Source: a virus. Taken from it: DNA of 64,000 bases. Made by a program: the position numbers and the translations under genes. The notes beneath the pieces are model-generated. The model had not been told where the DNA came from. It saw only the letters and a list, made by a program, of their open reading frames with translations, and did no database searches. Positions 1 to 64,000 of the stretch are shown piece after piece (position 1 is the stretch's first letter; each line of letters starts with the position of its first letter). The DNA is taken from the IMG/VR virus record IMGVR_UViG_3300045919_000631, positions 45,281-109,280 of that record; one strand, given 5' to 3'.

Positions 1-2
1 AT

Positions 3-518
3 ACTCAAGAAGCGTGCATAAAGGGTAAAGATATTCACAGCATTATTGAAGGTTACATAAAAAATGACGCTTATGATATTGAAAACTTATCTTTGATAGA
101 CGAGTTTAAAAAAGTTTTTAACAAGGAAGAATTTAAAGTTTTTCATAGTGAGAAAATCTTGTTCAGTGACGAACATAAAGTAGCCGGCACTTCAGATTGT
201 ATTGCTGATAACATAAAAGGTAATACTTTTGATGTTTACGATTTTAAAACAAATAAAAATTTCCAATTCTTTAATAAATATAATGAGTACCTCTTAAAAC
301 CTCTAGAACATTTACAGAATTGTCATTTCAATGTCTACGCTTTGCAACTATCACTATACGCTTTTTTATATAGTAAAATGTCTGGTAAATCTGTTCGAAA
401 ATTAGCACTTTATTACTATGATGACACTAAGTTCAACTATATTAATGTCCCGTACATGCGTTGGGATATTGCTGTTTTATTAAAACATTATGGATCCAAT
501 CATCCTGAAAAAAGTTAA
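3..518 (+). CDS. PD-(D/E)XK Cas4-like exonuclease, 5'-truncated
   Basis: Frame is open from position 3 (TQEACIKGKDIHSIIE), so the start lies before the window; motifs GxxIH, VAGTSDCI, VYDFKT, YALQLSLY. Confidence 0.8.
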   Translation, partial: TQEACIKGKDIHSIIEGYIKNDAYDIENLSLIDEFKKVFNKEEFKVFHSEKILFSDEHKVAGTSDCIADNIKGNTFDVYDFKTNKNFQFFNKYNEYLLKPLEHLQNCHFNVYALQLSLYAFLYSKMSGKSVRKLALYYYDDTKFNYINVPYMRWDIAVLLKHYGSNHPEKS

Positions 519-756
519 GACGCTTTTGATGACTTGCACTGCTGATAATTGCAGCAGCGTTAAAAGCAAATTGATGACAATATTAAAACCAACTGAGGCT
601 GACTTAATGTATATTCATTTTTTGGATATTGAGCCTCATTTCATCAAAGAAACCTGCAAGATACCTGCATCTCAGGTAATTCCTCAATTTAACGATTACT
701 TTCAATCGAGCAATCCTGTGACATATTTGTATGTTGATGACTACTTAGAGACCTGA
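490..756 (+). CDS. hypothetical protein
   Basis: 88-aa ORF overlapping the upstream stop; no motif recognised. Confidence 0.55.
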   Translation: MDPIILKKVKTLLMTCTADNCSSVKSKLMTILKPTEADLMYIHFLDIEPHFIKETCKIPASQVIPQFNDYFQSSNPVTYLYVDDYLET

Positions 757-765
757 TAACGTAAT

Positions 766-771
766 TAAATA
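766..771 (+). promoter_or_regulatory. late promoter core (TAAATA)
   Basis: TAAATA 5 nt before the GTG at 777; resembles T4 late consensus TATAAATA; gp55 is encoded in the window. Confidence 0.7.
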
Positions 772-776
772 ATCTT

Positions 777-3700
777 GTGCTATCAGGGTTAAATACATTA
801 AGTCCAGTATCATTTAATTACAATAACGACAGCGATTTATCTGTAAATCAGACGCCTTTTGCTACACAACAGGGGCTTAATCTCAATTTTGTAAGCCTTT
901 TAAGTTCGTGTCGAGACGAAGCTGTGTTAAATTATTCAAACACATTTTTATCCGACTTAATTGATATAAACGATTGCATGCAAATTGCAGCAAAGCAATC
1001 TATCCCCTTACGGTTTTCGACATATTTTGCATTTAACTCTTACCCATCAATTAATATAGCATCAAGCTATTTGCAAATTATTTCAAATCCTGGCAATATC
1101 TCAGCTTTAACGTTTGTCAACACGTTATGCGACTCATTAAATTCATATTTTGTATTTAGCGACGTTGATGGTATATCTTGCAAAATAAGCACAATAGATA
1201 ACTCTATTACTAAGTTTTTGACTGTCGACCCAGCAACAAGTGCTTGCATTTTTTCCGTTGAAACATCAGCAATAACAGCTATTAGTTCTAATCGATTTGA
1301 GTATGCATTAGATAATAGTGGATTCTTAAAACTTTTTTATAGAGGTGCTGGGACTCTTTGCACTGTATCTAAAGTTAATAACAGTCTTAGCGCTGTGCCC
1401 ATTGCTGTTATAAATCCGTTTAGTACAATTCTTACAACTTCATATAAACCAGTAACGCCTCCAAATATAAGAAATAACTTTGTTTATTATGATGGGATTA
1501 AAAACTTTAAAGTAAATTCTGCAAAATCAATTTCAACTCAACAGAATTACGCCGCGCATTACGAGCATGAGAGCCAGAGTAATTTTCAAAATAGTGTGTC
1601 AGCTGGTATCGATTTTTTTAAATTAAAAAACACTCTAAGCGATAATTATTGGATTAATGATACTTTGCCTTTTGATAAAAAAACAGTTCAAAGAAGATAC
1701 TCAAACATTTTATCAAAGCAAAATAGTGAAAAATTTGCGGCGGATTTGCAATTTAACTACGCTTACTACACAAAAGAGTATTATTTTGCTCCAGATATAA
1801 CAACTAAATTTACTTTACCTGACTCCTTATACCCATACCTGAATATTAATATTAATGATAGCAGCCTTGCATTGGCAGGATCATATGGTGGTATGTCTCC
1901 TGTATTTTCTGATAAAATTTTTAAGCAAAATGATGTCAATTTAAACTTGACAGATTTTAATAATTCAAACGGTCTGTATTTATTTTCATGGTTATATACA
2001 AGCAGTAATCAGCTCACCTCATATTGGGTTGATAGATATTATTACCCAAAAAGCACCTCACTGACAAATGCTTACACAGGTGCTTCATATCAAATTTTCT
2101 CTTACGTATCTGATTTATCTGCATATTTGTCTCTCAATAGTGTAAGCAATTTTCTATACTATGATATTAAGAGTTCGCAGGTATTAGAGCCTCTGGCAAC
2201 TTATTATTATTCAAGAATAGGATCAAATTACATCGAAAAGGTAGTTAGTAAATTTGCAACTGCCTTAAGTTCGTTAGATTCAAGTTACTTCACGATTAGT
2301 AACCCAAGTAACGCGTTCTCGGTTGCATTTAACTTAAATTGCGACCGTATCAGCAACGTTAAGACACCTTTATTAGTTGGTAATAACTTTGATGAAGGAG
2401 TTAGTGTATATAAAGGCGGAACTGAAAACATTTTCACTCCAGGCTATTTTATATCAACTGATAAGCTTATTAATTTTTATGATATTGATGATGCCTTAAC
2501 GTTTACATTAAACTTAAGCACATATGTTGGTAGCTCCGTAAAGATATTGGATGTAGTAAATACTGGATTTGACCATCCACAGAAAGTGTTTTATGTTAAT
2601 ACAGCAAATAGCTATCCAGGATTTATTGATTTTAGTCTTGATGGTAAAGTACTAAACAAAGTCGAGTTTTCAAACCTTGCTAATAAATTTGATGCAGGTA
2701 TAAGTGGAAAAACGTATATCGGTAATGCCAATATAATTTACTACAACACAAATGGAGCACTTACTAGCGCTTATAATTTTGATTATATCAATAATACTCA
2801 CGATTTAGGTACAGTATATGCTAACCCAAGCGGTTGCTTTGTATCTTTTAACAGCTCTCTTTGCGCGTTATCAGGCACACACGGTGTTGTTTTTGGTAAA
2901 TATGGTGTATCTAAAGCAAATAACGTGATTTATTTTAGAAATTTAGCAACAGGTATATATTCTGAATACGTTGCTTTAAGTACATCAAATGCTGTATTTG
3001 ACTTACAGTCTTATAACAACTTGTTGTATGTGCAAACTAATACAAAAGTATCAGCTATTGATTCTCTTAAAAACGTTGTAAGCACGTTTTATCTAAACAC
3101 GAGTGCTGTATCTGGGCTTGCAATTGATTTTATTAACAAAGATTTTTCTACAAAATTGCTAAGCTATTCTGTAGATATTAGTGGTCGCATTATTGTCGAT
3201 ACGTTTAATATTGATACCACAAAATTGGAGTCAACGTTTGCAACTAACTTAACTGCAATCTCTTCACAGTATCAAGAGATTGCAAATAATATCAACACAC
3301 AATTATTCACTCCAGTAAATTTCACAACTATTAATAGCATTAATAAATTTGATACTAATGATATCATTGTGCGTGCTGATTTATTTTCTGGAAATAATTA
3401 CAAGAATAAAACAACTCAAATAATTGGAAGCAGTATGACCAGCAATCAGCGTTTATTACTATCATTTGACCCGACAAATGGTATAATAAAATTGTATATT
3501 GATGGTGTGCTCACTAATTTTGCTTCAATTTCAGCTAATACATTTTTGAATAGTTACTTTCTTGCAAATACTTTCGGAGTTGGTGTACCATACATTGGAA
3601 ATATACCAGTGACTAGTTTAATTGCTTCTTGTAGTTGTGCTCCTATGGACTATCAATTAGCAAATTTTAAAGTGTATAACAATGCTTTAACTGATGATGA

Positions 3701-3974
3701 AGCAAAATTTGACTCACTATTGAATAAGCGTATTCAAGGCATAAATTTTGACGTACCACAAGGCACGCGCAATAATACAGATTCTATAGCATCATTTAAT
3801 AAATTCTTAATACCAGGCCGCAAAAATAACAACATAAAAGTGTATATCAAAAATTTGAATCTTAGTCAAGCATCGCAATTACAGCTTATCTCTCTTTTAC
3901 AGAGCAAGTTAGTTGATGTTTTACCAGCTAATACCAATAACGTAGAGTTTGATTTTTCAATAAACAATGAGTGA
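777..3974 (+). CDS. large virion structural protein, possible C-terminal LamG/ConA-like domain
   Basis: 1065 aa, S/N/T-rich; C-terminal GIIKLYIDG...NFKVYNNALTDDE resembles a LamG signature; late promoter. Confidence 0.6.
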   Translation: MLSGLNTLSPVSFNYNNDSDLSVNQTPFATQQGLNLNFVSLLSSCRDEAVLNYSNTFLSDLIDINDCMQIAAKQSIPLRFSTYFAFNSYPSINIASSYLQIISNPGNISALTFVNTLCDSLNSYFVFSDVDGISCKISTIDNSITKFLTVDPATSACIFSVETSAITAISSNRFEYALDNSGFLKLFYRGAGTLCTVSKVNNSLSAVPIAVINPFSTILTTSYKPVTPPNIRNNFVYYDGIKNFKVNSAKSISTQQNYAAHYEHESQSNFQNSVSAGIDFFKLKNTLSDNYWINDTLPFDKKTVQRRYSNILSKQNSEKFAADLQFNYAYYTKEYYFAPDITTKFTLPDSLYPYLNININDSSLALAGSYGGMSPVFSDKIFKQNDVNLNLTDFNNSNGLYLFSWLYTSSNQLTSYWVDRYYYPKSTSLTNAYTGASYQIFSYVSDLSAYLSLNSVSNFLYYDIKSSQVLEPLATYYYSRIGSNYIEKVVSKFATALSSLDSSYFTISNPSNAFSVAFNLNCDRISNVKTPLLVGNNFDEGVSVYKGGTENIFTPGYFISTDKLINFYDIDDALTFTLNLSTYVGSSVKILDVVNTGFDHPQKVFYVNTANSYPGFIDFSLDGKVLNKVEFSNLANKFDAGISGKTYIGNANIIYYNTNGALTSAYNFDYINNTHDLGTVYANPSGCFVSFNSSLCALSGTHGVVFGKYGVSKANNVIYFRNLATGIYSEYVALSTSNAVFDLQSYNNLLYVQTNTKVSAIDSLKNVVSTFYLNTSAVSGLAIDFINKDFSTKLLSYSVDISGRIIVDTFNIDTTKLESTFATNLTAISSQYQEIANNINTQLFTPVNFTTINSINKFDTNDIIVRADLFSGNNYKNKTTQIIGSSMTSNQRLLLSFDPTNGIIKLYIDGVLTNFASISANTFLNSYFLANTFGVGVPYIGNIPVTSLIASCSCAPMDYQLANFKVYNNALTDDEAKFDSLLNKRIQGINFDVPQGTRNNTDSIASFNKFLIPGRKNNNIKVYIKNLNLSQASQLQLISLLQSKLVDVLPANTNNVEFDFSINNE

Positions 3975-5424
3975 TATAAAAAAATATGAATTCAGTGACG
4001 GTTCTCTGTTTACGTTAACGGGCTCTAATTATATTGGGTACTTTAATATAACTGATAATGTTGCGTACGCTGGCAAATACACTCAAGATGTTGCATTAGC
4101 TAACAAAAGCAATGTTAAAACAGCAGTGACAATTTCTGATAAGTTTTTTAATAGATTAATCAATCAAAACATATCCTTGTCGTATAGCTTATCTGATTTT
4201 GTCTTTTATCCTGGAGAACTTCTTAACAAAAACTCAATCAATGTTAAATTAGAATATGCTTTCGAAAATTTTATTGATGTATACAGAGCCTGTTTTATGG
4301 CTTCATCAAATTTACCTTATAGTTTTCAAAATTTTGCAGCTTTATCGTCAACAAGTGGTGGACTTAGTATTGTTTGGGCAAACTCCGCAACGAGTTTTGC
4401 AGCAGGATTTTCCGCCTTAAGTGCTTTATATCCACAAATTCAATCATCTAGCCGTATTTGCTACGCTCCTAACAAATACTCAACAAATAAGACTCTAATT
4501 GTTGCAAATTCAGCATCACTTCATGTTTTTAAAGTTAATCAAAGCCAAAACACTTTCACGTTCGTATTTTCTTCAGCGTTTGTCGCAACTAATAATAGTC
4601 TTGACTATAATCAACTAACGTTTAAAAATATCACAAGCATAGCCCGTGATGGAAATTCTTTTTACGTTTGCGATGCTGGCAATGCAATTGTATATGCTTA
4701 TGATATTTCTGATGTCTTAGCTGAAGACCGTGCACTTGGCAAACAATTTAATCTCAAAAATTCAATAAATCATAACGCTTTGCTTATTCAGCCAACTATA
4801 GTTGAAGCATCAGAAAATTATGTGTTTGTGTATGATAGCTCTTCTAATTTAGTTTATTTTTATGATGCTAATTTTAATCATATTAATACGTATCGAAATT
4901 CAAAGTTTTTTAGCAAACATCCTGTTGTAGATTTGACTTACTATAAGCCATATAATCAACTATTTGCACTTACTCAAGATTTCAATATTGCTAAGATCAA
5001 TCTAGATACAAGCTCAACAATTGTTGCTCTTAATACTGCCTATACCGTATCCGGAGAGCTTGCTAAAAAGATTATATTTTCAAACTCTAATTCAGATGTG
5101 TTTTACTTGATGACGAACTCGTCTTTATATAAAAAGTTTGTATCAAACCCAGAACCAAACATCGGGTCTTTCTTTTTTAATTACAAATACGACACTGATC
5201 AAACTGCTGTATATTGGGATACATATTCTGTTAATTGGAGCGCGGCTAATATTAACTGGGATTACGGTCCAAAATCGGCATCTTTTAGTTCAGCCTCAGC
5301 AGTAAATATATACGACATTGATACCTTCAATTCTGATTTAAGTTCTGATGATATCATGCTATATGCATTCAATTCATTTTTGAACTATAATGAGATTACA
5401 GTATTTAACTCAATTTTAAAATAA
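3967..5424 (+). CDS. putative virion protein with beta-propeller-like repeats
   Basis: 485 aa; FYVCDAGNAIVYAYD and VFVYDSSSNLVYFYD resemble NHL/propeller blades; coupled to upstream gene. Confidence 0.55.
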   Translation: MSDIKKYEFSDGSLFTLTGSNYIGYFNITDNVAYAGKYTQDVALANKSNVKTAVTISDKFFNRLINQNISLSYSLSDFVFYPGELLNKNSINVKLEYAFENFIDVYRACFMASSNLPYSFQNFAALSSTSGGLSIVWANSATSFAAGFSALSALYPQIQSSSRICYAPNKYSTNKTLIVANSASLHVFKVNQSQNTFTFVFSSAFVATNNSLDYNQLTFKNITSIARDGNSFYVCDAGNAIVYAYDISDVLAEDRALGKQFNLKNSINHNALLIQPTIVEASENYVFVYDSSSNLVYFYDANFNHINTYRNSKFFSKHPVVDLTYYKPYNQLFALTQDFNIAKINLDTSSTIVALNTAYTVSGELAKKIIFSNSNSDVFYLMTNSSLYKKFVSNPEPNIGSFFFNYKYDTDQTAVYWDTYSVNWSAANINWDYGPKSASFSSASAVNIYDIDTFNSDLSSDDIMLYAFNSFLNYNEITVFNSILK

Positions 5425-5864
5425 TGGCTGACGTTTTTACAGTTCCAACAAACACCTCAACAGTAAATTTCGATATTTACCCGAGAACATCTGTTCAAAT
5501 ATCTAATTCAACAGACACAAGTGATGAGTATGTTAATACGGTTATTATTAATAAATCTCTTGCAAAGCTTTTATTGAATTATTCAGTGCTTATATCATAT
5601 TTTAACTATAAATTTACTGGTATATATACTCCTGGGACTGTGATTGTATCATCAGATATTAAGCCGTTATCTACACCACAAAAGCTGTCAATTGCAACAA
5701 TAATAGATGATAATTTCTTTGTGGGGATAAATGAAAAAACAGCTCCGCAAGTATTAACAAGAATATTTTCATCTCTGTTACAAGCTAACTCAGCAATATT
5801 ACAACAAACAAACATCGAGATATCAAATCTCGATGATGCACTGAAAGTCGTTACAGCACTATAA
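5424..5864 (+). CDS. putative virion protein
   Basis: 146 aa, TAATG overlap within the structural operon. Confidence 0.55.
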   Translation: MADVFTVPTNTSTVNFDIYPRTSVQISNSTDTSDEYVNTVIINKSLAKLLLNYSVLISYFNYKFTGIYTPGTVIVSSDIKPLSTPQKLSIATIIDDNFFVGINEKTAPQVLTRIFSSLLQANSAILQQTNIEISNLDDALKVVTAL

Positions 5865-5879
5865 AGAATAAATAATTTT

Positions 5880-6536
5880 ATGGCTCTTCCTAATTTAGCA
5901 GGTAATGCAATTAACACTTCATATGTTGGTGTATTGCACGTTAATGGTGCTAGTCCTTCAGCAATACCAGCTAGTGGCGTCACTGTTGTTTCTGATGGTA
6001 ATGGTAATTCAAGCTCTCTCAGTGTTGGTCGAGCTGGTAACGGAGCGACCGTAACCGGGACATTTATTGCAAACGGCTTAACATTTCCAGGATCTGGTGG
6101 TGGTGTAACAACTTTAGTTGATCTAATTTATCCGGTTGGTTCTATATACCTATCAGTGGCAGCAACAAATCCAGGAACGTATTTTACTGGCACGACATGG
6201 ATTGCTATCGCGCAAGGTAAAATGTTAATGGGCACAGGAACTGGCACAGATAAAAACGGCAACACTTTTACGGGATTGTCTGGTGATGATGTGTTAACTG
6301 GTGAATATACTCATCAATTAACGACAGGTGAAATGCCTGCTCACTCACATCAATTGAACACATTAGGTTTAGGGCAAGCAGATGGTAATACAACAAATGC
6401 GGATCAGGGTGTTCTTTTTAATTCTATTGGCATTTCGGGGGCTTCATCCAATTCAACAGGATCTGCTGGTGGTGCACTTGCTCACAATAATATTCCACCA
6501 TATTTTGGCGTTAATATCTGGCAACGAACAGCATGA
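5880..6536 (+). CDS. baseplate/short-fibre protein with gp10 C-terminal-like (tail-collar-like) domain
   Basis: LIYPVGSIYLS..NPG..WIAIAQG..GEYTHQLTTGEMPAHSH..HNNIPPYFGVNIWQRTA; TAAATA at 5869. Confidence 0.8.
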   Translation: MALPNLAGNAINTSYVGVLHVNGASPSAIPASGVTVVSDGNGNSSSLSVGRAGNGATVTGTFIANGLTFPGSGGGVTTLVDLIYPVGSIYLSVAATNPGTYFTGTTWIAIAQGKMLMGTGTGTDKNGNTFTGLSGDDVLTGEYTHQLTTGEMPAHSHQLNTLGLGQADGNTTNADQGVLFNSIGISGASSNSTGSAGGALAHNNIPPYFGVNIWQRTA

Positions 6537-7900
6537 GCTACAATGTTATCATTTTTGCATCATTTCCTTCAACTATATTTGTCGACCCTCAGCAAGAGCT
6601 CGCCAATTATGGTAGCGTAAGCCATTATTTTAATTTACAACCAGCGTTTCAGACGGCAACAATTGTGCCGCATAATGTAGCATCCATAACATCGCTAAAT
6701 ATAACGAGCAACGGTGTTGATGACGGTAACTTTGATATTTTTCCTATAAAATATGCAAATGAAGATATTAACTTTGTTGTAAAACTTAAAGATATCAAAG
6801 GCTTTGATGTAAAGGACTATAAATTGCTGCCTTTAAGTAGTTTTACTTTTTCTCTTAGTTCTTCCGTAGGTGCAAATCTTTCGTCTGCATCTTTTCAGAA
6901 CAATATTGGAACCTTAAGCTCGTTAACGCAGGGTGGTTTCTTCAAAGGTCTACTTACATGTCCAGTCACTGCAAATAACGTTAAGATAAAAGCTATCTAC
7001 AATGACGGAATTATTAATTTAACTGGATCATCAGCTACATTTTCAATTTATAGTAGTGGCGGCCTTTATCAGCTGCGGAAAGTTAATGAAGATTTTGATC
7101 AAGCTAACGCTTTTAAGTATTTAGCCACACAGCCTGCGTTAATTGATAGACCTATGCTAATGGATCAGTTTCTCGGTCAAATAGTTGGCACTGCGACTGC
7201 TAATCCAAATACACTTGGTATTGAGGTGTATGAAAAAATTTCAAACTTTGTATCTAACTTAGAAGATATTGAGTATTGCAATGTTGATGCATTGAAGTCA
7301 TTGCTTGATTCAGTTAATGTCCCTTATGAAAACTTTGATTATGATTTACCGCCAAGTTTTAAACGCTTAGTTGATATATTATCTGTTAAGCACAAGCTAA
7401 TATTTGGGCAATCAAATCAATATCAAGGCAATTACAATCCAAAAGGGTTTGTTAATAGCGCGATATATGGATTAAACAGAGGCACTCAGTTAAATATCAA
7501 TAGCGCAATTTTATCTAGTGGAAGTCTTGCACAGTATATTTTAACTCATGAAAAATTTAGTGACACATATAACCTCGTTAGTACAGACCTTACAGGTATT
7601 TCTGGGGTACCATATATTCACGATACTGCCTATCCTCTCAGCGCTGTCTCTACTAATTGGGGCTGGTCCTTGGTACTTCCCGGAACTGTATCCGGAACAG
7701 GAGTGTCAAAATACTACGACTTCTACAAATATACCCCAGCTGTAGAGGGAACACTTCTGCAGAAATTTCTAGATTTTGATAATAGCAATAACACTCTGTT
7801 ACAAACAAACAGCACAATTAACGAGTTCACCAGACAAGGTGGTATTATAGACAACGTTTTGCTGCATAACATATACACAAACCTTGAAATATTGTCTTAA
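6533..7900 (+). CDS. putative baseplate/virion structural protein
   Basis: 455 aa, ATGA-coupled, structural-type composition. Confidence 0.55.
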   Translation: MSYNVIIFASFPSTIFVDPQQELANYGSVSHYFNLQPAFQTATIVPHNVASITSLNITSNGVDDGNFDIFPIKYANEDINFVVKLKDIKGFDVKDYKLLPLSSFTFSLSSSVGANLSSASFQNNIGTLSSLTQGGFFKGLLTCPVTANNVKIKAIYNDGIINLTGSSATFSIYSSGGLYQLRKVNEDFDQANAFKYLATQPALIDRPMLMDQFLGQIVGTATANPNTLGIEVYEKISNFVSNLEDIEYCNVDALKSLLDSVNVPYENFDYDLPPSFKRLVDILSVKHKLIFGQSNQYQGNYNPKGFVNSAIYGLNRGTQLNINSAILSSGSLAQYILTHEKFSDTYNLVSTDLTGISGVPYIHDTAYPLSAVSTNWGWSLVLPGTVSGTGVSKYYDFYKYTPAVEGTLLQKFLDFDNSNNTLLQTNSTINEFTRQGGIIDNVLLHNIYTNLEILS

Positions 7901-7908
7901 ATATTGTA

Positions 7909-10275
7909 ATGCTACTCACATCAAATAGATACTCAATCATTACTGTGCTTAATAGTGTAACAAACACTATTAATGATGATAAGTTTGATGCAAGAGTTCC
8001 TTTTTCATTTTTAGAGTTTCTTAACTACTCTAAAGCGCTAGATAACCACTTGATAAATCTGTCTGATTATCAAGATTACCTCAAAAAATGGAACGGGGTT
8101 ACTAATAATACGCAAAATGATTTACCGACACAAGTGCGTGAGCAGTTTATTGTTTTTTTAAAAACTGTCGCACTTAACTACACAACTTCGGAAGAAAAGA
8201 GATATCTATCAAATATTGATTACTCATCAAATGATGATCTTGAGATTGCTACCCCGTTCTTTGTTAACAAAGTAAAACAAGTAATTTTGTATTTTGCTGA
8301 TAAACGAGATACTTTTAAACAAACTCTAGCTATTGCAGCAAATAAAGGAACCAATCACGGAACTGAAGAGTTTATTCGAGCATTTATTATTGATAATTTT
8401 ATCGGTAATGAAAGTTCAACGCAATTTACAACTACAGATTCTACATCAGCAATTACTTCAAAACTGCATATTGAGATTGAGGAAGGGTATGATATCAATA
8501 ATGATTATTTTGATTTAGATCCGTATGAGGCACCAGCTTTTTATAATGCAGAGAATGATAGATCTGCGTATTTTTCGTCGAATACTAATAGCATTGACCC
8601 GGAAATTTTTCTTAATGGAGATCAAGCCATAATCAACCTCATAAATTATGAACAAGTTATCCTTGATAGTATACCAACTTTAGCTGTATTAATAAACACT
8701 CCTGATCTAACGTTGCTTGAAAATAGCGACTTCATAGACTATTCTAATCATACTAGATCAAATATTAAACTGCTACTAACAGCAAAACTCATACAAAAAT
8801 TTGTTGGCACTGATTTTTACTATCTTAGCACAAACACATTTGGCGAAACTTTGAGTGGACGTTTATTTGAAGCAACCTCACCGTACGCAAATTTATTAAA
8901 CTTACATTATCCATCAACATTAACAGTTCCTGCAAGTGCTACTTTATATGACCGTGATGTGGGTTTATTTTATCGGCCTTCTATTCAGAACATTTATTCA
9001 CTGCAGACCCCGTTTTCATATTCACTAAAATCATCTTTATGTGCTAACAGTGTGTACGTGTTTCCGGACCCTTCGAAATATGGAAACGTTTCTGGGGTTA
9101 GTAAGACTACGTTCAATTCACCGTTTTTATACGAACAGCATGGTGAGGATATTCAAAGAAATATTTCTTCAAATAACGCTTATGGCCACTCGTTTGTGAC
9201 TAATAACAATACAACTTTTGAAAGTTATAACTCAAGAGAACAAAACAAATTTAAGAGTGTGGCAAACAAGCTATATAATTCAGGAATAGCTACTACAAAT
9301 GTTTCTGACCCTTTTGGTAATGTTATTGTAGGTTTTAAGCAGCAGAATACTCTATTCATTAATAATTGGACCAATAACGTTAGTCTATCTTCTTGGGGCC
9401 TTGGGCTTTCTGCGTTAAATACAATTCCTTATACGAGTAATATCAAAACTGCAAACACCCTGCCGTTTTTAAATACATCTACAGCTCCGAGTAATATACA
9501 GGGATTAGCAACTCCATTATCTATATACGATGAGCGTGAAACAAATGGTGATTTTTACGTTTTTAATGCTTTATCGAGTCAATTTACTTCTCTCACTGCT
9601 GCTTTTAGTGATGTTCTAACAAAATATCCTACAGAGTCTAATTATATTAGATATGCATTACATAATGTTGAAATATATGATTCTACTTATGTATTCACTA
9701 CATTTGCTTATAAGCTTATAGATCGCATAGATTTTGATGGACAATTTAAAAAATCTCCGAGTGTTCCACTTAGTTTACATGTGTATAGCAATCATTTAGC
9801 AAGTAACGTGTTTAATGTTAGTAAAACTCTCAACGTAGCGACCTATACACTAGTTGATAATGTTTCAGCACAATATAACAACCGTCAATTTACTTTATCA
9901 TTTTATCAATACGACACAAGGCTTAATACTTGGAAGCAGTTGACATTTTTATCAAGTAATGTTTTTCAATATGCTGTTAACTCTAAATTAGACGCAAATA
10001 ATTTAAAGCTATCATATAACAGCCGTCAAGATGTGTATAATATTATTGTCGATTTAAAGGATTTAAATAGAAATATTTTTATACATAACTTGGTTTTAAA
10101 GATTGCTAACGGTCGTGTTGAGATAACAAAAGATATCCTATATGCTTGCACAAATAATAACTGCACGATTAATTTTTATGATGGCAGCAATAGCATTCAA
10201 AACGTTAATATTTTATCAAACGCTTTATCTAGCATACCGTACATAAGTACTTCAAATGGCACTTACCAATTTTAA
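7909..10275 (+). CDS. putative virion structural protein (baseplate wedge-like)
   Basis: 788 aa; TAAATA at 7898; NKGTNHGTEEFIR resembles the KGT motif of wedge gp7-like proteins. Confidence 0.5.
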   Translation: MLLTSNRYSIITVLNSVTNTINDDKFDARVPFSFLEFLNYSKALDNHLINLSDYQDYLKKWNGVTNNTQNDLPTQVREQFIVFLKTVALNYTTSEEKRYLSNIDYSSNDDLEIATPFFVNKVKQVILYFADKRDTFKQTLAIAANKGTNHGTEEFIRAFIIDNFIGNESSTQFTTTDSTSAITSKLHIEIEEGYDINNDYFDLDPYEAPAFYNAENDRSAYFSSNTNSIDPEIFLNGDQAIINLINYEQVILDSIPTLAVLINTPDLTLLENSDFIDYSNHTRSNIKLLLTAKLIQKFVGTDFYYLSTNTFGETLSGRLFEATSPYANLLNLHYPSTLTVPASATLYDRDVGLFYRPSIQNIYSLQTPFSYSLKSSLCANSVYVFPDPSKYGNVSGVSKTTFNSPFLYEQHGEDIQRNISSNNAYGHSFVTNNNTTFESYNSREQNKFKSVANKLYNSGIATTNVSDPFGNVIVGFKQQNTLFINNWTNNVSLSSWGLGLSALNTIPYTSNIKTANTLPFLNTSTAPSNIQGLATPLSIYDERETNGDFYVFNALSSQFTSLTAAFSDVLTKYPTESNYIRYALHNVEIYDSTYVFTTFAYKLIDRIDFDGQFKKSPSVPLSLHVYSNHLASNVFNVSKTLNVATYTLVDNVSAQYNNRQFTLSFYQYDTRLNTWKQLTFLSSNVFQYAVNSKLDANNLKLSYNSRQDVYNIIVDLKDLNRNIFIHNLVLKIANGRVEITKDILYACTNNNCTINFYDGSNSIQNVNILSNALSSIPYISTSNGTYQF

Positions 10276-10747
10276 TACTCTCATCTTAACGTTGTCTTCA
10301 ACACCTCCAGTTGCAAACACTAATGCTATGTTTGTTTTATCTGCTGCAATTCAAGGAATAACTCAGGTTCAACTCAATTACAATCTATTAAGTGCTTTTT
10401 CTTCTAAGATGTACAAAACAACTTTAAATTGGACCTCAAGCGCAACAGCGGCGGTTAACGCGTCTTATGATAACTCAACTTTGCTTCCTTTTAATTCAGC
10501 ATATACCAGCTACGTATATTCTCCATCAACGTCAGGTATAACAACAAAGCAAGCTGCGTTCAGTGTTTACTTTGAAAATGGTGCTATTCACACTTTTCGC
10601 GTTGGTCTCTTTATTTTAGGTGATAGCTTAATTGATCTTGACTTGAATGTCTTGAATGTTCAGAATATTGCTCAGCTTGGCTACAGCGTATTAAACGTCC
10701 AATCCAATAAACAAAACGTTGTTTTTAACGTATCCGATTTACGCTAA
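10256..10747 (+). CDS. putative virion protein
   Basis: 163 aa S/T/N-rich, last gene of the structural operon. Confidence 0.5.
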
Positions 10748-12664
10748 ATAATTAGCAGTAACGTCTTTAATATAAAATGGTGAGTGGCCAGAATACCCTA
10801 CACCAAATTTAAGATTCGTTGGAATTGCGCTCAACGCAAGACCGGTATTGATTGATGTTACAAGATTATATTTGTTATTTTGCAGTGCATATACATCTAT
10901 CTGCTGCATATAGCGGCGAAGGCCGACACGAACAGTTCTTTCAATACTATCAAGCCCGTAAAACGTTGCAGGATTAACTGCAGCAGATGAAATGTAATTA
11001 AAGTTTGTACCTGTTCTTAATGCAATTTGACTTGGAATTAATCCTGTCAAGCCTGTTGTAAACGCTGCTATTGAATTTTTTTGACTAAAAGCACCAGTAA
11101 CGTCAAATCCAAGTGCCATATAAATTCCAGAAATTGATGATAATGGTGTTGATGTATTATTACCAACTGTGGTTAATCCTGGTCCGCATGCGCCACCAGT
11201 TAGTGTTTGAACATTGGCATCTATAAAGAATACACTAAAACCATAAGTACTGATTGTTGAAAATCCTGTTGACAATAAATTGAAAGTGAACCCAATTGTA
11301 AAATCATAATTTGCTTTAAATGCTGATACAAACAACATTGAGCTGCAATACAATGGATATGTCGGTGTCGGTGTTGGAGTCGGTGTAGGGGTTGGAGTCG
11401 GTGTCGGGGTCGGTGTTGGTGGGCATGGTACAACTAACTGATCACCGTTTTGAGCCAATAGTGGATCAGATAACTCATCTGTCAGTGGGCATACAGTTGG
11501 TGTAGGTGTGACAGATGGTGTTGGAGTAGGGGTCGGTGTAGGGGTCGGGGTATTAGTAGGAGTCGGAGTAGGGGTCGGTGTTGGAGTATTAGTAGGGGTC
11601 GGTGTAGGACTTAAAGGAGGTGTAGGTGTCGGCGTGGGGGTTGGAGTCGGTGTTGGAGTATTAGTTGGAAGCGGAGTCGGTGTAGGTGTCGGAGTAGGAA
11701 CAAACGGAGTCGGTGTTGGAGTATTTGTTGGTACTGGTGTTGGAGTTGGAGTTGGTGTCGGAGTACCAGGTACTGGTGTTGGGGTAGGTGTTGGGGTAGG
11801 TGTATTAGTCGGTGGTGGAACCGGAGTCGGTGTGGGCGTTGGGGTAGGTGTACTAAATACTGGTGTTGGAGTAGGTGTTGGAGTCGGTGTATTAGTTGGA
11901 GTGGGGGTTGGAGTCGGCGTGTTTGTGGGCGTCGCTGTTGGTGTGGGAGTAGGAGTCGGGGTATTAGTAGGGGTTGGAGTCGGTGTAGGTGTCGGAGGAT
12001 CGGTATTAGCTGTAAACTCTAATAGAGCATCAGATAATATTGAAACGTCGGGGTTTTGTGAAAGAGATATACTCGTTGGAGTTATTGTAAAATTAGTTTT
12101 TGGATTACTAATTGTATCTCCATTGATATTAAAATTGGAACCAAAATAGATTCCACCTGACGTCATGTTCTTAGAATCAGCTGATGTTACCCAATCACCA
12201 CTTCCAATACCATTAACGTTTGTACCTGCTAAAGCTAGGCCAAGTGGACCGCCAGGAATAGAACTTGATAATGTCCAACCTCTGTATGAACCATTTTGAA
12301 AAGTTGCGGTTCCTCCAATAATATCAATAGAAAGATTGACTATTAAAAGAGTGGAGTCGATTGATCGACCAGCTGATGCTGTTATTGCAGATTTACCTGT
12401 TGGTAAAGTAACATCAGCAAACATTGTTGTGCTGACACCATCACCAACAATACTGCCTTGTGATACACCATCAAAGTATAAAGTATACGCAACATCAGTT
12501 GGAATAGGTGTTCCAAAAGCATATATTTTATAACGAATTGTGCTTCCAGCGCTATACCCAACTGTCATTATAGCACCAACAATATTGTTTAATGCTTGCG
12601 ATAATGTTGAGGATGATATTGTACCAATACCCTCAATATGGTCAAATGTAGCTCTTGTTGACAT
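10739..12664 (-). CDS. putative fibre/adhesin: N-terminal domain, long Pro-Thr linker, C-terminal L-type lectin-like domain
   Basis: About 200 aa of (PT)n; C-terminal [30 protein letters not shown] resembles a legume-lectin fold; directly downstream of gp6. Confidence 0.7.
11361..11997 (-). repeat. coding Pro-Thr (CCN ACN)n tandem repeat
   Basis: Degenerate 6-nt repeat with synonymous third-position variation, interrupted once by [24 protein letters not shown]. Confidence 0.95.
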
Positions 12665-12665
12665 A

Positions 12666-14477
12666 TTATTCTACAATGATATTATCAAGAATAGTCTTGT
12701 TGAACAAGAACGGAAATTTAAAATACGGCAGTTGAATATCAGTAGATTTCACTTGAATGTCTGTTGAATAGTTAGGATTAAACACCAGTAAAGTCAACCC
12801 ACTTGAATTGATAACTAATCCATCGTCTAAAATTCTTCGCATACTATAATTTGCTACACCTGCAACGCTAAGGATTTGCGATACTAAATCACTCAAAGAT
12901 ACAAGCTGACCAAGCGTGCAATTATCTGGAGCAAAATAGTTTTGAAAGATTGTATTCACACTATTTTTAATACTGTTTGAATCTACTCTAGCATCAGATG
13001 TCTTTGTTATTACTATGAAAGTTGTCTTTGCAATATCAGGAGTTAATGTCTCGCCGGATCCGGCTAATCCTAGCGTAAATGCTGTGTATATAGGATCTTG
13101 AGGCACAAGCTCCATATTTAGAGCTTTCAACGGATTCATTGTTGATATTATCGCGTTTTTTTGTGAATTTTGTAAAAAATACTGAGTGTTACTACTATCA
13201 ACACTTTGGATGCGAGGTACAGCAAAAATATAAACGTTGTTGTCTTGTCCAGCATGTGCAAAATTTACTTCATTTGACAAAAATCTAGGATCTCCGTTTG
13301 GTGATGCTAAACCTAGGTCGTAAAAGTATTTAATATAATTCTCTATAAATGAGTTATTATTAACTGCCTTAACATCAATTACAATGTTTGAAAAATTCTT
13401 TGATATAAAAGTCTTAAAATCATCAGATGTCAGTAAACGATTTTGGCTAAAAAACGTCTTCGGAGAGTTTACTCTAATTTCATCAACTGTCTCTTTTTCT
13501 CTTGAAGATGAAGATGCGAGATTATTTGAAAAGCTTATATTAGTTGCAAGATTAACGGAGATATAATTTAGTGTTGATGAAAATACGTCTGCAGATATCT
13601 TATTGAACTGAGGAGACTGAAAGAAATTAATTGTTTGGCCGTTTAATTGATTGGCTGATATAACACCAGATGCACCATCGCTTTGGAGATAATAAACATA
13701 AACTTGGTCATTTGTATTTAATTTTTTGCCAAATACTCCGTTACCAAATTTAATTTCATAAAACTCGTTTTCGTTCAATCTAAGCTCATATTTTAAAGCA
13801 TCTCCAGATTCTAAAAATAAAGAACTTGTCGGCACATACTCATTATATTTACCAGTTGTTGCATCAAGCACATATACTCCAAACCCTCCATCAATAAATA
13901 GTGGATTATTGGTTACAGTGTCTTTAACGACGACAGTTACTGTTTCCCAATTTTCACCTGTTGCAAACTGCGCAGGATACTCAATCCATTTGCCTTGTTT
14001 TAATAAATTTTCTTCATATAGCGTTGCCAGGTCTTCAGTTCCTGATAATGTCTTGCTGAAAGTTATATCGGATGGGAAAGAAAAATATATACCATTAACA
14101 TCAAAAAACGAATATCTCGGGAGTGTGTATATACCAGTAGGAATATCTGATCCCGCTGTTGCCTCAAACGCTAAAAGCCCTGTTTGAAAACCTGTTGGCT
14201 TATAATTCATAAGCTTTACAAGTTTGTTCATATTCTCATATAAAGCTGCTTGGTCAAATTGAGCCTCTGCTCCTGTATTATTAAGATAGAACAAAAGATA
14301 GTGATAACTTAGTGCTATAACATCCATTATAGCGCTGATATTACTCCCTTCAAAATTTTGATCAGTAAAGACCCCACCTTGCGTTAGCCTGTCTCTAATT
14401 AAACTTTTGAGCGTAAGTGCATCAAAGGTTGCGTAACCGTTGCGTGGTAGTGTGAGATCTGTGAAAGTTGTTGCCAT
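12666..14477 (-). CDS. gp6: baseplate wedge protein, T4 gp6-like
   Basis: [48 protein letters not shown]; follows gp25. Confidence 0.9.
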
Positions 14478-14480
14478 TTG

Positions 14481-14960
14481 TTAATTTTTGAAGAAGCCTG
14501 TTTTATCTAAAGTACCTTTAAAGCTTACTTGCTCAGTACTAAAAGAAGGGACACTTATATTAAAAGTTATTGTATATGATTGATTTTCTGAGTCAGGAGA
14601 AACATCAATGTTAATTATATTTACACGTGGTTCAAATTTTTGAACATTTTCAAATATTGTCGTACCTATGATTCGAGCCCGTGCGTCACTTACTGGAGCA
14701 AATAAAATATCTCCAAAATTAGCACCAAAAATGGGATTTAAGGGTTTTTGTCCAGGCGATGTTGTTATTATATTAATAATGCTGTTAAATATTGCACCGA
14801 GGTTGTTATTTACAATTACATCTGTTACTTGCTGCTTCTTATAAAGTTGATTGTTAAATGTTAGCCCTAATGTTAAATCAAGCTGCAAATCTGTATAAGT
14901 CTTAGCATTGCCTCTGCTAGGATTTATATTGTTTAAGATATCGAGCTTTAGGTTAGCCAT
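14481..14960 (-). CDS. gp25: baseplate wedge/sheath initiator, gp25-like
   Basis: SIINIITTSPGQKPLNPIFGAN..LF..FEPRV GPW/gp25 motif. Confidence 0.9.
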   Translation of the reverse strand: MANLKLDILNNINPSRGNAKTYTDLQLDLTLGLTFNNQLYKKQQVTDVIVNNNLGAIFNSIINIITTSPGQKPLNPIFGANFGDILFAPVSDARARIIGTTIFENVQKFEPRVNIINIDVSPDSENQSYTITFNISVPSFSTEQVSFKGTLDKTGFFKN

Positions 14961-15016
14961 GGCATAATTATTTAGGCCTAGAACAGAAAATCACAAAGAG
15001 AGACTAAATAATGATA

Positions 15017-15610
15017 ATGCAACGTAAATTTTTAACTTTGGTCGAGAACTCAATAGCTCGCTTTAGCAATGGCGGGTTTCTAGTGGGTGATGTTGTTAAA
15101 TTTGCTCCTAGTTTTAAGAGCAAAGAGTCCTTTAAAGAGCTTACCGATGATGTCAAAAAGTATATTACAGACTTCATGAAGACTGATAAGCCTTTACGTG
15201 TTGTTGATATCGTCACAAGCAAATTAACACCTGGACCAGGCAACAGCGATAATCGCGGTGCAAAGTTTTCTGTCGTGCTAGCAACCGAATTAGCGCCAGG
15301 TAGTTTTGATTTACAGAACAAAGTTACAGTGCCAGGTGATTTGTTAATTGCTGACAACCCATATCCAAATTTACCTCCAATTGCAAATAGTCTCCGTAAA
15401 AAAGAGAAAATTAATTTAAAGCCAGTAAAACCTGAAGAGGATGAAGAGGTTGTCAACGCACCATATGACCAAACTCTTCAGAGTCAAATTGGAGACACTG
15501 TAAAACGTGGAGACCGGTCACTTGGAAATGTTAATGTTAAGATCCCATCCAAGTCGGTCAAAACGCCGATGACTGCAGGTAGCTATACTAAGATGTATGT
15601 TGGTGGCTAA
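15017..15610 (+). CDS. late hypothetical protein with capsid-targeting-like N-terminus
   Basis: TAAATA at 15005, ATG at 15017 (MQRKFLTLVE). Confidence 0.6.
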   Translation: MQRKFLTLVENSIARFSNGGFLVGDVVKFAPSFKSKESFKELTDDVKKYITDFMKTDKPLRVVDIVTSKLTPGPGNSDNRGAKFSVVLATELAPGSFDLQNKVTVPGDLLIADNPYPNLPPIANSLRKKEKINLKPVKPEEDEEVVNAPYDQTLQSQIGDTVKRGDRSLGNVNVKIPSKSVKTPMTAGSYTKMYVGG

Positions 15611-16527
15611 GCCAACTTTTGTAGAGCTAACATACAAGCAAAAGAATTAATTTCTTTGTCAGCCACAAAAACATCTCTATAAAGATGTTCACTAATAACT
15701 GAGATCAAATCAGGTTTAATAACTGAATTAATTTTGCTATCATTGTAAATGAAGTTCAAAAATTGGCGAAGTAGGCTGCTATAATCACCTTGAAACCTTG
15801 ATTCGTTTTCAATTAAAAACTTTCTTAGCTCTAGAGCTTTCTTATCCGCTAAGAACTTCCAAACACTAGCAAGCATTTCTGTATCTCCTATTTCGTTTGA
15901 AAGATTTAGAGTGCCGCTAACGCTATATCTTTGCAAACCACTGAGAACCTTGCGAATATCAGGGTAACAGTTTTTAATGTATTGGACAAGCAATCTCTTT
16001 TGACTTTCAGGGATTACTATTTTCTCTTTGTTAAGAACATCGACTGCACGTGATAAAACACCTTGAATTGGTGGAGTTAAATCGAATGCTTGAGCTCTGC
16101 TTTGCAAGGCTAACATTATCTTATGTTTAAAATTAGCTGTAAAGATAAAGCGTGTAAAGTTCTGATACTCCTCAACAGTATTGCGAAGTGCTCGTTGTGC
16201 GTCAATTGATAGCCCATCACATTCATCTAATATAACAACTTTTAATGCGCCATCAATGCTTTTTGTCTGAGCGAAGTTAGTTACCTTGTTTCTAATCGTA
16301 TCGATGCCATTTTCATCAGAAGCGTTAATATAAAGATACTGGCATTTGAGTATGTCTTGAACAATAACTCGTGCAAGTGTTGTCTTACCAATACCTGACG
16401 GACCCACAAAGATAAAATGTGGTATGTCACCTTTTAACGAAGAGAAATATGCTCTATTATCTGGAGATAAAATAATATCATTAAGCGTTTTAGGCTTATG
16501 ACGTTCTTGCCATAATGTTTCGAACAT
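15607..16527 (-). CDS. gp44: clamp loader large subunit (RFC-like AAA+), gp44
   Basis: LWQERHKPK, GPSGIGKTT, INASDENGIDTIR, VVILDECD, AQRALR; ATG at 16527 preferred. Confidence 0.93.
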   Translation of the reverse strand: MFETLWQERHKPKTLNDIILSPDNRAYFSSLKGDIPHFIFVGPSGIGKTTLARVIVQDILKCQYLYINASDENGIDTIRNKVTNFAQTKSIDGALKVVILDECDGLSIDAQRALRNTVEEYQNFTRFIFTANFKHKIMLALQSRAQAFDLTPPIQGVLSRAVDVLNKEKIVIPESQKRLLVQYIKNCYPDIRKVLSGLQRYSVSGTLNLSNEIGDTEMLASVWKFLADKKALELRKFLIENESRFQGDYSSLLRQFLNFIYNDSKINSVIKPDLISVISEHLYRDVFVADKEINSFACMLALQKLA

Positions 16528-16528
16528 A

Positions 16529-16978
16529 TTATTTCTTATCTGATGATCCAAAACCTTTTTCGCCTCGAGCTGTTTCAGTTACTTCAGTTGCCCAATCAAC
16601 GTTGGCCTGGATTAGTGGGTATACAATAATTTGTGCAATTTTATTGCCTTTTGTCACTTGATATGGAATATCACTTTGATTATACAACTTAATGCCCATA
16701 TTTCCGCGATATGGATTATCTATAATTCCAAAATGTGGCTGTACTCCAAACTTAAATCCAAGACCTGAACGGCCTTCTACGCGAAACCAATAACCTGGTG
16801 TGATATACGCCAGTTGCAGGCCGACATCAACGATACCACTTCCTCTTGCATCAATAAGTTTGTCTTCTACTGCAACTAAATCCAATCCACTATCTCCGAT
16901 ATATGGGTCTGAATGATTATAAGCAGGGAGCATTGCATCTGGATGTGTCTTTACGAATTTAATTGTTACTGGAAACAT
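16529..16978 (-). CDS. dut: trimeric dUTPase
   Basis: DSGLDL, GRSGL, GIIDNPYRG, KIAQ, RGEKGFGSS motifs. Confidence 0.95.
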   Translation of the reverse strand: MFPVTIKFVKTHPDAMLPAYNHSDPYIGDSGLDLVAVEDKLIDARGSGIVDVGLQLAYITPGYWFRVEGRSGLGFKFGVQPHFGIIDNPYRGNMGIKLYNQSDIPYQVTKGNKIAQIIVYPLIQANVDWATEVTETARGEKGFGSSDKK

Positions 16979-16987
16979 ATATTTCAC

Positions 16988-17015
16988 ATTATAGAAGTTA
17001 GAACTATTAAATCAA
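16988..17015 (-). promoter_or_regulatory. sigma70-like promoter for dut-gp44
   Basis: TTGATT-N16-TATAAT on the minus strand, 9 nt before the ATG. Confidence 0.65.
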
Positions 17016-17037
17016 GAAGATATAATAAGTAATTAAG

Positions 17038-17532
17038 ATGGAAGCACAAAACAAAGATATCAGTAATACCAATATTAGCGATACCGTTAATCAGCTTGTG
17101 GCTCAACTTCAGGCACCAGCTGGGAGAAAAGATGAAAAAGAGTTCTCTCTTAAAAGAGAAGAGCTTGAAGACTTTATTATTCAGCAATCAGGGCAACTTG
17201 TAAAAGGGAGTGTTGAATTTATTGAAGAGCTAAAAGAAATGCTCGTTTCTGCCCCAGAGGCAAAAGACGTTGAAGCTTTGTCTAAGTATGTCGCAGCTAC
17301 TGCAGCAGCTATAGAGAGTTTAAATAAAGTTTACACTGCTAATAAGACTGAAGCTTTAAAGATAAAACTCAAAAACATGGATATTGAGAGTAAGAAGCAG
17401 CTACAATCAGCAGATATTGGAAGCCGACTTGTTATGAATAGAGAAGAAATTCTTAAACGGCTTATTGATGATGCAAAGCTTATTGAAGCAGAGGTTACGA
17501 CAGTATCTCCATCGTTGACTTCTCGATCTTAA
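17038..17532 (+). CDS. putative terminase small subunit, gp16-like
   Basis: Size and helical pattern (EELKEMLVSAPEAKDVEALSKYVAATAAAIESL..LVMNREEILKRL) resemble the gp16 oligomerisation helices and C-terminal tail. Confidence 0.5.
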   Translation: MEAQNKDISNTNISDTVNQLVAQLQAPAGRKDEKEFSLKREELEDFIIQQSGQLVKGSVEFIEELKEMLVSAPEAKDVEALSKYVAATAAAIESLNKVYTANKTEALKIKLKNMDIESKKQLQSADIGSRLVMNREEILKRLIDDAKLIEAEVTTVSPSLTSRS

Positions 17533-18382
17533 CAATTTCGTCTTTAAACGCATCAACTTTTACCTGCAGATGTTCCATATCAGTCAAGGTAAACTTAAAA
17601 AGAATTGCTTTGCGGTTAGGGTCTAAATCTTTTGGATTTATTTGTTTGAAGAAAGATATGAAATCGCTCAAGTCACCGAGAACACTCTTGAGTAAATTTA
17701 GTATCTGTAGCTGATTTACAATTGCTCGATTATAATATAGGATATCAGTTACTAAATTAGTGCCATGAGCTGTTTTAGCTGTGTTCACATTTACATCAAC
17801 TTGCAAGCCACTAAGACCACGCTTTAAAAGGGTGTCAGTATAGTAACTAAATGTTTTTAGCACCTTTAATTCATTTTGAGAAATTTTGTTATATAGTGAT
17901 GCTGATATTCCGACCGGTAAAAAATATTGTTTACTGTATGTATCGTAGTATGGAGATGTGTTATTATCAAGCACACATATAGTATTTGCTATATCCCCTG
18001 TATCATCAGAAAATTGTTTGAAATAGACGTTATTGTTGATAGCTGACTGAACACGAACCTGGAACTGTTCAGACATTGCAAAATATTTCTCAATGAAAAA
18101 TAATTTAAACGAATCATCAAGCTGTTTTTCACCGGCGGGATTTCCAAAAGCATCAAAATTAGGAACAGTGAAATTGGCATCGTTTAATGTTGCAAATAAG
18201 CCACCAACTGAACTCAACATATCATAGGAACTATTAGCTTTAGCAAACTCAATGCACTGATTAATTTCAGCAATATATGTTCCCATAGCTGAAAGTATGT
18301 TGGTGCTTGAGTTGTAAAAGGAAATGCTAGTTGCTTCTACAATATTAACGTAGTCAGGAAGAAGTGTTTGCTTATAGGACAT
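17495..18382 (-). CDS. hypothetical protein of the baseplate operon
   Basis: 295 aa, overlaps the upstream hub gene. Confidence 0.55.
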   Translation of the reverse strand: MSYKQTLLPDYVNIVEATSISFYNSSTNILSAMGTYIAEINQCIEFAKANSSYDMLSSVGGLFATLNDANFTVPNFDAFGNPAGEKQLDDSFKLFFIEKYFAMSEQFQVRVQSAINNNVYFKQFSDDTGDIANTICVLDNNTSPYYDTYSKQYFLPVGISASLYNKISQNELKVLKTFSYYTDTLLKRGLSGLQVDVNVNTAKTAHGTNLVTDILYYNRAIVNQLQILNLLKSVLGDLSDFISFFKQINPKDLDPNRKAILFKFTLTDMEHLQVKVDAFKDEIVKIEKSTMEILS

Positions 18383-19940
18383 TTTCGTTAAATTTAAGAT
18401 CTGTGAAGTCGTACGTTTTTACTGCAATAATTTTGTTAACAAAATCAGTGTCATCAATAAAATGATATTCAATACCAATTATATAATATATTCCAAGGAA
18501 CTTATTATCGAAATCGTTGTCGATGTATTCACCTCTACGATCAACGCTAATAAATTTGCTAGTGTCTCTATGCATTGATCCACCAACAATTATTTCTACA
18601 CCTAGGTTTAAAGCTAAAGCATCTCTTAATAACTGATTTCGGCCAAATGATAAATGTGAATATGATTCAAATTTTGGGTATGTTGCAAAAACATTTTTAG
18701 AAGCATAATTTAACTTTTGAGTGATATTGGTTATAAAATTAGCTGCAGGTAATTGATCTTTTCCTTTCATTGTATCGACATACATCTCTTTGAAGTCTGC
18801 TTTAACGTTCAAGATATTACCATCAGAACCATTAATACTAAATTTCTTTTCATCAAAATCATATTGATGCACAAATGTAGATTTAATTTTTTGTTGCCAG
18901 ATACCACCTGGGCTATTAAAGAAATTTACCTCTCTGATGTCACTTGTTTCGCCCAATTCCAAAGCTTGTAATGGCTTGCGAATGTCATTCAATGACACAT
19001 TTGAAGTTGATTGACCGCCAGTTATTGTAAGATTTTCAATAAAATATTCACCACCCTGGTCATATGGAAAGCCTTTGATGTAAGCTTTCTTAAATTTAGA
19101 CGCCATACTTTCTAGGCTATATTCACCTGACCATTTATCTTTATCAAGAAAAGAAAAACTATTTTGTGAGTCTGCACTGACATGCAAATCCGCTATATAT
19201 GTAATATCATCCATTACAGTATTTGTGATTGGAGATGAATAAAATATTTTGCTTATACCATTTTCAAAGTATGGAGTAGTTTCAATATCTTTATTAATGT
19301 CAGTTGCAATAGAGTCGCGGCCTAAGATATCAGCAATAATGTTTTTAAGTAATTTGCCTGTATATGTTGCACGATCTTCATTTGATAAATTTGATATCTC
19401 ACCATCGACAAATCTGCTTGACGACAGAAAGCTTTGTCGCTCTTGAAAAAACTCTTGATCATAGTCAATTAAATCATATTTCTTACATTTTCCTTCTTTA
19501 TCTGACACATTATCTTCATTTTCTAGTGCAAAGATGTATCTGAATGCAAATTCTTTATTGAATTTTTCATTCGATACATCAAATGGGTTGCTATTATTAA
19601 TAATTGGAACTATTGTCAGCAGCAACAAATCTCGAGCATCACCGCGGGTGCGATACCCTCTCAATACACTAAAATCAGGAAAAAACTCTTTTTGAGATGG
19701 GTCGTTTTTAAATCTTTCAATAATATCTTCATCATTTTTGATGATAATGTATCCATCCATGAACGGGTTCCATACATTATTAGCAATATAAAGCTCTTTA
19801 ATGGCGCTTTTTTGTATGTCAACAGCTATACCATCAGGGTTATACATTGTTGCTCGAAAAAAATAATTTTTTCCATCAATTAAAGATATAAAGTTTGTAT
19901 AGTTATCTTTAACGTATTCAAATAAAGAGTCGTTTCTCAT
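18372..19940 (-). CDS. baseplate hub protein, gp27-like
   Basis: ELYIANNVWNPFMDGYIII at the N-terminus and FLGIYYIIGIEYHF at the C-terminus fit the gp27/VgrG hub pattern; follows gp53. Confidence 0.65.
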   Translation of the reverse strand: MRNDSLFEYVKDNYTNFISLIDGKNYFFRATMYNPDGIAVDIQKSAIKELYIANNVWNPFMDGYIIIKNDEDIIERFKNDPSQKEFFPDFSVLRGYRTRGDARDLLLLTIVPIINNSNPFDVSNEKFNKEFAFRYIFALENEDNVSDKEGKCKKYDLIDYDQEFFQERQSFLSSSRFVDGEISNLSNEDRATYTGKLLKNIIADILGRDSIATDINKDIETTPYFENGISKIFYSSPITNTVMDDITYIADLHVSADSQNSFSFLDKDKWSGEYSLESMASKFKKAYIKGFPYDQGGEYFIENLTITGGQSTSNVSLNDIRKPLQALELGETSDIREVNFFNSPGGIWQQKIKSTFVHQYDFDEKKFSINGSDGNILNVKADFKEMYVDTMKGKDQLPAANFITNITQKLNYASKNVFATYPKFESYSHLSFGRNQLLRDALALNLGVEIIVGGSMHRDTSKFISVDRRGEYIDNDFDNKFLGIYYIIGIEYHFIDDTDFVNKIIAVKTYDFTDLKFNENVL

Positions 19941-20296
19941 TGCAATTGGTTTTTTATACTATCTAAAACTGTTTTTATATATTGCTTGCGGAGAATTTTA
20001 ATTTTCTTTCCTCTTATTGATGAATCAAAAGGATTTTGAATGCCATTAAGAATGCAAATCAACCACCACAGGTATGTTGTTCCATATAATTGATAACTCA
20101 GCAAAGTAAGTGGAATATTATCAGGTAATGTAATTACGTCAAATACAGCTGGATTTAAATCAGCCGGTACTTGAATTTTCTTCATTATATTGTAAAAGTA
20201 ATGATTGTCACTAGTCAAATATACTTTAAAGATGTTCTCGTATCTATAAGACTCTAGTTGAGGAAGTTCGTCTATATAATTTTGATATGATGCCAT
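19937..20296 (-). CDS. gp53: baseplate wedge protein, gp53-like (LysM-like)
   Basis: LSYQLYGTTYLWWLICILNGIQNPF. Confidence 0.85.
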   Translation of the reverse strand: MASYQNYIDELPQLESYRYENIFKVYLTSDNHYFYNIMKKIQVPADLNPAVFDVITLPDNIPLTLLSYQLYGTTYLWWLICILNGIQNPFDSSIRGKKIKILRKQYIKTVLDSIKNQLQ

Positions 20297-20297
20297 G

Positions 20298-21425
20298 TTA
20301 TTGTCCGTTTACTGTTACTGGTGTTCGAGTTAGTCCTGAATATAGAAAGTTTCTTGTATCATCATTTAAGCTTGTAAAGCTAATAGACACTTGATAAGCA
20401 TCTGGAATAATAGTTTTAATTGTTGATACTGTCTTTTGAGATTGCGTTACTGGTGGGATAGGAATAGTCATCATTCTTCTGCTTCCTAAAAATTTTACTT
20501 CAAGTTTATTAATATAAGCATAAGGAATAAACGTGGAGCCAGGAACGGTCAACTCATAAATTACCGGCAGATCAATAATGCTTCGAGTTATACGGCCGGG
20601 TCTATTTTGAAAAATTAGAGCAAACAGAAGCTGCCAATTAAGTGAGATATCATCAAATGTGCCTGTATTTAAAAGTGGAAAATTCACATCAAATGATGAT
20701 CCTTCTCCCATTTTAAATGCTTGGCTTCTTTCAATATAAGTACCTGGGCTTAAAGCACCTGTTGTAGATGCTAAAATTTCTGATACGGAAGATGCCATAT
20801 CAGATACTCCACTAAAAATATTTCCATCTTCTTTGTCTCCGAATGCATTTTTATCGCTCACATAATTATCAGAAAAATATGGCATTGCATAGTTAAATCC
20901 GGTTTGCTCTGTCAAGTATAAATATGTATACGGATCTAATACAGCATTACCAAATGTTGTGGCGTTTTTAATAATAGATAAATTGTTTCCAAGAGCTGTT
21001 TTAATTTGCTTTAGAGTATTGGAAGCAATATTTGTGGCAGTCTGCGCATTACCAACTGCTGGAGCACCTGTTTGCTGTAAAATATTATTGACAATTGCAA
21101 GACCAGTTTGAGTACTATCAACAGATGCAAATGTTGAATTTGCTAAATTGCTAACAATACTATTAATTGCTAATCGTTTTTCTGTTAAGTATATTACTGG
21201 TGTATCTGATCGAGAGGTCTTAGGGCTTTTAGTCCATGGAAAATCATTTACAATATCTATTGGATTTCCTGGAGTTGTTTGCTGCGCATATATATTATAC
21301 GACTGGTCATCAAAAGGATTTATACTTGTTGAGTCAAATTTTGAATAGACAGCCACTTTATCACGAACCAGCACAGGTAGTGTTGGTTGATGAGATAAAA
21401 ATTGCAATGCCCATAGGTTAGTCAT
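20298..21425 (-). CDS. baseplate tail-tube cap, gp48-like
   Basis: Position between tape measure and gp53; tube-like AYINKLEV..IPDAYQVSISFTSL; TAAATA 6 nt before the ATG. Confidence 0.55.
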   Translation of the reverse strand: MTNLWALQFLSHQPTLPVLVRDKVAVYSKFDSTSINPFDDQSYNIYAQQTTPGNPIDIVNDFPWTKSPKTSRSDTPVIYLTEKRLAINSIVSNLANSTFASVDSTQTGLAIVNNILQQTGAPAVGNAQTATNIASNTLKQIKTALGNNLSIIKNATTFGNAVLDPYTYLYLTEQTGFNYAMPYFSDNYVSDKNAFGDKEDGNIFSGVSDMASSVSEILASTTGALSPGTYIERSQAFKMGEGSSFDVNFPLLNTGTFDDISLNWQLLFALIFQNRPGRITRSIIDLPVIYELTVPGSTFIPYAYINKLEVKFLGSRRMMTIPIPPVTQSQKTVSTIKTIIPDAYQVSISFTSLNDDTRNFLYSGLTRTPVTVNGQ

Positions 21426-21439
21426 TTATAATATTTAAG

Positions 21440-23380
21440 TTACGTGTTGGACGTTTGCAGTTCTCTGAGGGACATGCCTTTTGATGCATTGTTTACTATA
21501 GAATTGTTTGTTACTATGTTTGTCCCCATTTTCTTCATATTTTCAGCCATCTGTCGTAAAAACTTATTGCTCTCTGCAATCAATTCAACCTGACGTGATA
21601 GTAAAGACGTTGATGAACTTGATAGATCCTGAAGGATATCGTTGTTTTCCTCTGCTAATTTCAATGTTTCACCGAAATGTTTATCAAAGACACCACCAGC
21701 TTTAGCACCAATGATAGTATCATCTTTGCTCGGTTGAATAACTTTGCCGCTAGGTGTTTGAATAAAATCGTTTACTTGTTGGATTTGTGGTAATTTAGTT
21801 TTATCTGACTTTGCGGTCTGTAATTTATCATCCACTATAGGTCCCATATCTATGCCAAACGTTTTTGCTACTCTTGCTCGGAGTGAGAAGCCAAAAACAC
21901 TTTCAGGAATGAGCATTAATGCTTTTTTCTTTAACGACTCAACTAATTGACCGAAGGTATCTCTAAATTTTTCGCCAGAGCCTGCTGTAATTTCTTTTGC
22001 TTCTTTATAGCTTGATATTCCTGTTATTATATTTGATAATATTCCAAATCCTGGAACTGCCCAAGCCATTTTTAATAGCCCATCTTTTACATTTTCTAAA
22101 TTGCCACCTGAAGCTAATACCTCACCGAATCCTTCACCAAACATTGCAAAGTTTTTAACGAGTGGTAATTTATTCCACATCTTCCACAAGGAAGATGTCC
22201 ATGAGCCTATAAGATTTAACTTTGTAGCTGTTCTCTCTCCAGGATCACCTTTATTGCCTTTCCAATCTAGTATTGCATTGAAAGCGTCAAGACCAATACT
22301 TAGCGCTGTTCCTACACCAGGAACTAAAGATGTTATGCCACTAATTAAATCGATGGAGCCACCAACGATATCACCAGTTTTAAATCTTGTAGCAGCACTT
22401 GCCCACGATATAAAAGAACCAATTAGGGGCAATACCTTTAATGCAGGCTTAATAAGTTTTGAAGCACCACTGGCTGCCTTAGCAAACATTCCGAGATTTA
22501 ATTTACCAATTGCTTTGATTGGTGCATATAATAAACCTCCAAACGCTTTTTTGAATTCAGATGAAATTGCGCTTACCGCTTTTGATACAAACCCACCACT
22601 TGGGATACCTGCAGTAATTGCTTTAGATAAACCTGATAACATCGACGCAATAGGTTTCTTAACTTCTTTAATTAAATCAATTGCTTTACTCTTGAGACTT
22701 TTTGCAATTTCAGGAAATGACAATGTTGGTAGAAATTTACTGAGGTTGCTTTCTAAACTGCTTATTGCTTTTGAAAAAACTCCTTGAACTAAAGTAAATA
22801 TTGTCTTTGGTCCATATTTTGCAAGAAAGATTAATAACCCTTTTAATGGCCCGTTACTCATTAGTCCTGTTACCAAAGCCGCTAAACCTCCTAGCACTAC
22901 AAGAGCACCTCCTGTAAGTTTTTTGATAAGTGTCATGAACGGCAAATCCTGAACTGTATCATCTTCTTTTTCTTTTTTCTTTTTTGACTTGATTGACTTT
23001 AAAAAATCCTGAGCAGGTTTGCCGAATCCAGTTATGATTACAGGTTTTGGCTCTTCGACAATTTTTTCAGCGGCGGGAGCATCTTTTTTTGCTGTCTTTT
23101 TTACGAAGTCTAAAAACTTCTTAGTGATGTCTTGAAGAGGCTTCTCATCTTTTTCTCTCTTTTCTAATTTCTTTGGAGCAGGCTTTTCTTTTGTGGCTGT
23201 TACCACATTTACCTTTTTTTGCTCTTTTTTTGCCTCTTTTTTTGGTTCAAGTTTAATGGCCGCTACTTTCTTAGGAACAGCAGCATTTTTTTGCTTTTTA
23301 GCTGCATCAGCTATTTTAGCTGAAACAGATGTAAGCAATGCTATAGCTTCATTAATATCTTTAAACGGCTGATCTGCCAT
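21440..23380 (-). CDS. tape measure protein, gp29-like
   Basis: 646 aa helical G/A/K-rich with hydrophobic segments (LPLIGSFISW, VPGVGTALSIGLD); synteny. Confidence 0.7.
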   Translation of the reverse strand: MADQPFKDINEAIALLTSVSAKIADAAKKQKNAAVPKKVAAIKLEPKKEAKKEQKKVNVVTATKEKPAPKKLEKREKDEKPLQDITKKFLDFVKKTAKKDAPAAEKIVEEPKPVIITGFGKPAQDFLKSIKSKKKKEKEDDTVQDLPFMTLIKKLTGGALVVLGGLAALVTGLMSNGPLKGLLIFLAKYGPKTIFTLVQGVFSKAISSLESNLSKFLPTLSFPEIAKSLKSKAIDLIKEVKKPIASMLSGLSKAITAGIPSGGFVSKAVSAISSEFKKAFGGLLYAPIKAIGKLNLGMFAKAASGASKLIKPALKVLPLIGSFISWASAATRFKTGDIVGGSIDLISGITSLVPGVGTALSIGLDAFNAILDWKGNKGDPGERTATKLNLIGSWTSSLWKMWNKLPLVKNFAMFGEGFGEVLASGGNLENVKDGLLKMAWAVPGFGILSNIITGISSYKEAKEITAGSGEKFRDTFGQLVESLKKKALMLIPESVFGFSLRARVAKTFGIDMGPIVDDKLQTAKSDKTKLPQIQQVNDFIQTPSGKVIQPSKDDTIIGAKAGGVFDKHFGETLKLAEENNDILQDLSSSSTSLLSRQVELIAESNKFLRQMAENMKKMGTNIVTNNSIVNNASKGMSLRELQTSNT

Positions 23381-23400
23381 TTAAATATTTAATTAGAGCA

Positions 23401-24138
23401 TCACACTACAAAAAAGTCGGGGACAAGCTCAATATAGCTATCAAAACCAGGTATTTTTGTTAAAGCCTTTTCAGCATCTCTAACACCGTTAATATATTCA
23501 ACAATTCGCACAAATTCAGCGCTATCAAGTGATTCAATGATAGAAACATTTTGATTGATGTTATCTTTCATTAGGATCTGCGATCCTGTGCTCTGTACTT
23601 CGATTTTTTCAATAAATTTAAAAATCTCATACGAGAATAAGTCGCTAATTAATGATTTGAGTTTGCTGCTATCTACGTTCTCGTCTTTGTATTTCTTGAG
23701 AAGAATGCTATTAATTCTATTATCATATTCTAGACTAGGAACTCTCACATGGAATTTAAAGTTTGTTGACTCAATAATTTTTGGCTCAGGAAGATGTGTA
23801 GGCTTATTAGCAGCCATAATTTCTTTAATACTAAAGGATACATTATCTTGTTCACCGCCATCTTTTAACTGCCCTCTCAATGCAAGAGCTAAATTTACGC
23901 GATCAATCGTGTTGAGATCTGACATCTTTTCAGAACAATTTGACTCAAGAATTTTATAGAAGGTTGTATTAAAAAATAATACTGATAAATTGCTATCAAT
24001 TGCAGTTTCAATAATTGTCTTTTGCTGAGCTAAAGTCAGCGCAAAGACTTCAACGTTTTTAGCCAAAGATGGGGCCCACACAGATGTTTTTGTTCTAATT
24101 TTTTTAATATCTTCTAAAATTTTGCTAATGTCGCTCAT
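23401..24138 (-). CDS. baseplate hub assembly protein, gp26-like
   Basis: VWAPSL..LTLAQQKTII..LNTIDRVNLALALRG..DFF C-terminus. Confidence 0.65.
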   Translation of the reverse strand: MSDISKILEDIKKIRTKTSVWAPSLAKNVEVFALTLAQQKTIIETAIDSNLSVLFFNTTFYKILESNCSEKMSDLNTIDRVNLALALRGQLKDGGEQDNVSFSIKEIMAANKPTHLPEPKIIESTNFKFHVRVPSLEYDNRINSILLKKYKDENVDSSKLKSLISDLFSYEIFKFIEKIEVQSTGSQILMKDNINQNVSIIESLDSAEFVRIVEYINGVRDAEKALTKIPGFDSYIELVPDFFVV

Positions 24139-24146
24139 ATTATAAT

Positions 24147-24959
24147 TTATACTGGCTCATCTATTTTTCCAGTATCTGCTGTTTTTGACTGCTGCTCAAT
24201 CTCTTCTTTATATTTTGTTATCATTACTTTAGTCTCAGCATACGGAGTGTTTTCTAAATCCACATAATTATATCCAAGATGTTTTCTCAAATGATACTCC
24301 AAATCGAGAACCGTTGAATAATCTCCATCAAATATTATTTTTAGAAAATTTAATATTGATGAATCGTATATACTTATCTGATAATCATTTAAAGCTGTTA
24401 CCTTATATTTGAAATCTCCATACATTTTTATAAGCTTCTCAATTGCATCCTTGACTGGGAACGCAATTATATGATCAACTAGTATATCTCGATTTTCGGG
24501 TGTAATGTCTTCGAAGTCTTCGTCATTAGCTGTGGTTATATTAGCTATACTATCTTTAATACAATCCATTATATTGCTACTTGCAATAAAATTGGCTGGA
24601 GGGCCTAGCTGCAATTTAAATCCATTGCATTCATACTCAAGCAAGTCGTATTTTTTATTGAAAGCTTGAAAAAACAAATCTACAGATGTTGTAATTTCTT
24701 TATCATCTAAAATTAATCGAATATCGTCCCCTATTGTTAGGCTTCGAATATAAAGCAATATAAGAGTTTTTTCAATCACATTTGCTGGCTTTTTTCCAAC
24801 AACTTGGCTATCAATTACATCGTTAAATACTCGCACTAATGAAGGCAAGTCATCTACGAAAAGCAATTTCTGACAAAGCTTTTTATACTCCATAAAAGAC
24901 ATCTCCTTAACTTGAAATGTATTTTGAGCAGTTGCGACCTTTGATACAAAATTATCCAC
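24147..24959 (-). CDS. gp26-like protein with gp51-like C-terminus
   Basis: NVIEKTLILLYIRSLTIGD (gp26-like); LEYHLRKHLGYNYVDLENTPYAE (gp51-like). Confidence 0.6.
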   Translation of the reverse strand: MDNFVSKVATAQNTFQVKEMSFMEYKKLCQKLLFVDDLPSLVRVFNDVIDSQVVGKKPANVIEKTLILLYIRSLTIGDDIRLILDDKEITTSVDLFFQAFNKKYDLLEYECNGFKLQLGPPANFIASSNIMDCIKDSIANITTANDEDFEDITPENRDILVDHIIAFPVKDAIEKLIKMYGDFKYKVTALNDYQISIYDSSILNFLKIIFDGDYSTVLDLEYHLRKHLGYNYVDLENTPYAETKVMITKYKEEIEQQSKTADTGKIDEPV

Positions 24960-25728
24960 GATGTAACTTAGTTAGTAAATTTGGAAGTGAAGTCAAATTA
25001 CTAGATATTTCGTAATAGCTGTAAAGAAACGGAACGTTATATTTGTCTAATTGCTCAGCATCATATGACAACTCTCTCGATCCTACATTTAACGGAACAA
25101 CATCGTGAAACGTCCAAATTTTTCGCGGAATCATTGATACATGCTCCACGGTCTTTGCATATTGCAAGATTGTGATAGTGCCTTTTGTATTTTTATTTCT
25201 TTCTGCTATATTTGAAAGATCTCGAGCAACGTATCCGTGATGGCTTGCTAAAATAAGCCAAGGTCTAATAATAAAATCAGCAAATGATGTATTCGTCTCT
25301 CGAAATTGAATTGTTAGCTGCTCATTAGCGTATGATTCACGGTCACCTATTACTGATCCAGTTATAAACCCTCTGTTATTTTCAATTGATGCTGCTTTAA
25401 CTGAAAGTGTCTCAGGTGGTATGTCAACTCCCTGAACATATACACAACCAATCAGTTTTTGATTTTCATTTGCTAGTAAAGCTGCTTTAGCTTTATCAAT
25501 ATTAAAACTATCTTTGCTGCCTGTTACTATCTCTAAATTTTGCAGAATAGATGTGCGCAAGCCAATAGGAATATCATCAAAAACTACAACCCATTGAGTG
25601 CGTAGCGGTATAGAGTTATGCCAAATAGATAAATTATCTAGGAATGAATCTCTAAAACTGATTAGAGGAATTGCTCCGTCTTCTAATCCAATTGTCGCGT
25701 TTGTGTCAGCGTTAAAGATACCAGGCAT
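24952..25728 (-). CDS. tail tube initiator, gp54-like (tube fold)
   Basis: VQGVDIPPE..LTIQFRE..WTFHDVVPLNVG..LSYD..VPFLYSYY tube-fold motifs; immediately downstream of the tube gene. Confidence 0.7.
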   Translation of the reverse strand: MPGIFNADTNATIGLEDGAIPLISFRDSFLDNLSIWHNSIPLRTQWVVVFDDIPIGLRTSILQNLEIVTGSKDSFNIDKAKAALLANENQKLIGCVYVQGVDIPPETLSVKAASIENNRGFITGSVIGDRESYANEQLTIQFRETNTSFADFIIRPWLILASHHGYVARDLSNIAERNKNTKGTITILQYAKTVEHVSMIPRKIWTFHDVVPLNVGSRELSYDAEQLDKYNVPFLYSYYEISSNLTSLPNLLTKLHRG

Positions 25729-25748
25729 AGTAATATTTATGCCTGGTA
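25719..25748 (-). promoter_or_regulatory. 11-bp hairpin enclosing the late promoter and start codon of the gp54-like gene
   Basis: TACCAGGCATA-aatattac-TATGCCTGGTA on the minus strand; TAAATA at 25739-25734; ATG at 25728 lies in the 3' arm. Confidence 0.7.
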
Positions 25749-25759
25749 ATAAAAATCAA

Positions 25760-26305
25760 TTATCCTGTTTTGCGCCAGAAATGATAAGCAATAGTAACAT
25801 CAAAGTTTTGAACTTCGCCAGTTGATGTAATATCATACTCTAGAGTTCCAACATTTCTAATGCTTACACCAACAAGCTGGATTTTTGATACTGGATCAAG
25901 CTGCTTATTTAATTGAAGTAAATCAATTGTAGCATTTCTTGTTGGTATGAAATAATTTCCTGTGCTTGATGCATCACTAAACGTGTTTTCGCTTACTTGT
26001 AAAAACTTTTGGCGTAGTGCTTGAGCCTCATCACCATAAAAGTTAATTTTATATTCAGCGCTTCCTTCATACTGAACAACGCCTGGCACGTTAAATTTCA
26101 ATCCCATATAAGGGGTCTCGATATTAACGATGCTTTTACCTGGCACAGATGCTGTACGAGCATATACTAGCTCAGTTTCATTGAGCACTGTTGGGCTGTT
26201 TTCACCGAAATTAATGCTAAGTACTCTAAACAAATTTGTTCGAGCAAAATCTTTACGTTGTGCTTGGGTGTAAAACTGCTGAATTGTTTGGATTGTTTGT
26301 GCCAT
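25760..26305 (-). CDS. gp19: tail tube protein, gp19-like
   Basis: ARTNLFRV..ARTASVPG..PYMGLKFNVPG..LLQL..FDVTIAYHFW; downstream of sheath; TAAATA at 26316-26311. Confidence 0.9.
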   Translation of the reverse strand: MAQTIQTIQQFYTQAQRKDFARTNLFRVLSINFGENSPTVLNETELVYARTASVPGKSIVNIETPYMGLKFNVPGVVQYEGSAEYKINFYGDEAQALRQKFLQVSENTFSDASSTGNYFIPTRNATIDLLQLNKQLDPVSKIQLVGVSIRNVGTLEYDITSTGEVQNFDVTIAYHFWRKTG

Positions 26306-26316
26306 GATATTATTTA

Positions 26317-26514
26317 TTATCCGAGTATTAGTTGACTATTGGCTGACGTATCTTTGCTATCAAGTAAAATGTTCTTAATATTAATTTCACTGCGATTATA
26401 CCAAGCCCCATTTATTTTATAACCAATTGATGTAGACTCTTCAATAGTACCACTTCTTTCAAGTGGATCATATTTTGTAGTGTAGAATACTGTTTGGCCT
26501 TTTGATGCGCTCAT
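26317..26514 (-). CDS. small hypothetical protein
   Basis: ORF between sheath and tube; ATG at 26514 preferred over TTG at 26526. Confidence 0.55.
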   Translation of the reverse strand: MSASKGQTVFYTTKYDPLERSGTIEESTSIGYKINGAWYNRSEINIKNILLDSKDTSANSQLILG

Positions 26515-26518
26515 AAAA

Positions 26519-28894
26519 TTATCCAACTAGCTCGTTAAAATTGACTCCCGTGCGTGTTGCATTGAAGTTTACTAAAATAAACTCTGCTGTACGGACCGGT
26601 TTTAGGTATATATCAACAACTAATTCATTTGCATCAATAATATCTGGAGTATTATTACGAGTGTCACAAACAATCATATAGTCGTATAATCCTTCCGTAT
26701 TCTTTGCGTATTCAAAGATTGGAGTAAGAGTATTAACTAGATTTGTTCTTGTTAAGAGAGTGTTTGGCTCAAATACGTAATATTTAGCAGCAGCTGCTGT
26801 AGCTTTTTCAAGAGCTAAGAATAAACGACGAACATTGATTCTATCAAACACGCTCGGGCGCTTTAAGAGAGTCTTTTGTCCGTAAATTACTAGACCTTCA
26901 TTTGCAAAATATGCAACAGGGTTTGTGCTAATTTTATAGAGCTGATCGCGTTGTTTTTGTTTTGGATACAACGCAGCTCCTGTAACACCTTTTACAACTC
27001 CTCTATTAAACCCAGCTGGTGCTTGCCATGGTTGCGAGTTAGAATCTGTAAGAGCCATTGCTGCGGCAGCAAAGCCTGAAAATGGAACATATACTTGACC
27101 ATCTAACACACCATCATATGCTTGAACCCAATTATCATACGTTGTAGCGTAACTTGTATTAACAGTTGCAAGAACGTTGCGAATTGCGTTATAAACATTC
27201 TGTGAGAAATTATTGGCAACATTGTCAAGTGTTTTGAAGTTTTGACCTTGTACGAAGATTTCTCTTGGAAGATCTGCAATGAACAAGTGATCTTTTCTTA
27301 CAAATTCAGCAAATTGAGCAAATCTTTGGAATACTGAATTCCAATCTGCTGCAAATGCAGCAGCATCTGCGGGCCAAACTGTGATATCTGCGGCGGCTAA
27401 TCCGCTTATAGCGCTCACAAATACATTATCATCAAAGTATTCTGTGCCTGTCTGGCCGCTTAGATAATTTTTGACAGCATAGATTGTTGAAAGGCCACCA
27501 TCAACTGTGATATCAAGGTTATAGAGATCTGCATTTTCTGCAATACTAAACATTCTATCAAGCTTTAATGGAATTGCACCAAGATATTTGTTTTGTGGAT
27601 TTGTATCTGCAAATGCGCCGACTGTGAATAAGCTATCTGCAGCATTTAAGTATGCCCAAGAAGATGTCAATGTTTTGATTAATGACTGTGTTTGCTGATA
27701 GCTTGTGCTACCATACGCTCCAGACAATGTCACCAATGTGCTTGACAATAATGGTACGTTAGCGCATTTTGATGTAATAATGCGCACTTTATTTGATGGA
27801 TTACCTGCAACGTCTAACCAAGTTGCTCCATTTTTGTGAGATATGTAATCGTTGATTAACACTTGCACATTTGGAGAGTTATCTTCAACAGCTCCTAAAA
27901 ATAGATTAATTGGCTGGCCACCTTGCTGGCTATTTACTTGACGATAATAATCAAGTGAACCAACATATTTTTCAGCGAGAGTGTAATCAAGCTTGATTGT
28001 TGTTGGTGAGAATGTTGACTGCTTTAATTTAAACAATCCAAATGATATCATGTCATCGTTTGTTCTCGTATTAAGATCAAACTGACTTAAATTTTCCATC
28101 ACTTCAGAAATGCTTGCATTAATTTGACCGTAAGATGATGGAGTTGCATCTGATGCAGCTGAAAGAATGAAATTTAGACGAGATGCAGGTAATACTGTGT
28201 AGTTATATGTGCTTGTAGCAGAGTATGACACAGATTGAACATTTAAAATTTCATCAAAATTTGTTGCGGGCGTTGCGTTTGTATTGTCTGCTAAACCAAC
28301 GTAATATCCTTCGTATCGAGGATTTACTGTTGTTTGACCAATGTTTAAAACAATAATACCAGCATTGCCTAAATCAGAAAAAGAGTTAAAAGTTCCAAGT
28401 GGGCTATTTTTCCAAGAAAACCCGTTTTGCTGAACCAAATTATTATACTGAGTCTGGTTTAACTCGAAGTGGTCAGGTTGTCCGATCAAATATAATACAC
28501 CAGATGTGTATTGATTGAGAGTTGTAAGAGCCGTGCCATATGCATTACGGTCTTGAGAAATATCAACAGCTGTTACTGGATAAACTAATGCACCGAATGA
28601 ACTGCCAAATCCAACACCGTTGCCACTACCGTATGGGAGTCTGTATACGCTCACATTTGCCTGCGTTTTTAACAGCGGCTCAACTGTGTGATACAAATAA
28701 CGTTCTGCTGGGGTAGTAGGGCTACCAAAAATTTGAGTATATTCTGCAAGAGTCGATACTGTAATAACTTCATCAGTTGGTCCTGATGGAGCAAAACCTG
28801 CCGCTAAAATATTCGTACCCGATGGCAGCACTGGTTGCTGTTGCAACTCGTTTTCAGCAATTTGGACGCCTGGTGAAGTGATTGTAAGTGCCAT
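26519..28894 (-). CDS. gp18: tail sheath protein, gp18
   Basis: SPGVQIAE, PWQAPAGFNRG, YGQKTL..FDRINVRRLFL, FEPN, DIYLKPVRTAEFILVNFNATRTG. Confidence 0.97.
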   Translation of the reverse strand: MALTITSPGVQIAENELQQQPVLPSGTNILAAGFAPSGPTDEVITVSTLAEYTQIFGSPTTPAERYLYHTVEPLLKTQANVSVYRLPYGSGNGVGFGSSFGALVYPVTAVDISQDRNAYGTALTTLNQYTSGVLYLIGQPDHFELNQTQYNNLVQQNGFSWKNSPLGTFNSFSDLGNAGIIVLNIGQTTVNPRYEGYYVGLADNTNATPATNFDEILNVQSVSYSATSTYNYTVLPASRLNFILSAASDATPSSYGQINASISEVMENLSQFDLNTRTNDDMISFGLFKLKQSTFSPTTIKLDYTLAEKYVGSLDYYRQVNSQQGGQPINLFLGAVEDNSPNVQVLINDYISHKNGATWLDVAGNPSNKVRIITSKCANVPLLSSTLVTLSGAYGSTSYQQTQSLIKTLTSSWAYLNAADSLFTVGAFADTNPQNKYLGAIPLKLDRMFSIAENADLYNLDITVDGGLSTIYAVKNYLSGQTGTEYFDDNVFVSAISGLAAADITVWPADAAAFAADWNSVFQRFAQFAEFVRKDHLFIADLPREIFVQGQNFKTLDNVANNFSQNVYNAIRNVLATVNTSYATTYDNWVQAYDGVLDGQVYVPFSGFAAAAMALTDSNSQPWQAPAGFNRGVVKGVTGAALYPKQKQRDQLYKISTNPVAYFANEGLVIYGQKTLLKRPSVFDRINVRRLFLALEKATAAAAKYYVFEPNTLLTRTNLVNTLTPIFEYAKNTEGLYDYMIVCDTRNNTPDIIDANELVVDIYLKPVRTAEFILVNFNATRTGVNFNELVG

Positions 28895-28925
28895 ATGCTA
28901 TTATTTATGGTTTTCAAACCAAAAA

Positions 28926-29534
28926 TTATAACGGTACAGCAAAGAACTGGGAAAACGAAAACTTAAACCCTGATGTAATCTCATCTGGGTCTTTATAATC
29001 GTAGCTAATTCCATTTAGCGACACGGGAAATGCTTTTGTGTATGTAAATTGCATTACTGGTTTTTCAAACTCATCAAGGGCATACACTGTTAAGTCAGCC
29101 TGATATTTCTCGGGAGCCACTTTCTGTGGGTTTGCAATAGCATTTTGTGGAGTATCGCTCCGGGCATCATAATATGACACTTTTTGATCATTTAATATGT
29201 CTAGCCAGCGATATATAACGTAATAATTATTAAATTTGTTGTCAATTGTAAAGCCGACATCTATATCAGCATAAGGTTCTCTATTATTTGATGATACTTT
29301 AAAAGACTGGCCGCTATAGCCAGCTGTTATACCCGGTACTATAATTTCTGGAACAACTGACCCAAATACAGAGAATTGAAGTGATTTCTCGACAAATAAT
29401 TTTTTATCTCTCGAAGATAAATCACTTGTTGCTAAATCTTTTAGAGCTGCGGGGTAATTTAATACAAGCAGAAATTTATCTTTTCTGCTTTTATTAAGCT
29501 GTGATTGAATATTATTATCTATGATCTCACTCAT
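28926..29534 (-). CDS. tail tube terminator/completion protein, gp3-like
   Basis: VGFTIDNKFNNYYVIYRWL..AFPVSLNGISYD..FSFSQF; ATGA overlap with the terminase stop. Confidence 0.7.
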   Translation of the reverse strand: MSEIIDNNIQSQLNKSRKDKFLLVLNYPAALKDLATSDLSSRDKKLFVEKSLQFSVFGSVVPEIIVPGITAGYSGQSFKVSSNNREPYADIDVGFTIDNKFNNYYVIYRWLDILNDQKVSYYDARSDTPQNAIANPQKVAPEKYQADLTVYALDEFEKPVMQFTYTKAFPVSLNGISYDYKDPDEITSGFKFSFSQFFAVPL

Positions 29535-31222
29535 CGCATTGGCTTCCAACCCGAACTCATTAGATCAGCAATCTCATCTGGTTCTGAATTATTTGGTCCA
29601 ATTATAAATGGATTAACGTTTCCAGCACCGGATGAATCACTTTCATTATAGAATGAATGCGGGTTCGTAAAATACTTAATACCAAAATCAATTTGCTTTA
29701 TTAATAGCGGTCTATTGTTTGAGTCGTGTTTGAGAATTTCGAAATATCTCTGAACAATCGCTTCGTCAAGTACGAGCAACGCCCACACCATGCTCATTAC
29801 TCTATCGTCATTAATATTTGTACCTGTTCTAGCGCTCCATGTACCATTTGCGTTGCGCATAAAGTTTTTAAGCTCTTTTACAAGATTAACATCTCTAATT
29901 TGAACAACTTCGAGTTCATTTACCCAATATCTCATATTAGTGATGCCTGTAAATTTTGTGTTTGTGTGATTTATGATACCTAATTGATCTTTAGAGCGGC
30001 CAGCTGCTGATGCACCCCAAGATACTATATTTTCATATTGGTGGACGTTTCGTAAACTATCAACGACTTGCGCTCCGCAGCTATTTCGCTCAATACAAGC
30101 AAGTGGTTTACCCCATTGCGTTAATATTTCATATACCTTTTCAGTGAAATTATATGGAGATATGCTATTATTATGATAGCAAGCCACTTGCTTAATATTT
30201 GTTAACTCTGTAATATCAAAGATATTAACGACTGATGCATCTCTGTCAATTCCTTCTCCAACGTCAATGCCAGCTACATATATTTGACCATCAATTGGCT
30301 GTTCCCATATTTGATAGTGACCATCCTCCATTAGGTACTTTGGTTGCTTAATTTGCATGAGCAGTTTCTCGTACAATTCTTCATTTACTGTGCTTTCTCC
30401 AGCGTCAAGAAATTCACAGCCAAATTCTTGATTAAACGCTTCTTCACTGCCGATTGTGGCAATTGTTTGTTTTCTCCAGCGTTCATCTCTGCCAGGGACT
30501 TCATTCCAGAGAATTTTATCACAACTCCAACCGTTACTACCTTCCTCAGCTCCTTTATATAAAGTGTAAAACAAGTTTCCGGTGCCGTTTGCAGTTGATG
30601 CTATAAAAATTTTAGATTTTTTAGATGATGAAACGATTGGATAAACTGATTTCCAAAATTCCTCAACTAAATGAGAGTCAATAAATGCTAATTCATCCAA
30701 AATCAAACAATTGATAGATTGACCTCTAGCAGCTGTACCAGTTGTTGTAGATATGCCAATTTTGGATCCATTTGCTAATACCATTGAGGTTTTGCCATAT
30801 TCTTTAACGCCGGGCTTGAGCCAATTTGGTAACTCTTCATACGCTAAACGAATTCTTCGAAAAATTTCAATTGCGGTTCCTTCTTTATTAGCAACAATTA
30901 AAATGCTTTGATCTTTTAAAAAGCATGCAATCCATAGAGCGTAAATTGTTAACAATGTAGTTTTACCAATTTGGCGGCTGGCTAACAGCACAAAGAACCT
31001 TTCATCTCTCATCTTTCTAATAGCTCTTTTTTGACAAGGATGCAAAGCAATTTTTTGCTTGCCTTCATCTAGTGACACTATATAAAAGTAGTTTTCAGCA
31101 AAATACAGCAAGTTCTTATTGCATTTTGATATCTCTTGAACCATCTCTGATGTATATTCAAATTCCGCATCAGCAGTTGGGAGATTAGGATTATTTAGAT
31201 ATGTCTGTTTATTCTTAGTCAT
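29531..31222 (-). CDS. gp17: terminase large subunit, gp17
   Basis: YLNNPNLP, ASRQIGKTT, LILDELAF, ASTANG, FNQEFGCEF, AGIDVGEG, DDRVM. Confidence 0.97.
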   Translation of the reverse strand: MTKNKQTYLNNPNLPTADAEFEYTSEMVQEISKCNKNLLYFAENYFYIVSLDEGKQKIALHPCQKRAIRKMRDERFFVLLASRQIGKTTLLTIYALWIACFLKDQSILIVANKEGTAIEIFRRIRLAYEELPNWLKPGVKEYGKTSMVLANGSKIGISTTTGTAARGQSINCLILDELAFIDSHLVEEFWKSVYPIVSSSKKSKIFIASTANGTGNLFYTLYKGAEEGSNGWSCDKILWNEVPGRDERWRKQTIATIGSEEAFNQEFGCEFLDAGESTVNEELYEKLLMQIKQPKYLMEDGHYQIWEQPIDGQIYVAGIDVGEGIDRDASVVNIFDITELTNIKQVACYHNNSISPYNFTEKVYEILTQWGKPLACIERNSCGAQVVDSLRNVHQYENIVSWGASAAGRSKDQLGIINHTNTKFTGITNMRYWVNELEVVQIRDVNLVKELKNFMRNANGTWSARTGTNINDDRVMSMVWALLVLDEAIVQRYFEILKHDSNNRPLLIKQIDFGIKYFTNPHSFYNESDSSGAGNVNPFIIGPNNSEPDEIADLMSSGWKPMR

Positions 31223-31230
31223 TGCTTCTA

Positions 31231-31240
31231 TAAATATTTA
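31231..31240. promoter_or_regulatory. palindromic bidirectional late promoter TAAATATTTA
   Basis: Perfect palindrome in the 19-nt gap between divergent gp17 and the 31242 gene. Confidence 0.7.
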
Positions 31241-31241
31241 C

Positions 31242-32231
31242 ATGTCGCAATCAAAGAATCTATTAGAGATATGGGATGTCTATGCTAACAGAGTTATCTT
31301 AGCAGAAAAGGCACCAGCTAAAAAAACTGATACTTTTTCTTCCAAACCCGGAAAAGGACCAGCTGCTCTAAACAGTAAAGAAGCACAAGCAATGGCTCAT
31401 AAAGACACGTCTGGGCCAAATAGCGCTAAGCCGCTTCAAAAACCTCTCGATGTTAAAGATGTAAAGACTAATCCAAAAGATGCTGTCTACGGAGTTCAAC
31501 GTTTTACCGTAGCAAACGGAAAATTTGATGAAAGTATAGAAAAAAGATCTAAAGCGGTAATAAATAATTACATGAAATCTATTTTCGATAAATTGTTTGA
31601 AGATGTTATGGGTGGCGACGATTCTGCTGATCTTAAAGCCCTTGGCGTTGATACAAAAGACGGCCTTGATGCAGGTCAACCAGGAGAAGAAGGAATGGGT
31701 GACGAGTCTGGTGATGTAACAGTTACATTAACAGCTGATCAAGTAGATTGTTTGCGTGCAATTTTATCTCAACTTGACGGTGATGATGCTAGCGGGGATG
31801 ATTTAGAGCAGGGTCTCGGCGACGAAGGCAGCCCTGAAACTGATGAAATTGGTAATCCAGGTGAAGAAGATTCTGAAGAAGAGGACAAAGAAGATGAAGA
31901 TGTCACAAAAGAATCAGTTGCAGCTAGCGTAGACAATAATGTTGATGGCAGTGGTAAAGTTTTAGGCACAGCAATTACAGATGAAGATAAGCTCAATAAT
32001 GGCTTTGTTAAAAAAGGTAATGCAGTTGTAAAGAGCACAGTTTCTAAGCTCGGTAAAAAAGGAAGTCTTGGTAACGGTAATGTAGCAAATGCTGTAGATG
32101 GTAGCGGTAAAGTTTTAGGCACAGCAATTACAGACGAAGATAAACTTTCAAGCGGAATGACAAAAGTTGGTAAAGGTGCAAATGTTGTCAAGACAAAAAT
32201 TGGTAAGCCAGGCAGCGATTTTTTCAGCTAA
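31242..32231 (+). CDS. acidic/basic late protein, putative prohead core or internal head protein
   Basis: 329 aa; D/E-rich centre, K-rich ends, ILAE and LFE candidate cleavage sites, duplicated VDGSGKVLGTAITDEDKL; own late promoter and terminator. Confidence 0.6.
   Translation: MSQSKNLLEIWDVYANRVILAEKAPAKKTDTFSSKPGKGPAALNSKEAQAMAHKDTSGPNSAKPLQKPLDVKDVKTNPKDAVYGVQRFTVANGKFDESIEKRSKAVINNYMKSIFDKLFEDVMGGDDSADLKALGVDTKDGLDAGQPGEEGMGDESGDVTVTLTADQVDCLRAILSQLDGDDASGDDLEQGLGDEGSPETDEIGNPGEEDSEEEDKEDEDVTKESVAASVDNNVDGSGKVLGTAITDEDKLNNGFVKKGNAVVKSTVSKLGKKGSLGNGNVANAVDGSGKVLGTAITDEDKLSSGMTKVGKGANVVKTKIGKPGSDFFS
31561..31566 (+). promoter_or_regulatory. internal late promoter before in-frame ATG 31572
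   Basis: TAAATA-attac-ATG, same geometry as TAAATA-tttac-ATG at the gene start. Confidence 0.6.
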
Positions 32232-32254
32232 TAGATTTAAAAAGAAAATAGATT

Positions 32255-32280
32255 AAAGCCGGCTTAGAGCCGGCTTTTTT
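32255..32280 (+). terminator. Rho-independent terminator
   Basis: AAAGCCGGCT-tag-AGCCGGCTTTTTT. Confidence 0.88.
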
Positions 32281-32301
32281 ATGGTTCGATTAAATAATTG
32301 C

Positions 32302-32670
32302 GTGGATTCTTTTAAAAAATATTTTACCACTCAAATTGGGCCTAAGCACAGACACCGAAAAGACTTTACTACAGCCACTGGCAGTAAAGGCTATCAACGT
32401 CAGCAAGTAAATTTAGTTCCGCGATTGGCTCAAAATAATGCTTCAGATTTTTCTGGAGCACCTTCTTTTGTGGAAAAAAATCACAAAATTGAAACTCTAA
32501 AAAAGGCTCCTGGTAGATTTTTCTGTGATGGGAAAGATGTAGATTTCATTACAAAAACCTACTTAAAAGGTTCTGCAATTAAGCCTGGAGAAATAAAAAT
32601 GCTTGGTGGTAAGATGGGGATTAAGTTTTACCAAGATGCTAAAACCGGCAAATATATAATTGAAAAATGA
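32302..32670 (+). CDS. late hypothetical protein
   Basis: TAAATA at 32291 then GTG at 32302 (MDSFKKYF). Confidence 0.6.
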   Translation: MDSFKKYFTTQIGPKHRHRKDFTTATGSKGYQRQQVNLVPRLAQNNASDFSGAPSFVEKNHKIETLKKAPGRFFCDGKDVDFITKTYLKGSAIKPGEIKMLGGKMGIKFYQDAKTGKYIIEK

Positions 32671-32723
32671 CCTTCAACGAGCTATATACTATCCTTGAAA
32701 ACGACTTCATGAATGGCTTAGAT
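32667..32723 (+). repeat. 57-nt direct repeat, copy 1
   Basis: ATGACCTTCAACGAGCTATATACTATCCTTGAAAACGACTTCATGAATGGCTTAGAT; one mismatch to 33976-34032. Confidence 0.97.
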
Positions 32724-33110
32724 GACGTTGATAAAGAAGCGTTTTTCTATAAAATCAGAGTTAATCCAAACGACTTTGAAAAGTGTGGGGAAGGTTGGGT
32801 CGCTAAAAGTCTTAAAAATAAACCAAAAAGTTTAGAAAAAGATTGTATCATGTTTGTTGATGGCACTAAAGTGTGGTGGAAAAACGGAGAGCGCCATCGC
32901 GACGATAGACCTGCTATAGAATATGCTAGTGGCACTAAAGAGTGGTGGAAAAATGGGAGACTTCATCGCGATAATGGACCTGCTATAGAACGAGCTAGTG
33001 GCTCTAAAGAGTGGTATAAAAACGGAAAATGTCATCGCGACGATGGACCTGCTATAGAACGAGCTAGTGGCTATAAAGAGTGGTGGAAAAACGGAGTAAA
33101 AATTAAATGA
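32667..33110 (+). CDS. MORN-variant-like repeat protein (HRxDGPAIE..G.KEWWKNG) with shared N-terminal leader
   Basis: Three 23-aa repeats; first 19 codons shared with the 33976 gene. Confidence 0.8.
   Translation: MTFNELYTILENDFMNGLDDVDKEAFFYKIRVNPNDFEKCGEGWVAKSLKNKPKSLEKDCIMFVDGTKVWWKNGERHRDDRPAIEYASGTKEWWKNGRLHRDNGPAIERASGSKEWYKNGKCHRDDGPAIERASGYKEWWKNGVKIK
32874..33095 (+). repeat. 69-nt coding tandem repeat (3 units plus partial)
   Basis: Units start at 32874, 32943, 33012, 33081. Confidence 0.95.
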
Positions 33111-33976
33111 TCGACTATACCGGCAACTGTTTTCCAGGAATCGTTGACGATAGCACTTTTTGCTTTCGTTATAATGATAAAGCTACAAATGAAAATGAGC
33201 AATACCTTTTTCAAAGCTATTGGAATGAGCAAATTAATACATACGGTCAACGCACAACCTATTACGTCAATACCTACAATGTATTGAGCGCTGATAACAT
33301 TTATGGTGAGCAGCCGGCCCGACGCTTTGCTCCTGGTGTGAGCCTTATTATGGCAATTGAGTTGAGTGAAAATGCAAATACTCTTTCAAAATTTGGCTTT
33401 CAAGCTGATGATGAAATCACAGCATATGTGACAATATCAGGATTTTATAACGCTTTTAATTCTTTAGGATTGACATTGATGACAACAACCAGTGGAGTTT
33501 CAGGTAACGTCCTCGACACTCAAAATTCTCAAGATATTCGAACTGAAACATCAACAGTGTATGAAACTCAATTTAATCAGGTTCAGCCCAAAGCTGGTGA
33601 CGTTTTTGCAATGACAGAGTACGGCCAAGGACGTCCTGGTGGTCGAAGCGGTATTCAATTTGAAGTCACTGAAATTATTGATCAGGATATTACAAAAATA
33701 AATCAGCTCGGTGGCCATTACGTTTGGATGCTAAAAGCAAAACGCTTTGATTATAGCTTTGAGCCAGGGCTATCTGCTGAAGCTAAAAGCGATCAAGTAT
33801 TTGATAATTCATTTTCTGGTCAACTTAGCGGTGGTGTCGATGATGACGTTATTCCTACTCCAGTTGATACGTCAATCGATAAAAAATATCCTCTTAATAT
33901 CGACCAAACTAGCAAAACTGTTGTCTTTAATATGTCAGCTAATAATGATACAGCTGTCTATGGAGGTTATTACTAA
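33107..33976 (+). CDS. gp14: neck protein, gp14-like
   Basis: EQINTYGQ..DNIYGE..LSKFGFQADDEIT..PKAGDV..FEVTEI..QLGGHYVWML.AKRFDYSFE. Confidence 0.88.
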   Translation: MIDYTGNCFPGIVDDSTFCFRYNDKATNENEQYLFQSYWNEQINTYGQRTTYYVNTYNVLSADNIYGEQPARRFAPGVSLIMAIELSENANTLSKFGFQADDEITAYVTISGFYNAFNSLGLTLMTTTSGVSGNVLDTQNSQDIRTETSTVYETQFNQVQPKAGDVFAMTEYGQGRPGGRSGIQFEVTEIIDQDITKINQLGGHYVWMLKAKRFDYSFEPGLSAEAKSDQVFDNSFSGQLSGGVDDDVIPTPVDTSIDKKYPLNIDQTSKTVVFNMSANNDTAVYGGYY

Positions 33977-34032
33977 TGACCTTCAACGCGCTATATACTA
34001 TCCTTGAAAACGACTTCATGAATGGCTTAGAT
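33976..34032 (+). repeat. 57-nt direct repeat, copy 2
   Basis: 56/57 identity to 32667-32723 (GAG vs GCG in codon 5). Confidence 0.97.
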
Positions 34033-34332
34033 CAGGTCGAAGATGAATTAAAATGGCATCTCCCGTTTTATGTGTGGGATAGTAGTCCAAAAACAATTAA
34101 CACTAAACAATTTAGCAGTATTGCAGAGCACTGGATGTCTTACATAAAAGAAATCCATAAAAAATATAAAACTGCGAAAGAATTTCGAGATGCTATTCTC
34201 GAAGGAGAGCCTCTCATGTTTGAGAGGACTGGAGATGGTATAAAATATTTAGACGGTTCTGTATATTCTTATAAAGTGGTCTTCTGCTCTAATATAGATC
34301 GTCTCAAGGAATTTGTCAAGACCTTGAAGTAG
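33976..34332 (+). CDS. hypothetical protein with the shared N-terminal leader
   Basis: MTFNALYTILENDFMNGLD followed by sequence unrelated to the 32667 gene. Confidence 0.7.
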   Translation: MTFNALYTILENDFMNGLDQVEDELKWHLPFYVWDSSPKTINTKQFSSIAEHWMSYIKEIHKKYKTAKEFRDAILEGEPLMFERTGDGIKYLDGSVYSYKVVFCSNIDRLKEFVKTLK

Positions 34333-34555
34333 CTTTTTGAATCATCCAATTTTCGATATCGTATCGCATATCTTTTTCGCGATCAATGATGTATTTTTGA
34401 AACGCGAGTGGTTTAATCCAAGAACTATTCTTATCAGGGTTTAAACCGAGTTGCTCAGCTTTTTGACAAGCTAAATTTACTCCCTCAATTAAACAGGCCA
34501 TTCGAGCCAAAAAATCTATTCCATACTCTTCTTCTAAGTTACTTGTTACTGTCAT
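34316..34555 (-). CDS. hypothetical protein
   Basis: 79 aa in a chain of overlapping minus-strand ORFs. Confidence 0.6.
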   Translation of the reverse strand: MTVTSNLEEEYGIDFLARMACLIEGVNLACQKAEQLGLNPDKNSSWIKPLAFQKYIIDREKDMRYDIENWMIQKATSRS

Positions 34556-34964
34556 GTAATGATTGTAACACTTTTCCCATTAGGACAATTTTAGACCGAC
34601 GTTCATCATACGCATATTGTTTAGTCAGGTTAAAGCAAGTGATTAAGAGCTCCTTAATAGTTTTTTTGTTCTTTTGATAAATTACTAAACTATCTTTATC
34701 AAGTGTTTGAGGAGTTTCCTGATCTAATACATTTATAAGTGTATCAAACGCTATTCTAATTGAAGAGTTAATTTTATTTTTCTCTGTATCAATGCCTTCT
34801 TTTAAGAAAAGAAGTTCTTGGGGAGATAAATTGATATTTTTTTCAATACTTTTAACTAATTCATCAAAAGATGGTAATACCGCTTCTGGCTTTGTTACAA
34901 AAGCCACGGGCTCAACGTTTTTAAAATGAGCGTCATAAAATGATTGAGGTTCACCGTTGGCCAT
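34539..34964 (-). CDS. hypothetical protein
   Basis: 141 aa, overlaps both neighbours. Confidence 0.6.
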   Translation of the reverse strand: MANGEPQSFYDAHFKNVEPVAFVTKPEAVLPSFDELVKSIEKNINLSPQELLFLKEGIDTEKNKINSSIRIAFDTLINVLDQETPQTLDKDSLVIYQKNKKTIKELLITCFNLTKQYAYDERRSKIVLMGKVLQSLHDSNK

Positions 34965-35337
34965 CGTTAAAATAGATTGGTTCAGTTACGAGCAACGTTT
35001 TTACAACTGTTTCTGCTTTAATTGTCTTGTCACACTTTTTGCATTTGTAAAAAACGTCAACATCTTGCCTAATCTCAACTGGCTGTTTCACTTTTTCATT
35101 GCAAGGACATTCAATTACAGCTACGTGTTTAGATTTTAATGCATACTCCTCATTTTTAAGCTGCTGAGCCTTTAAAATTAAAGCGTTCTCAACTGTTTGG
35201 CGATATATTTCATATCCAATAGTTTGAAGCACTATTGCAAGCATAAAAACAAGCCAAAAATGAGAAGAAAATATAAGCCCAAACACAACACTTACAAAAA
35301 GCGTCAAACCTATCGAAAATACCGGAGATTTAAACAT
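34951..35337 (-). CDS. membrane protein with C-terminal zinc-ribbon-like motif
   Basis: Two N-terminal hydrophobic helices; CPC..CKKC. Confidence 0.65.
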   Translation of the reverse strand: MFKSPVFSIGLTLFVSVVFGLIFSSHFWLVFMLAIVLQTIGYEIYRQTVENALILKAQQLKNEEYALKSKHVAVIECPCNEKVKQPVEIRQDVDVFYKCKKCDKTIKAETVVKTLLVTEPIYFNDGQR

Positions 35338-35690
35338 TAACCAATTTTATCTACAAGAGTGCTAATTTCAACTAATATTTTGTTTATCTCAGTTAATTTT
35401 TTCTTAGCTTCTTCTAAAATAGGGGCTTGGTTTTTCTTGAAAGCTGGGTTAACCATTGTGTTATCAATAATTTTCTCCATATTCATCACTGTTACATACA
35501 TATCTGATAAAATCTCATCGGTTCTATCAAGAGGATAAGGCTTTACATGAGGTGCTTGAGAGTTATCATCTCTATTATTTGCTCCCATTAGGGTCGACAC
35601 TTTATTAGCCTCAGGTGGTGTCTCTGTTTTCATTCCAGACATCTGGCGCTGACTATTCATTTTTTGATCCTCTGAAATGAGCTTTTTCAT
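35337..35690 (-). CDS. late hypothetical protein
   Basis: TAAATA 5 nt before the ATG; N-terminus MKKLISE. Confidence 0.6.
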   Translation of the reverse strand: MKKLISEDQKMNSQRQMSGMKTETPPEANKVSTLMGANNRDDNSQAPHVKPYPLDRTDEILSDMYVTVMNMEKIIDNTMVNPAFKKNQAPILEEAKKKLTEINKILVEISTLVDKIG

Positions 35691-35723
35691 TTAAATATTT
35701 ATGGGAGCAATAAATAATAACAT

Positions 35724-36143
35724 ATGAGCAAATTTGGCAACAGATTTAAAAGCATTTTGAATGAGAAAGATGAAGAGATGTCTGATCAACAAGCCATGGC
35801 TCAGACACTTGACAAAGGATCGTCTATTGAAGACTTTAATGTGGATGCTCCTCCTGTGGATCACCAAGTTCAACCTTCAATGAGCGGCATTCAGAAGAAG
35901 ATGTACGATGAATTGAAGGAATGGATTGCAGAGCTTGATAGATTCGCTCAATATTTGAACGGTACAGAGCCAAATAGTGTTCAATCTCGATTAAATTCAG
36001 CTGAATCGGATACATTATTTGATAAAATCAGCACAGCTGAAACAAAAAAGATTGCTCGTGTTGCTGTAGAAATTTCTTCTTTAAGTGAAATGATGAAAGG
36101 CTATTTAGCCACAGTCAATGATCCAAAATATCGCTATTCGTGA
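35724..36143 (+). CDS. late hypothetical protein with capsid-targeting-like N-terminus
   Basis: TAAATA at 35711; MSKFGNRFKSILNE. Confidence 0.65.
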   Translation: MSKFGNRFKSILNEKDEEMSDQQAMAQTLDKGSSIEDFNVDAPPVDHQVQPSMSGIQKKMYDELKEWIAELDRFAQYLNGTEPNSVQSRLNSAESDTLFDKISTAETKKIARVAVEISSLSEMMKGYLATVNDPKYRYS

Positions 36144-37177
36144 TTTTGGTTTTTAATCTCAATAAGTTTTATCTTAGCCGTTAGCCCAGAAAACGTATTA
36201 TCTAATACAAATTTCTGGGTTATTTCATCTTTACCCTGGTCTATACAAATATCATTAAAGTCTTTATACTTTTTTAGCTCTTTCGGCCATATAAAAACCT
36301 TCTCTCCTTGATCAACTAGAGTGGATGTCTTTTTAAATGCTGGTAAATCGCTCCATTGATTGTCTAAACACCAGATTCTTGTAAAGCTTGTTAATGAAGC
36401 AAGCTGATTTCGTTGATATTCACCAAAGCTTCTATCACTATCTTCCTGAATACCTACAACAGCTAGGCCATTTTTAATAAAATAACTATCAATTGGGCCT
36501 TCTAAAAGAAAGATATGTTCCGTATCAGACTTTACGTTTTCAATTCCAGCTAAACTCTTTTCTCCACCAACTTTGCTAATGTATTTTTCTTTTTTAAAAG
36601 AGTCGCTTTTTAATAGCGCACGACTTTGATAGAAGACAATGTTCCCCTCAAGGTCATAAAACGGTATAATTAACCTATTCTTATGCGTAAAGTCAGTAAG
36701 TGACAAATACATCGTTTTTGGCTTGTTAATTGCCGTGTTTAAGCGTCTTGACTTAATGAAATCTAAGCAAACCTTTACAATTGCATTGCTTTCATAAAAT
36801 TTAAGCTGACTTATATCACTTAAGTTAATACAATCATCTGGAAGAGATGGCGTTGCAACTTTTACTTCAGGCTTTTTATTAGCAATAACTGGAACATCAT
36901 CATATTCTCTTGACTTAATCTCATTTATGATGATGTTGAATGGTTTACCTGTAAGTTCAAGTAAGAAATTGAAGGCTTTTTTACTGTACCCGCAATTATG
37001 GCAGTAAGCTAACTCTTTTCTTGGTATGTAAAAGAATCTCGTCTTCTTTCCCCAGCTCTCACCTTCTTTACAAAAGGGGCAACTGCCATTATATACCTTA
37101 GTATGCTTATTATATGTTAGATGACTTACGCATTGATACAGATTCTGCACAATGTAGTCTTCGGGGATAGGAATCAC
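36134..37177 (-). CDS. gp61: DNA primase, gp61
   Basis: CPFC..CHNC zinc finger, RLIIPF, YQSR, TOPRIM LLEGPIDS, CLDN, KDFND. Confidence 0.95.
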   Translation of the reverse strand: MIPIPEDYIVQNLYQCVSHLTYNKHTKVYNGSCPFCKEGESWGKKTRFFYIPRKELAYCHNCGYSKKAFNFLLELTGKPFNIIINEIKSREYDDVPVIANKKPEVKVATPSLPDDCINLSDISQLKFYESNAIVKVCLDFIKSRRLNTAINKPKTMYLSLTDFTHKNRLIIPFYDLEGNIVFYQSRALLKSDSFKKEKYISKVGGEKSLAGIENVKSDTEHIFLLEGPIDSYFIKNGLAVVGIQEDSDRSFGEYQRNQLASLTSFTRIWCLDNQWSDLPAFKKTSTLVDQGEKVFIWPKELKKYKDFNDICIDQGKDEITQKFVLDNTFSGLTAKIKLIEIKNQNHE

Positions 37178-37184
37178 CCAAATA

Positions 37185-37424
37185 TTATTGTCTGTAAGAA
37201 GTAGAAGTCAATGAATTATTTTGATTTTTCTTAAAATCTGCAATAACTTCACCGGTCTTGCTGTCTTTAATCGATACGGTACCCCTTTTAATGAGGCTAC
37301 CCGTTACCGGATCACTCCAAGCAACGTTTTCATATGTTTTTCCATTCTCTGTAAATGTAGTAACCTTTGGAAAAGCTGCCTGGCCTGAGAAAGGCGATAT
37401 AATCTTTACGGGTTCCATGAACAT
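37185..37424 (-). CDS. hypothetical protein
   Basis: TAAATA at 37435-37430 then ATG at 37424 (MFMEPVKI); upstream extension overlaps the next gene. Confidence 0.6.
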   Translation of the reverse strand: MFMEPVKIISPFSGQAAFPKVTTFTENGKTYENVAWSDPVTGSLIKRGTVSIKDSKTGEVIADFKKNQNNSLTSTSYRQ

Positions 37425-37428
37425 ATAA

Positions 37429-37779
37429 CTATTTAGTCGTTGCTGTTGAGGATTTAACAGGATTACCGTGCTTTTTGTTGTGATAAAACTGCGCCTTGCA
37501 GATTTTGTATATATCAGCCGGTAAACATTGCACAAATTCTGCTATCTTATACTTTAAAGCCCATTCAAACTTGTCAACAGGTGAGAATCTATTGATATTC
37601 TTTGGAATAGATAGAAAATGATAGACATCATCATCTTTCTCCACAAATACCCACATTTCACCTACGTATGTACCTGTTCCTACTGCATAAGCCTGGGATT
37701 CTTTTGGGGCTTTAGTGGAATTATTAGGCTTCCACTTCATTTTTTCTATTAGTCTCTTGACCTTTGTTATATTAGACAT
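37429..37779 (-). CDS. hypothetical protein
   Basis: 116-aa ORF in the replication arm. Confidence 0.6.
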   Translation of the reverse strand: MSNITKVKRLIEKMKWKPNNSTKAPKESQAYAVGTGTYVGEMWVFVEKDDDVYHFLSIPKNINRFSPVDKFEWALKYKIAEFVQCLPADIYKICKAQFYHNKKHGNPVKSSTATTK

Positions 37780-37824
37780 AGAAACTTAAAAATACTAATG
37801 AGATTCAAGGGATTTCAATGTGAA

Positions 37825-38235
37825 TTAACGGAAATTACCACCATTACCAACATGATATTGATAGAATTTCACGAGAAAAGAGTTAAGTGCATCCGCTTCT
37901 TGTTGATTGTGAGCAACAACCAGTGGACCAACTGGGTTTCCTTCAAAATCATACCCAAATATGATGAAATTGTTCATAAACTCTTGGTTTGTTGCCACTA
38001 GAGCATCGTTAATATCATCGCCTTTTTTGGCTTCTGATTGCTGTTGAGCTTGTTTTCTGAGAAAAATCTTTAAAGCGTCTCGAACCACTGCATCAACAGC
38101 AACTGTCGTATCTGAAACAGCAGGAACAGCAGAAAGTGCTGTTGTCTCTTTTTTTCTTTTTGGAGTCTTTCCAGGATCTTCTTTAGATTCCTCTCCTTTA
38201 TTTGAAACGAACATATCTTTATTTAATTTTAGCAA
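37825..38235 (-). CDS. hypothetical protein
   Basis: 136-aa ORF; start uncertain. Confidence 0.6.
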   Translation of the reverse strand: MLKLNKDMFVSNKGEESKEDPGKTPKRKKETTALSAVPAVSDTTVAVDAVVRDALKIFLRKQAQQQSEAKKGDDINDALVATNQEFMNNFIIFGYDFEGNPVGPLVVAHNQQEADALNSFLVKFYQYHVGNGGNFR

Positions 38236-38584
38236 ATGGATTATTGGCTATATTGTTATCAACACCTCTACTGATTAGATGATCTATGATAACCTCAATG
38301 CTTTCTGTTTTTAAAAACGTTCCAGATGGGAACTTTTGATTACCGTCTGATAACTCAAACAATACTTCATTTACTTCATTTTTATTTGAGTAACAAGTAA
38401 CAAACACTGATGCGACTCCTGGATCAACAAGCACTGTCCATCGTCTTGGGTCTGAACTACCATACGCATTAAAGATTTTAAATACAACAAATCCACTATC
38501 TTTAAGCCGCTTAATGAAGTAACCAGCTGTTTTGATCTTGTTAGATACTTTCTTTTGCTTAATTGTCCACGGGATCTGTTCCAT
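38219..38584 (-). CDS. hypothetical protein
   Basis: 121 aa, immediately downstream of the clamp. Confidence 0.65.
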   Translation of the reverse strand: MEQIPWTIKQKKVSNKIKTAGYFIKRLKDSGFVVFKIFNAYGSSDPRRWTVLVDPGVASVFVTCYSNKNEVNEVLFELSDGNQKFPSGTFLKTESIEVIIDHLISRGVDNNIANNPFAKIK

Positions 38585-38585
38585 A

Positions 38586-39323
38586 TTAATTAATTAACGC
38601 AGACACGATATAAATCAATTTTGTATCTCCTCTTTTCATGTCTATCTTTAAAATACCCAATGTATTGTTAATGCTAACTTTGCAAGCATCGCTCTTGCTA
38701 AAGTTAACCAACCTAAATGTCTCAAAATTAATAGGAAGCGGCTTACTAATAGTTGATCCTTCAAGTTTATCAGATATAACCATTTGAAAGTTATCACTGT
38801 TGTGACGTGTCTTGTCACCTAATTCAGCGAATACTTTATTATCCTCGCAATAAATGTATATTTTATTAGTTTCTGTCGTAAACGAGCTTGCGCGTGTTAT
38901 ATTGTTTATAACTTCTGCTTGAACCACAAAACTTGTATCAAACACAATATCATTTATTTTTTTAATATTGATTAATGGCTCTTTAATAATGCCATCATCA
39001 AGCAGGTGATACTTAAATTTATAATGCGGGGTTGTATATTTGATACAATTGGACTCTAAAGTGAGATCAATCTTATCAGATTCTTCATCGTTAACGCAAT
39101 CTAAGACCCTTGTAAATTTTTTAATATCAGGGACGTTAAGTTTAACAACACTTTCGCAAATAGCTGGAAGCTCGGCATAAAGCACAAGCGTCTGGTCATT
39201 AGATGCTAAAAGAGCTGAAATTTTATCAGTCTCTATTCTAAAAGTCGCTTTATCGGATATACTCGACGCTGAGCCTAGTATATTTGAAATAAATTGCTTT
39301 TTATTTCCTATTGTTAATTTCAT
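38586..39323 (-). CDS. gp45: sliding clamp, gp45/PCNA-like
   Basis: 245 aa; VLYAEL..LNVPDIKKFTRVL..FKYHLLDDGII..LIYIVS pattern typical of T4-like clamps. Confidence 0.8.
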   Translation of the reverse strand: MKLTIGNKKQFISNILGSASSISDKATFRIETDKISALLASNDQTLVLYAELPAICESVVKLNVPDIKKFTRVLDCVNDEESDKIDLTLESNCIKYTTPHYKFKYHLLDDGIIKEPLINIKKINDIVFDTSFVVQAEVINNITRASSFTTETNKIYIYCEDNKVFAELGDKTRHNSDNFQMVISDKLEGSTISKPLPINFETFRLVNFSKSDACKVSINNTLGILKIDMKRGDTKLIYIVSALIN

Positions 39324-39342
39324 TAAACTAATTATAGATTAG

Positions 39343-39858
39343 TTAATTTTGAGAACCATCTACTTTTTTTTTATATTCTCTCTTAGGCTTTGGAGCTGCG
39401 TCTAATTTTTGGGAAATTTCATTGAGCTTTTCAAAAAGCTCATCAAATGTATCGTTCATACGATCTTCCATGTCTTCAATTTTATACACTAAATCTTGAT
39501 ATTTTGCTCTCTTATCAAAATCAAACTCAAGCTGCGGAGTATCTTCCACTTTTATAGGATAAGATGTTGTGATTGTCGCTGGATCAATTGGAGTAACTGA
39601 ACCGACAACTTGCATAAAATTTACTTGTGAAGTAGCTTGTGGCTGGGTGGGTTGAATTACTGGCGGCTGGACCTGCGGTTGCGAAACAACTGGCGACGAT
39701 GTGGTCGTCGCCAGGAATTTTGCAAGATCATTTTTAACCACTTCAGCTCTCTTGCCGAGAGTGCTTGATGATGAGGTAATCATGCCATCGATTTTATTCA
39801 AATCAGACATGGTCCCCAACATTATGCCAGCAACGAGAGCTTTGTGATCTTCTTCCAT
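39343..39858 (-). CDS. hypothetical protein
   Basis: 171 aa; Q/P-rich linker and C-terminal coiled coil; follows gp32. Confidence 0.6.
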   Translation of the reverse strand: MEEDHKALVAGIMLGTMSDLNKIDGMITSSSSTLGKRAEVVKNDLAKFLATTTSSPVVSQPQVQPPVIQPTQPQATSQVNFMQVVGSVTPIDPATITTSYPIKVEDTPQLEFDFDKRAKYQDLVYKIEDMEDRMNDTFDELFEKLNEISQKLDAAPKPKREYKKKVDGSQN

Positions 39859-39860
39859 CT

Positions 39861-40688
39861 TTAATTAGTATTTAAATCAGCGAGAAGTTTTTCAACTTCA
39901 TCATCGCTATCTACAGGAGCTGTCTTTTTAGAAGCTTTTGGGGACTCTTTTACTGGCTCATTCTTTTCTTCTTCGACTTCATCCTTAACAGTAGTGCAAT
40001 AGAAGTGCTCTGCAAGCATTTGCTTAAGCTCTTCAACGCTCCTTGCCGGAATAACACCAGTTAAATCAAACACGCTGCCATAGATCTTTTCAATCTTATC
40101 TTCTGTCAAGCCCTTAATTTCACCGGGCATGGAGAACTTAGATGCAACATAAGAAGGAAACTCACCTTGCTTATCAACTTTAATTTTAAGACTAACACCT
40201 TGATTACTCAGATCAAAAATCTTTGAACCAAGCTCTTCGGCGCTCTCACCATCAATTGCATCTTGGATAACGGTCTGCAACTGCTTGCCGTAGCGTAAAA
40301 TCTTTACTGTTCCGTTATTTTCTGGCTTAACGGGATCATTAACTACATATACGTTAACAAGCCATTTTTCAGCGCGACGAATAGTTTCGGCTTTTTTCTT
40401 GGCTGTTTCATCGCCTGTGCGAATAATGCGATAACGGTCTTCAGAGATTGGATCTCTTTGATTGAATGTCTGGAGACTTAATGCTCCAACATACTCTCCT
40501 GTAGAGAAGCTTGTCCAACCGTGCTGATAATAATGGAAAAACGTCTTAGACGCATCCTTTGCTGGTAAAAGGCGTACCGTGTAGGTATTGCCTGGTTCTG
40601 TCTTTAGAAAATCACCGGCGCCGCCAGTGCTTTTATCTTGCTCAAGAGCTTTTTTAATGCTCGCGAATGCTGATGTTATGTTACTCAT
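39861..40688 (-). CDS. gp32: single-stranded DNA-binding protein, gp32
   Basis: VRLLPA, NVYVVNDPVKPENNGTVKILRYGK, IFDL..LKIK..FPSYVASKF, acidic tail. Confidence 0.93.
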   Translation of the reverse strand: MSNITSAFASIKKALEQDKSTGGAGDFLKTEPGNTYTVRLLPAKDASKTFFHYYQHGWTSFSTGEYVGALSLQTFNQRDPISEDRYRIIRTGDETAKKKAETIRRAEKWLVNVYVVNDPVKPENNGTVKILRYGKQLQTVIQDAIDGESAEELGSKIFDLSNQGVSLKIKVDKQGEFPSYVASKFSMPGEIKGLTEDKIEKIYGSVFDLTGVIPARSVEELKQMLAEHFYCTTVKDEVEEEKNEPVKESPKASKKTAPVDSDDEVEKLLADLNTN

Positions 40689-40720
40689 AAAAATTTAGAA
40701 ATATTAGAAATTAAAAATGT

Positions 40721-40748
40721 ATTATATGTTAGGTTGTTTGTTTTTCAA
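40721..40748 (-). promoter_or_regulatory. sigma70-like promoter of gp32, followed by a U-rich leader
   Basis: TTGAAA-N16-TATAAT, then 32 nt with no G before the ATG. Confidence 0.7.
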
Positions 40749-41372
40749 GAGCTCGAAAATCGTTATGCACAATTTTCGAGCTTTATTGGAAGCGTAGTAT
40801 TTAGTTCTGTAAAAATTAATGTTATCGAATAAAGTTCCAAACATTAGGTTCTTTATATCTTTGTCATATGTTGCTAGGGTTGTATCGAATTTAGGAAATG
40901 TAAAAAGTGGATATAAAATAGTGTTTCGTTCTTTAAGATGTATTAAAAATGAATGAAGACTTTCGTTTTCTTCCTTCACCAATATATAGTCTTCAAACTT
41001 AGTTTTTCTTTGTTGGCAAAACTTAAAAATGTAGAGAAAGCTGTCTTTTATTTTTTTAACTGTTTGATTATGATCAGGATTGTTGGGTAAGAAATTTGTC
41101 TCATAATTTGTATAAGCTTTTATTGCTTTTTGAGTTGTAAAAAACTTTAAATCAAAATGCTTCTCATTGTATACAAAATATGGAGCTTCTAAGAAATCTT
41201 TAATGTTAATATTTGGGAACCTATTAAAGAAATTAGTAAGCCTTGCAACGTAAACATAATCCTCTCTTTCTTCGAACCCTTCAAAATCTTTTCTATACTT
41301 AAAAGGCTGATTATTGATCTTTCTCGATATTTCGAGATAACAGTTGTAGACGTACTGCTCCTGAGTTGTCAT
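40722..41372 (-). CDS. putative helicase loader, gp59-like
   Basis: 216 aa directly upstream of gp32 as in T4; VYNCYL..FEEREDYVYVARL resembles the gp59 N-terminal pattern. Confidence 0.55.
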   Translation of the reverse strand: MTTQEQYVYNCYLEISRKINNQPFKYRKDFEGFEEREDYVYVARLTNFFNRFPNINIKDFLEAPYFVYNEKHFDLKFFTTQKAIKAYTNYETNFLPNNPDHNQTVKKIKDSFLYIFKFCQQRKTKFEDYILVKEENESLHSFLIHLKERNTILYPLFTFPKFDTTLATYDKDIKNLMFGTLFDNINFYRTKYYASNKARKLCITIFELLKNKQPNI

Positions 41373-41599
41373 TGATGAATTAGTAGAGGCATATAAGGTG
41401 CGTAAACAATACCTGGGGTTATTGGATTATTTCGACGGTATTCATAAGCTTTTCTCTCGTTTTCAATAACGTCTAATCCTGCTATAAAATTATCGTCTTG
41501 TTCAGTCATGCTTTTAGGCCCACTACAGGTCTGCCTTATCAAACTGTTAATGATTTCTTTATCAAGCTCTTTTACCCTCACCATAAACGAATCTTCCAT
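41369..41599 (-). CDS. small protein ending in a major-capsid-like motif
   Basis: C-terminal PGIVYAPYMPL resembles gp23 AGIYYAPYV. Confidence 0.55.
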   Translation of the reverse strand: MEDSFMVRVKELDKEIINSLIRQTCSGPKSMTEQDDNFIAGLDVIENERKAYEYRRNNPITPGIVYAPYMPLLIHQ

Positions 41600-41605
41600 C
41601 TCTTA

Positions 41606-41905
41606 TTAAAAGAGTTTTCCTTCTCGTCTGTTTATAACTTTCGTAATATATTTTGATTTAGTTATGGATGGTTCAAAAACGATAAATTTTCTCAGTGCTT
41701 CAAAATCGCTTGGTTCAGAAATTGATAACTTATATAAGGCTCTTAACTTTTCTTCTTGTAAAAGTTTAGTAAAAATTGTAGCAAAATTAATTTTTTTTCC
41801 GTAATATAGAAAACAAAACGTGCAAAAACTATAAAACGAATGAGCTAACTCTTCATCTTCTATGTGGGCTTGAGGCGAACGTGCTAAACTCTTTTCTTCT
41901 ATCAT
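41606..41905 (-). CDS. hypothetical protein
   Basis: 99 aa; TAAATA 6 nt before the ATG. Confidence 0.6.
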   Translation of the reverse strand: MIEEKSLARSPQAHIEDEELAHSFYSFCTFCFLYYGKKINFATIFTKLLQEEKLRALYKLSISEPSDFEALRKFIVFEPSITKSKYITKVINRREGKLF

Positions 41906-41934
41906 TTACCATATTTAGCTTGACTTTAAATAGT

Positions 41935-43263
41935 TCAACCTTTGCTAAGCATTGTAAGAGTATTACTGATTGAATTGAGATCTCCTGTGTTATTTAAACT
42001 ATCATCCTCAAGCATTGTGAGTGTATGGTAATCCATTTTAAATGTCGATTTGCCGGCGTTAGTTCCAAATCTATTCTTCATCATACCTAAATTAATTGTG
42101 CCAAGCTCTCTTTCTTCGTCATTTTGAAAGATGCTCACGAGTACATCAGCCGTGGCTGCTAAACCCATGCTCTCACTTAATGTCACAAGGCCTGGGTTAT
42201 CAATGTCATATCCAGATCGATTTAACTGAGTTGCTGATATAAATGGACATTTAAAGGTATATGTCATTGCGCGAATTTGTTCTGTTGTGCCTTTTACCCT
42301 CTCATAACTATTATTGCCTTCTGTCGCTTTTACGAGATTAACATAATCAACAACTACTGCATCAATTTTTATGCCTTTAGAAATTATGCCTTTTATGAAG
42401 CCCTGTAACTGATGAACTGTAATTGTATTTGGAGGAAACTCCTTAATAATAATTTTACCAGACTTACCATCCTTATGAATTTCATCAATTTGTTGCTTAA
42501 GTGTCTGATTTTCACTTCGTAAATCTTTGATCGGAATATGAGTTATATTTGATGCAAGTCTCTTCGCATACATTAGTTCACTCATTTCGAGAGTAATAAG
42601 CAAAACTGTCTTATTTTGCTTTGCTATGTTTGTGGCAATATTGCCTAATATAATACTCTTACCGATATTTGTCTCACCCGCAAACACATAAATTGCTCGA
42701 CCATTTGTTAAGAACCCACCACCAAGTTTCTCATCAAGCCATTTCCAGCCAGTGGATATTGTTGGCTGATCCGTGCAGATATCGTCAATTAAGGTATCAA
42801 TATCTTTATAAAGGTCAATCCCGTCATCAGTTTTGAGACTGATATTACAGCTTTGTTCAAATTTATCTAAGATAAAACTTGTATCAACTTTACCGGCTCC
42901 AATATCTTCAGCAACTTCAAGCATCGTATTATAGATAGCTCGTTCTTTAATGTATCTCTCTGTATTTTCAACTAACTCATCGTTATTAAAATTTTTATCG
43001 ATGTTTGTAAATGTGCGAAGAACAACTTTAAATGACTCCCTGGTTTCTTCAGAATTTATATAACTCTTTAATTCAGTAGCTGTAGGAACGGATCCACGCT
43101 TTACGTAGAACTCCTTAATAATATTAAAGATAGCCTTAATATTTTTGTCTTTAAAATATGAAGGTTTTAAATGCTCTAAAATTGATGATAGATATTTTTC
43201 ATCAGTTAGTGCTTTATACACTATAATTGACTCATATTCATCCAAATTCAGTTTTAACCCCAT
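41935..43263 (-). CDS. gp41: replicative DnaB-like helicase, gp41
   Basis: AGETNIGKS, ITLEMSE, IIKEFP, VVVDYVNL, SATQLNRSG, SESMGLAATAD, MKNRFG. Confidence 0.96.
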   Translation of the reverse strand: MGLKLNLDEYESIIVYKALTDEKYLSSILEHLKPSYFKDKNIKAIFNIIKEFYVKRGSVPTATELKSYINSEETRESFKVVLRTFTNIDKNFNNDELVENTERYIKERAIYNTMLEVAEDIGAGKVDTSFILDKFEQSCNISLKTDDGIDLYKDIDTLIDDICTDQPTISTGWKWLDEKLGGGFLTNGRAIYVFAGETNIGKSIILGNIATNIAKQNKTVLLITLEMSELMYAKRLASNITHIPIKDLRSENQTLKQQIDEIHKDGKSGKIIIKEFPPNTITVHQLQGFIKGIISKGIKIDAVVVDYVNLVKATEGNNSYERVKGTTEQIRAMTYTFKCPFISATQLNRSGYDIDNPGLVTLSESMGLAATADVLVSIFQNDEERELGTINLGMMKNRFGTNAGKSTFKMDYHTLTMLEDDSLNNTGDLNSISNTLTMLSKG

Positions 43264-43268
43264 ATCAA

Positions 43269-43296
43269 ATTGTAAAGTCTAATTTTAGACTGTCAA
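43269..43296 (-). promoter_or_regulatory. sigma70-like promoter of gp41
   Basis: TTGACA-N16-TACAAT-N5-ATG. Confidence 0.75.
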
Positions 43297-43974
43297 CGTC
43301 TTACCAATATATTTTGAATATTTTTCCAAAAAGTATTTTTCGCCGGCGATCCATTCAGGTGTAAACTCTCTCAGGCCAGGTGATTGATGAATTACAGGAA
43401 CATCACCGACCACAATCGATACTTTATTAAGTGAGCAATCTAGCGAGAAATTTAGGTCATAGAAATGGAACTTAGCAGGGTTTGACTCATCAAATTTTAC
43501 TGAAACTGGCAATTTTTCAATATTGATTGCAATAAAAAGACCATCAATCATAATTGCTTGATGCGGTAAAGGACCAAATGATGTATAATAATAATCATTA
43601 TACATTCCATGAGCAACACAACCTTTTTGATCTTTTCTTTCTGAGATTAAGTGCCAAAGAACTGGAGATTTGATAGTAATTGCTGATGCACCCGCAAGGC
43701 CTAAAATAGTATATTGAGACAAATATTTTTGCACTCGTTCACGTAAATCGTAACAATTTATAATAACATCATCGTGAACTAAAATAAGAGCATCAATTTG
43801 CTCATCTCGAGCTTTTTTGATCGCTTTATTATATACAACAGCTAGAGATTCTTTATTTTCTCCGTAAAAATCTACATCACGTATAAAGTTATCAGATAGA
43901 TACGGAGACTGACGCATAAAAATTGTGTCAGATAAACTCTTTTTCTGTGAAGCAATTGCAAATCTAATTCTCAT
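43285..43974 (-). CDS. GT-A fold glycosyltransferase (family 2-like)
   Basis: SLAVVYNKA..LILVHDDV..LGLAG..IDGLFIA..FDE..FHFYDLNFS..VIHQSPG. Confidence 0.85.
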   Translation of the reverse strand: MRIRFAIASQKKSLSDTIFMRQSPYLSDNFIRDVDFYGENKESLAVVYNKAIKKARDEQIDALILVHDDVIINCYDLRERVQKYLSQYTILGLAGASAITIKSPVLWHLISERKDQKGCVAHGMYNDYYYTSFGPLPHQAIMIDGLFIAINIEKLPVSVKFDESNPAKFHFYDLNFSLDCSLNKVSIVVGDVPVIHQSPGLREFTPEWIAGEKYFLEKYSKYIGKTLTV

Positions 43975-44285
43975 ATAAATTTTTTTCTATCATCCATTTC
44001 AGGCTTGTTTTGTTCAGTCCACATTGCGCACATTATATTCCATATTGCAGCTGCGGCATGGTCTTCATTTTGATCACCTTCAAACCATGAAGTTAAATGG
44101 CGCTGAGCACTGTCATAAAAAACTGAAAGCGGCATTCCATGCTTCCAATTATTTTCTCCGTATTTTCCGGCGCCTCCAACATAATGTTGCGCGACTCTTT
44201 TTAATTCTTTGTGAGGAACTAAACTTAGGCGAGGTTTACCTTTTGCGGTATCGCGTTGAGCTCCTGTTTCAAACTGCCTGTTCAT
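43971..44285 (-). CDS. dATP/dGTP diphosphohydrolase N-terminal-domain (DUF5664-like) protein
   Basis: FETGAQRD..GKPRLSLVP..GAGKYGENNWKHG..DSAQRH..EDHAAAAIWN. Confidence 0.85.
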   Translation of the reverse strand: MNRQFETGAQRDTAKGKPRLSLVPHKELKRVAQHYVGGAGKYGENNWKHGMPLSVFYDSAQRHLTSWFEGDQNEDHAAAAIWNIMCAMWTEQNKPEMDDRKKFI

Positions 44286-44763
44286 CTAAAATATCTTTAA
44301 TAGTTTTCTCAAAAACTGCATCTTTTGTTCCAAACTCATTATCAATAATAGTTGGCTCCATTTTTAAAAGCTTTTTAAAGAAACCAACACCAAGGCTATT
44401 AATTTCAGAGTTAACGTAATATTTTGAACTTACGTCTGAATAATCATTTAAGACTTTTAATATTAAACCTGATGCAATCCCTTTTCCGCTATAGCCCTTG
44501 TCAGTAACTATATAATATGTTTTAATGACGTCTGGACCTTTATGATTAAAAGAATATGCATGTAAGCCTATGATTTGATCACCATCTTTTGCTAATACAA
44601 TAGGAAATAAATCCCACCAAGATACCATATTTGGGCAACGTGACCAAATCAATCCAAACGTGTTCATTACAAATGTATCTGTGTTATCATATACAAATCT
44701 CACCATTTCAAGTTTTTCTTGTTCGGTGGGGCCAACAACATACCTAACATTAAAATCGCTCAT
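44269..44763 (-). CDS. GNAT-family acyltransferase
   Basis: IIG..YIVTDKGYSGKGIASGLI (motif A), NSLGVGFFKK (motif B). Confidence 0.8.
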   Translation of the reverse strand: MSDFNVRYVVGPTEQEKLEMVRFVYDNTDTFVMNTFGLIWSRCPNMVSWWDLFPIVLAKDGDQIIGLHAYSFNHKGPDVIKTYYIVTDKGYSGKGIASGLILKVLNDYSDVSSKYYVNSEINSLGVGFFKKLLKMEPTIIDNEFGTKDAVFEKTIKDILDEQAV

Positions 44764-45404
44764 ATCACAAAAAATGGTGAGTTCACTTTAAATTTGCCAA
44801 CTTCTTTTGTACCTTTTTCATCGAATTTATATATTAAGCCTTCTTTAATATCTTCAAATCCTTTTCCTTTAACTGACGAGAAGCTATTATTATCATAAAA
44901 TAATGTGCTCCCTTGACGCGCTAAAAATATATCAGATGTTTTGCTATTAAAAATCCATAAACCAAATGTACCTTCAAGCAGCTCTAACACTGTTGCAACA
45001 TTTTTAATAATACTTCCGCGGTGTTTTTGAAAGTGATTTAATAGTGCCGGAATAATGCTGCTGTCAACCACACCTTCATGCTCTGGTAAGTATTTCTTTT
45101 TGAGTGTTTCAAAATTTGTTAGAACACCATTGTGTGCTACAACCCAGTCACCGGCTTCAAAAGGATGTGAGTTATGTTCTCTATATACTCTTTCACTTGA
45201 AGTAGGTGCTTGATTATGACCTAAGTAAATAAATCCGTCTGGAAGATTTCGTTCATTCCAATCAAAATTGCCCGAGGTCTTATGATAATCATAAGATTCA
45301 CCATTTGAATATAAAATTCCTGAGGCGTAATTACCTCTACTTTGATTTACTTTATCAAGTATTTCAAACTTGGCTACATGAAAGCTTCCCCATATTCCGC
45401 ACAT
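44760..45404 (-). CDS. stand-alone class II (Ntn) glutamine amidotransferase domain
   Basis: N-terminal MCGI, SRG, GHNQAPT, HPF, AHNGVLTN, VDS, EGTFG. Confidence 0.9.
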   Translation of the reverse strand: MCGIWGSFHVAKFEILDKVNQSRGNYASGILYSNGESYDYHKTSGNFDWNERNLPDGFIYLGHNQAPTSSERVYREHNSHPFEAGDWVVAHNGVLTNFETLKKKYLPEHEGVVDSSIIPALLNHFQKHRGSIIKNVATVLELLEGTFGLWIFNSKTSDIFLARQGSTLFYDNNSFSSVKGKGFEDIKEGLIYKFDEKGTKEVGKFKVNSPFFVI

Positions 45405-45409
45405 TCCAT

Positions 45410-45436
45410 ATTATAAATGGTTTCCTGGAAAATCAA
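45410..45436 (-). promoter_or_regulatory. sigma70-like promoter of the GATase-GNAT-diphosphohydrolase-GT operon
   Basis: TTGATT-N15-TATAAT-N5-ATG. Confidence 0.6.
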
Positions 45437-45437
45437 G

Positions 45438-45845
45438 TTAAGGAGCGATATAAGTCACTGTCAATCCATTATAAGCAATAACTGTTGAAACAGCAATATT
45501 TGCTGTAGTTAAACTGTTAGCATTAGCGTATATATTGCATGTTGTACCTGATGTTAGCCAAAAAGTAACAAAATTAGCAGCTGCTGTACCGTTCCAAACT
45601 TGGACAGATGAAGGTATAAAAGTTGGGTTACCTGCAGATAGTGTTATTGCTCTTGTATTACCAGAACCACCACCAACACTATATGTCAAAATTGCAGTCT
45701 TAAAAAAAGATTGTGTCGCTGAAAGGCCATCATCATAGCCAAAAACAGCAGATAACTGCGGAAAATTTGTGTCTGCGCTAAGAGAGACAAATTTCATGTA
45801 CTCGACTGTGGCTATATTATCGCGGACGTTGTTAATTACTGGCAT
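45438..45845 (-). CDS. small late, probably virion, protein rich in LSA motifs
   Basis: TAAATA 7 nt before the ATG; A/T/S-rich; four LSA in 135 aa. Confidence 0.6.
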   Translation of the reverse strand: MPVINNVRDNIATVEYMKFVSLSADTNFPQLSAVFGYDDGLSATQSFFKTAILTYSVGGGSGNTRAITLSAGNPTFIPSSVQVWNGTAAANFVTFWLTSGTTCNIYANANSLTTANIAVSTVIAYNGLTVTYIAP

Positions 45846-45911
45846 ACTAAATTATTTAGTCTACGACTGTGCAATATTAAAATATTGCGTAACCATTAAA
45901 TAAATAATCAT

Positions 45912-47048
45912 ATGAATAATTTCTATAGTTGCAGCTGGGTTCAAAATACCAAAAACTTACCTAACTCTGCTGAAATGCTAGAAGAAAGCATTGCATCTGT
46001 ATTAAAAGATACAATGAAGAAAATTCAGGCAGCTAAATCAGGTGTTCCATACCGTGATGCACGACTATTCTTTTATCAATTTTTACAAGATAAGTATAAC
46101 GAAAAAATTCCTCAAGAATATAAAGACTTAGGACGCAAATTAGCAGGTAAAGAAGTGAACGCTCTTATGGGGGCTATGATGCTTGATGAAACATTGCCAA
46201 AGAATTTTATTGAAAAGATTGGCGACGAATTTAAAAAATATTCCGATGAAGAAGTGCCCGGCACGGATTATGATAGATTAAAAGCTTTTCTTAATAAAGA
46301 GGTTGGTGGGCGTGAATATCGAGGCGTTGCTCCTGGAGGTGAAAAACGCATGATGAAAGTTAATAATGAATTTGTACCTTATAAATCACCTGATGAAATT
46401 AAGTCTGCAATTACCCACACCTATGCAGAAAAAGATCTCAAAAAGGGATCGACGGGATATGAAACTTTAACACTCAATCTTGACCCAACGACGAAGTTTT
46501 CTTTTGAATCGGAGTCGCCTATGGGTACTCCAATTTATGTTGCATCAAAAAATGGTCTCAAGTTTAGAGTTACTCTAAAAGATGACCACGGTAAAGATAT
46601 TGAACTCAAAAATATTGGACCTGATGCAATTTCAAGTGTTGTCGTAACAAAACCAACAGAAAGTGAGACAGTTACTCTTCCAACACCAAATGAATATGAC
46701 GCTGAAGCACCAAAAATTGGTCGCGAAAAGTCTGTTGCTGATTTTCCAAATGGAGAACATGAAGATTGGAGCAAAGGTCCATTAGATCCTGAAGATTCTG
46801 CATATGGTCGTGAAGAAGACGCATCAGAATTTGCTAATAAAACAGATATGACAACCACTCAACACACTATGAGCGCAAGCCCAATGAACATTCAATCACT
46901 TCCTCATATTGAGATAGTATCTATTAAACCTCATAGAGAGTCTGTAAGACTCTCTCCTCAAGCAGTAAACAAACTAATGCGTGAGCAAATTCGTGCTAAG
47001 CAGCAGCACGTTTATGGCACAGAGCGTAAATACGGTCCAGGTCGCTAA
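45912..47048 (+). CDS. late hypothetical protein (possible internal head protein)
   Basis: TAAATA at 45901; 378 aa, charged. Confidence 0.6.
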   Translation: MNNFYSCSWVQNTKNLPNSAEMLEESIASVLKDTMKKIQAAKSGVPYRDARLFFYQFLQDKYNEKIPQEYKDLGRKLAGKEVNALMGAMMLDETLPKNFIEKIGDEFKKYSDEEVPGTDYDRLKAFLNKEVGGREYRGVAPGGEKRMMKVNNEFVPYKSPDEIKSAITHTYAEKDLKKGSTGYETLTLNLDPTTKFSFESESPMGTPIYVASKNGLKFRVTLKDDHGKDIELKNIGPDAISSVVVTKPTESETVTLPTPNEYDAEAPKIGREKSVADFPNGEHEDWSKGPLDPEDSAYGREEDASEFANKTDMTTTQHTMSASPMNIQSLPHIEIVSIKPHRESVRLSPQAVNKLMREQIRAKQQHVYGTERKYGPGR

Positions 47049-47827
47049 GGTGCAATTTCTTTGCACTTATTTTTCTTATAGACCTTATCTATCTCTTTTT
47101 GTTGCAAATACTTGATCGGATCTTTGTATTTTGCATCAATAAAGCCTTTTAATCGTAGAGCACTCGATGGCGTCTCAGCATCTGCTAGTCCATCATCTCT
47201 TTGTGAATAGCAAGTCCATGTATTTGCAAAGTTCACTCCCATTTCAACACCAATCTTAACAATATCTGCTTTACTTTTGTCTAGAAGAGGAGCTTCAATT
47301 GAAATCTTATGTTGCCTATTAAGACCAACAACAACATTCATTGAATTTACAAAGTTTGTATCTCCATCCCAGTAGCCAGCCAACGAGTCTGCTTGAGCAG
47401 CACCGTACCAAACTTTATCAATTCCATTTGCTTCAGCATATGAACATGCAATTGATAAAAACATCATATTTCTATATGGAACATATGACTTTGGCTGTGC
47501 TTCACCGGCTATATCTTTAATATTTGGTGTTGCAATATCGTTATTTGTCAGTGACGACACAGGTGCTATGTCCTTAATGTAAGAAACATCAATAACTTTG
47601 CGGTATGTCATCACATTTGAATATAATCCTCGTAGCTCTTCTAGTTGCTGTTTTACACATTCAAGTTCTCTTTTGTGGCGCTGACCATAATCAAAAGAAA
47701 GGGTATAAATTTCTTTATACCCATTGCGAATTGCTAAGTGTAGCAATACTGAAGAATCCATTCCTCCACTAAATGCTAATACCAATTTCTTAGACATTCC
47801 CAATTTTACAATAGTTCCTATACTCAT
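47045..47827 (-). CDS. queC: QueC-like PP-loop ATP pyrophosphatase lacking three zinc ligands
   Basis: FSGGMDS, FDYGQRH..E, SYVPYRN..FLS, APL..SKADIV, TWTCY; CGxCxxC replaced by DAETPSS. Confidence 0.88.
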   Translation of the reverse strand: MSIGTIVKLGMSKKLVLAFSGGMDSSVLLHLAIRNGYKEIYTLSFDYGQRHKRELECVKQQLEELRGLYSNVMTYRKVIDVSYIKDIAPVSSLTNNDIATPNIKDIAGEAQPKSYVPYRNMMFLSIACSYAEANGIDKVWYGAAQADSLAGYWDGDTNFVNSMNVVVGLNRQHKISIEAPLLDKSKADIVKIGVEMGVNFANTWTCYSQRDDGLADAETPSSALRLKGFIDAKYKDPIKYLQQKEIDKVYKKNKCKEIAP

Positions 47828-48933
47828 ACTGCATCATCTTCAACCTCATCTGGAACTTCAGCTGCACCTCCTGTAGATGCCATTCCATATTTCCACTCTG
47901 TCTTAATGCGTTCCTCAATTCCTGGTACAATAAAATTGTCCCAAAGCTCAATATCATTTTTCCAGCGACCATATTGACCAATTTTATCTCCATTTGGCTT
48001 TGTGTATGTGCTTCCGCTTTGGTTGATGACACCAAGCCCAACTGCTAAATCAAGTAAACCATAGTATTTAGCAAGACCACTTTCAAAGCTTAGATACATC
48101 TCTCCTTCAAGATATTGTTTTGCAAAACGGTTCTTTGCTGTTAATGCTCTAAGAATTACTCCAGGATAGCTTTTTTGCCCCACAGCTAATTTTGATTCAA
48201 TATGCTTATCTTCTTTCATTGGCTTGCGAGCCAATTGAACTGTTACTGACGGAAGATAGACTGCAGCACGACCGCCTGGCATTTCTTTTACAAGAGAAGG
48301 AAACATTGCAGATGGATCATCAAAGATATGATTTGTTGCAAGAATCGTTGTCTTGGTTACAGCAGCTAATTGCGTTGCTGTTCTCAGTAATGATTTAACT
48401 GCCTTTGCTCTACTTCCCATATCAGCAGAAACATTACTCTTTTCCATTCTGTTGATTTGAATCTCGCTTTCCATATTACCAAGCGAATCAATTGCTACTA
48501 CAAACTTATCAGTAATACCTTTTTCTTGAGCTTTCTTCAAGAAAGACCAAAGAGTGTTTCTACATTCTTCAAGGCTAAATGATGGAACATATTTAACCAG
48601 ACTTGAATCTAAACCTAGAGCCTCTGCTCCTTGAGCATCAATTGCGTTTTCACTATCAAAAACGACAATCGTTTTACCTGCTTTCTGTGCATTAGCAAGA
48701 ATTTTTTGAATGATATATGACTTACCGGTCATAGATGGGCCTGCAAATAAAGTTAATCTATTTTTTGGAATCCCGCCAAAAAGAGAACCGGAAATAATGC
48801 CGTTAAGCACCATTGATCCGGTGTCCCACCAACCCTCTACATTTGAAAGTGCTCCATTTTTCAGAAATGAAGCATATGGATTTAACTTATCAATTTCACC
48901 TAAAATTTCATCGAGATCAGCGTCTTTGGCCAT
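47824..48933 (-). CDS. uvsX: RecA-like recombinase UvsX
   Basis: DTGS..LNGIISGS..GGIP, AGPSMTGKS, FDSENA, IDSLGN, ADMG.RAK, TNH, KNRF. Confidence 0.95.
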   Translation of the reverse strand: MAKDADLDEILGEIDKLNPYASFLKNGALSNVEGWWDTGSMVLNGIISGSLFGGIPKNRLTLFAGPSMTGKSYIIQKILANAQKAGKTIVVFDSENAIDAQGAEALGLDSSLVKYVPSFSLEECRNTLWSFLKKAQEKGITDKFVVAIDSLGNMESEIQINRMEKSNVSADMGSRAKAVKSLLRTATQLAAVTKTTILATNHIFDDPSAMFPSLVKEMPGGRAAVYLPSVTVQLARKPMKEDKHIESKLAVGQKSYPGVILRALTAKNRFAKQYLEGEMYLSFESGLAKYYGLLDLAVGLGVINQSGSTYTKPNGDKIGQYGRWKNDIELWDNFIVPGIEERIKTEWKYGMASTGGAAEVPDEVEDDAV

Positions 48934-48955
48934 CCCGAATTATAATATGAAACTT

Positions 48956-49207
48956 TTAAGATTCCATTATTTTTCTTGACTCTTGCAAGATTTCTTGAGC
49001 GCGCTTTTGACGTGGTCCTGCAGTATTGTTTGTCTCAATAATAAAGTCCCGCCATGATAGAAATACACGACGAATCTTTTCGAGTTCTTTGTTAGCAACT
49101 GTTTTGTCGCCCTTATCGGTGCCATCAACAATGCGTAACATTACTAATGCTGTTCCAACTAAGCCATCTTTTTGACCTTGAATAAAGTCTGGTGAATTTT
49201 GTGCCAT
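48956..49207 (-). CDS. hypothetical protein
   Basis: 83 aa with a weak sigma70-like promoter upstream. Confidence 0.6.
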   Translation of the reverse strand: MAQNSPDFIQGQKDGLVGTALVMLRIVDGTDKGDKTVANKELEKIRRVFLSWRDFIIETNNTAGPRQKRAQEILQESRKIMES

Positions 49208-49241
49208 ATTAATATATAATGCTCAACTAACTCAAATCAAT

Positions 49242-49267
49242 AAAAAACCCTCAGTATTGAGGGTTTT
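49242..49267 (-). terminator. Rho-independent terminator (possibly bidirectional)
   Basis: AAAACCCTCA-gtat-TGAGGGTTTT hairpin; T6 tail on the minus strand, just after the 49272 stop. Confidence 0.85.
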
Positions 49268-49271
49268 AGAT

Positions 49272-49520
49272 TTAAGCTAAATTAAGCTGTTTTGTTAGAG
49301 CGTCTAGAAGAGACTCATTAGTCCACTGTGGATTATCGTAATTTGCATCACTCAAATCATTTACTTTAATACGTCCTAAATCGCTACAATAAACATAGAC
49401 CGTTTTTTCAGCTACGTTATCTTGAACGCTTTGGATAGTAATTGTCGAAACTTGCTTTACTTCAGCTGCACGAACAACAATTGACTTACTTGAACTTAGA
49501 GTGGCGATAAGAGTGCTCAT
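49272..49520 (-). CDS. small late hypothetical protein
   Basis: Own TAAATA 6 nt before the ATG and own terminator. Confidence 0.6.
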   Translation of the reverse strand: MSTLIATLSSSKSIVVRAAEVKQVSTITIQSVQDNVAEKTVYVYCSDLGRIKVNDLSDANYDNPQWTNESLLDALTKQLNLA

Positions 49521-49536
49521 ATAATTTATTTATTAT

Positions 49537-49908
49537 TTATTCATTGAATAACTTTACAACTTCAGGTGCTACCTCAGCTTTAGCATCAGCAAAATTGAAA
49601 GACTGATTTACTACTCTGTCATATTGGCTAATAATCTTTGGATCAATATTAAAACCTTTCCCTAAAGCAATTGCAGATTTGCAATATTCATATGCAAAGT
49701 TTCTCTTAGTGGTTGGAGTCGATTCAATAAATTCACCGAGAAATAGAGGAACAAGCTGCACTGTTAGTTGATTATTTTGCTGGGTATGAACAATAATCAT
49801 TGTTGGGTTCTGAACTGTAATTGTGGTTGGAGTAGCTGCTGATACAACTTCTTCACCGATAATATTGCGGCCGTTTTGATCAATAAAAGTAACGTAATTT
49901 TTAGACAT
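49537..49908 (-). CDS. hypothetical protein, possibly Sm-like fold
   Basis: GRNIIGE..ITVQNP..VQLVP pattern; between gp43 and uvsX. Confidence 0.55.
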   Translation of the reverse strand: MSKNYVTFIDQNGRNIIGEEVVSAATPTTITVQNPTMIIVHTQQNNQLTVQLVPLFLGEFIESTPTTKRNFAYEYCKSAIALGKGFNIDPKIISQYDRVVNQSFNFADAKAEVAPEVVKLFNE

Positions 49909-49937
49909 ATCTTATATTAAGATAAAACGATATAAAA

Positions 49938-52511
49938 TCAAGATAATAAATTGAATAGATTTGTCTGCGTTAATGTTCCAGGTTGCTGAGCTTGCCAATT
50001 TACATTTTCGTAAAAACGTTCAACAATTGAGAACACGTGGCTATTAAACATTCTATCGAAATCGATGCTTAATTTTGATTTAAACTCTTCTGGAAACGTA
50101 TACTTGTAGCCAATTGCATTAATATTAAATGGATTTGGCCTCATTACATAGAAGTATCTAACTTTATCACCTGATGCAATTTTTTCGTATTTGTTATCAA
50201 GCTTGAATCTTTCAAGTAAAGTATTGTAATAATATGCTGCTTTTGCATGGACTGTCATTCCTTTAGCAGTATCGAATTCATCGCATTGATCTTCTTTTTC
50301 CTCAAACCCGTTTAACCCTGATACTAGCGAAATAGTCTCAATTGGAAGACTTTTAAATATTTCATACGTTTCATTCAACACTTTACTTGTCTCAACAATG
50401 TTTTGTGTTGTAAGCATCGTTTCTATAATTTTTTTGACATATGGCCTAACCGCAACAGGCATAGTACTTCTCACAACCTCAACACCTGTATATTTAAATT
50501 TGTTGCAGGGTATTCCTTCATCATCTAATACATGAAGAACATATCTTTTCTTGCCAACAAAAAGACCCGTATCAGCTATAACTTCTCTTTTAAAAACGAA
50601 TCGACAATCTTTAGATCGAAATTCTTTGACACCCCATATCTTAATATTTTTATTGAGATAGTCTTCAATTTCCTGAACAAGTTTTAACGTCTCTTGAGAT
50701 AGCTTTTCTTCATTTTTAAATTTAATGTCGTTGCTAACAAAGAATGGACTAATTGATATGTAACTTGAATCTGTGTCATTATAGATAATACACTTATCTA
50801 GAGTATTATCATCTACATCTTTGATACGCTCTTTAATAAACTCCTTTAATAAGATATTAGATTGTTTGATTACTGATTGACCAGTTAGCGTAACTGATGA
50901 TGCAATATTATCGTCACCCATTGGAGCGTGCTTATTTCCGAAGTATCCATATAGACCATTTACAAGAACTTTAATGCATAGTTGTTTACCATTTAATTGA
51001 GTAATTTTGGTGTTAATATTTTTAGCTTCAACAGTGTTTTCAGAAAGAGTAGAGACGTCTTTCTTGTATTTCTTTAATTGCTTTTTAATTTCTTGGCGTT
51101 GAGCCGCATAATAATCAAGAATTTCTGGCATTAGTCCTTTATTTTTCTGGGAAAATAGAACGTTTGCTTTGCTTACAGCTATTTGCTCTTTTTCAAGAAA
51201 AATTGCATACTTCTCTGGAGTTAATGTAAACACTTTGCCGCTTACATGTTTTATACTGATTGAATTAGTGTCTGTGTTAGATATAACGCCAATTTTTGTC
51301 TCTGGCGACATATTCAAACTAATCATAACGTTTGGATATAGAGAGTTAGCATCAAAAGATACTATCTTTTCTTGAAAGTTAGTTCTTGGTTCAGCAACAT
51401 ATGCACCTGGATTTACTGAATCATCAGAGTCTCGGATAAATGTCGGTATTCTCTGATTTCTAAAACGAGCTCGAACTGCAGCCGCGCCATTGATAACAGC
51501 TAAAGTACTCATTGCATTTTCAAATGTGGTTAGACCAACGTATGCAAGTAGTCTAACTAACTCAATATACTTTAGTTTGTCATCTAGCTTACGGAGAAGT
51601 TTTACGTCTACAATATTATACTCAATAAATTTTTGCCAATTAGTATCAGCTAATGTCGCTAAACTCATACCACCAATATCAACTTTTTTCTCACCGAGCT
51701 CAGTTTCAGCAATGCTATTGAGTTTGAAACTTTCACGCTGACCTAAACAAAATCTTTTGTAAATGTCAAGATAATCTACGACACTGACCCCTTCAATATA
51801 CCAACGAATTTGATCGCGGCCAAACTGACCTCTTATTGAGCGCGAAGTTACTCGCTTTGCAGGTGATAATCTCTGTACAAATTCCTCGCCGAGAAGATTT
51901 GCTACTCGATTAATGACATACGGAATATCGAACGTCTCAGAATTCCAACCGGTCAAGATATCTGGATAATCCTTTTCAATATACTCAATAAATTTTATTA
52001 AAATGTCTCTCTCATTGTGACATTTCTTGTATATAACATCAGGATCATTATTCACAAAGTCTCCTGCTGCCCAAGTAAAATACTTATTAGCTAATGAGTC
52101 GTAAATTGTAATAACATTAATTGGTTCTTTAGCTTCTTCTGGTCTTGGGAACTTATCAGGGGCATACACCTCAATATCAAGAAACACTATCTTAATCGGA
52201 TGCTGACTAAATTTTAAATCTTCGTTTTCTTTCCAAAAAGTATCGACGAGATATTGCTGAACTGGCGGCAAGTTTTCAAAAATTCTTACAACTTCCGTAT
52301 CTTTAATAAACTTATATCTATCAAACTGAGTTCTAAATGATCTCTTTACGAGCTTAGTTCCAAAAATTGACTCAGCAATACCTCCACTACCTTCAACATA
52401 GATATAAGGTTCATAAGAAGCTTTTACTTCTATACGCTTACCATCTGTGTCCCAGGTAGACAATACGATTCCACGCTCTTTGTGATCGTAGTAAGCATTA
52501 CGGTAACTCAT
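49938..52511 (-). CDS. gp43: family B DNA polymerase, gp43
   Basis: Exo DIEV, GWNSETFDIPY, YNIVD; pol SFDANSLYP, KVLVNGLYG, YNDTDS, KKRY. Confidence 0.98.
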   Translation of the reverse strand: MSYRNAYYDHKERGIVLSTWDTDGKRIEVKASYEPYIYVEGSGGIAESIFGTKLVKRSFRTQFDRYKFIKDTEVVRIFENLPPVQQYLVDTFWKENEDLKFSQHPIKIVFLDIEVYAPDKFPRPEEAKEPINVITIYDSLANKYFTWAAGDFVNNDPDVIYKKCHNERDILIKFIEYIEKDYPDILTGWNSETFDIPYVINRVANLLGEEFVQRLSPAKRVTSRSIRGQFGRDQIRWYIEGVSVVDYLDIYKRFCLGQRESFKLNSIAETELGEKKVDIGGMSLATLADTNWQKFIEYNIVDVKLLRKLDDKLKYIELVRLLAYVGLTTFENAMSTLAVINGAAAVRARFRNQRIPTFIRDSDDSVNPGAYVAEPRTNFQEKIVSFDANSLYPNVMISLNMSPETKIGVISNTDTNSISIKHVSGKVFTLTPEKYAIFLEKEQIAVSKANVLFSQKNKGLMPEILDYYAAQRQEIKKQLKKYKKDVSTLSENTVEAKNINTKITQLNGKQLCIKVLVNGLYGYFGNKHAPMGDDNIASSVTLTGQSVIKQSNILLKEFIKERIKDVDDNTLDKCIIYNDTDSSYISISPFFVSNDIKFKNEEKLSQETLKLVQEIEDYLNKNIKIWGVKEFRSKDCRFVFKREVIADTGLFVGKKRYVLHVLDDEGIPCNKFKYTGVEVVRSTMPVAVRPYVKKIIETMLTTQNIVETSKVLNETYEIFKSLPIETISLVSGLNGFEEKEDQCDEFDTAKGMTVHAKAAYYYNTLLERFKLDNKYEKIASGDKVRYFYVMRPNPFNINAIGYKYTFPEEFKSKLSIDFDRMFNSHVFSIVERFYENVNWQAQQPGTLTQTNLFNLLS

Positions 52512-52535
52512 TACCGTCCATTATAAATCACTTCC

Positions 52536-53756
52536 TTAGTTAAATCTACTTAGATTTTTTCTAGATTTATCACCAAATGGGGTTGTATATAGTTCAGTAT
52601 AGCAATCAATATTTTGATCAAGTTCAAGCCATCTTGTATCTGCATATTGACGAGCTGCTTTACAAGTTGCGCGATATTTATCGACGTCTCTTAAAGTGCT
52701 CGTTATTCTGTCAATCATTTCATCACCTGTGTTAAATTTAATTGGCGCATTTTTATAGGTGCAAAGATCTTGGCAGGCAATTGGAATTCCAAAAGCGCTT
52801 GACTCTATGTATTTTAGGTCGCTCTTAGATTTGTTAAAATTGTTATTTTGTAGCGGAGCAACCATCATATTGACGTTAAGATCGCTAATAGCTTGGCCAT
52901 ATTCATATAGCCTTTTCCATTGATGGAATTCAATCTTACCTGAACGAACTAAATCAATTAAAGGCAAAGGAAATGCACCGAGAAACACCCACTGAAATTT
53001 ATCAGATGTTCTTCTAATAACATCGTTTACGTGCTCAAAATCATCTTTTTGCTTAACTCTATTATCAACATCAAAATGAGCTCCAGATCCAGCATATAAA
53101 ATGCGTGGGCGTTTTTTATACTTATCAAGGTTATTCATGTTTTTGGTGAGATCGTAATAGTGGCCTAACCAAAACTTTGGCATAAAATTTGGAATGACTG
53201 TAATGTTTTTATTGCCAGTTTTGCTCATGTAATAATCTTTCATGAAATCGCAAGTAACGGTAATTTCATCACACATAGCCATAATAGCTTGAGCAGACTC
53301 TCTAATTTCAGGATTTTCAAATGCTGGCTTATATTTGTTGTAGTCTGGAATATCTTCCTTAAAGCAAAGATCATCAATTTCATACATGATCTTCATACCA
53401 TTCTGTTTCTGAACCTCTTTTAAGAATTTTACAAACTCTAGTTGCTGTCTCGTAGCTTGGCGTTGAATTCTAACACCTTTAGCGGCGACATAATATTTTG
53501 GATCCAGGTTCATTACTGTAGTCCCATGGCATACAGCTTTACTGTGAGCATTTAATACCTGCTCAGGCCAAATCAGTCTCCAGTGACCACAGCCGCTATA
53601 ATCCGCATAATAACTCAAAAATCTAGGTAAACTCAGCTCAACTGGTGCATCAGGTTGTGGCTTTTCTGGTGTAGGAGCTTGGCCACCAATATTAAGAGGT
53701 ATAGATGCCGCAAAACCTTTTGACTGAAAAGGTAGGTTGCTATTAGTTATAAACAT
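52536..53756 (-). CDS. GT-B fold glycosyltransferase
   Basis: ADYSGCGHWRL..YEIDD..CDEITVT..VIPNF..APLQNNNFNKSKSDLKYIESSAFGIP; ATG at 53756 preferred. Confidence 0.85.
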   Translation of the reverse strand: MFITNSNLPFQSKGFAASIPLNIGGQAPTPEKPQPDAPVELSLPRFLSYYADYSGCGHWRLIWPEQVLNAHSKAVCHGTTVMNLDPKYYVAAKGVRIQRQATRQQLEFVKFLKEVQKQNGMKIMYEIDDLCFKEDIPDYNKYKPAFENPEIRESAQAIMAMCDEITVTCDFMKDYYMSKTGNKNITVIPNFMPKFWLGHYYDLTKNMNNLDKYKKRPRILYAGSGAHFDVDNRVKQKDDFEHVNDVIRRTSDKFQWVFLGAFPLPLIDLVRSGKIEFHQWKRLYEYGQAISDLNVNMMVAPLQNNNFNKSKSDLKYIESSAFGIPIACQDLCTYKNAPIKFNTGDEMIDRITSTLRDVDKYRATCKAARQYADTRWLELDQNIDCYTELYTTPFGDKSRKNLSRFN

Positions 53757-53795
53757 ACTAACATTTATAACTTGCAATATATTAATCCACGATTA

Positions 53796-55601
53796 TTAAC
53801 TGCTTATAGTTGATACTTTTCGGGTAATACCATTCTTTTTTTCAAGATAAATAATATCCCCTGTGGCTGCTTTAATGCTTTCTTTACGGTGACTAATTAC
53901 AAGAACGCATTCATTATACTTATCACAACGTTCTTTTAGTATATTTAGCACAATTTCAACACCTTTTTCGTCAAGGCTGCTATCAAATAATTCATCATAT
54001 ATGCTAATATTATAATATACATCACCTTGAGCCTTGCGCATATCCATAAATGCAAATAAACAAGCAAGATCAATTGCTTTCTTTTCTGCGCCAGAAAAGT
54101 TGTTGTAAGATGAGAGTTTGCCTTTTTCGTTTAATATTTCTTCTTCAAAATATTCATTGAATACGCAAATACTATTACTATCAAGCTTTTTGAGATAGCT
54201 ACCAAGTTTTGCATTAAAACTCTGTAGGATCTTTTTTACGAGATAACTCTTTACACCTTCTTCACTCACCACAAATTTAACAGTATCTAAAACATTGATG
54301 ACCTTTTTGATGTTATCTAATTCATTTTTAATGGTGGTAAGTTTTTCAGTATTTACTTTGATAAGTTCATCGAAAGTATCTCCAGTGGAGTCAACGGTTA
54401 AAATACTATCTTGTAACTGTTTATTAACTTCAAGTAAGCCTTGAATTTGGTTATCAATTCCTGCAAGACTATTAAGTTTGTTTTGTAATTCTTGTCGATC
54501 TGAAACAACTTTAGAGCGAGCTTTTATAATAATGTCGCTTTCGTTTCTTAAACGATCTCTTTCAATTTTTTTTGCCTCAACATCTTTGTTTAGGGTTTCA
54601 ATATCAATTTTTATTACAGCTTTTTTGTTGATTAAATCATCTTTATCACAAAGAGCTAATGGTCTCAAACACGTTGGACAAATATCTTCAGATGTACCTG
54701 CTTGATCATAATCTCTCTCTCTTTGTCTTTTTTTGCTATAAATTTCTGTAAACTCAATCACTGCAGCTTCCACTTTTTCAGGGTTTAGCTTTTTGTTTAA
54801 CTCTTCAATTTGTCTTAATTTAATATCAATAGAGCTTTGAATATCAGATTGCTCTGTTAATTTACTACGAAAAATATCGATTTTTGCAATATTAGCATCA
54901 ATTTTTTGCTGAATTCCTGCAGCTTTTCCTTCCCTTTCAATAATACTACTTGCTTTCTTCTTTTGCAAAGCGTCTACCACGTCTTTAACTTCATCGTGTT
55001 TTGCAATTTCGATATCAAAGCTGTTTTTTACTTCGTTATATTCATCCCTGAGCTTTGTAAGCATTTGGGAAAAAATCTGTAAATTAAAAATTTGCTCAAT
55101 AAACTTACGTTTTTCAACTTTTCCTTTAGCCATAAAAGGAATTGTGCTATTAAGTGTCATTATGACACAATTTTGAAAAATTTCTTGCGAAGATGATAAA
55201 ACTTCAGAAATATAATCATTTGTGTTTGATATGCTATCTCTTGTCTTATCTACAGTATTTTTAAAAACGTATAGCTTAGACGGGTTTAATTGTCTAACAA
55301 TAACAAAATCATCATTACCGATACTTGAGTTGACATTAAATTCTAACTGCACCTCACACTGATTATTAGTAACATTATTGCTAATTAAATCTTTTTTAAT
55401 ATCTCTCAAACATACTCCAAAAATTGCAAAATATATTGCATCAGCAATTGTAGATTTACCGACACCATTGCGGCGGTCTTCTTTATCTCTGTTAACGCCA
55501 GTTATAATGTGAACTCCTTTCTTGAAATCAATCACAACCTCTTCATCACCTATAGATAAAAAGTTCTTTATTTTAAGCTGCTTAAATGTTACGTATTTCA
55601 T
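53796..55601 (-). CDS. gp46: recombination nuclease ATPase subunit, gp46 (Rad50/SbcC-like)
   Basis: KNFLSIG, NGVGKST, CPTC zinc hook, FSGAEK, IYDELFDSSLD, VISH. Confidence 0.96.
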   Translation of the reverse strand: MKYVTFKQLKIKNFLSIGDEEVVIDFKKGVHIITGVNRDKEDRRNGVGKSTIADAIYFAIFGVCLRDIKKDLISNNVTNNQCEVQLEFNVNSSIGNDDFVIVRQLNPSKLYVFKNTVDKTRDSISNTNDYISEVLSSSQEIFQNCVIMTLNSTIPFMAKGKVEKRKFIEQIFNLQIFSQMLTKLRDEYNEVKNSFDIEIAKHDEVKDVVDALQKKKASSIIEREGKAAGIQQKIDANIAKIDIFRSKLTEQSDIQSSIDIKLRQIEELNKKLNPEKVEAAVIEFTEIYSKKRQRERDYDQAGTSEDICPTCLRPLALCDKDDLINKKAVIKIDIETLNKDVEAKKIERDRLRNESDIIIKARSKVVSDRQELQNKLNSLAGIDNQIQGLLEVNKQLQDSILTVDSTGDTFDELIKVNTEKLTTIKNELDNIKKVINVLDTVKFVVSEEGVKSYLVKKILQSFNAKLGSYLKKLDSNSICVFNEYFEEEILNEKGKLSSYNNFSGAEKKAIDLACLFAFMDMRKAQGDVYYNISIYDELFDSSLDEKGVEIVLNILKERCDKYNECVLVISHRKESIKAATGDIIYLEKKNGITRKVSTISS

Positions 55602-56635
55602 GCTGATTTTTGCATCAATTCAATAGTGTATTCAATAACTTCTTTTTTATTTTGTATATCTAACATATTGACAAATTCTTCAATAGCTGTTTCAAGCGAT
55701 ACAGATGTTAAATCATAAACTTCTTCATCATTGACTCTAATTTTGTTATAATTGACATCGTGATCCACGCGCAACTCTATAGGGCTGTATGAGTTCATTT
55801 TACCTAGCAAAATATCGAGATGCTCCGTGCTTATATTTTTATCAACTACTAATTTGATTATATTATTAGGAATAAATTCACTAAATACATCAATGCTTTT
55901 AAGTGTTATTAGCTTAGATAGGTAAACTACTATATGTTTTGGAGTTAATGAGTTTTCAATGAATTCATATTCAAGAGTATCAGTATCAAGAATATAGTAA
56001 CCTTTTTTCTGATAAGCATCGCCGAAATCCATTTCGAATGGATTTCCAACCATTACAATACTACCTTTATTTCCGAACTTTTTTTCATCTCTTGAGTGAA
56101 AGTGGCCGGAAAATATGAGCTTTGCTTTTGTCAAAAGCGCTTCAGGGTCATCACCTTTTTCGCAAATATGATGCGCGTTAAATCTAAAATTGGTTAATTC
56201 AAAATGACCCAAAATTACATCACTATCGGGTATTTCAAATATTTTTGTACCCCACGGGCAAAATGTAAAAGTTTTATCACCATATTTGCGGGTTGTTATT
56301 TTATCGTAAACAATAATATTTTCCGATCCTTTGAAAATTGATAAGCTGTGTGTATCTGCATTATCTTTAAAGTAGCAATCATGATTTCCTGGTATCATTG
56401 TGACTGTTTGACCTAATTTAAATCTTCTAGTAATATCAGCACTCTTATGAAGAGTTTTAACACTAATTTCATCGCGGTAATGAAACCAGTCACCTAAGAA
56501 AATCATTTCACTTATGCCGCGACTATTTTTATCAGCTAAAAACCAATCTATCCACTGCTCAGATAGATTTAACCAAAAATCACTGTTTTGATGGACTCCT
56601 AAATGTATATCTGAAAATATTGCAATTTTACTCAT
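55598..56635 (-). CDS. gp47: recombination nuclease subunit, gp47 (Mre11/SbcD-like)
   Basis: SDIHLG, FLGDWF, PGNHD, GHFE, FSGHFH. Confidence 0.96.
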   Translation of the reverse strand: MSKIAIFSDIHLGVHQNSDFWLNLSEQWIDWFLADKNSRGISEMIFLGDWFHYRDEISVKTLHKSADITRRFKLGQTVTMIPGNHDCYFKDNADTHSLSIFKGSENIIVYDKITTRKYGDKTFTFCPWGTKIFEIPDSDVILGHFELTNFRFNAHHICEKGDDPEALLTKAKLIFSGHFHSRDEKKFGNKGSIVMVGNPFEMDFGDAYQKKGYYILDTDTLEYEFIENSLTPKHIVVYLSKLITLKSIDVFSEFIPNNIIKLVVDKNISTEHLDILLGKMNSYSPIELRVDHDVNYNKIRVNDEEVYDLTSVSLETAIEEFVNMLDIQNKKEVIEYTIELMQKSA

Positions 56636-57074
56636 CGTTTACTTCGTCATCATCGGAATCAGGTTTAATGTAAATGTTGGCATCTGAACTTTTTGACATT
56701 TCTTCAGCGTAAAATTTACTCTTGTATTCATCGAGAGCCTGATTGTGTCTCTTTTCCTTTTTGATCCGATTTATAAATGCATGAAAAGCAATAGTGGTAA
56801 AATATGAAAATGGATTGTACTCAGATGTTACATCAAATTTTTTGTTCTTAACAGCTGTGTACATTTTAACAAGTGCATCACCTACCATGTCTTCACGATA
56901 GGTGTAGTTAATAAAATTGGATGAATAACTTAAGCCGTGTGCTATTTTATTGAGAGACTCAGCTAATTGATCTAAACAGGTACCCTTTGTGTAGTACTCC
57001 ACTAATTGTTGCTTAAAGATACTCGGATCAACGTAATATTCTGTTTTCTTCGGTTTAGGACCGCGTTTTGCCAT
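56628..57074 (-). CDS. gp55: late-transcription sigma factor, gp55
   Basis: YYVD..KIAHGLSYSSNFINYTYREDMVGDA..NPFSYFTTIAFHAFINRIKKEK. Confidence 0.95.
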   Translation of the reverse strand: MAKRGPKPKKTEYYVDPSIFKQQLVEYYTKGTCLDQLAESLNKIAHGLSYSSNFINYTYREDMVGDALVKMYTAVKNKKFDVTSEYNPFSYFTTIAFHAFINRIKKEKRHNQALDEYKSKFYAEEMSKSSDANIYIKPDSDDDEVNDE

Positions 57075-57080
57075 AAAACA

Positions 57081-57108
57081 ATTATATCTTATGAAACCTG
57101 CTTTTCAA
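57081..57108 (-). promoter_or_regulatory. sigma70-like promoter of gp55-47-46
   Basis: TTGAAA-N16-TATAAT-N6-ATG. Confidence 0.75.
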
Positions 57109-58528
57109 CAACTGTTGTTTCAACATAGCCAATTTTTTCTTTATTGTATGTTTCTTTACGTTGAATACTATGATTGATACCATATTCAAGCTTATCAGCA
57201 ATATCAATAATCGATAATCTAGTTTTATTGCTATTAAGCCTTAACCCTCTACCAATTGATTGAACAGTTCTAATAAAACTCTTACCTCCAGCGGCAAAAA
57301 TAATCATATGTAGATTTTTAATATTAACACCGGTCGAGAATATAGCACTTATAGCAATACATACAACGTTATTATTTGCTTCCATTTCTTGAATAACTTT
57401 AGCTCTTTCTTCTACTTCAACCTCTCCTCGAATAAAATATATTTTCTTGTCTTTAATATTTTCAGAGTTAATTAGCGTATCATATATAATATTACCGTGA
57501 GCAATATGGTTTACCATGATTAAAATGTTGTTATTAAATTTTTGACAAATAGCTGAAATCATTTTATTTCTATAGCTGCTATTATGTATAAAGTTTAACT
57601 CATCTCTAAAGTTTTTGATCTTATCAAGCTCTTCTTTATTCGTGTATTTTACGTTTAAAATATTAACAGTGACTCCCGTTAAATATTTTTCTTCTCTTAA
57701 GTCAAAACTGCTTTTTTCGTAAAAAACTCTACCAAGCTTACCAATAATATTCCATTCATCAATCTTTGTATCTGGTAAGGTGCCAGTTAATCCAAATTTA
57801 TGTGGTGTTTTAATTTGAGCTAATAGCTTATTGACTTTATTTGCTTTTTTTAATTTATGACACTCATCGATGACCATTAAGTCAATATTTTTAAGCCAGT
57901 CAGTTTCTTTGTATTGACTCTGTAATATTCCAAGATTTGCAATTATAACATTGCGCGAAAGATCAGGTTCTATTGAGCCAGTCCATTTAGTAAATGTGAA
58001 TGGGACATTATATGATTCAAAGTCTTTAAATGTTTGAGATACAAGGCCTAAATCAGGTACAATCAATAGACATTTAATATTTGAGGATTTTACCCAAAAA
58101 GATGAAATAAGAGATGCTGTTGTTAATGTTTTACCACCACCCGTGCCGATTTTAATTATACCACGACCAAATTGTAAAGCTTTTTTAACTGTCTCAAATT
58201 GAAAATCTCTTAATTTAAGGCTACATTTATCATACACTTCAGTTACATTTGTATCAGGTTTTGCTGCTTTTGAGAGTTCTGAATCTATAATTACTTCAGT
58301 TTCTGGATGAGCCGATTTTAGCCAAATAAGCAATTCATATATCATCCCAATTTCAAACAACCCTGTAGGAGTCATTAGATATAATCTTTCTTTTGCCCAC
58401 TTGTTGCCCATCTTTCTCATAAAGAAAGCGTTGGTATTTTTTACACTAAAATGCTCACGCATTTCATCAAAATGATCACCAGTCACTCTACCGAGTCTTC
58501 GGTTTGGTAGATATTCAAATTTGGTCAT
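57089..58528 (-). CDS. uvsW: SF2 helicase UvsW
   Basis: LRDFQ, GTGGGKT, IDECH, GLTGT, FSTGVNIKNLH, QSIGRGLR. Confidence 0.95.
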   Translation of the reverse strand: MTKFEYLPNRRLGRVTGDHFDEMREHFSVKNTNAFFMRKMGNKWAKERLYLMTPTGLFEIGMIYELLIWLKSAHPETEVIIDSELSKAAKPDTNVTEVYDKCSLKLRDFQFETVKKALQFGRGIIKIGTGGGKTLTTASLISSFWVKSSNIKCLLIVPDLGLVSQTFKDFESYNVPFTFTKWTGSIEPDLSRNVIIANLGILQSQYKETDWLKNIDLMVIDECHKLKKANKVNKLLAQIKTPHKFGLTGTLPDTKIDEWNIIGKLGRVFYEKSSFDLREEKYLTGVTVNILNVKYTNKEELDKIKNFRDELNFIHNSSYRNKMISAICQKFNNNILIMVNHIAHGNIIYDTLINSENIKDKKIYFIRGEVEVEERAKVIQEMEANNNVVCIAISAIFSTGVNIKNLHMIIFAAGGKSFIRTVQSIGRGLRLNSNKTRLSIIDIADKLEYGINHSIQRKETYNKEKIGYVETTVVEKQVS

Positions 58529-58923
58529 TATATCTGTTCAAGCTGCATAATTTTAGTTATGTTTCCAATATCATATGTAAGTGATGAAAATATTTTTTCA
58601 GTCTTTTCTAAAAACTCGATTAAAATCTTTTCATCAGCTATTTGTTTGTTAATAGATTTAATTAACTCGGTTGAGTCTGATGCTTTATCAGCCGCAACGT
58701 AGGATAGCTTAACTATTGATTGATGTTGAATCTCATTGACAACTCTTTTTTTGAGATCTTCTTTTTGGTTTTCAAGATCTATGAGATTTCGCTTGTGCCT
58801 TATAAGGCGACTTACCCAGAAGTGCTTTTTTCCTGGTGCTTTCAATGACATCTCTTTTACGTTCATTTCGTCAATCTTGAGATCAATCTCAATCTCTTTA
58901 ATGTATTTCTCTAAAAGCTCCAT
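58528..58923 (-). CDS. uvsY: recombination mediator UvsY-like
   Basis: DLKIDE..SLKAP.KKHFW..EFLE..YDIGNI; adjacent to uvsW; ATG at 58923 preferred. Confidence 0.8.
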   Translation of the reverse strand: MELLEKYIKEIEIDLKIDEMNVKEMSLKAPGKKHFWVSRLIRHKRNLIDLENQKEDLKKRVVNEIQHQSIVKLSYVAADKASDSTELIKSINKQIADEKILIEFLEKTEKIFSSLTYDIGNITKIMQLEQI

Positions 58924-58934
58924 GATTAATAATA

Positions 58935-58974
58935 ATATCATTATTTATAATATCAATATTATAAATAATGATAT
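58935..58974. repeat. perfect 19-bp inverted repeat carrying divergent TATAAATA late promoters
   Basis: ATATCATTATTTATAATAT-ca-ATATTATAAATAATGATAT. Confidence 0.92.
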
Positions 58975-59650
58975 GAAACGATTTTTTGTTTACGGTATAT
59001 ATGATTCAAGCAACATAATTCGATACATAGGTAAGGGAACCAATAAAAGACATAAAGCTTCTGTTAAGTATAGTAAGAACCCGTTAGTAGTTAAGTTTTT
59101 AAAAAATGATACTTATTCTGTCTCTATTTTAGCCTCAGAGTTATCTGAAGTTGATGCATATAAAGAAGAGATGAGACTTATACATAAGTATGGGCGTATT
59201 ATTTTCAATACTGGTACTTTATATAATATCAGCGAGGGTGGACCTTATTCATTTATTAAACAAAAACATTGCAATAAACGTCGAGATAGCTTTCCCACAC
59301 CCGGTACTAGTATTGAATTAATCAATATCAAGACGGGTGAAATTAAAAAGTTTATAAGTATCCATCAAGCTGCACGATCATTAAATACAAGCCCCGTGTA
59401 CGTATATTACCTACATACTGGTAAATGTAAGTCCATTTTAAAACAAACTTGGAGATTAAACAATGATCGACCTTTTTCATCAACCAATAGCAAGTCGATA
59501 GCACTCAAAAATATCAAAAACGGCAAAATAATGCGTTATTACTCTCGAAAAGCAGCTGCAAAAGATCTTAATATTAATATAAACTTTATCACTCATTTAG
59601 CGACAGGTAGAATACCACATCTAAATGACTATAAATTAGTTGATGAATAA
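58973..59650 (+). mobile_element. free-standing GIY-YIG homing endonuclease with NUMOD1-like C-terminal repeats
   Basis: FVY..RYIGKG..R, EMRLI..LYN; two TGEIKKFISIHQAARSL-like repeats; ATG at 58973; flanked by a 14-bp direct repeat. Confidence 0.85.
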
Positions 59651-59670
59651 ATAATGATATCAAAAAGTCC

Positions 59671-59916
59671 ATGAGTCTCTACGAGAATACATTTAAAAAG
59701 ATTATCAATGAAAACGGGGCTGGGTATGTACCTTCTGCTCCAAACACATCAGGAAGCGGTGGTGCTTTTGGTAATGCTGCTAGTATTGGAGCTGCTGGTT
59801 GTGCTTCTGGCACTCCTGGCACTGATACATATGCAACTGGAGACTTTAGAATGCCTGGGGTATTTGGGGCATATACTCGTAAAGGTAAAATTAAAAAGAA
59901 AAAGAAGAAAAAGTGA
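59671..59916 (+). CDS. small late Gly-rich protein with capsid-targeting-like N-terminus and poly-Lys tail
   Basis: MSLYENTFKKIINE..DTYATGDFRMP..KKKKKKK. Confidence 0.65.
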   Translation: MSLYENTFKKIINENGAGYVPSAPNTSGSGGAFGNAASIGAAGCASGTPGTDTYATGDFRMPGVFGAYTRKGKIKKKKKKK

Positions 59917-60374
59917 ATCTCGGACATTGGCAAAGCAACCTTCAAATTGATGAATCAAATATACCTTTTGGGTTTATTTACTTGATTACTAATACAGTGA
60001 GCGGTAAAAAGTATATTGGTAAAAAACAAATGAAATCAGTTTTAAAGAGAGAGCCGCTCAAGGGTAAGAAAAACAAAAGACATTTTGATATAGAGACTGA
60101 TTGGCGTGAATATACATCATCTTCTAATGATCTTAATGAGGATATTCAAAAGATAGGCAAAGATAAATTTACTTTTGAAATTATCAAATTATGTGACAGC
60201 AAGTTTGATTTAGCTTTTTCAGAAGCAAAGTTGCAATTTGAGAATGATGTGCTGCTCCGAGATGATTTTTATAATGGAATTATAAACTGCAGGATAGGAA
60301 AAGCCCCTAGACTTTTTGTAGAGAAGTATTATAATAAAAAATCTTGCAATACGAGCTCGCAGAATATGGTATAA
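59913..60374 (+). CDS. GIY-YIG endonuclease (short, catalytic domain only)
   Basis: FGFIYLITN..GKKYIGKK..DWREYTSSS..F.FEII..EAKLQF..FYNG. Confidence 0.88.
   Translation: MNLGHWQSNLQIDESNIPFGFIYLITNTVSGKKYIGKKQMKSVLKREPLKGKKNKRHFDIETDWREYTSSSNDLNEDIQKIGKDKFTFEIIKLCDSKFDLAFSEAKLQFENDVLLRDDFYNGIINCRIGKAPRLFVEKYYNKKSCNTSSQNMV
60308..60335 (+). promoter_or_regulatory. sigma70-like promoter
   Basis: TAGACT-N16-TATAAT-N8-TTG(60344). Confidence 0.55.
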
Positions 60375-60898
60375 CTTTAATTGACTTCAATAAAGTCTTT
60401 ATTAAGGAGGTTCAAGTCGATATACTTGATGACTTATTCAAGTTTAAATTATTAGGTAAAAATTTAGCAAACTCAGACGTCAAGAAGATTTTTTATCACC
60501 ATATTGTTTATAGGATATGTGAAGATTTATTGGCTGTTAGATTTAGCAAACCTATTATCATTTTTAATCACACTCAGCTTGATGATTGCTTTATTAAGAA
60601 TTATTTTAAAGAAGACAGCCTTTTAGATTTTTTAGTGGCTTTTATTAATAAACTCCAAACAATGTTGCCTATAAAAATATACAAAAGTAAGCTAAATATA
60701 GAGACATTGCAGCATTTACAAAAAACTCAAGATGCTAGAGCTCAAATGATGATAAATGCTTTAGTGCAAAAGAGTAACACGTTTGATAGTTCTTCATATA
60801 GTTTTGAAAAGATAAAGAGATTCACAAAAAAATATGAGTTAACCTTTCTTAACAGCGATTACTTCAATAGAATAAAAACAAAACAAATATTGATTTAA
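60344..60898 (+). CDS. hypothetical protein, weak resemblance to the T4 RNase H/PIN N-terminus
   Basis: GITLIDFN..VKKIFYHHI..KPIIIF. Confidence 0.5.
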   Translation: MQYELAEYGITLIDFNKVFIKEVQVDILDDLFKFKLLGKNLANSDVKKIFYHHIVYRICEDLLAVRFSKPIIIFNHTQLDDCFIKNYFKEDSLLDFLVAFINKLQTMLPIKIYKSKLNIETLQHLQKTQDARAQMMINALVQKSNTFDSSSYSFEKIKRFTKKYELTFLNSDYFNRIKTKQILI

Positions 60899-60909
60899 TA
60901 AATAATACT

Positions 60910-61239
60910 ATGGATACCTTTACAAAGAAAATAGATAAAATTTTAGAAAACATTAAAGCTGGAGAAACTGTTATCTATAATTCTGATGGTGATCATGAAG
61001 AAGAGGAAGAAGGTTCAGCAACATCTTCAATGCCTGGAACAGAAGATACTCAAATGGGTGCCGCAGCTACAAGCAGCAATATTGTTAACCCTGTTGATAT
61101 GGCGCAACAATTAGCTACAAAAGCTAAAAATCCACAAGCAATGCAAGCACAAACTCAAATGCATGCAGCGTATACAAAATTAATGCAAGGGTTGGCTCAA
61201 AAGCTATCAACTACAGCAGGCAATTTGAATAAAGCTTAA
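60910..61239 (+). CDS. late protein with capsid-targeting-like N-terminus
   Basis: TAAATA at 60899; MDTFTKKIDKILE. Confidence 0.65.
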   Translation: MDTFTKKIDKILENIKAGETVIYNSDGDHEEEEEGSATSSMPGTEDTQMGAAATSSNIVNPVDMAQQLATKAKNPQAMQAQTQMHAAYTKLMQGLAQKLSTTAGNLNKA

Positions 61240-61240
61240 T

Positions 61241-61549
61241 ATGAAGTTTCTTAATCGAGTAAATAAAATTCACCGTTATATTGTTGAAGATGGTCAGGAT
61301 AACCCTCAACAAAATCAGCCTCAAGCAGAACAACCGCAAGCTCCAGCAAATCCAGAACCTCTTTCTGCAGAAGGTGAAGTTATGTTAGTTCGCTTGCTAA
61401 AAAAAGCGCTTGTAATTGATATCAAACCTGAAGACGCTGAAACAATTCAGAAAATGGGTGATGTTAATGAAAATAATTGCCGTCAGGTTTTAAATGAATT
61501 AATTACGTTGATTAAGCTCTACTCACCGGTAGATATTAACAAAATTTGA
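61241..61549 (+). CDS. late protein with capsid-targeting-like N-terminus
   Basis: MKFLNRVNKIHRYIVE then a Q/P linker. Confidence 0.6.
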   Translation: MKFLNRVNKIHRYIVEDGQDNPQQNQPQAEQPQAPANPEPLSAEGEVMLVRLLKKALVIDIKPEDAETIQKMGDVNENNCRQVLNELITLIKLYSPVDINKI

Positions 61550-62592
61550 TCACAGATATTTACAAAGAAAAACGCCACGAACTAGCTGTTAATGGTGAGC
61601 AGTTTTTGATTAATTCAGAGCAGCTAAACGCTGTAATGCAAATTGTATCCGTCAATAACGAGATGTTGCATGTTTTATCTGAACAGATTGAGAGCTTTAA
61701 TATTCCAAAATTACATGCTTATAATCTTTCACGTATAATACTATCATCAGTAAATTCCGATGATGCTGTTAATTATCTATTTGATAGAAGAGTAACTCTT
61801 GATGATATTAATAGACGAAATTTATTTGATGTATTTTTAGATTACAATATTGGTGAAGATCTTATTAGCGATTTAATGAGATATACTTGGGAAGCAACCC
61901 CAGCTATCGGAAAAGGTGAAGTATTTTTTGCTTTAATGTTTAAAGATGCATCAAAAATAAATGATCACGGAGATGTGATCATTGGAGATGAAGTCGTTGA
62001 TATTAAAGGTGATGGTGCACGTTTAAAAGGACAAACCGGGTTTGGAATGGGCCATGAAGCTGGTGACTTTTGGCACGGTATTCTTTCTTCTCGTGATGTT
62101 TTTAATCAATATGCAACAGCGTTACCTGCCAAAGGATCAACTGCTTTTAATTTAACATCTGGTAATTTTGCTCTTGATAGACTCGGGCGCGTGGTTGGTT
62201 TTACTATTGATGATGTAATTGACCTATGGAAGCAAGGGTTAATGCGAGTATATGACCATTCATCGTATACCGACTTTAAGTTTATTGATAGAGCTTATGA
62301 AACAGGAAAACTTGATGAGGAAAAGCTAAGATTAGGGTTTATTAAGTTTTCTATTAGATATTATTTTAAAGTTGAACAAGTCGATAAAATCGTTGTAAGC
62401 AAATTCTCATTAAGAGAATCTGATACATCCATTGATAGTAAAAGAATTGGATATGTTGCAATTCTCTCTAAAAATGATGTATTGACTGATGAATATATTC
62501 AGTCAATTGCAAAATATACTTTACCTAGTTTTTCTGCGAGTGCAGGTTCTCAAGGCGGGGCTTTAGGAATATCTATTAAAGCCCTGGATTAG
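61546..62592 (+). CDS. putative PD-(D/E)XK restriction-like nuclease
   Basis: IGKGEVFF..GDVIIGDEVVDIKG..ARL. Confidence 0.55.
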   Translation: MITDIYKEKRHELAVNGEQFLINSEQLNAVMQIVSVNNEMLHVLSEQIESFNIPKLHAYNLSRIILSSVNSDDAVNYLFDRRVTLDDINRRNLFDVFLDYNIGEDLISDLMRYTWEATPAIGKGEVFFALMFKDASKINDHGDVIIGDEVVDIKGDGARLKGQTGFGMGHEAGDFWHGILSSRDVFNQYATALPAKGSTAFNLTSGNFALDRLGRVVGFTIDDVIDLWKQGLMRVYDHSSYTDFKFIDRAYETGKLDEEKLRLGFIKFSIRYYFKVEQVDKIVVSKFSLRESDTSIDSKRIGYVAILSKNDVLTDEYIQSIAKYTLPSFSASAGSQGGALGISIKALD

Positions 62593-62998
62593 TATGATTG
62601 ATATTCACACCACCACGGACTGGAGCGTTTGATTGCAAAGATTGCTCAGCTTGATGAAGAACATCACTTAAATTATTAACTGCAAGTTCTAATTTCTTTA
62701 CCCAATCTCTTTGACCACCGACACTTGGAAGAAGGTTAACTAATTGTTTTGATTTTGTGAGTATATCAGCAGCGTGATTTTTAATTTGCGCTTTGCAATT
62801 ATCATCACTCTCTTTTGATGCTAATCCTTTATCTGGAATATTAGGAGATTTACCAGGGGCTCCATCAACAGATGGAATTCTTTGCATTGCACCACCTCCA
62901 CCGACTTGACCAGTGCCTGGCGTGTCAGGACCCATACCAACGTCTTCACTAACACATTTTAAGTATGCTTCAAAAAGATATGCACTTTCGTTATCCAT
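62576..62998 (-). CDS. late hypothetical protein
   Basis: TAAATA 5 nt before the ATG; MDNESAYLFEAY..VSE. Confidence 0.6.
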   Translation of the reverse strand: MDNESAYLFEAYLKCVSEDVGMGPDTPGTGQVGGGGAMQRIPSVDGAPGKSPNIPDKGLASKESDDNCKAQIKNHAADILTKSKQLVNLLPSVGGQRDWVKKLELAVNNLSDVLHQAEQSLQSNAPVRGGVNINHTNPGL

Positions 62999-63002
62999 AT
63001 CA

Positions 63003-63017
63003 TTATTTAATAAATAA
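63003..63017. promoter_or_regulatory. back-to-back divergent late promoters
   Basis: TTATTTA-a-TAAATAA; each TAAATA is 5 nt from an ATG (62998 minus, 63022 plus). Confidence 0.75.
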
Positions 63018-63021
63018 CTTA

Positions 63022-63387
63022 ATGAGTCTCTTTAATGAATTTGTGAATGCTATCTTACTTGAAGATGGTCCTACAACAGATTTTAAAGAGTTGCCTGAAT
63101 CACCTCCTTATGGATTCATTGTTGATCCATCAGGTAAATTTACTGCAATAAGAAACTTTCAAGGTCATGCAGCTGCGGTGTATGTGCATTATACTAAATA
63201 CTTTATAGATTCTCCTGAGGGTGGTGTACCTGCTTGGACTACTATGGAGCGAAATGGTTTTATTAGGCTTGTGTGTGATAATGATGTTTTATTAGCTAAT
63301 ACAATAAAACCAACAAATGCTGCACGAAGAACAGCTCAAGATATAGCAAGATGGTATAATTTAAATTACGTCGAAGAGGGAGAATAA
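63022..63387 (+). CDS. late protein with capsid-targeting-like N-terminus
   Basis: Start at 63022 (MSLFNEFVNAILLE); PPYGFIVDPSG..H motif. Confidence 0.65.
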   Translation: MSLFNEFVNAILLEDGPTTDFKELPESPPYGFIVDPSGKFTAIRNFQGHAAAVYVHYTKYFIDSPEGGVPAWTTMERNGFIRLVCDNDVLLANTIKPTNAARRTAQDIARWYNLNYVEEGE

Positions 63388-63395
63388 ATAAATTT

Positions 63396-63644
63396 ATGTC
63401 TGCTTTTGATACCTCAGTTAATAACATTTTAAAGCAATATGTCTTTGAAAATCTCCCAGCACCAGATAATACAGTAAGCCAAATATCTTTAGCTGATTTC
63501 GATGAAAAATATAAAACAGAGATGGAATTGTTAGCTAAGAAATTACAGGATGAAAATCAAATGAAAGAGGATGATGCAAAAGCGTTGGCTAGACACACTA
63601 TTCTTAGTGATTTGGCTAACCAAGGCGTTACCATTAAAGTTTGA
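63396..63644 (+). CDS. late protein with capsid-targeting-like N-terminus
   Basis: TAAATA at 63385; MSAFDTSVNNILKQYVFE. Confidence 0.6.
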   Translation: MSAFDTSVNNILKQYVFENLPAPDNTVSQISLADFDEKYKTEMELLAKKLQDENQMKEDDAKALARHTILSDLANQGVTIKV

Positions 63645-63655
63645 TAATCAGATAG

Positions 63656-63683
63656 TTGATTAACTAGTTACCCGATCTAAATT
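63656..63683 (+). promoter_or_regulatory. sigma70-like promoter
   Basis: TTGATT-N16-TAAATT-N7-ATG. Confidence 0.55.
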
Positions 63684-63690
63684 ATTAGGT

Positions 63691-63900
63691 ATGAGTAATA
63701 TTACAGAAAACACAACACAGTTAACGACACTCTTTGCTGATTTCAGCGAAAACATTCAAAAGTTCACCGAAAAGGATAATGCATCAGCAGCTTTTCGTGC
63801 CCGCAAAGCTCTTCTAGAAATTGGAAAGCTTACTCGTGAGGTTCGTAAGCAAATTCAAGAGCGAAAGAAAGCTCTTAAAGCAGCTCCTGCAACAGCCTAA
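63691..63900 (+). CDS. histone H1-like Hc1-family protein
   Basis: KFTEKDNASAAFRARKALLEIGKLTREVRK resembles the Hc1 core K.NKAAA.R.R...K....RK. Confidence 0.75.
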   Translation: MSNITENTTQLTTLFADFSENIQKFTEKDNASAAFRARKALLEIGKLTREVRKQIQERKKALKAAPATA

Positions 63901-63915
63901 ACAATAAATAGTTGA

Positions 63916-64000
63916 GTGATTTCATTCAAACTTTTTATTGAAAACGCTCTAGGCTTAATAGAAACAGTAACTTTTAAAGAGTTAGGCCCCATTGACGCTA
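63916..64000 (+). CDS. 3'-truncated late gene, possible retropepsin-like (RimK-associated) protease
   Basis: TAAATA at 63905, GTG at 63916: MISFKLFIENALGLIETVTFKELGPIDA; resembles the G..E.V...LG...AK(IDTG) start of that family. Confidence 0.5.
   Translation, partial: MISFKLFIENALGLIETVTFKELGPIDA

Follow-up and report, generated by a model that had tools for sequence, protein, structure and literature searches.

A near-identical run of 57 nucleotides heads the two genes flanking a gp14-like neck gene in the viral DNA analyzed here, and it appears to be the common 5' end of one subfamily within a phage-specific gene family. On the reading that we favor, to which we assign a probability of roughly one half, the repeat encodes a propeptide resembling the capsid-targeting sequence (CTS) of phage T4, joined to the helix motif of the family and spread among paralogues by recent recombination. 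The window, meaning the whole stretch analyzed, comprises 64,000 nucleotides, bases 45281-109280 of a 109,280-bp IMG/VR record (G000) that is 52% complete; coordinates are those of the window unless another record or contig is named.

Pairwise comparison of positions 32667-32723 and 33976-34032, both on the plus strand, gave 56 identities in 57 nucleotides, and none of 100 shuffles of the window yielded two matches to the 57-mer. Each copy opens at the ATG of an open reading frame (ORF), the first encoding 147 amino acids (32667-33110) and the second 118 (33976-34332). The sole mismatch, GAG to GCG, is non-synonymous (E5A in the second copy), and there are no synonymous changes. Both starts are coupled to the gene before them: the stop codon of p129 and the ATG of the 147-amino acid gene overlap as ATGA, and the gp14 TAA and the ATG of the 118-amino acid gene as TAATG. 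The stop codon of the 147-amino acid gene and the ATG of gp14 also overlap as ATGA. Likeness at the DNA level stops past codon 19, the following 60 nucleotides matching at 18 positions, and the 45 nucleotides upstream match at 18 as well. A preliminary description of this DNA had reported a near-identical pair of 57-mers at start codons, coupled to the upstream genes and free of synonymous change, and had proposed recent copying of the leader; all of this holds, the copying being evident from the DNA identity. The downstream protein, given there as 99 amino acids, has 118, of which 99 follow the leader.

The pair turned out to be part of a larger set, contrary to the two-copy cassette first described. 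A third copy, with three mismatches, lies outside the window at G000:1397-1453 on the minus strand and heads a 198-amino acid protein that is a full-length paralogue of the 147-amino acid protein. Two more are found on a 48,364-bp contig (G001), where adjacent genes for a 170-amino acid repeat protein and a 99-amino acid protein both carry the leader, giving five copies in total, three in G000 and two on G001. The 170-amino acid protein is a homologue, 92% identical across the first 62 residues, and both leader genes on G001 are preceded by the same gene end, ...WYKNGVKIK and a stop codon. The leader of the 99-amino acid gene differs from that of its neighbor at six of 57 nucleotides, four of the changes being synonymous. 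As had been claimed, then, the same leader stands before different cargo, on at least three different protein bodies.

Positions 48212-48364 of G001 overlap positions 1-153 of G000 (153 nucleotides, 99.3% identity), and the end genes of the two contigs are collinear with 169.1-170.2 kb of a complete relative, G003. Because of this overlap and collinearity we treat the two as neighbors from the same type of phage, and a single genome of at least 157 kb probably contains both, side by side. A search of IMG/VR with the last 40 nucleotides, aimed at extending the contig, gave no match, nor did megablast of the 5 kb around the repeat pair against 50,697 phage records.

The leader falls into two parts. 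Codons 1-11 (MTFNELYTILE in the first copy) are CTS-like, and codons 12-19 (NDFMNGLD) encode the beginning of helix 1 in a protein family whose hallmark is [E]NDF[MIL]xG[VL]Dx[VLI][ED]. With a loose pattern we counted 33 motif units in 25 ORFs, seven in G000 and 18 in G001, where the motif genes stand as a co-oriented array; counting two more ORFs whose motifs are variant, the family numbers at least 27. A scan of the G001 array for sigma-70 promoters and terminators showed no enrichment. Thirteen family ORFs of 62-103 amino acids begin directly at the motif (MNDFMKGLD..., MDNFIKGLD...), ten have it preceded by a short N-terminal extension, and four proteins of 207-390 amino acids hold two to four units each. 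A degenerate member, DDNFIAGLDVIENE, was recognized at 41369-41599 on the minus strand (E = 2e-4). The notion of a free-standing tag is therefore not supported, since residues 12-19 are the conserved helix motif of this family.

The family appears to be confined to this phage, the only place in which it was found. Searched exhaustively with a family profile, 1.84 billion protein representatives, which stand for about 15 billion proteins, yielded only 17 matches, whose lengths fit ORFs of G000 and G001, and a word-indexed search of 5.8 billion protein clusters, made with the 118-amino acid protein and with the family alignment, gave self matches only. No member was found in G004, the closest relative, or in G002 and G003, two relatives with complete genomes. 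Pfam, PHROGs and NCBIfam gave nothing above cut-off for the leader proteins, the family members or any of the neighbors other than gp14.

The 118-amino acid protein, located between gp14 and the convergent gene p79, consists of the leader and a type-A family domain. It aligns over its full length with the small type-A members, sharing the motif, a W, LLxGE and C..KLE, and a leave-one-out HMM recovers it at E = 3.4e-14. With the profile restricted to the body (columns after residue 26), it still scored E = 1.2e-6 among 4,532 ORF segments from five genomes, a set in which the body-only profile had no match outside this phage. Judged by these profiles, the protein is a family member even without its leader. 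The abrupt end of DNA likeness noted at the outset is thus correct, but complete divergence is not, because the leader motif is itself a feature of the family in which this body falls; nor are the two genes unrelated, the supposed cargo being a full member of the family to which the second half of the leader belongs.

An AlphaFold2 (AF2) model of the 118-amino acid protein, built from a 15-sequence family alignment, reached a pLDDT of 90.1 and a pTM of 0.75. It comprises a helix over residues 3-26 that includes the leader, two beta-hairpins, the LLxGE motif, and short helices including a C-terminal one. The best Foldseek match to the PDB had E = 0.17, the best in BFVD had E = 0.02 (TM 0.45-0.50), and VIA-align against 48,161 chains reached Z = 3.9 at best; an ESM Atlas feature search with the protein gave no usable match. 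The modeled fold is accordingly without a named match, which does not by itself prove a new fold.

The body of the 147-amino acid protein, encoded between p129 and gp14, is different, and only the leader and motif are held in common with the family. Behind the leader come a 40-amino acid N-domain and 23-residue beta-hairpin repeats (WxKNG..HRDDGPAxE). Its AF2 model was of low confidence (pLDDT 59.6) and was kept out of the fold search. The repeat part of the 147- and 198-amino acid proteins matches clusters of DUF6745/MORN_2 (YwqK-like) proteins, with TM scores of 0.94-0.95 between predicted structures and 0.94 for language-model features. The 198-amino acid paralogue scored 26.5 bits against Pfam DUF6745/MORN_2, for which the cut-off is 27; the 147-amino acid protein had no Pfam match, and a PDB sequence search with the 198-amino acid paralogue found nothing significant (E = 0.18). 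DUF6745/MORN_2 repeat proteins are common in phages, and the repeat part here is like them in predicted structure, whereas the N-terminal 60 residues of the 147- and 198-amino acid proteins are specific to this phage. A 346-amino acid ORF on G001 (locus L066, 5632-6672, minus strand) contains two family units, a third unit and a single repeat; the third unit is 84-90% identical in protein sequence to the leader-motif and N-domain of the repeat proteins, and the ORF looks like a preserved product of recombination between subfamilies.

The gene between the two leader copies (33107-33976, plus strand) matches PHROG 679 'head closure Hc2' at E = 1.7e-14 and scores 18.7 bits against Pfam PF11649 (T4_neck-protein), below the cut-off of 25. 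Its identification as a gp14-like neck (head-closure) gene rests on the profile match together with its conserved position, the same neighbors being found in 124 homologous loci. Upstream lies p129 (32281-32670, plus strand), a conserved gene that, wherever relatives carry it, lies directly beside gp14; in 26 IMG/VR and 24 metagenome loci the gap between them is -7 to +28 nucleotides, with no intervening gene. Downstream, p79 (34316-34555, minus strand) is a conserved convergent neighbor of gp14 in relatives, at a junction ranging from about -27 nucleotides (an overlap) to 3.4 kb. Comparison of gp14 neighborhoods among relatives, a check that the preliminary description had suggested, found no homologue of the 147- or the 118-amino acid gene in any of the 124 loci, and both leader genes are therefore taken as lineage-specific insertions. 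The closest gp14 in JGI metagenomes is at most 61% identical. The C-terminus of gp14, VYGGYY before the stop codon, is native, and the last seven nucleotides of the gene (ATTACTA) also stand before the 198-amino acid copy, possibly as microhomology at the insertion site. The convergent gp14/p79 junction is plastic in relatives (loci L013, L014 and L054; also L005, L011, L015 and L020-L030), where it holds, depending on the relative, a 454-463-amino acid membrane-like ORF, a 3.4-kb block or a small reverse ORF beginning MK[YFH]IPG.

The transcription unit is headed by p329 (31242-32231, plus strand), an acidic late protein with homologues in 54 of 60 IMG/VR relatives, and a hairpin with a 10-bp GC-rich stem and a T-run (32255-32277, plus strand) separates p329 from p129. 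A TATAAATA box at 31229-31236 stands 5 nucleotides ahead of the p329 ATG, and p329, as first gene of the gp14 unit, is one of 23 ORFs in G000, structural genes included, that have NATAAATA 0-9 nucleotides (mostly 5) before the ATG. Neither leader copy in the window has a late box of its own; both lie in the p329-p129-gp14 unit behind the TATAAATA box, an arrangement that places the leader genes inside a predicted late transcription unit and suggests that they are expressed late. The third copy, that of the 198-amino acid gene, is preceded by a hairpin and then TGTAAATA-N6-ATG. If transcripts begin here where T4 late transcripts do, these mRNAs would have little or no 5' untranslated region; in G002, 14 of 35 TATAAATA sites sit 0-9 nucleotides before an ATG. 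Within p329 (about 31559-32231), AATAAATA-N5-ATG would give rise to a predicted 219-amino acid, very acidic C-terminal product starting MKSIFDKLFEDV, and late-box starts are paired likewise in G002, at 140323 and 140668. Outside the window, immediately downstream of two type-A family genes (14102-14652), G000 encodes an HNH endonuclease (13400-14059, minus strand; locus L071) whose gene has a TATAAATA-N8 start.

The first 11 residues of the leader invite comparison with T4-type packaged proteins, in which the N-terminal propeptide measures about 10-19 residues, and with T4 itself, in which the CTS is MKTYQEFIAE, with residues 4 and 7 mainly responsible for targeting and residues 8 and 10 for processing; the protease gp21 cuts after L/I-x-E, and T4 core proteins are cut several times. 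By sequence resemblance, F3 and L6 of MTFNELYTILE, an aromatic and a hydrophobic residue, can be likened to Y4 and F7 of T4. At the terminal site the two copies in the window have I-L-E, the 198-amino acid protein has L-L-E and the 99-amino acid protein of G001 has V-L-E. Beside MTFNELYT[ILV]LE, carried by five genes, the family N-termini include MKSFQHFVTE and MKPFKLYFE, both of which fit the T4 positions better than MTFNELYTILE, as well as MNFQTYFE and, in two genes, MDK[TA]SKDI..LYE. Each of these extensions has its final E directly before NDF or NTF, the point at which the short members begin. The two class-2 leaders share 44 of 63 nucleotides (70%) and are conserved in peptide, so that the extensions appear to have been kept as peptides despite DNA divergence. 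Thus the earlier idea of a T4-type capsid-targeting leader fits residues 1-11, which look like a CTS propeptide and plausibly act as one, but not the second half, which is the family motif.

In G002, a relative whose complete genome measures 229 kb, there are a gp21-type Peptidase_S77 gene and two genes that start MKSFKEFILE (61 amino acids, very basic) and MRSYKEFFYE, each with a T4 late-promoter box 5-8 nucleotides before the ATG, and the PF03420 protease is present in both G002 and G003. Because the head module is absent from G000 and G001, the required protease is inferred from these relatives only, at 44% gp14 identity. In loci from 124 relatives, none of 6,462 candidate ORF starts matched a CTS-like N-terminal pattern, which was defined after the sequences had been seen.

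Among late-box ORFs, an [LI]xE site whose E falls at residues 8-15 is overrepresented in G002 (11 of 30 versus 26 of 239; p = 6e-4), the corresponding counts in G000 being six of 17 versus 21 of 123 (p = 0.1), and later residue windows show no enrichment. This could reflect widespread N-terminal propeptides or a bias in composition. Three small late-box ORFs, at 63022-63387 and 63396-63644 in the window and at G000 17866-18114 (minus strand), have N-termini (MSLFNEFVNAILLE, MSAFDTSVNNILK and MTFNEAVNNILS, respectively) that are mutually related and partly leader-like; none belongs to a known family.

Together these observations outline how a shared propeptide might work and spread. The extension MTFNELYTILE would dock the protein onto the prohead core as the T4 CTS does, and a gp21-type protease would then cut after I-L-E, exposing NDFM... 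as in the short members; the leader-bearing proteins would presumably be injected. Recombination or gene conversion between paralogues would account for the 56/57 identity, with the conserved motif supplying the DNA homology, which would explain why the 3' exchange junction falls at the end of the motif. Our confidence is high in one part of this reading, namely that the near-identity arose when paralogues recently exchanged sequence, the junction lying where the conserved motif ends.

Several points speak against the CTS part. Thirteen members lack any extension, so that this route would leave most of the family untargeted; some extensions have V or Y instead of L/I at P3; and the cargo proteins, with pI values of 5.9, 8.7 and 7.7, are acidic to mildly basic, unlike the highly basic internal proteins of T4. 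Neither a gp21-type (PF03420) prohead protease nor a major capsid gene was found in G000 or G001, and G003 and G004 (39% complete) are devoid of CTS-like N-termini. Moreover, the extension is modeled as a seamless part of helix 1, which it may merely lengthen. If so, the leader would be a longer first helix of the family fold, perhaps docking inside the cell onto some partner, from host or phage, that these proteins have in common, with neither capsid targeting nor cleavage, and the identity would be a trace of gene conversion. We take this alternative seriously while leaning against it. It is favored by the single continuous helix over residues 3-26 in the AF2 model, by the occurrence of residues 12-19 as the family motif in 33 units, internal ones included, by the 13 members lacking an extension, by the mostly acidic character of the family and by the absence of a protease from the available contigs. 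It leaves unexplained why at least five distinct extensions all resemble the CTS pattern of T4 and G002, with an E right before the start of the short members, and why they are kept as peptides while their DNA diverges.

A broader and unlikely version of the favored reading extends packaging to the whole family. More than 25 small related proteins would be packaged and injected, tagged ones being trimmed after [LIV]xE and the 207-390-amino acid proteins cut internally as polyproteins; each mature unit would begin NDFM..., and the motif DNA would serve as a recombination joint that shuffles tags and bodies. [LI]xE precedes nearly every internal motif in the multi-unit proteins, and the cuts would fall there.

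Closest to the preliminary description, and improbable to our minds, is a private 57-nucleotide address cassette copied to two unrelated genes as a tag for arbitrary cargo. The 56/57 identity, the abrupt loss of DNA similarity after it and the different folds of the bodies would all suit such a cassette, but there are five copies instead of two, half of the tag is the family motif, and the 118-amino acid body is placed in the family even without the leader (E = 1.2e-6). Given the copy number, the shared motif and the membership of this body, the tag moves within the family, by way of the family's own homology.

It is more improbable still that the element acts as DNA or RNA, whether as a translation-initiation, operator or recombination site or as the target of a homing enzyme, with the peptide incidental. 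Among the repeat-protein paralogues the leader is slightly more conserved in DNA than what follows (54-55 of 57 versus 52-56 of the next 60 nucleotides), and an HNH endonuclease gene adjoins two family genes. Third positions are free, however: the invariant F of the motif is encoded by TTC 21 times and TTT 12 times, and the invariant G by GGC, GGT, GGA and GGG, variation from which we conclude that selection acts on the peptide. The class-2 leaders, 70% identical in DNA with a conserved peptide, and the lack of upstream similarity speak against it as well. Assembly artefact, in the form of a mis-join or a collapsed repeat at the 57-mer, can be given almost no credence: the contig comes from a metagenome, typical large k-mers are longer than the repeats, and breaks near family genes do occur in this phage's contigs, but the copies differ at one base, the independent G001 has the leader on two adjacent genes, and the sole alternative path would drop gp14, which stands between p129 and p79 in all relatives.

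Loading into T4 heads by a CTS is established for a few T-even internal proteins and has been used to package foreign proteins; reviews of T4 propose that T4-like phages use the CTS to take up varied cargo. The phage described here may be a case of the principle at work in a distant freshwater T4-type lineage, on a large and rapidly recombining family, and, if so, would offer a natural example of packaged-cargo diversification together with new tag variants. Whatever the fate of the CTS reading, a family of at least 27 members in one phage among 15 billion proteins, with an unmatched fold, is unusual for a phage.

Several known systems bear comparison. PeSL cassettes of T4-type phages are intergenic repeats composed of an early promoter and a stem-loop; a PeSL-type mobile cassette was considered and rejected here, as the present repeat is coding sequence from the ATG on, and the 45 nucleotides upstream match at 18 positions. 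In T4 itself, Alt, ModA and ModB are paralogous ADP-ribosyltransferases of which only Alt has a propeptide and is packaged. Similarly, within one family here some paralogues would be packaged and injected and others made after infection, although this family is far larger and has no detectable relatives. Two reports (PMC5694885, PMC7411985) describe, for giant phages such as SPN3US, paralogous ejection or inner-body proteins processed by the prohead protease, so that several head-internal proteins bear propeptides that it removes; those phages belong to another lineage, and we found no homology to them. The nearest parallel is the CTS of T4 IPI, IPII and IPIII. Whereas the T4 tag heads unrelated basic proteins, the tag described here is fused to a helix motif that one large family shares; it also has several variants of 8-13 residues and is missing from most family members. 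The likeness, one of sequence resemblance, lies in the aromatic and hydrophobic residues at the targeting positions, the I/L-x-E end and the predicted late-gene context: in both cases, a short N-terminal peptide heads otherwise different proteins of a T4-type phage.

Follow-up and report, generated by a model that had tools for sequence, protein, structure and literature searches.

A QueC and stand-alone glutaminase locus of an uncultured marine T4-like phage as a probable part of a dispersed DpdA3-type 7-deazaguanine DNA-modification system

Gene organization between gp41 and uvsX

The window analyzed here is a stretch of 64,000 nt from an uncultured marine T4-like phage, spanning positions 45,281-109,280 of the record IMGVR_UViG_3300045919_000631, and all coordinates below are those of the window. 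Between the genes for a gp41-like helicase and UvsX it carries the following features, the two flanking genes being given by their ORF coordinates:

41935-43263, minus strand: gp41-like helicase
43285-43974, minus strand: GT-A glycosyltransferase (GT), 229 aa, PF13712
43971-44285, minus strand: DUF5664 protein, 104 aa, PF18909
44269-44763, minus strand: GNAT protein, 164 aa, PF00583
44760-45404, minus strand: Ntn-type glutamine amidotransferase (GAT), 214 aa, GATase_6 and GATase_7
45438-45845, minus strand: orf135, a small S/T/A/G-rich protein directly upstream of GAT
45912-47048, plus strand: charged protein of 378 aa, no family match
47045-47827, minus strand: QueC-family PP-loop enzyme, 260 aa, PF06508 and TIGR00364
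47824-48933, minus strand: UvsX

The coordinates bear out two claims of a first-pass annotation made from the sequence, namely that GAT, GNAT, DUF5664 and GT are four overlapping genes (overlaps of 4 nt for GNAT/GAT, 17 nt for DUF5664/GNAT and 4 nt for GT/DUF5664) and that the queC-like gene is coupled to uvsX (4-nt overlap, with the queC start on the uvsX stop). The single sigma70-like promoter proposed to drive the four genes fared less well, as promoter-like matches in the region occur at chance level (23 found versus 23.4 expected); the sequence TTGATT-N15-TATAAT at 45436-45410 has a spacer of 15 nt, and its -10 element ends 5 nt ahead of the ATG. Nor did we find that a two-gene late insert separates queC from GAT. 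The first of the two genes, orf135, lies on the same strand as the operon at a distance of 33 nt from GAT; it has no homologue among 80 related loci, and in a sister subclade a HhH protein occupies its position (L007:12189-12641, HHH_3, E 1.4e-11). In 58 of 60 relatives the opposite-strand gene has a counterpart by position (259-652 aa), and it is therefore an old feature of the locus. The 378-aa product matches nothing in Pfam, PHROG or NCBIfam, and its homologues are confined to the nearest relatives at 27-48% identity; it is a fast-evolving protein that is kept in position and probably has no role in the pathway.

The order uvsX-QueC-(opposite-strand ORF)-GAT-GT-gp41 is kept across the 59 related loci that are complete. 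GAT is present at 59/59 and GT at 57/59; GNAT and DUF5664 were found in only 8 and 6 of these loci, respectively.

QueC and its stand-alone glutaminase partner

The QueC protein scores 184.9 bits against PF06508 and exceeds the cut-off of the TIGR00364 equivalog (159.9 versus 150.3), and the alignment places the PP-loop ATP-binding motif SGGMDS at residues 20-25. Compared with Bacillus subtilis QueC (3BL5), only the first of the four Zn-binding cysteines is kept (in TCY); D, T and S stand at the remaining three positions in the whole clade, so that LADAxTPSS is aligned with the C..C..C of the KVP40-like and pf16 QueC proteins. Because three of four Zn ligands are gone, QueC chemistry in this clade could differ; against such deviant chemistry counts a comparably Cys-less QueC encoded directly 3' of QueF in L133. 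FolE, QueD, QueE and QueF accompany QueC among the relatives G001-G005 and G019. The protein is classed here as a Cys-less variant of the QueC family that is most likely QueC-like in function.

GAT matches GATase_6 (39.5 bits) and also GATase_7, as well as the glutaminase domain of GlmS (1xff, E 1.2e-6). It begins with MCGIWG, which puts the nucleophilic Cys directly after the Met as in class II (Ntn) enzymes, it has the Asn-Gly oxyanion pair (HNG at 91-93), and its VDSS aligns with the TDTE of GlmS that holds the glutamine-binding Asp. The equivalent of Arg73 is Gln (NQAPT), and the same is seen in the homologue from Vibrio phage ValKK3 (ORF135; 26% identity, E 3e-9 by BLASTP). GAT also matches phrog_12378 (E 8.8e-10), the family of QueC-adjacent Ntn proteins in ValKK3 and pf16.

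Two known systems invite comparison. In the KVP40-like Vibrio phages (nt-1, ValKK3 and 1.081.O) and in Pseudomonas phage pf16, QueC is immediately followed by an Ntn protein of about 200 aa that starts with MCG and belongs to phrog_12378; in ValKK3, 1.081.O and pf16 the pair sits within FolE/QueD/QueE/QueF/DpdA2 clusters, to which pf16 adds a nucleotide pyrophosphohydrolase. However, these phages use DpdA2, their modification is low-level, their QueC retains the Zn cysteines, and they have neither GT nor GNAT, whereas the window has the conserved opposite-strand gene between QueC and GAT. The second system, the Gat-QueC fusion of phage 9g and Crenarchaeota (archaeosine/dG+ synthase), shares the combination of a class II glutaminase with QueC chemistry, but it is a single protein whose product is G+, while the QueF of the window's relatives implies conversion of preQ0 to preQ1. 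We rejected assignment to this fusion: the two genes lie 1.6 kb apart with the opposite-strand gene between them, and GAT gave no match to the fusion family phrog_10428 at E <= 0.001. The split Ntn-GATase/QueC amidotransferase put forward in the first-pass annotation is nevertheless plausible, given the adjacent pair in the KVP40-like phages and pf16. GAT would then be the glutaminase partner of QueC, and the pair most likely makes preQ0 from glutamine.

The DUF5664 protein and the glycosyltransferase

The DUF5664 protein is assigned by PF18909 (83.4 bits versus 27) and phrog_801. A homologue with 66% identity is found in L132 within an operon of the form DpdA3-DpdN-x-DUF5664-kinase-QueF. The stand-alone DUF5664 protein of Arthrobacter phage Wayne hydrolyses dATP, dGTP and dUTP (PMC12884076); it too is a small PF18909 protein of a purine-replacing phage, although in Wayne, which has a Z-genome, A is replaced by Z and the context proposed for the window is replacement of G by a deazaguanine. 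Fold searches did not demonstrate a MazG-like fold. By analogy with Wayne, the protein is probably a dNTP diphosphohydrolase with dGTP and dATP as its presumed substrates. A dGTP hydrolase fits poorly with a purely post-replicative exchange of bases.

GT scores 42.1 bits against PF13712 (Glyco_tranf_2_5) and has an invariant H67-D68-D69, taken as the DxD-type metal/nucleotide-sugar motif. Its AF2 model (pLDDT 94.6) matched UDP-bound majastridin in Foldseek (2qgi, E 1e-11, TM 0.67, probability 1.0), as well as STIV A197 and many GT-A enzymes, and so family score, modelled fold and motif together point to membership of the GT-A enzymes. The gene is co-inherited and translationally coupled with that of the glutaminase, with a 4-nt overlap between the two in 42 of the related loci. 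ATGA overlaps also join unrelated genes in the densely packed genomes of T4-like phages, and coupling is for that reason weak evidence for the role of GT. Glycosylation of the modified base, as first suggested, is pure conjecture. Glycosylation of hydroxymethyl-pyrimidines as in T4 was considered and rejected, as the suggested search for thymidylate synthase-like genes returned no PF00303 match (the ThyA-family hydroxymethylases) in any of the genomes G000-G005, of which G003 is complete.

The rest of the pathway in related phages

As the first-pass annotation had stated, FolE, QueD, QueE and DpdA are missing from the 64-kb window, and they are missing from the 109-kb record as well, where we found no FolE, QueD or TGT and, on the same contig, no DpdA3, QueF or QueE. 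The completeness of this record is about 52%. In the closest long relative FolE/QueD/QueE start about 0.4 kb past the equivalent of the contig's end, and in G019, a member of the same subclade as the window, QueE, QueD and FolE adjoin an ORF with 70.6% identity to the last ORF of the window. Since these genes adjoin the homologue of the last ORF, and since G000 matches only the 65-173 kb equivalent of G003, the contig is truncated, and the absence of FolE, QueD, QueE and DpdA from the window is an effect of this truncation. By synteny, we infer that the source genome would encode DpdA3, QueF, FolE, QueD and QueE, with the DpdA3 locus within its missing half.

Among the five relatives at least 55% complete (G001-G005), QueD is present in all five, FolE in three, and a bimodular QueF together with a kinase-like gene in all five; DpdA3 was found in all four genomes searched for it (G001-G004, with G005 left out of the search). 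A QueE-like Fer4_12/radical SAM gene is also carried. The relatives' DpdA3 is 49.6% identical (E 4e-67) to the 'DNA guanine transglycosylase' of Flavobacterium phage immuto, whose DNA contains 100% fdPreQ1 (PMC10516641), and about 47% identical to that of CP220. Their operon, DpdA3-(DpdN or GNAT)-kinase-QueF, equals the DpdA3-DpdN-'thymidylate kinase'-QueF operon of immuto (identities of about 50% for DpdA3, 49% for QueF and 42% for DpdN), and a kinase-like AAA_28 gene adjoins QueF in every operon seen that extends far enough. FolE, QueD and QueE of the relatives are encoded away from the DpdA3 operon. Unlike immuto, the window has its tailoring genes at a second locus beside QueC, between uvsX and gp41, has a GNAT gene where sister phages have DpdN, and adds the stand-alone Ntn glutaminase, the DUF5664 diphosphohydrolase and the GT-A. 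No GAT or GT homologue was found in immuto, CP220 or phiST, and therefore neither is needed for fdPreQ1 or dADG.

A GNAT protein in the place of DpdN

The GNAT protein passes the cut-off of PF00583 (Acetyltransf_1; 25.2 versus 20.7 bits). Set against the R/Q-x-x-G-x-G/A pattern taken as the criterion for GNAT acyltransferases, its acyl-CoA motif A reads S-G-K-G-I-A in the window and R-G-K-G-I-A in the family consensus, with G95 and A97 invariant. Between GAT and DUF5664/GT, the window's subclade has a GNAT gene at eight loci and a DpdN-type formyltransferase in its place at three (L063, L068 and L069), the latter with 42% identity to immuto DpdN (E 2e-42). The slot directly 3' of DpdA3 in other subclades alternates in the same manner, with GNAT in L122-124 and DpdN in L126-128, L130, L132 and L133. 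The window protein is not itself a DpdN (Formyl_trans_N, immuto YP_010114479), a candidate that we rejected; it is proposed to stand in DpdN's place. Orthology with the DpdA3-adjacent GNAT of G003 is not demonstrable (BLASTP E 0.009, hhalign probability 32%). The lack of any acyltransferase in G033, which spans the half from DpdA3 to QueD, fits a model in which each genome has a single acyltransferase, at one locus or the other.

Because GNAT and DpdN take turns in the same position, we predict that GNAT would N-acylate the aminomethyl group of preQ1 or dPreQ1, giving an acyl-dPreQ1, most likely the acetyl form, which would be a DNA base not yet described. Mom of phage Mu, which is related to GNAT proteins and acylates a base in DNA, offers a precedent for a GNAT-fold enzyme that tailors phage DNA; the likeness is one of function and fold, and target base and chemistry differ. 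The window's subclade may also carry a DpdN gene at its DpdA3 locus, which would leave GNAT another role.

Proposed pathway and alternative explanations

On balance, we regard it as probable that the stretch encodes the QueC/glutaminase step and the tailoring arm of a DpdA3-type 7-deazaguanine DNA-modification system with dispersed genes, which is carried by an abundant, uncultured clade of marine T4-like phages. This reading draws on the gene identities and the conserved synteny, on relatives that carry the rest of the pathway, and on a slot filled by either GNAT or DpdN. FolE, QueD and QueE would convert GTP to 7-carboxy-7-deazaguanine, which the window's QueC would turn into preQ0 with ammonia from the stand-alone Ntn glutaminase; the bimodular QueF would reduce preQ0 to preQ1, and DpdA3 would swap guanine in DNA for the base. 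GNAT would then acylate, probably acetylate, the 7-aminomethyl nitrogen, a step at which DpdN adds a formyl group in sister phages and immuto, and the DUF5664 protein would trim the dGTP/dATP pool. The gene set is thus of a known kind, in which guanine in phage DNA is replaced by a 7-deazaguanine, and not a new pathway. What would be new is the predicted acylated base; the tightly coupled GT-A falls outside the explanation. Slot and operon comparisons thereby favour the earlier proposal that an acyltransferase and a diphosphohydrolase belong to a base-modification pathway, probably ending in an undescribed acylated base.

The most serious alternative, to which we give appreciably less credence, retains the same deazaguanine system and treats GNAT, DUF5664 and GT as passengers in a dense replication module. 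The DNA would then contain dPreQ1 as such, or fdPreQ1 if the missing half encodes a DpdN, with GNAT and GT acting on other targets, for example the host envelope, proteins of the virion or small molecules. The patchy occurrence of GNAT and DUF5664, the lack of clear orthology between the two GNAT proteins and the absence of GT from cultured deazaguanine phages all favour such passengers, as does the pelagimyophage literature, in which modification of the host O-chain is the role given to glycosyltransferases of phages (PMC7029224). Against them stand the swap of GNAT and DpdN in an identical slot at two separate loci, the shifting of DUF5664 between the GAT and DpdA3 operons, and the one-per-genome pattern consistent with G033.

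It is unlikely that the route is pre-replicative in whole or part, with a PRTase and the AAA_28 kinase building a (d)NTP from the free deazaguanine base, DUF5664 clearing dGTP, the polymerase inserting the analogue and DpdA3 being merely secondary. The immuto and L133 clusters both include a PRTase, of which G003 has a weaker homologue, the kinase-like gene sits beside QueF, DUF5664 enzymes hydrolyse dGTP and dATP (PMC12884076), and replacement reaches 100% in DpdA3 phages (PMC10516641). However, the kinase and PRTase roles are putative, DUF5664 is confined to a minority of the clade, and Hutinet et al. 2023 argue, from the presence of a DpdA in all such phages, that every deazaguanine DNA modification known is post-replicative.

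We consider it very improbable that the genes form an auxiliary metabolic set that raises only host queuosine-tRNA and leaves the DNA unmodified, as proposed for phages with preQ0 genes that lack DpdA (PMC6884629), since the near-complete relatives searched all have a DpdA3 homologue and the DpdN-type tailoring enzyme is known from DNA modification only. Least credible of all is the original reading, a new and independent pathway whose split amidotransferase works without FolE, QueD, QueE or DpdA towards an amidated or acetamidino sugar (for which we found no support) or a new base: window and record do lack every canonical gene, but the half-complete record ends just short of FolE by synteny, QueC lies above a curated equivalog cut-off, and a complete canonical deazaguanine set elsewhere, which the first-pass annotation had itself named as evidence to the contrary, is present in the relatives (FolE, QueD, QueE, QueF and DpdA3).

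Organization of the locus and its conservation in related phages

The window makes up the right end (64 kb) of a 109-kb IMG/VR record whose completeness was estimated at 52% (CheckV). We found no DNA-level match to the window among cultured phages, and the UvsX it encodes is approximately 31% identical to cyanomyophage UvsX. The genes considered here are as follows:

47824-48933, minus strand: UvsX
47045-47827, minus strand: QueC-family protein (4-nt overlap with uvsX)
45912-47048, plus strand: opposite-strand ORF of 378 aa, between QueC and orf135
45438-45845, minus strand: orf135 (135 aa)
44760-45404, minus strand: GAT, a class II Ntn glutamine amidotransferase with the N-terminus MCGIWG
44269-44763, minus strand: GNAT
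43971-44285, minus strand: DUF5664/PF18909 protein
43285-43974, minus strand: GT-A glycosyltransferase (GT)
41935-43263, minus strand: gp41-type helicase

These ORF coordinates bear out the gene overlaps given in the first-pass annotation. The sigma70-like promoter it had placed here does not hold up, as such matches occur in the region at chance frequency and the TTGATT-N15-TATAAT element before GAT stops 5 nt short of the start codon. Nor is there the two-gene late insert that had been proposed to divide the genes, since orf135 lies on the operon strand and 58 of 60 related loci also have an opposite-strand ORF at this point, these counterparts ranging from 259 to 652 aa with only an N-terminal block in common. 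The opposite-strand ORF and these counterparts (e.g. L063:5999-7693) are acidic and probably disordered.

We compared 59 related loci running from QueC through gp41 and found virtually the same arrangement, uvsX-QueC-(opposite ORF)-GAT-GT-gp41, throughout, with GAT present in all 59 and GT in 57. Genes for the GNAT (8 loci) and DUF5664 (6 loci) were found exclusively in the subclade of the window, which groups phages whose UvsX shares 70% identity or more.

The canonical deazaguanine genes and the cut contig

Searches of the 109-kb record for TGT, FolE, QueD, QueE, QueF and DpdA3 found none of them. In the larger relatives, FolE is present in three of five and QueD in all five, a QueE-like radical-SAM/Fer4_12 gene adjoins FolE/QueD, and a bimodular QueF occurs in each of the five relatives with a completeness of 55% or more. 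Alignment of the record with G003, a complete and terminally repeated genome, is confined to positions 65-173 kb of G003; the deazaguanine genes of that genome lie at 23-49 kb. Moreover, a 35-kb contig from the window's subclade (G019) carries in order QueE, QueD, a 490-aa ORF, FolE, a 136-aa ORF and then a flanking ORF, which shares 70.6% identity with the terminal ORF of the window (63691-63900). Based on this gene order and the matching flank, FolE is expected a few hundred bases past the end of the record. The ORF between the flank and FolE is Zn-protease-like, and the 490-aa ORF belongs to no family.

Judged by these alignments, the canonical genes are missing from the record because the contig is cut. 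The proposal of a new modification pathway operating without the canonical enzymes was therefore wrong in its premise, FolE, QueD, QueE, QueF and DpdA3 all being found in relatives. No DpdA3-bearing contig could be linked to the window's own subclade, as the two related contigs that cover the missing half (G033 and G034) do not overlap the window's record.

DpdA3 operons of the relatives

We found no credible match in the record or its relatives to DpdA1/bacterial TGT (PF01702), DpdA2 (protein and phrog_10773) or DpdA4 (PF20314). The silence of the Pfam TGT model is uninformative, since it also misses bona fide DpdA2 and DpdA3 proteins. The only query that found the transglycosylase gene was CGPG_00065 of Cellulophaga phage phiST, named DpdA3 by Hutinet et al. 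2023, which identified homologues of 260-280 aa in each of the four near-complete relatives searched. In G003 the operon reads DpdA3-GNAT-AAA_28 kinase-like-QueF and adjoins gp23, while that of G002 reads QueF-AAA_28-Formyl_trans_N with DpdA3 approximately 7 kb away. Both arrangements have their counterpart in the DpdA3-DpdN-"thymidylate kinase"-QueF operon of Flavobacterium phage immuto, in whose DNA all guanine is replaced by 7-(formylamino)methyl-7-deazaguanine (PMC10516641). This likeness indicates that the clade owns a known kind of system, the DpdA3-type 7-deazaguanine system, of which the stretch examined here is probably the tailoring arm.

The AAA_28/NadR-kinase-like gene (~186 aa; L111:4439-4999, G003 and homologues) adjoins QueF in every examined DpdA3 operon that reaches far enough; its immuto homologue is annotated as a thymidylate kinase, and in the literature searched no deazaguanine-pathway role has been assigned to it. 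A more distant phage carries the system condensed into a single operon (L133:9537-16105) in the order QueD-DpdA3-DpdN-kinase-QueF-QueC-QueE-PRTase-FolE-dCTP-deaminase-like, with neither glutaminase nor GT.

Alternation of GNAT and DpdN

In the subclade of the window, the gene found between GAT and DUF5664/GT encodes either a GNAT (the window, L013, L015-L017, L034, L064, L065 and L070) or a Formyl_trans_N protein of 174 aa (L063, L068 and L069) that is 42% identical to the immuto formyltransferase DpdN (E 2e-42). The same two alternatives recur in other subclades directly after DpdA3, where a GNAT is found in L122-124 and DpdN in L126-128, L130, L132 and L133; L125 has neither in this position, and G033 has no acyltransferase across its whole DpdA3-to-QueD half. 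That two unrelated acyl-transfer folds alternate in one position at two pathway loci makes a good comparative case for the GNAT standing in for DpdN but transferring another acyl group, acetyl being the simplest candidate. Orthology between the window GNAT and the DpdA3-adjacent GNAT of G003 is weak, the sequences being marginally similar.

What survives of the first-pass reading is accordingly a tailoring arm and not a new pathway, and on the strength of the GNAT/DpdN swap this arm probably yields an undescribed acylated base. The pathway itself is of a known kind, and its predicted novelty probably lies in an acylated base in place of the formylated one. The swap predicts acyl-dPreQ1 as a ninth natural 7-deazaguanine DNA derivative and supplies a candidate substrate for the GNAT. 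In the literature searched there is no report of acetylated preQ1 in DNA.

QueC and the stand-alone glutaminase

The window QueC scores above the curated QueC equivalog threshold and retains the PP-loop but, in common with the whole clade, has kept just one of the four cysteines that bind Zn in canonical QueC. In an alignment of the clade the other three ligands are replaced (consensus LADAxTPSSxLR), and the C-terminus has gained a conserved tail containing a lone Cys (YKxNxCK). We considered and rejected this loss as a strong argument for new QueC chemistry, because the compact L133 cluster also has a Cys-less QueC, located between QueF and QueE where there is no glutaminase.

The window glutaminase belongs with phrog_12378 (E 8.8e-10), a family of ~200-aa MCG... 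proteins. In KVP40-like Vibrio phages and Pseudomonas phage pf16 these immediately follow QueC, and the QueC/Ntn pair sits inside FolE/QueD/QueE/QueF/DpdA2 clusters. This adjacency in two unrelated cultured lineages, together with the universal co-occurrence of the pair in the present clade and the existence of Gat-QueC fusions (PMC6884629), makes a glutamine-dependent QueC the best reading, with the QueC-glutaminase interaction itself inferred. The glutaminase beside QueC in cultured phages is not discussed in the literature searched; as an ammonia supplier it would suit nitrogen-poor seawater.

DUF5664 and a possible contribution at the nucleotide level

The modification may also have a pre-replicative, nucleotide-level component. 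The window DUF5664 protein has a strong PF18909 score, and a homologue sharing 66% identity is part of a DpdA3-DpdN-x-DUF5664-kinase-QueF operon. The stand-alone DUF5664 of a Z-genome phage hydrolyses dATP, dGTP and dUTP to monophosphates (PMC12884076), so that a purine-dNTP diphosphohydrolase, with its activity known from this homologue, would accompany the ubiquitous kinase-like gene and, in some clusters, a PRTase. Against this stands the published view that DpdA enzymes act after replication. The AF2 model of the DUF5664 protein (pLDDT 77) retrieved only generic helical bundles with Foldseek/VIA-align, the MazG-like structures 2yxh, 2p06 and 7ody appearing at E > 2 and with Z 5.7, and the family HMM found neither the phiST nor the pf16 MazG-like protein.

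The glycosyltransferase

The GT is confidently assigned to the GT-A fold and carries an invariant HDD motif, its nearest structures being UDP-bound majastridin and STIV A197. In the related loci its gene is nearly always coupled in translation to that of the glutaminase (a 4-nt GAT/GT overlap in 42 of 59). A tblastn search with the GT gave no match in cultured phages, and the cultured deazaguanine phages lack this GT. It is improbable that the base is doubly tailored, with dPreQ1 N-acylated by the GNAT (acetyl-dPreQ1, predicted nucleoside [M+H]+ ~338) and the GT acting on the deazaguanine in DNA or as a precursor; if true, this would be the first glycosylated 7-deazaguanine in DNA. For comparison, the [M+H]+ values of dPreQ1 and fdPreQ1 are 296.1 and 324.1 (PMC10516641), and a hexosyl group would increase the mass by 162. 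DNA glucosylation of the T4 type was rejected, since the clade has no ThyA-family hydroxymethylase to provide a hydroxymethyl-pyrimidine acceptor.

In a sister subclade, a 150-aa helix-hairpin-helix (HHH_3) protein is encoded directly upstream of GAT-GT (L007:12189-12641), in the position of the unrelated orf135 of the window. Such a DNA-binding protein at the head of the operon hints that the operon products act on DNA.

Abundance in the ocean and possible hosts

Marine metagenomes, those of Tara among them, contain very many orthologues of the QueC-like protein (53-70% identity), with 4532 database clusters for QueC and 1122 for the GT, and 208 IMG/VR stretches encode the QueC-like orthologue. 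With orthologues in the thousands, it is probable that a very abundant group of T4-like ocean phages has a preQ1-type base in place of guanine in its DNA. Such replacement would affect restriction and CRISPR evasion, as well as the sequencing and quantification of this DNA.

The relative G002 also encodes, at 180-189 kb (L121), CsgF and CsgG curli-secretion homologues, a FecR-domain protein and a CHASE2-adenylate/guanylate cyclase, all located between the QueF-kinase-DpdN genes and DpdA3. As curli genes are a hallmark of pelagimyophages (PMC7029224), the hosts of the clade may be SAR11-like.
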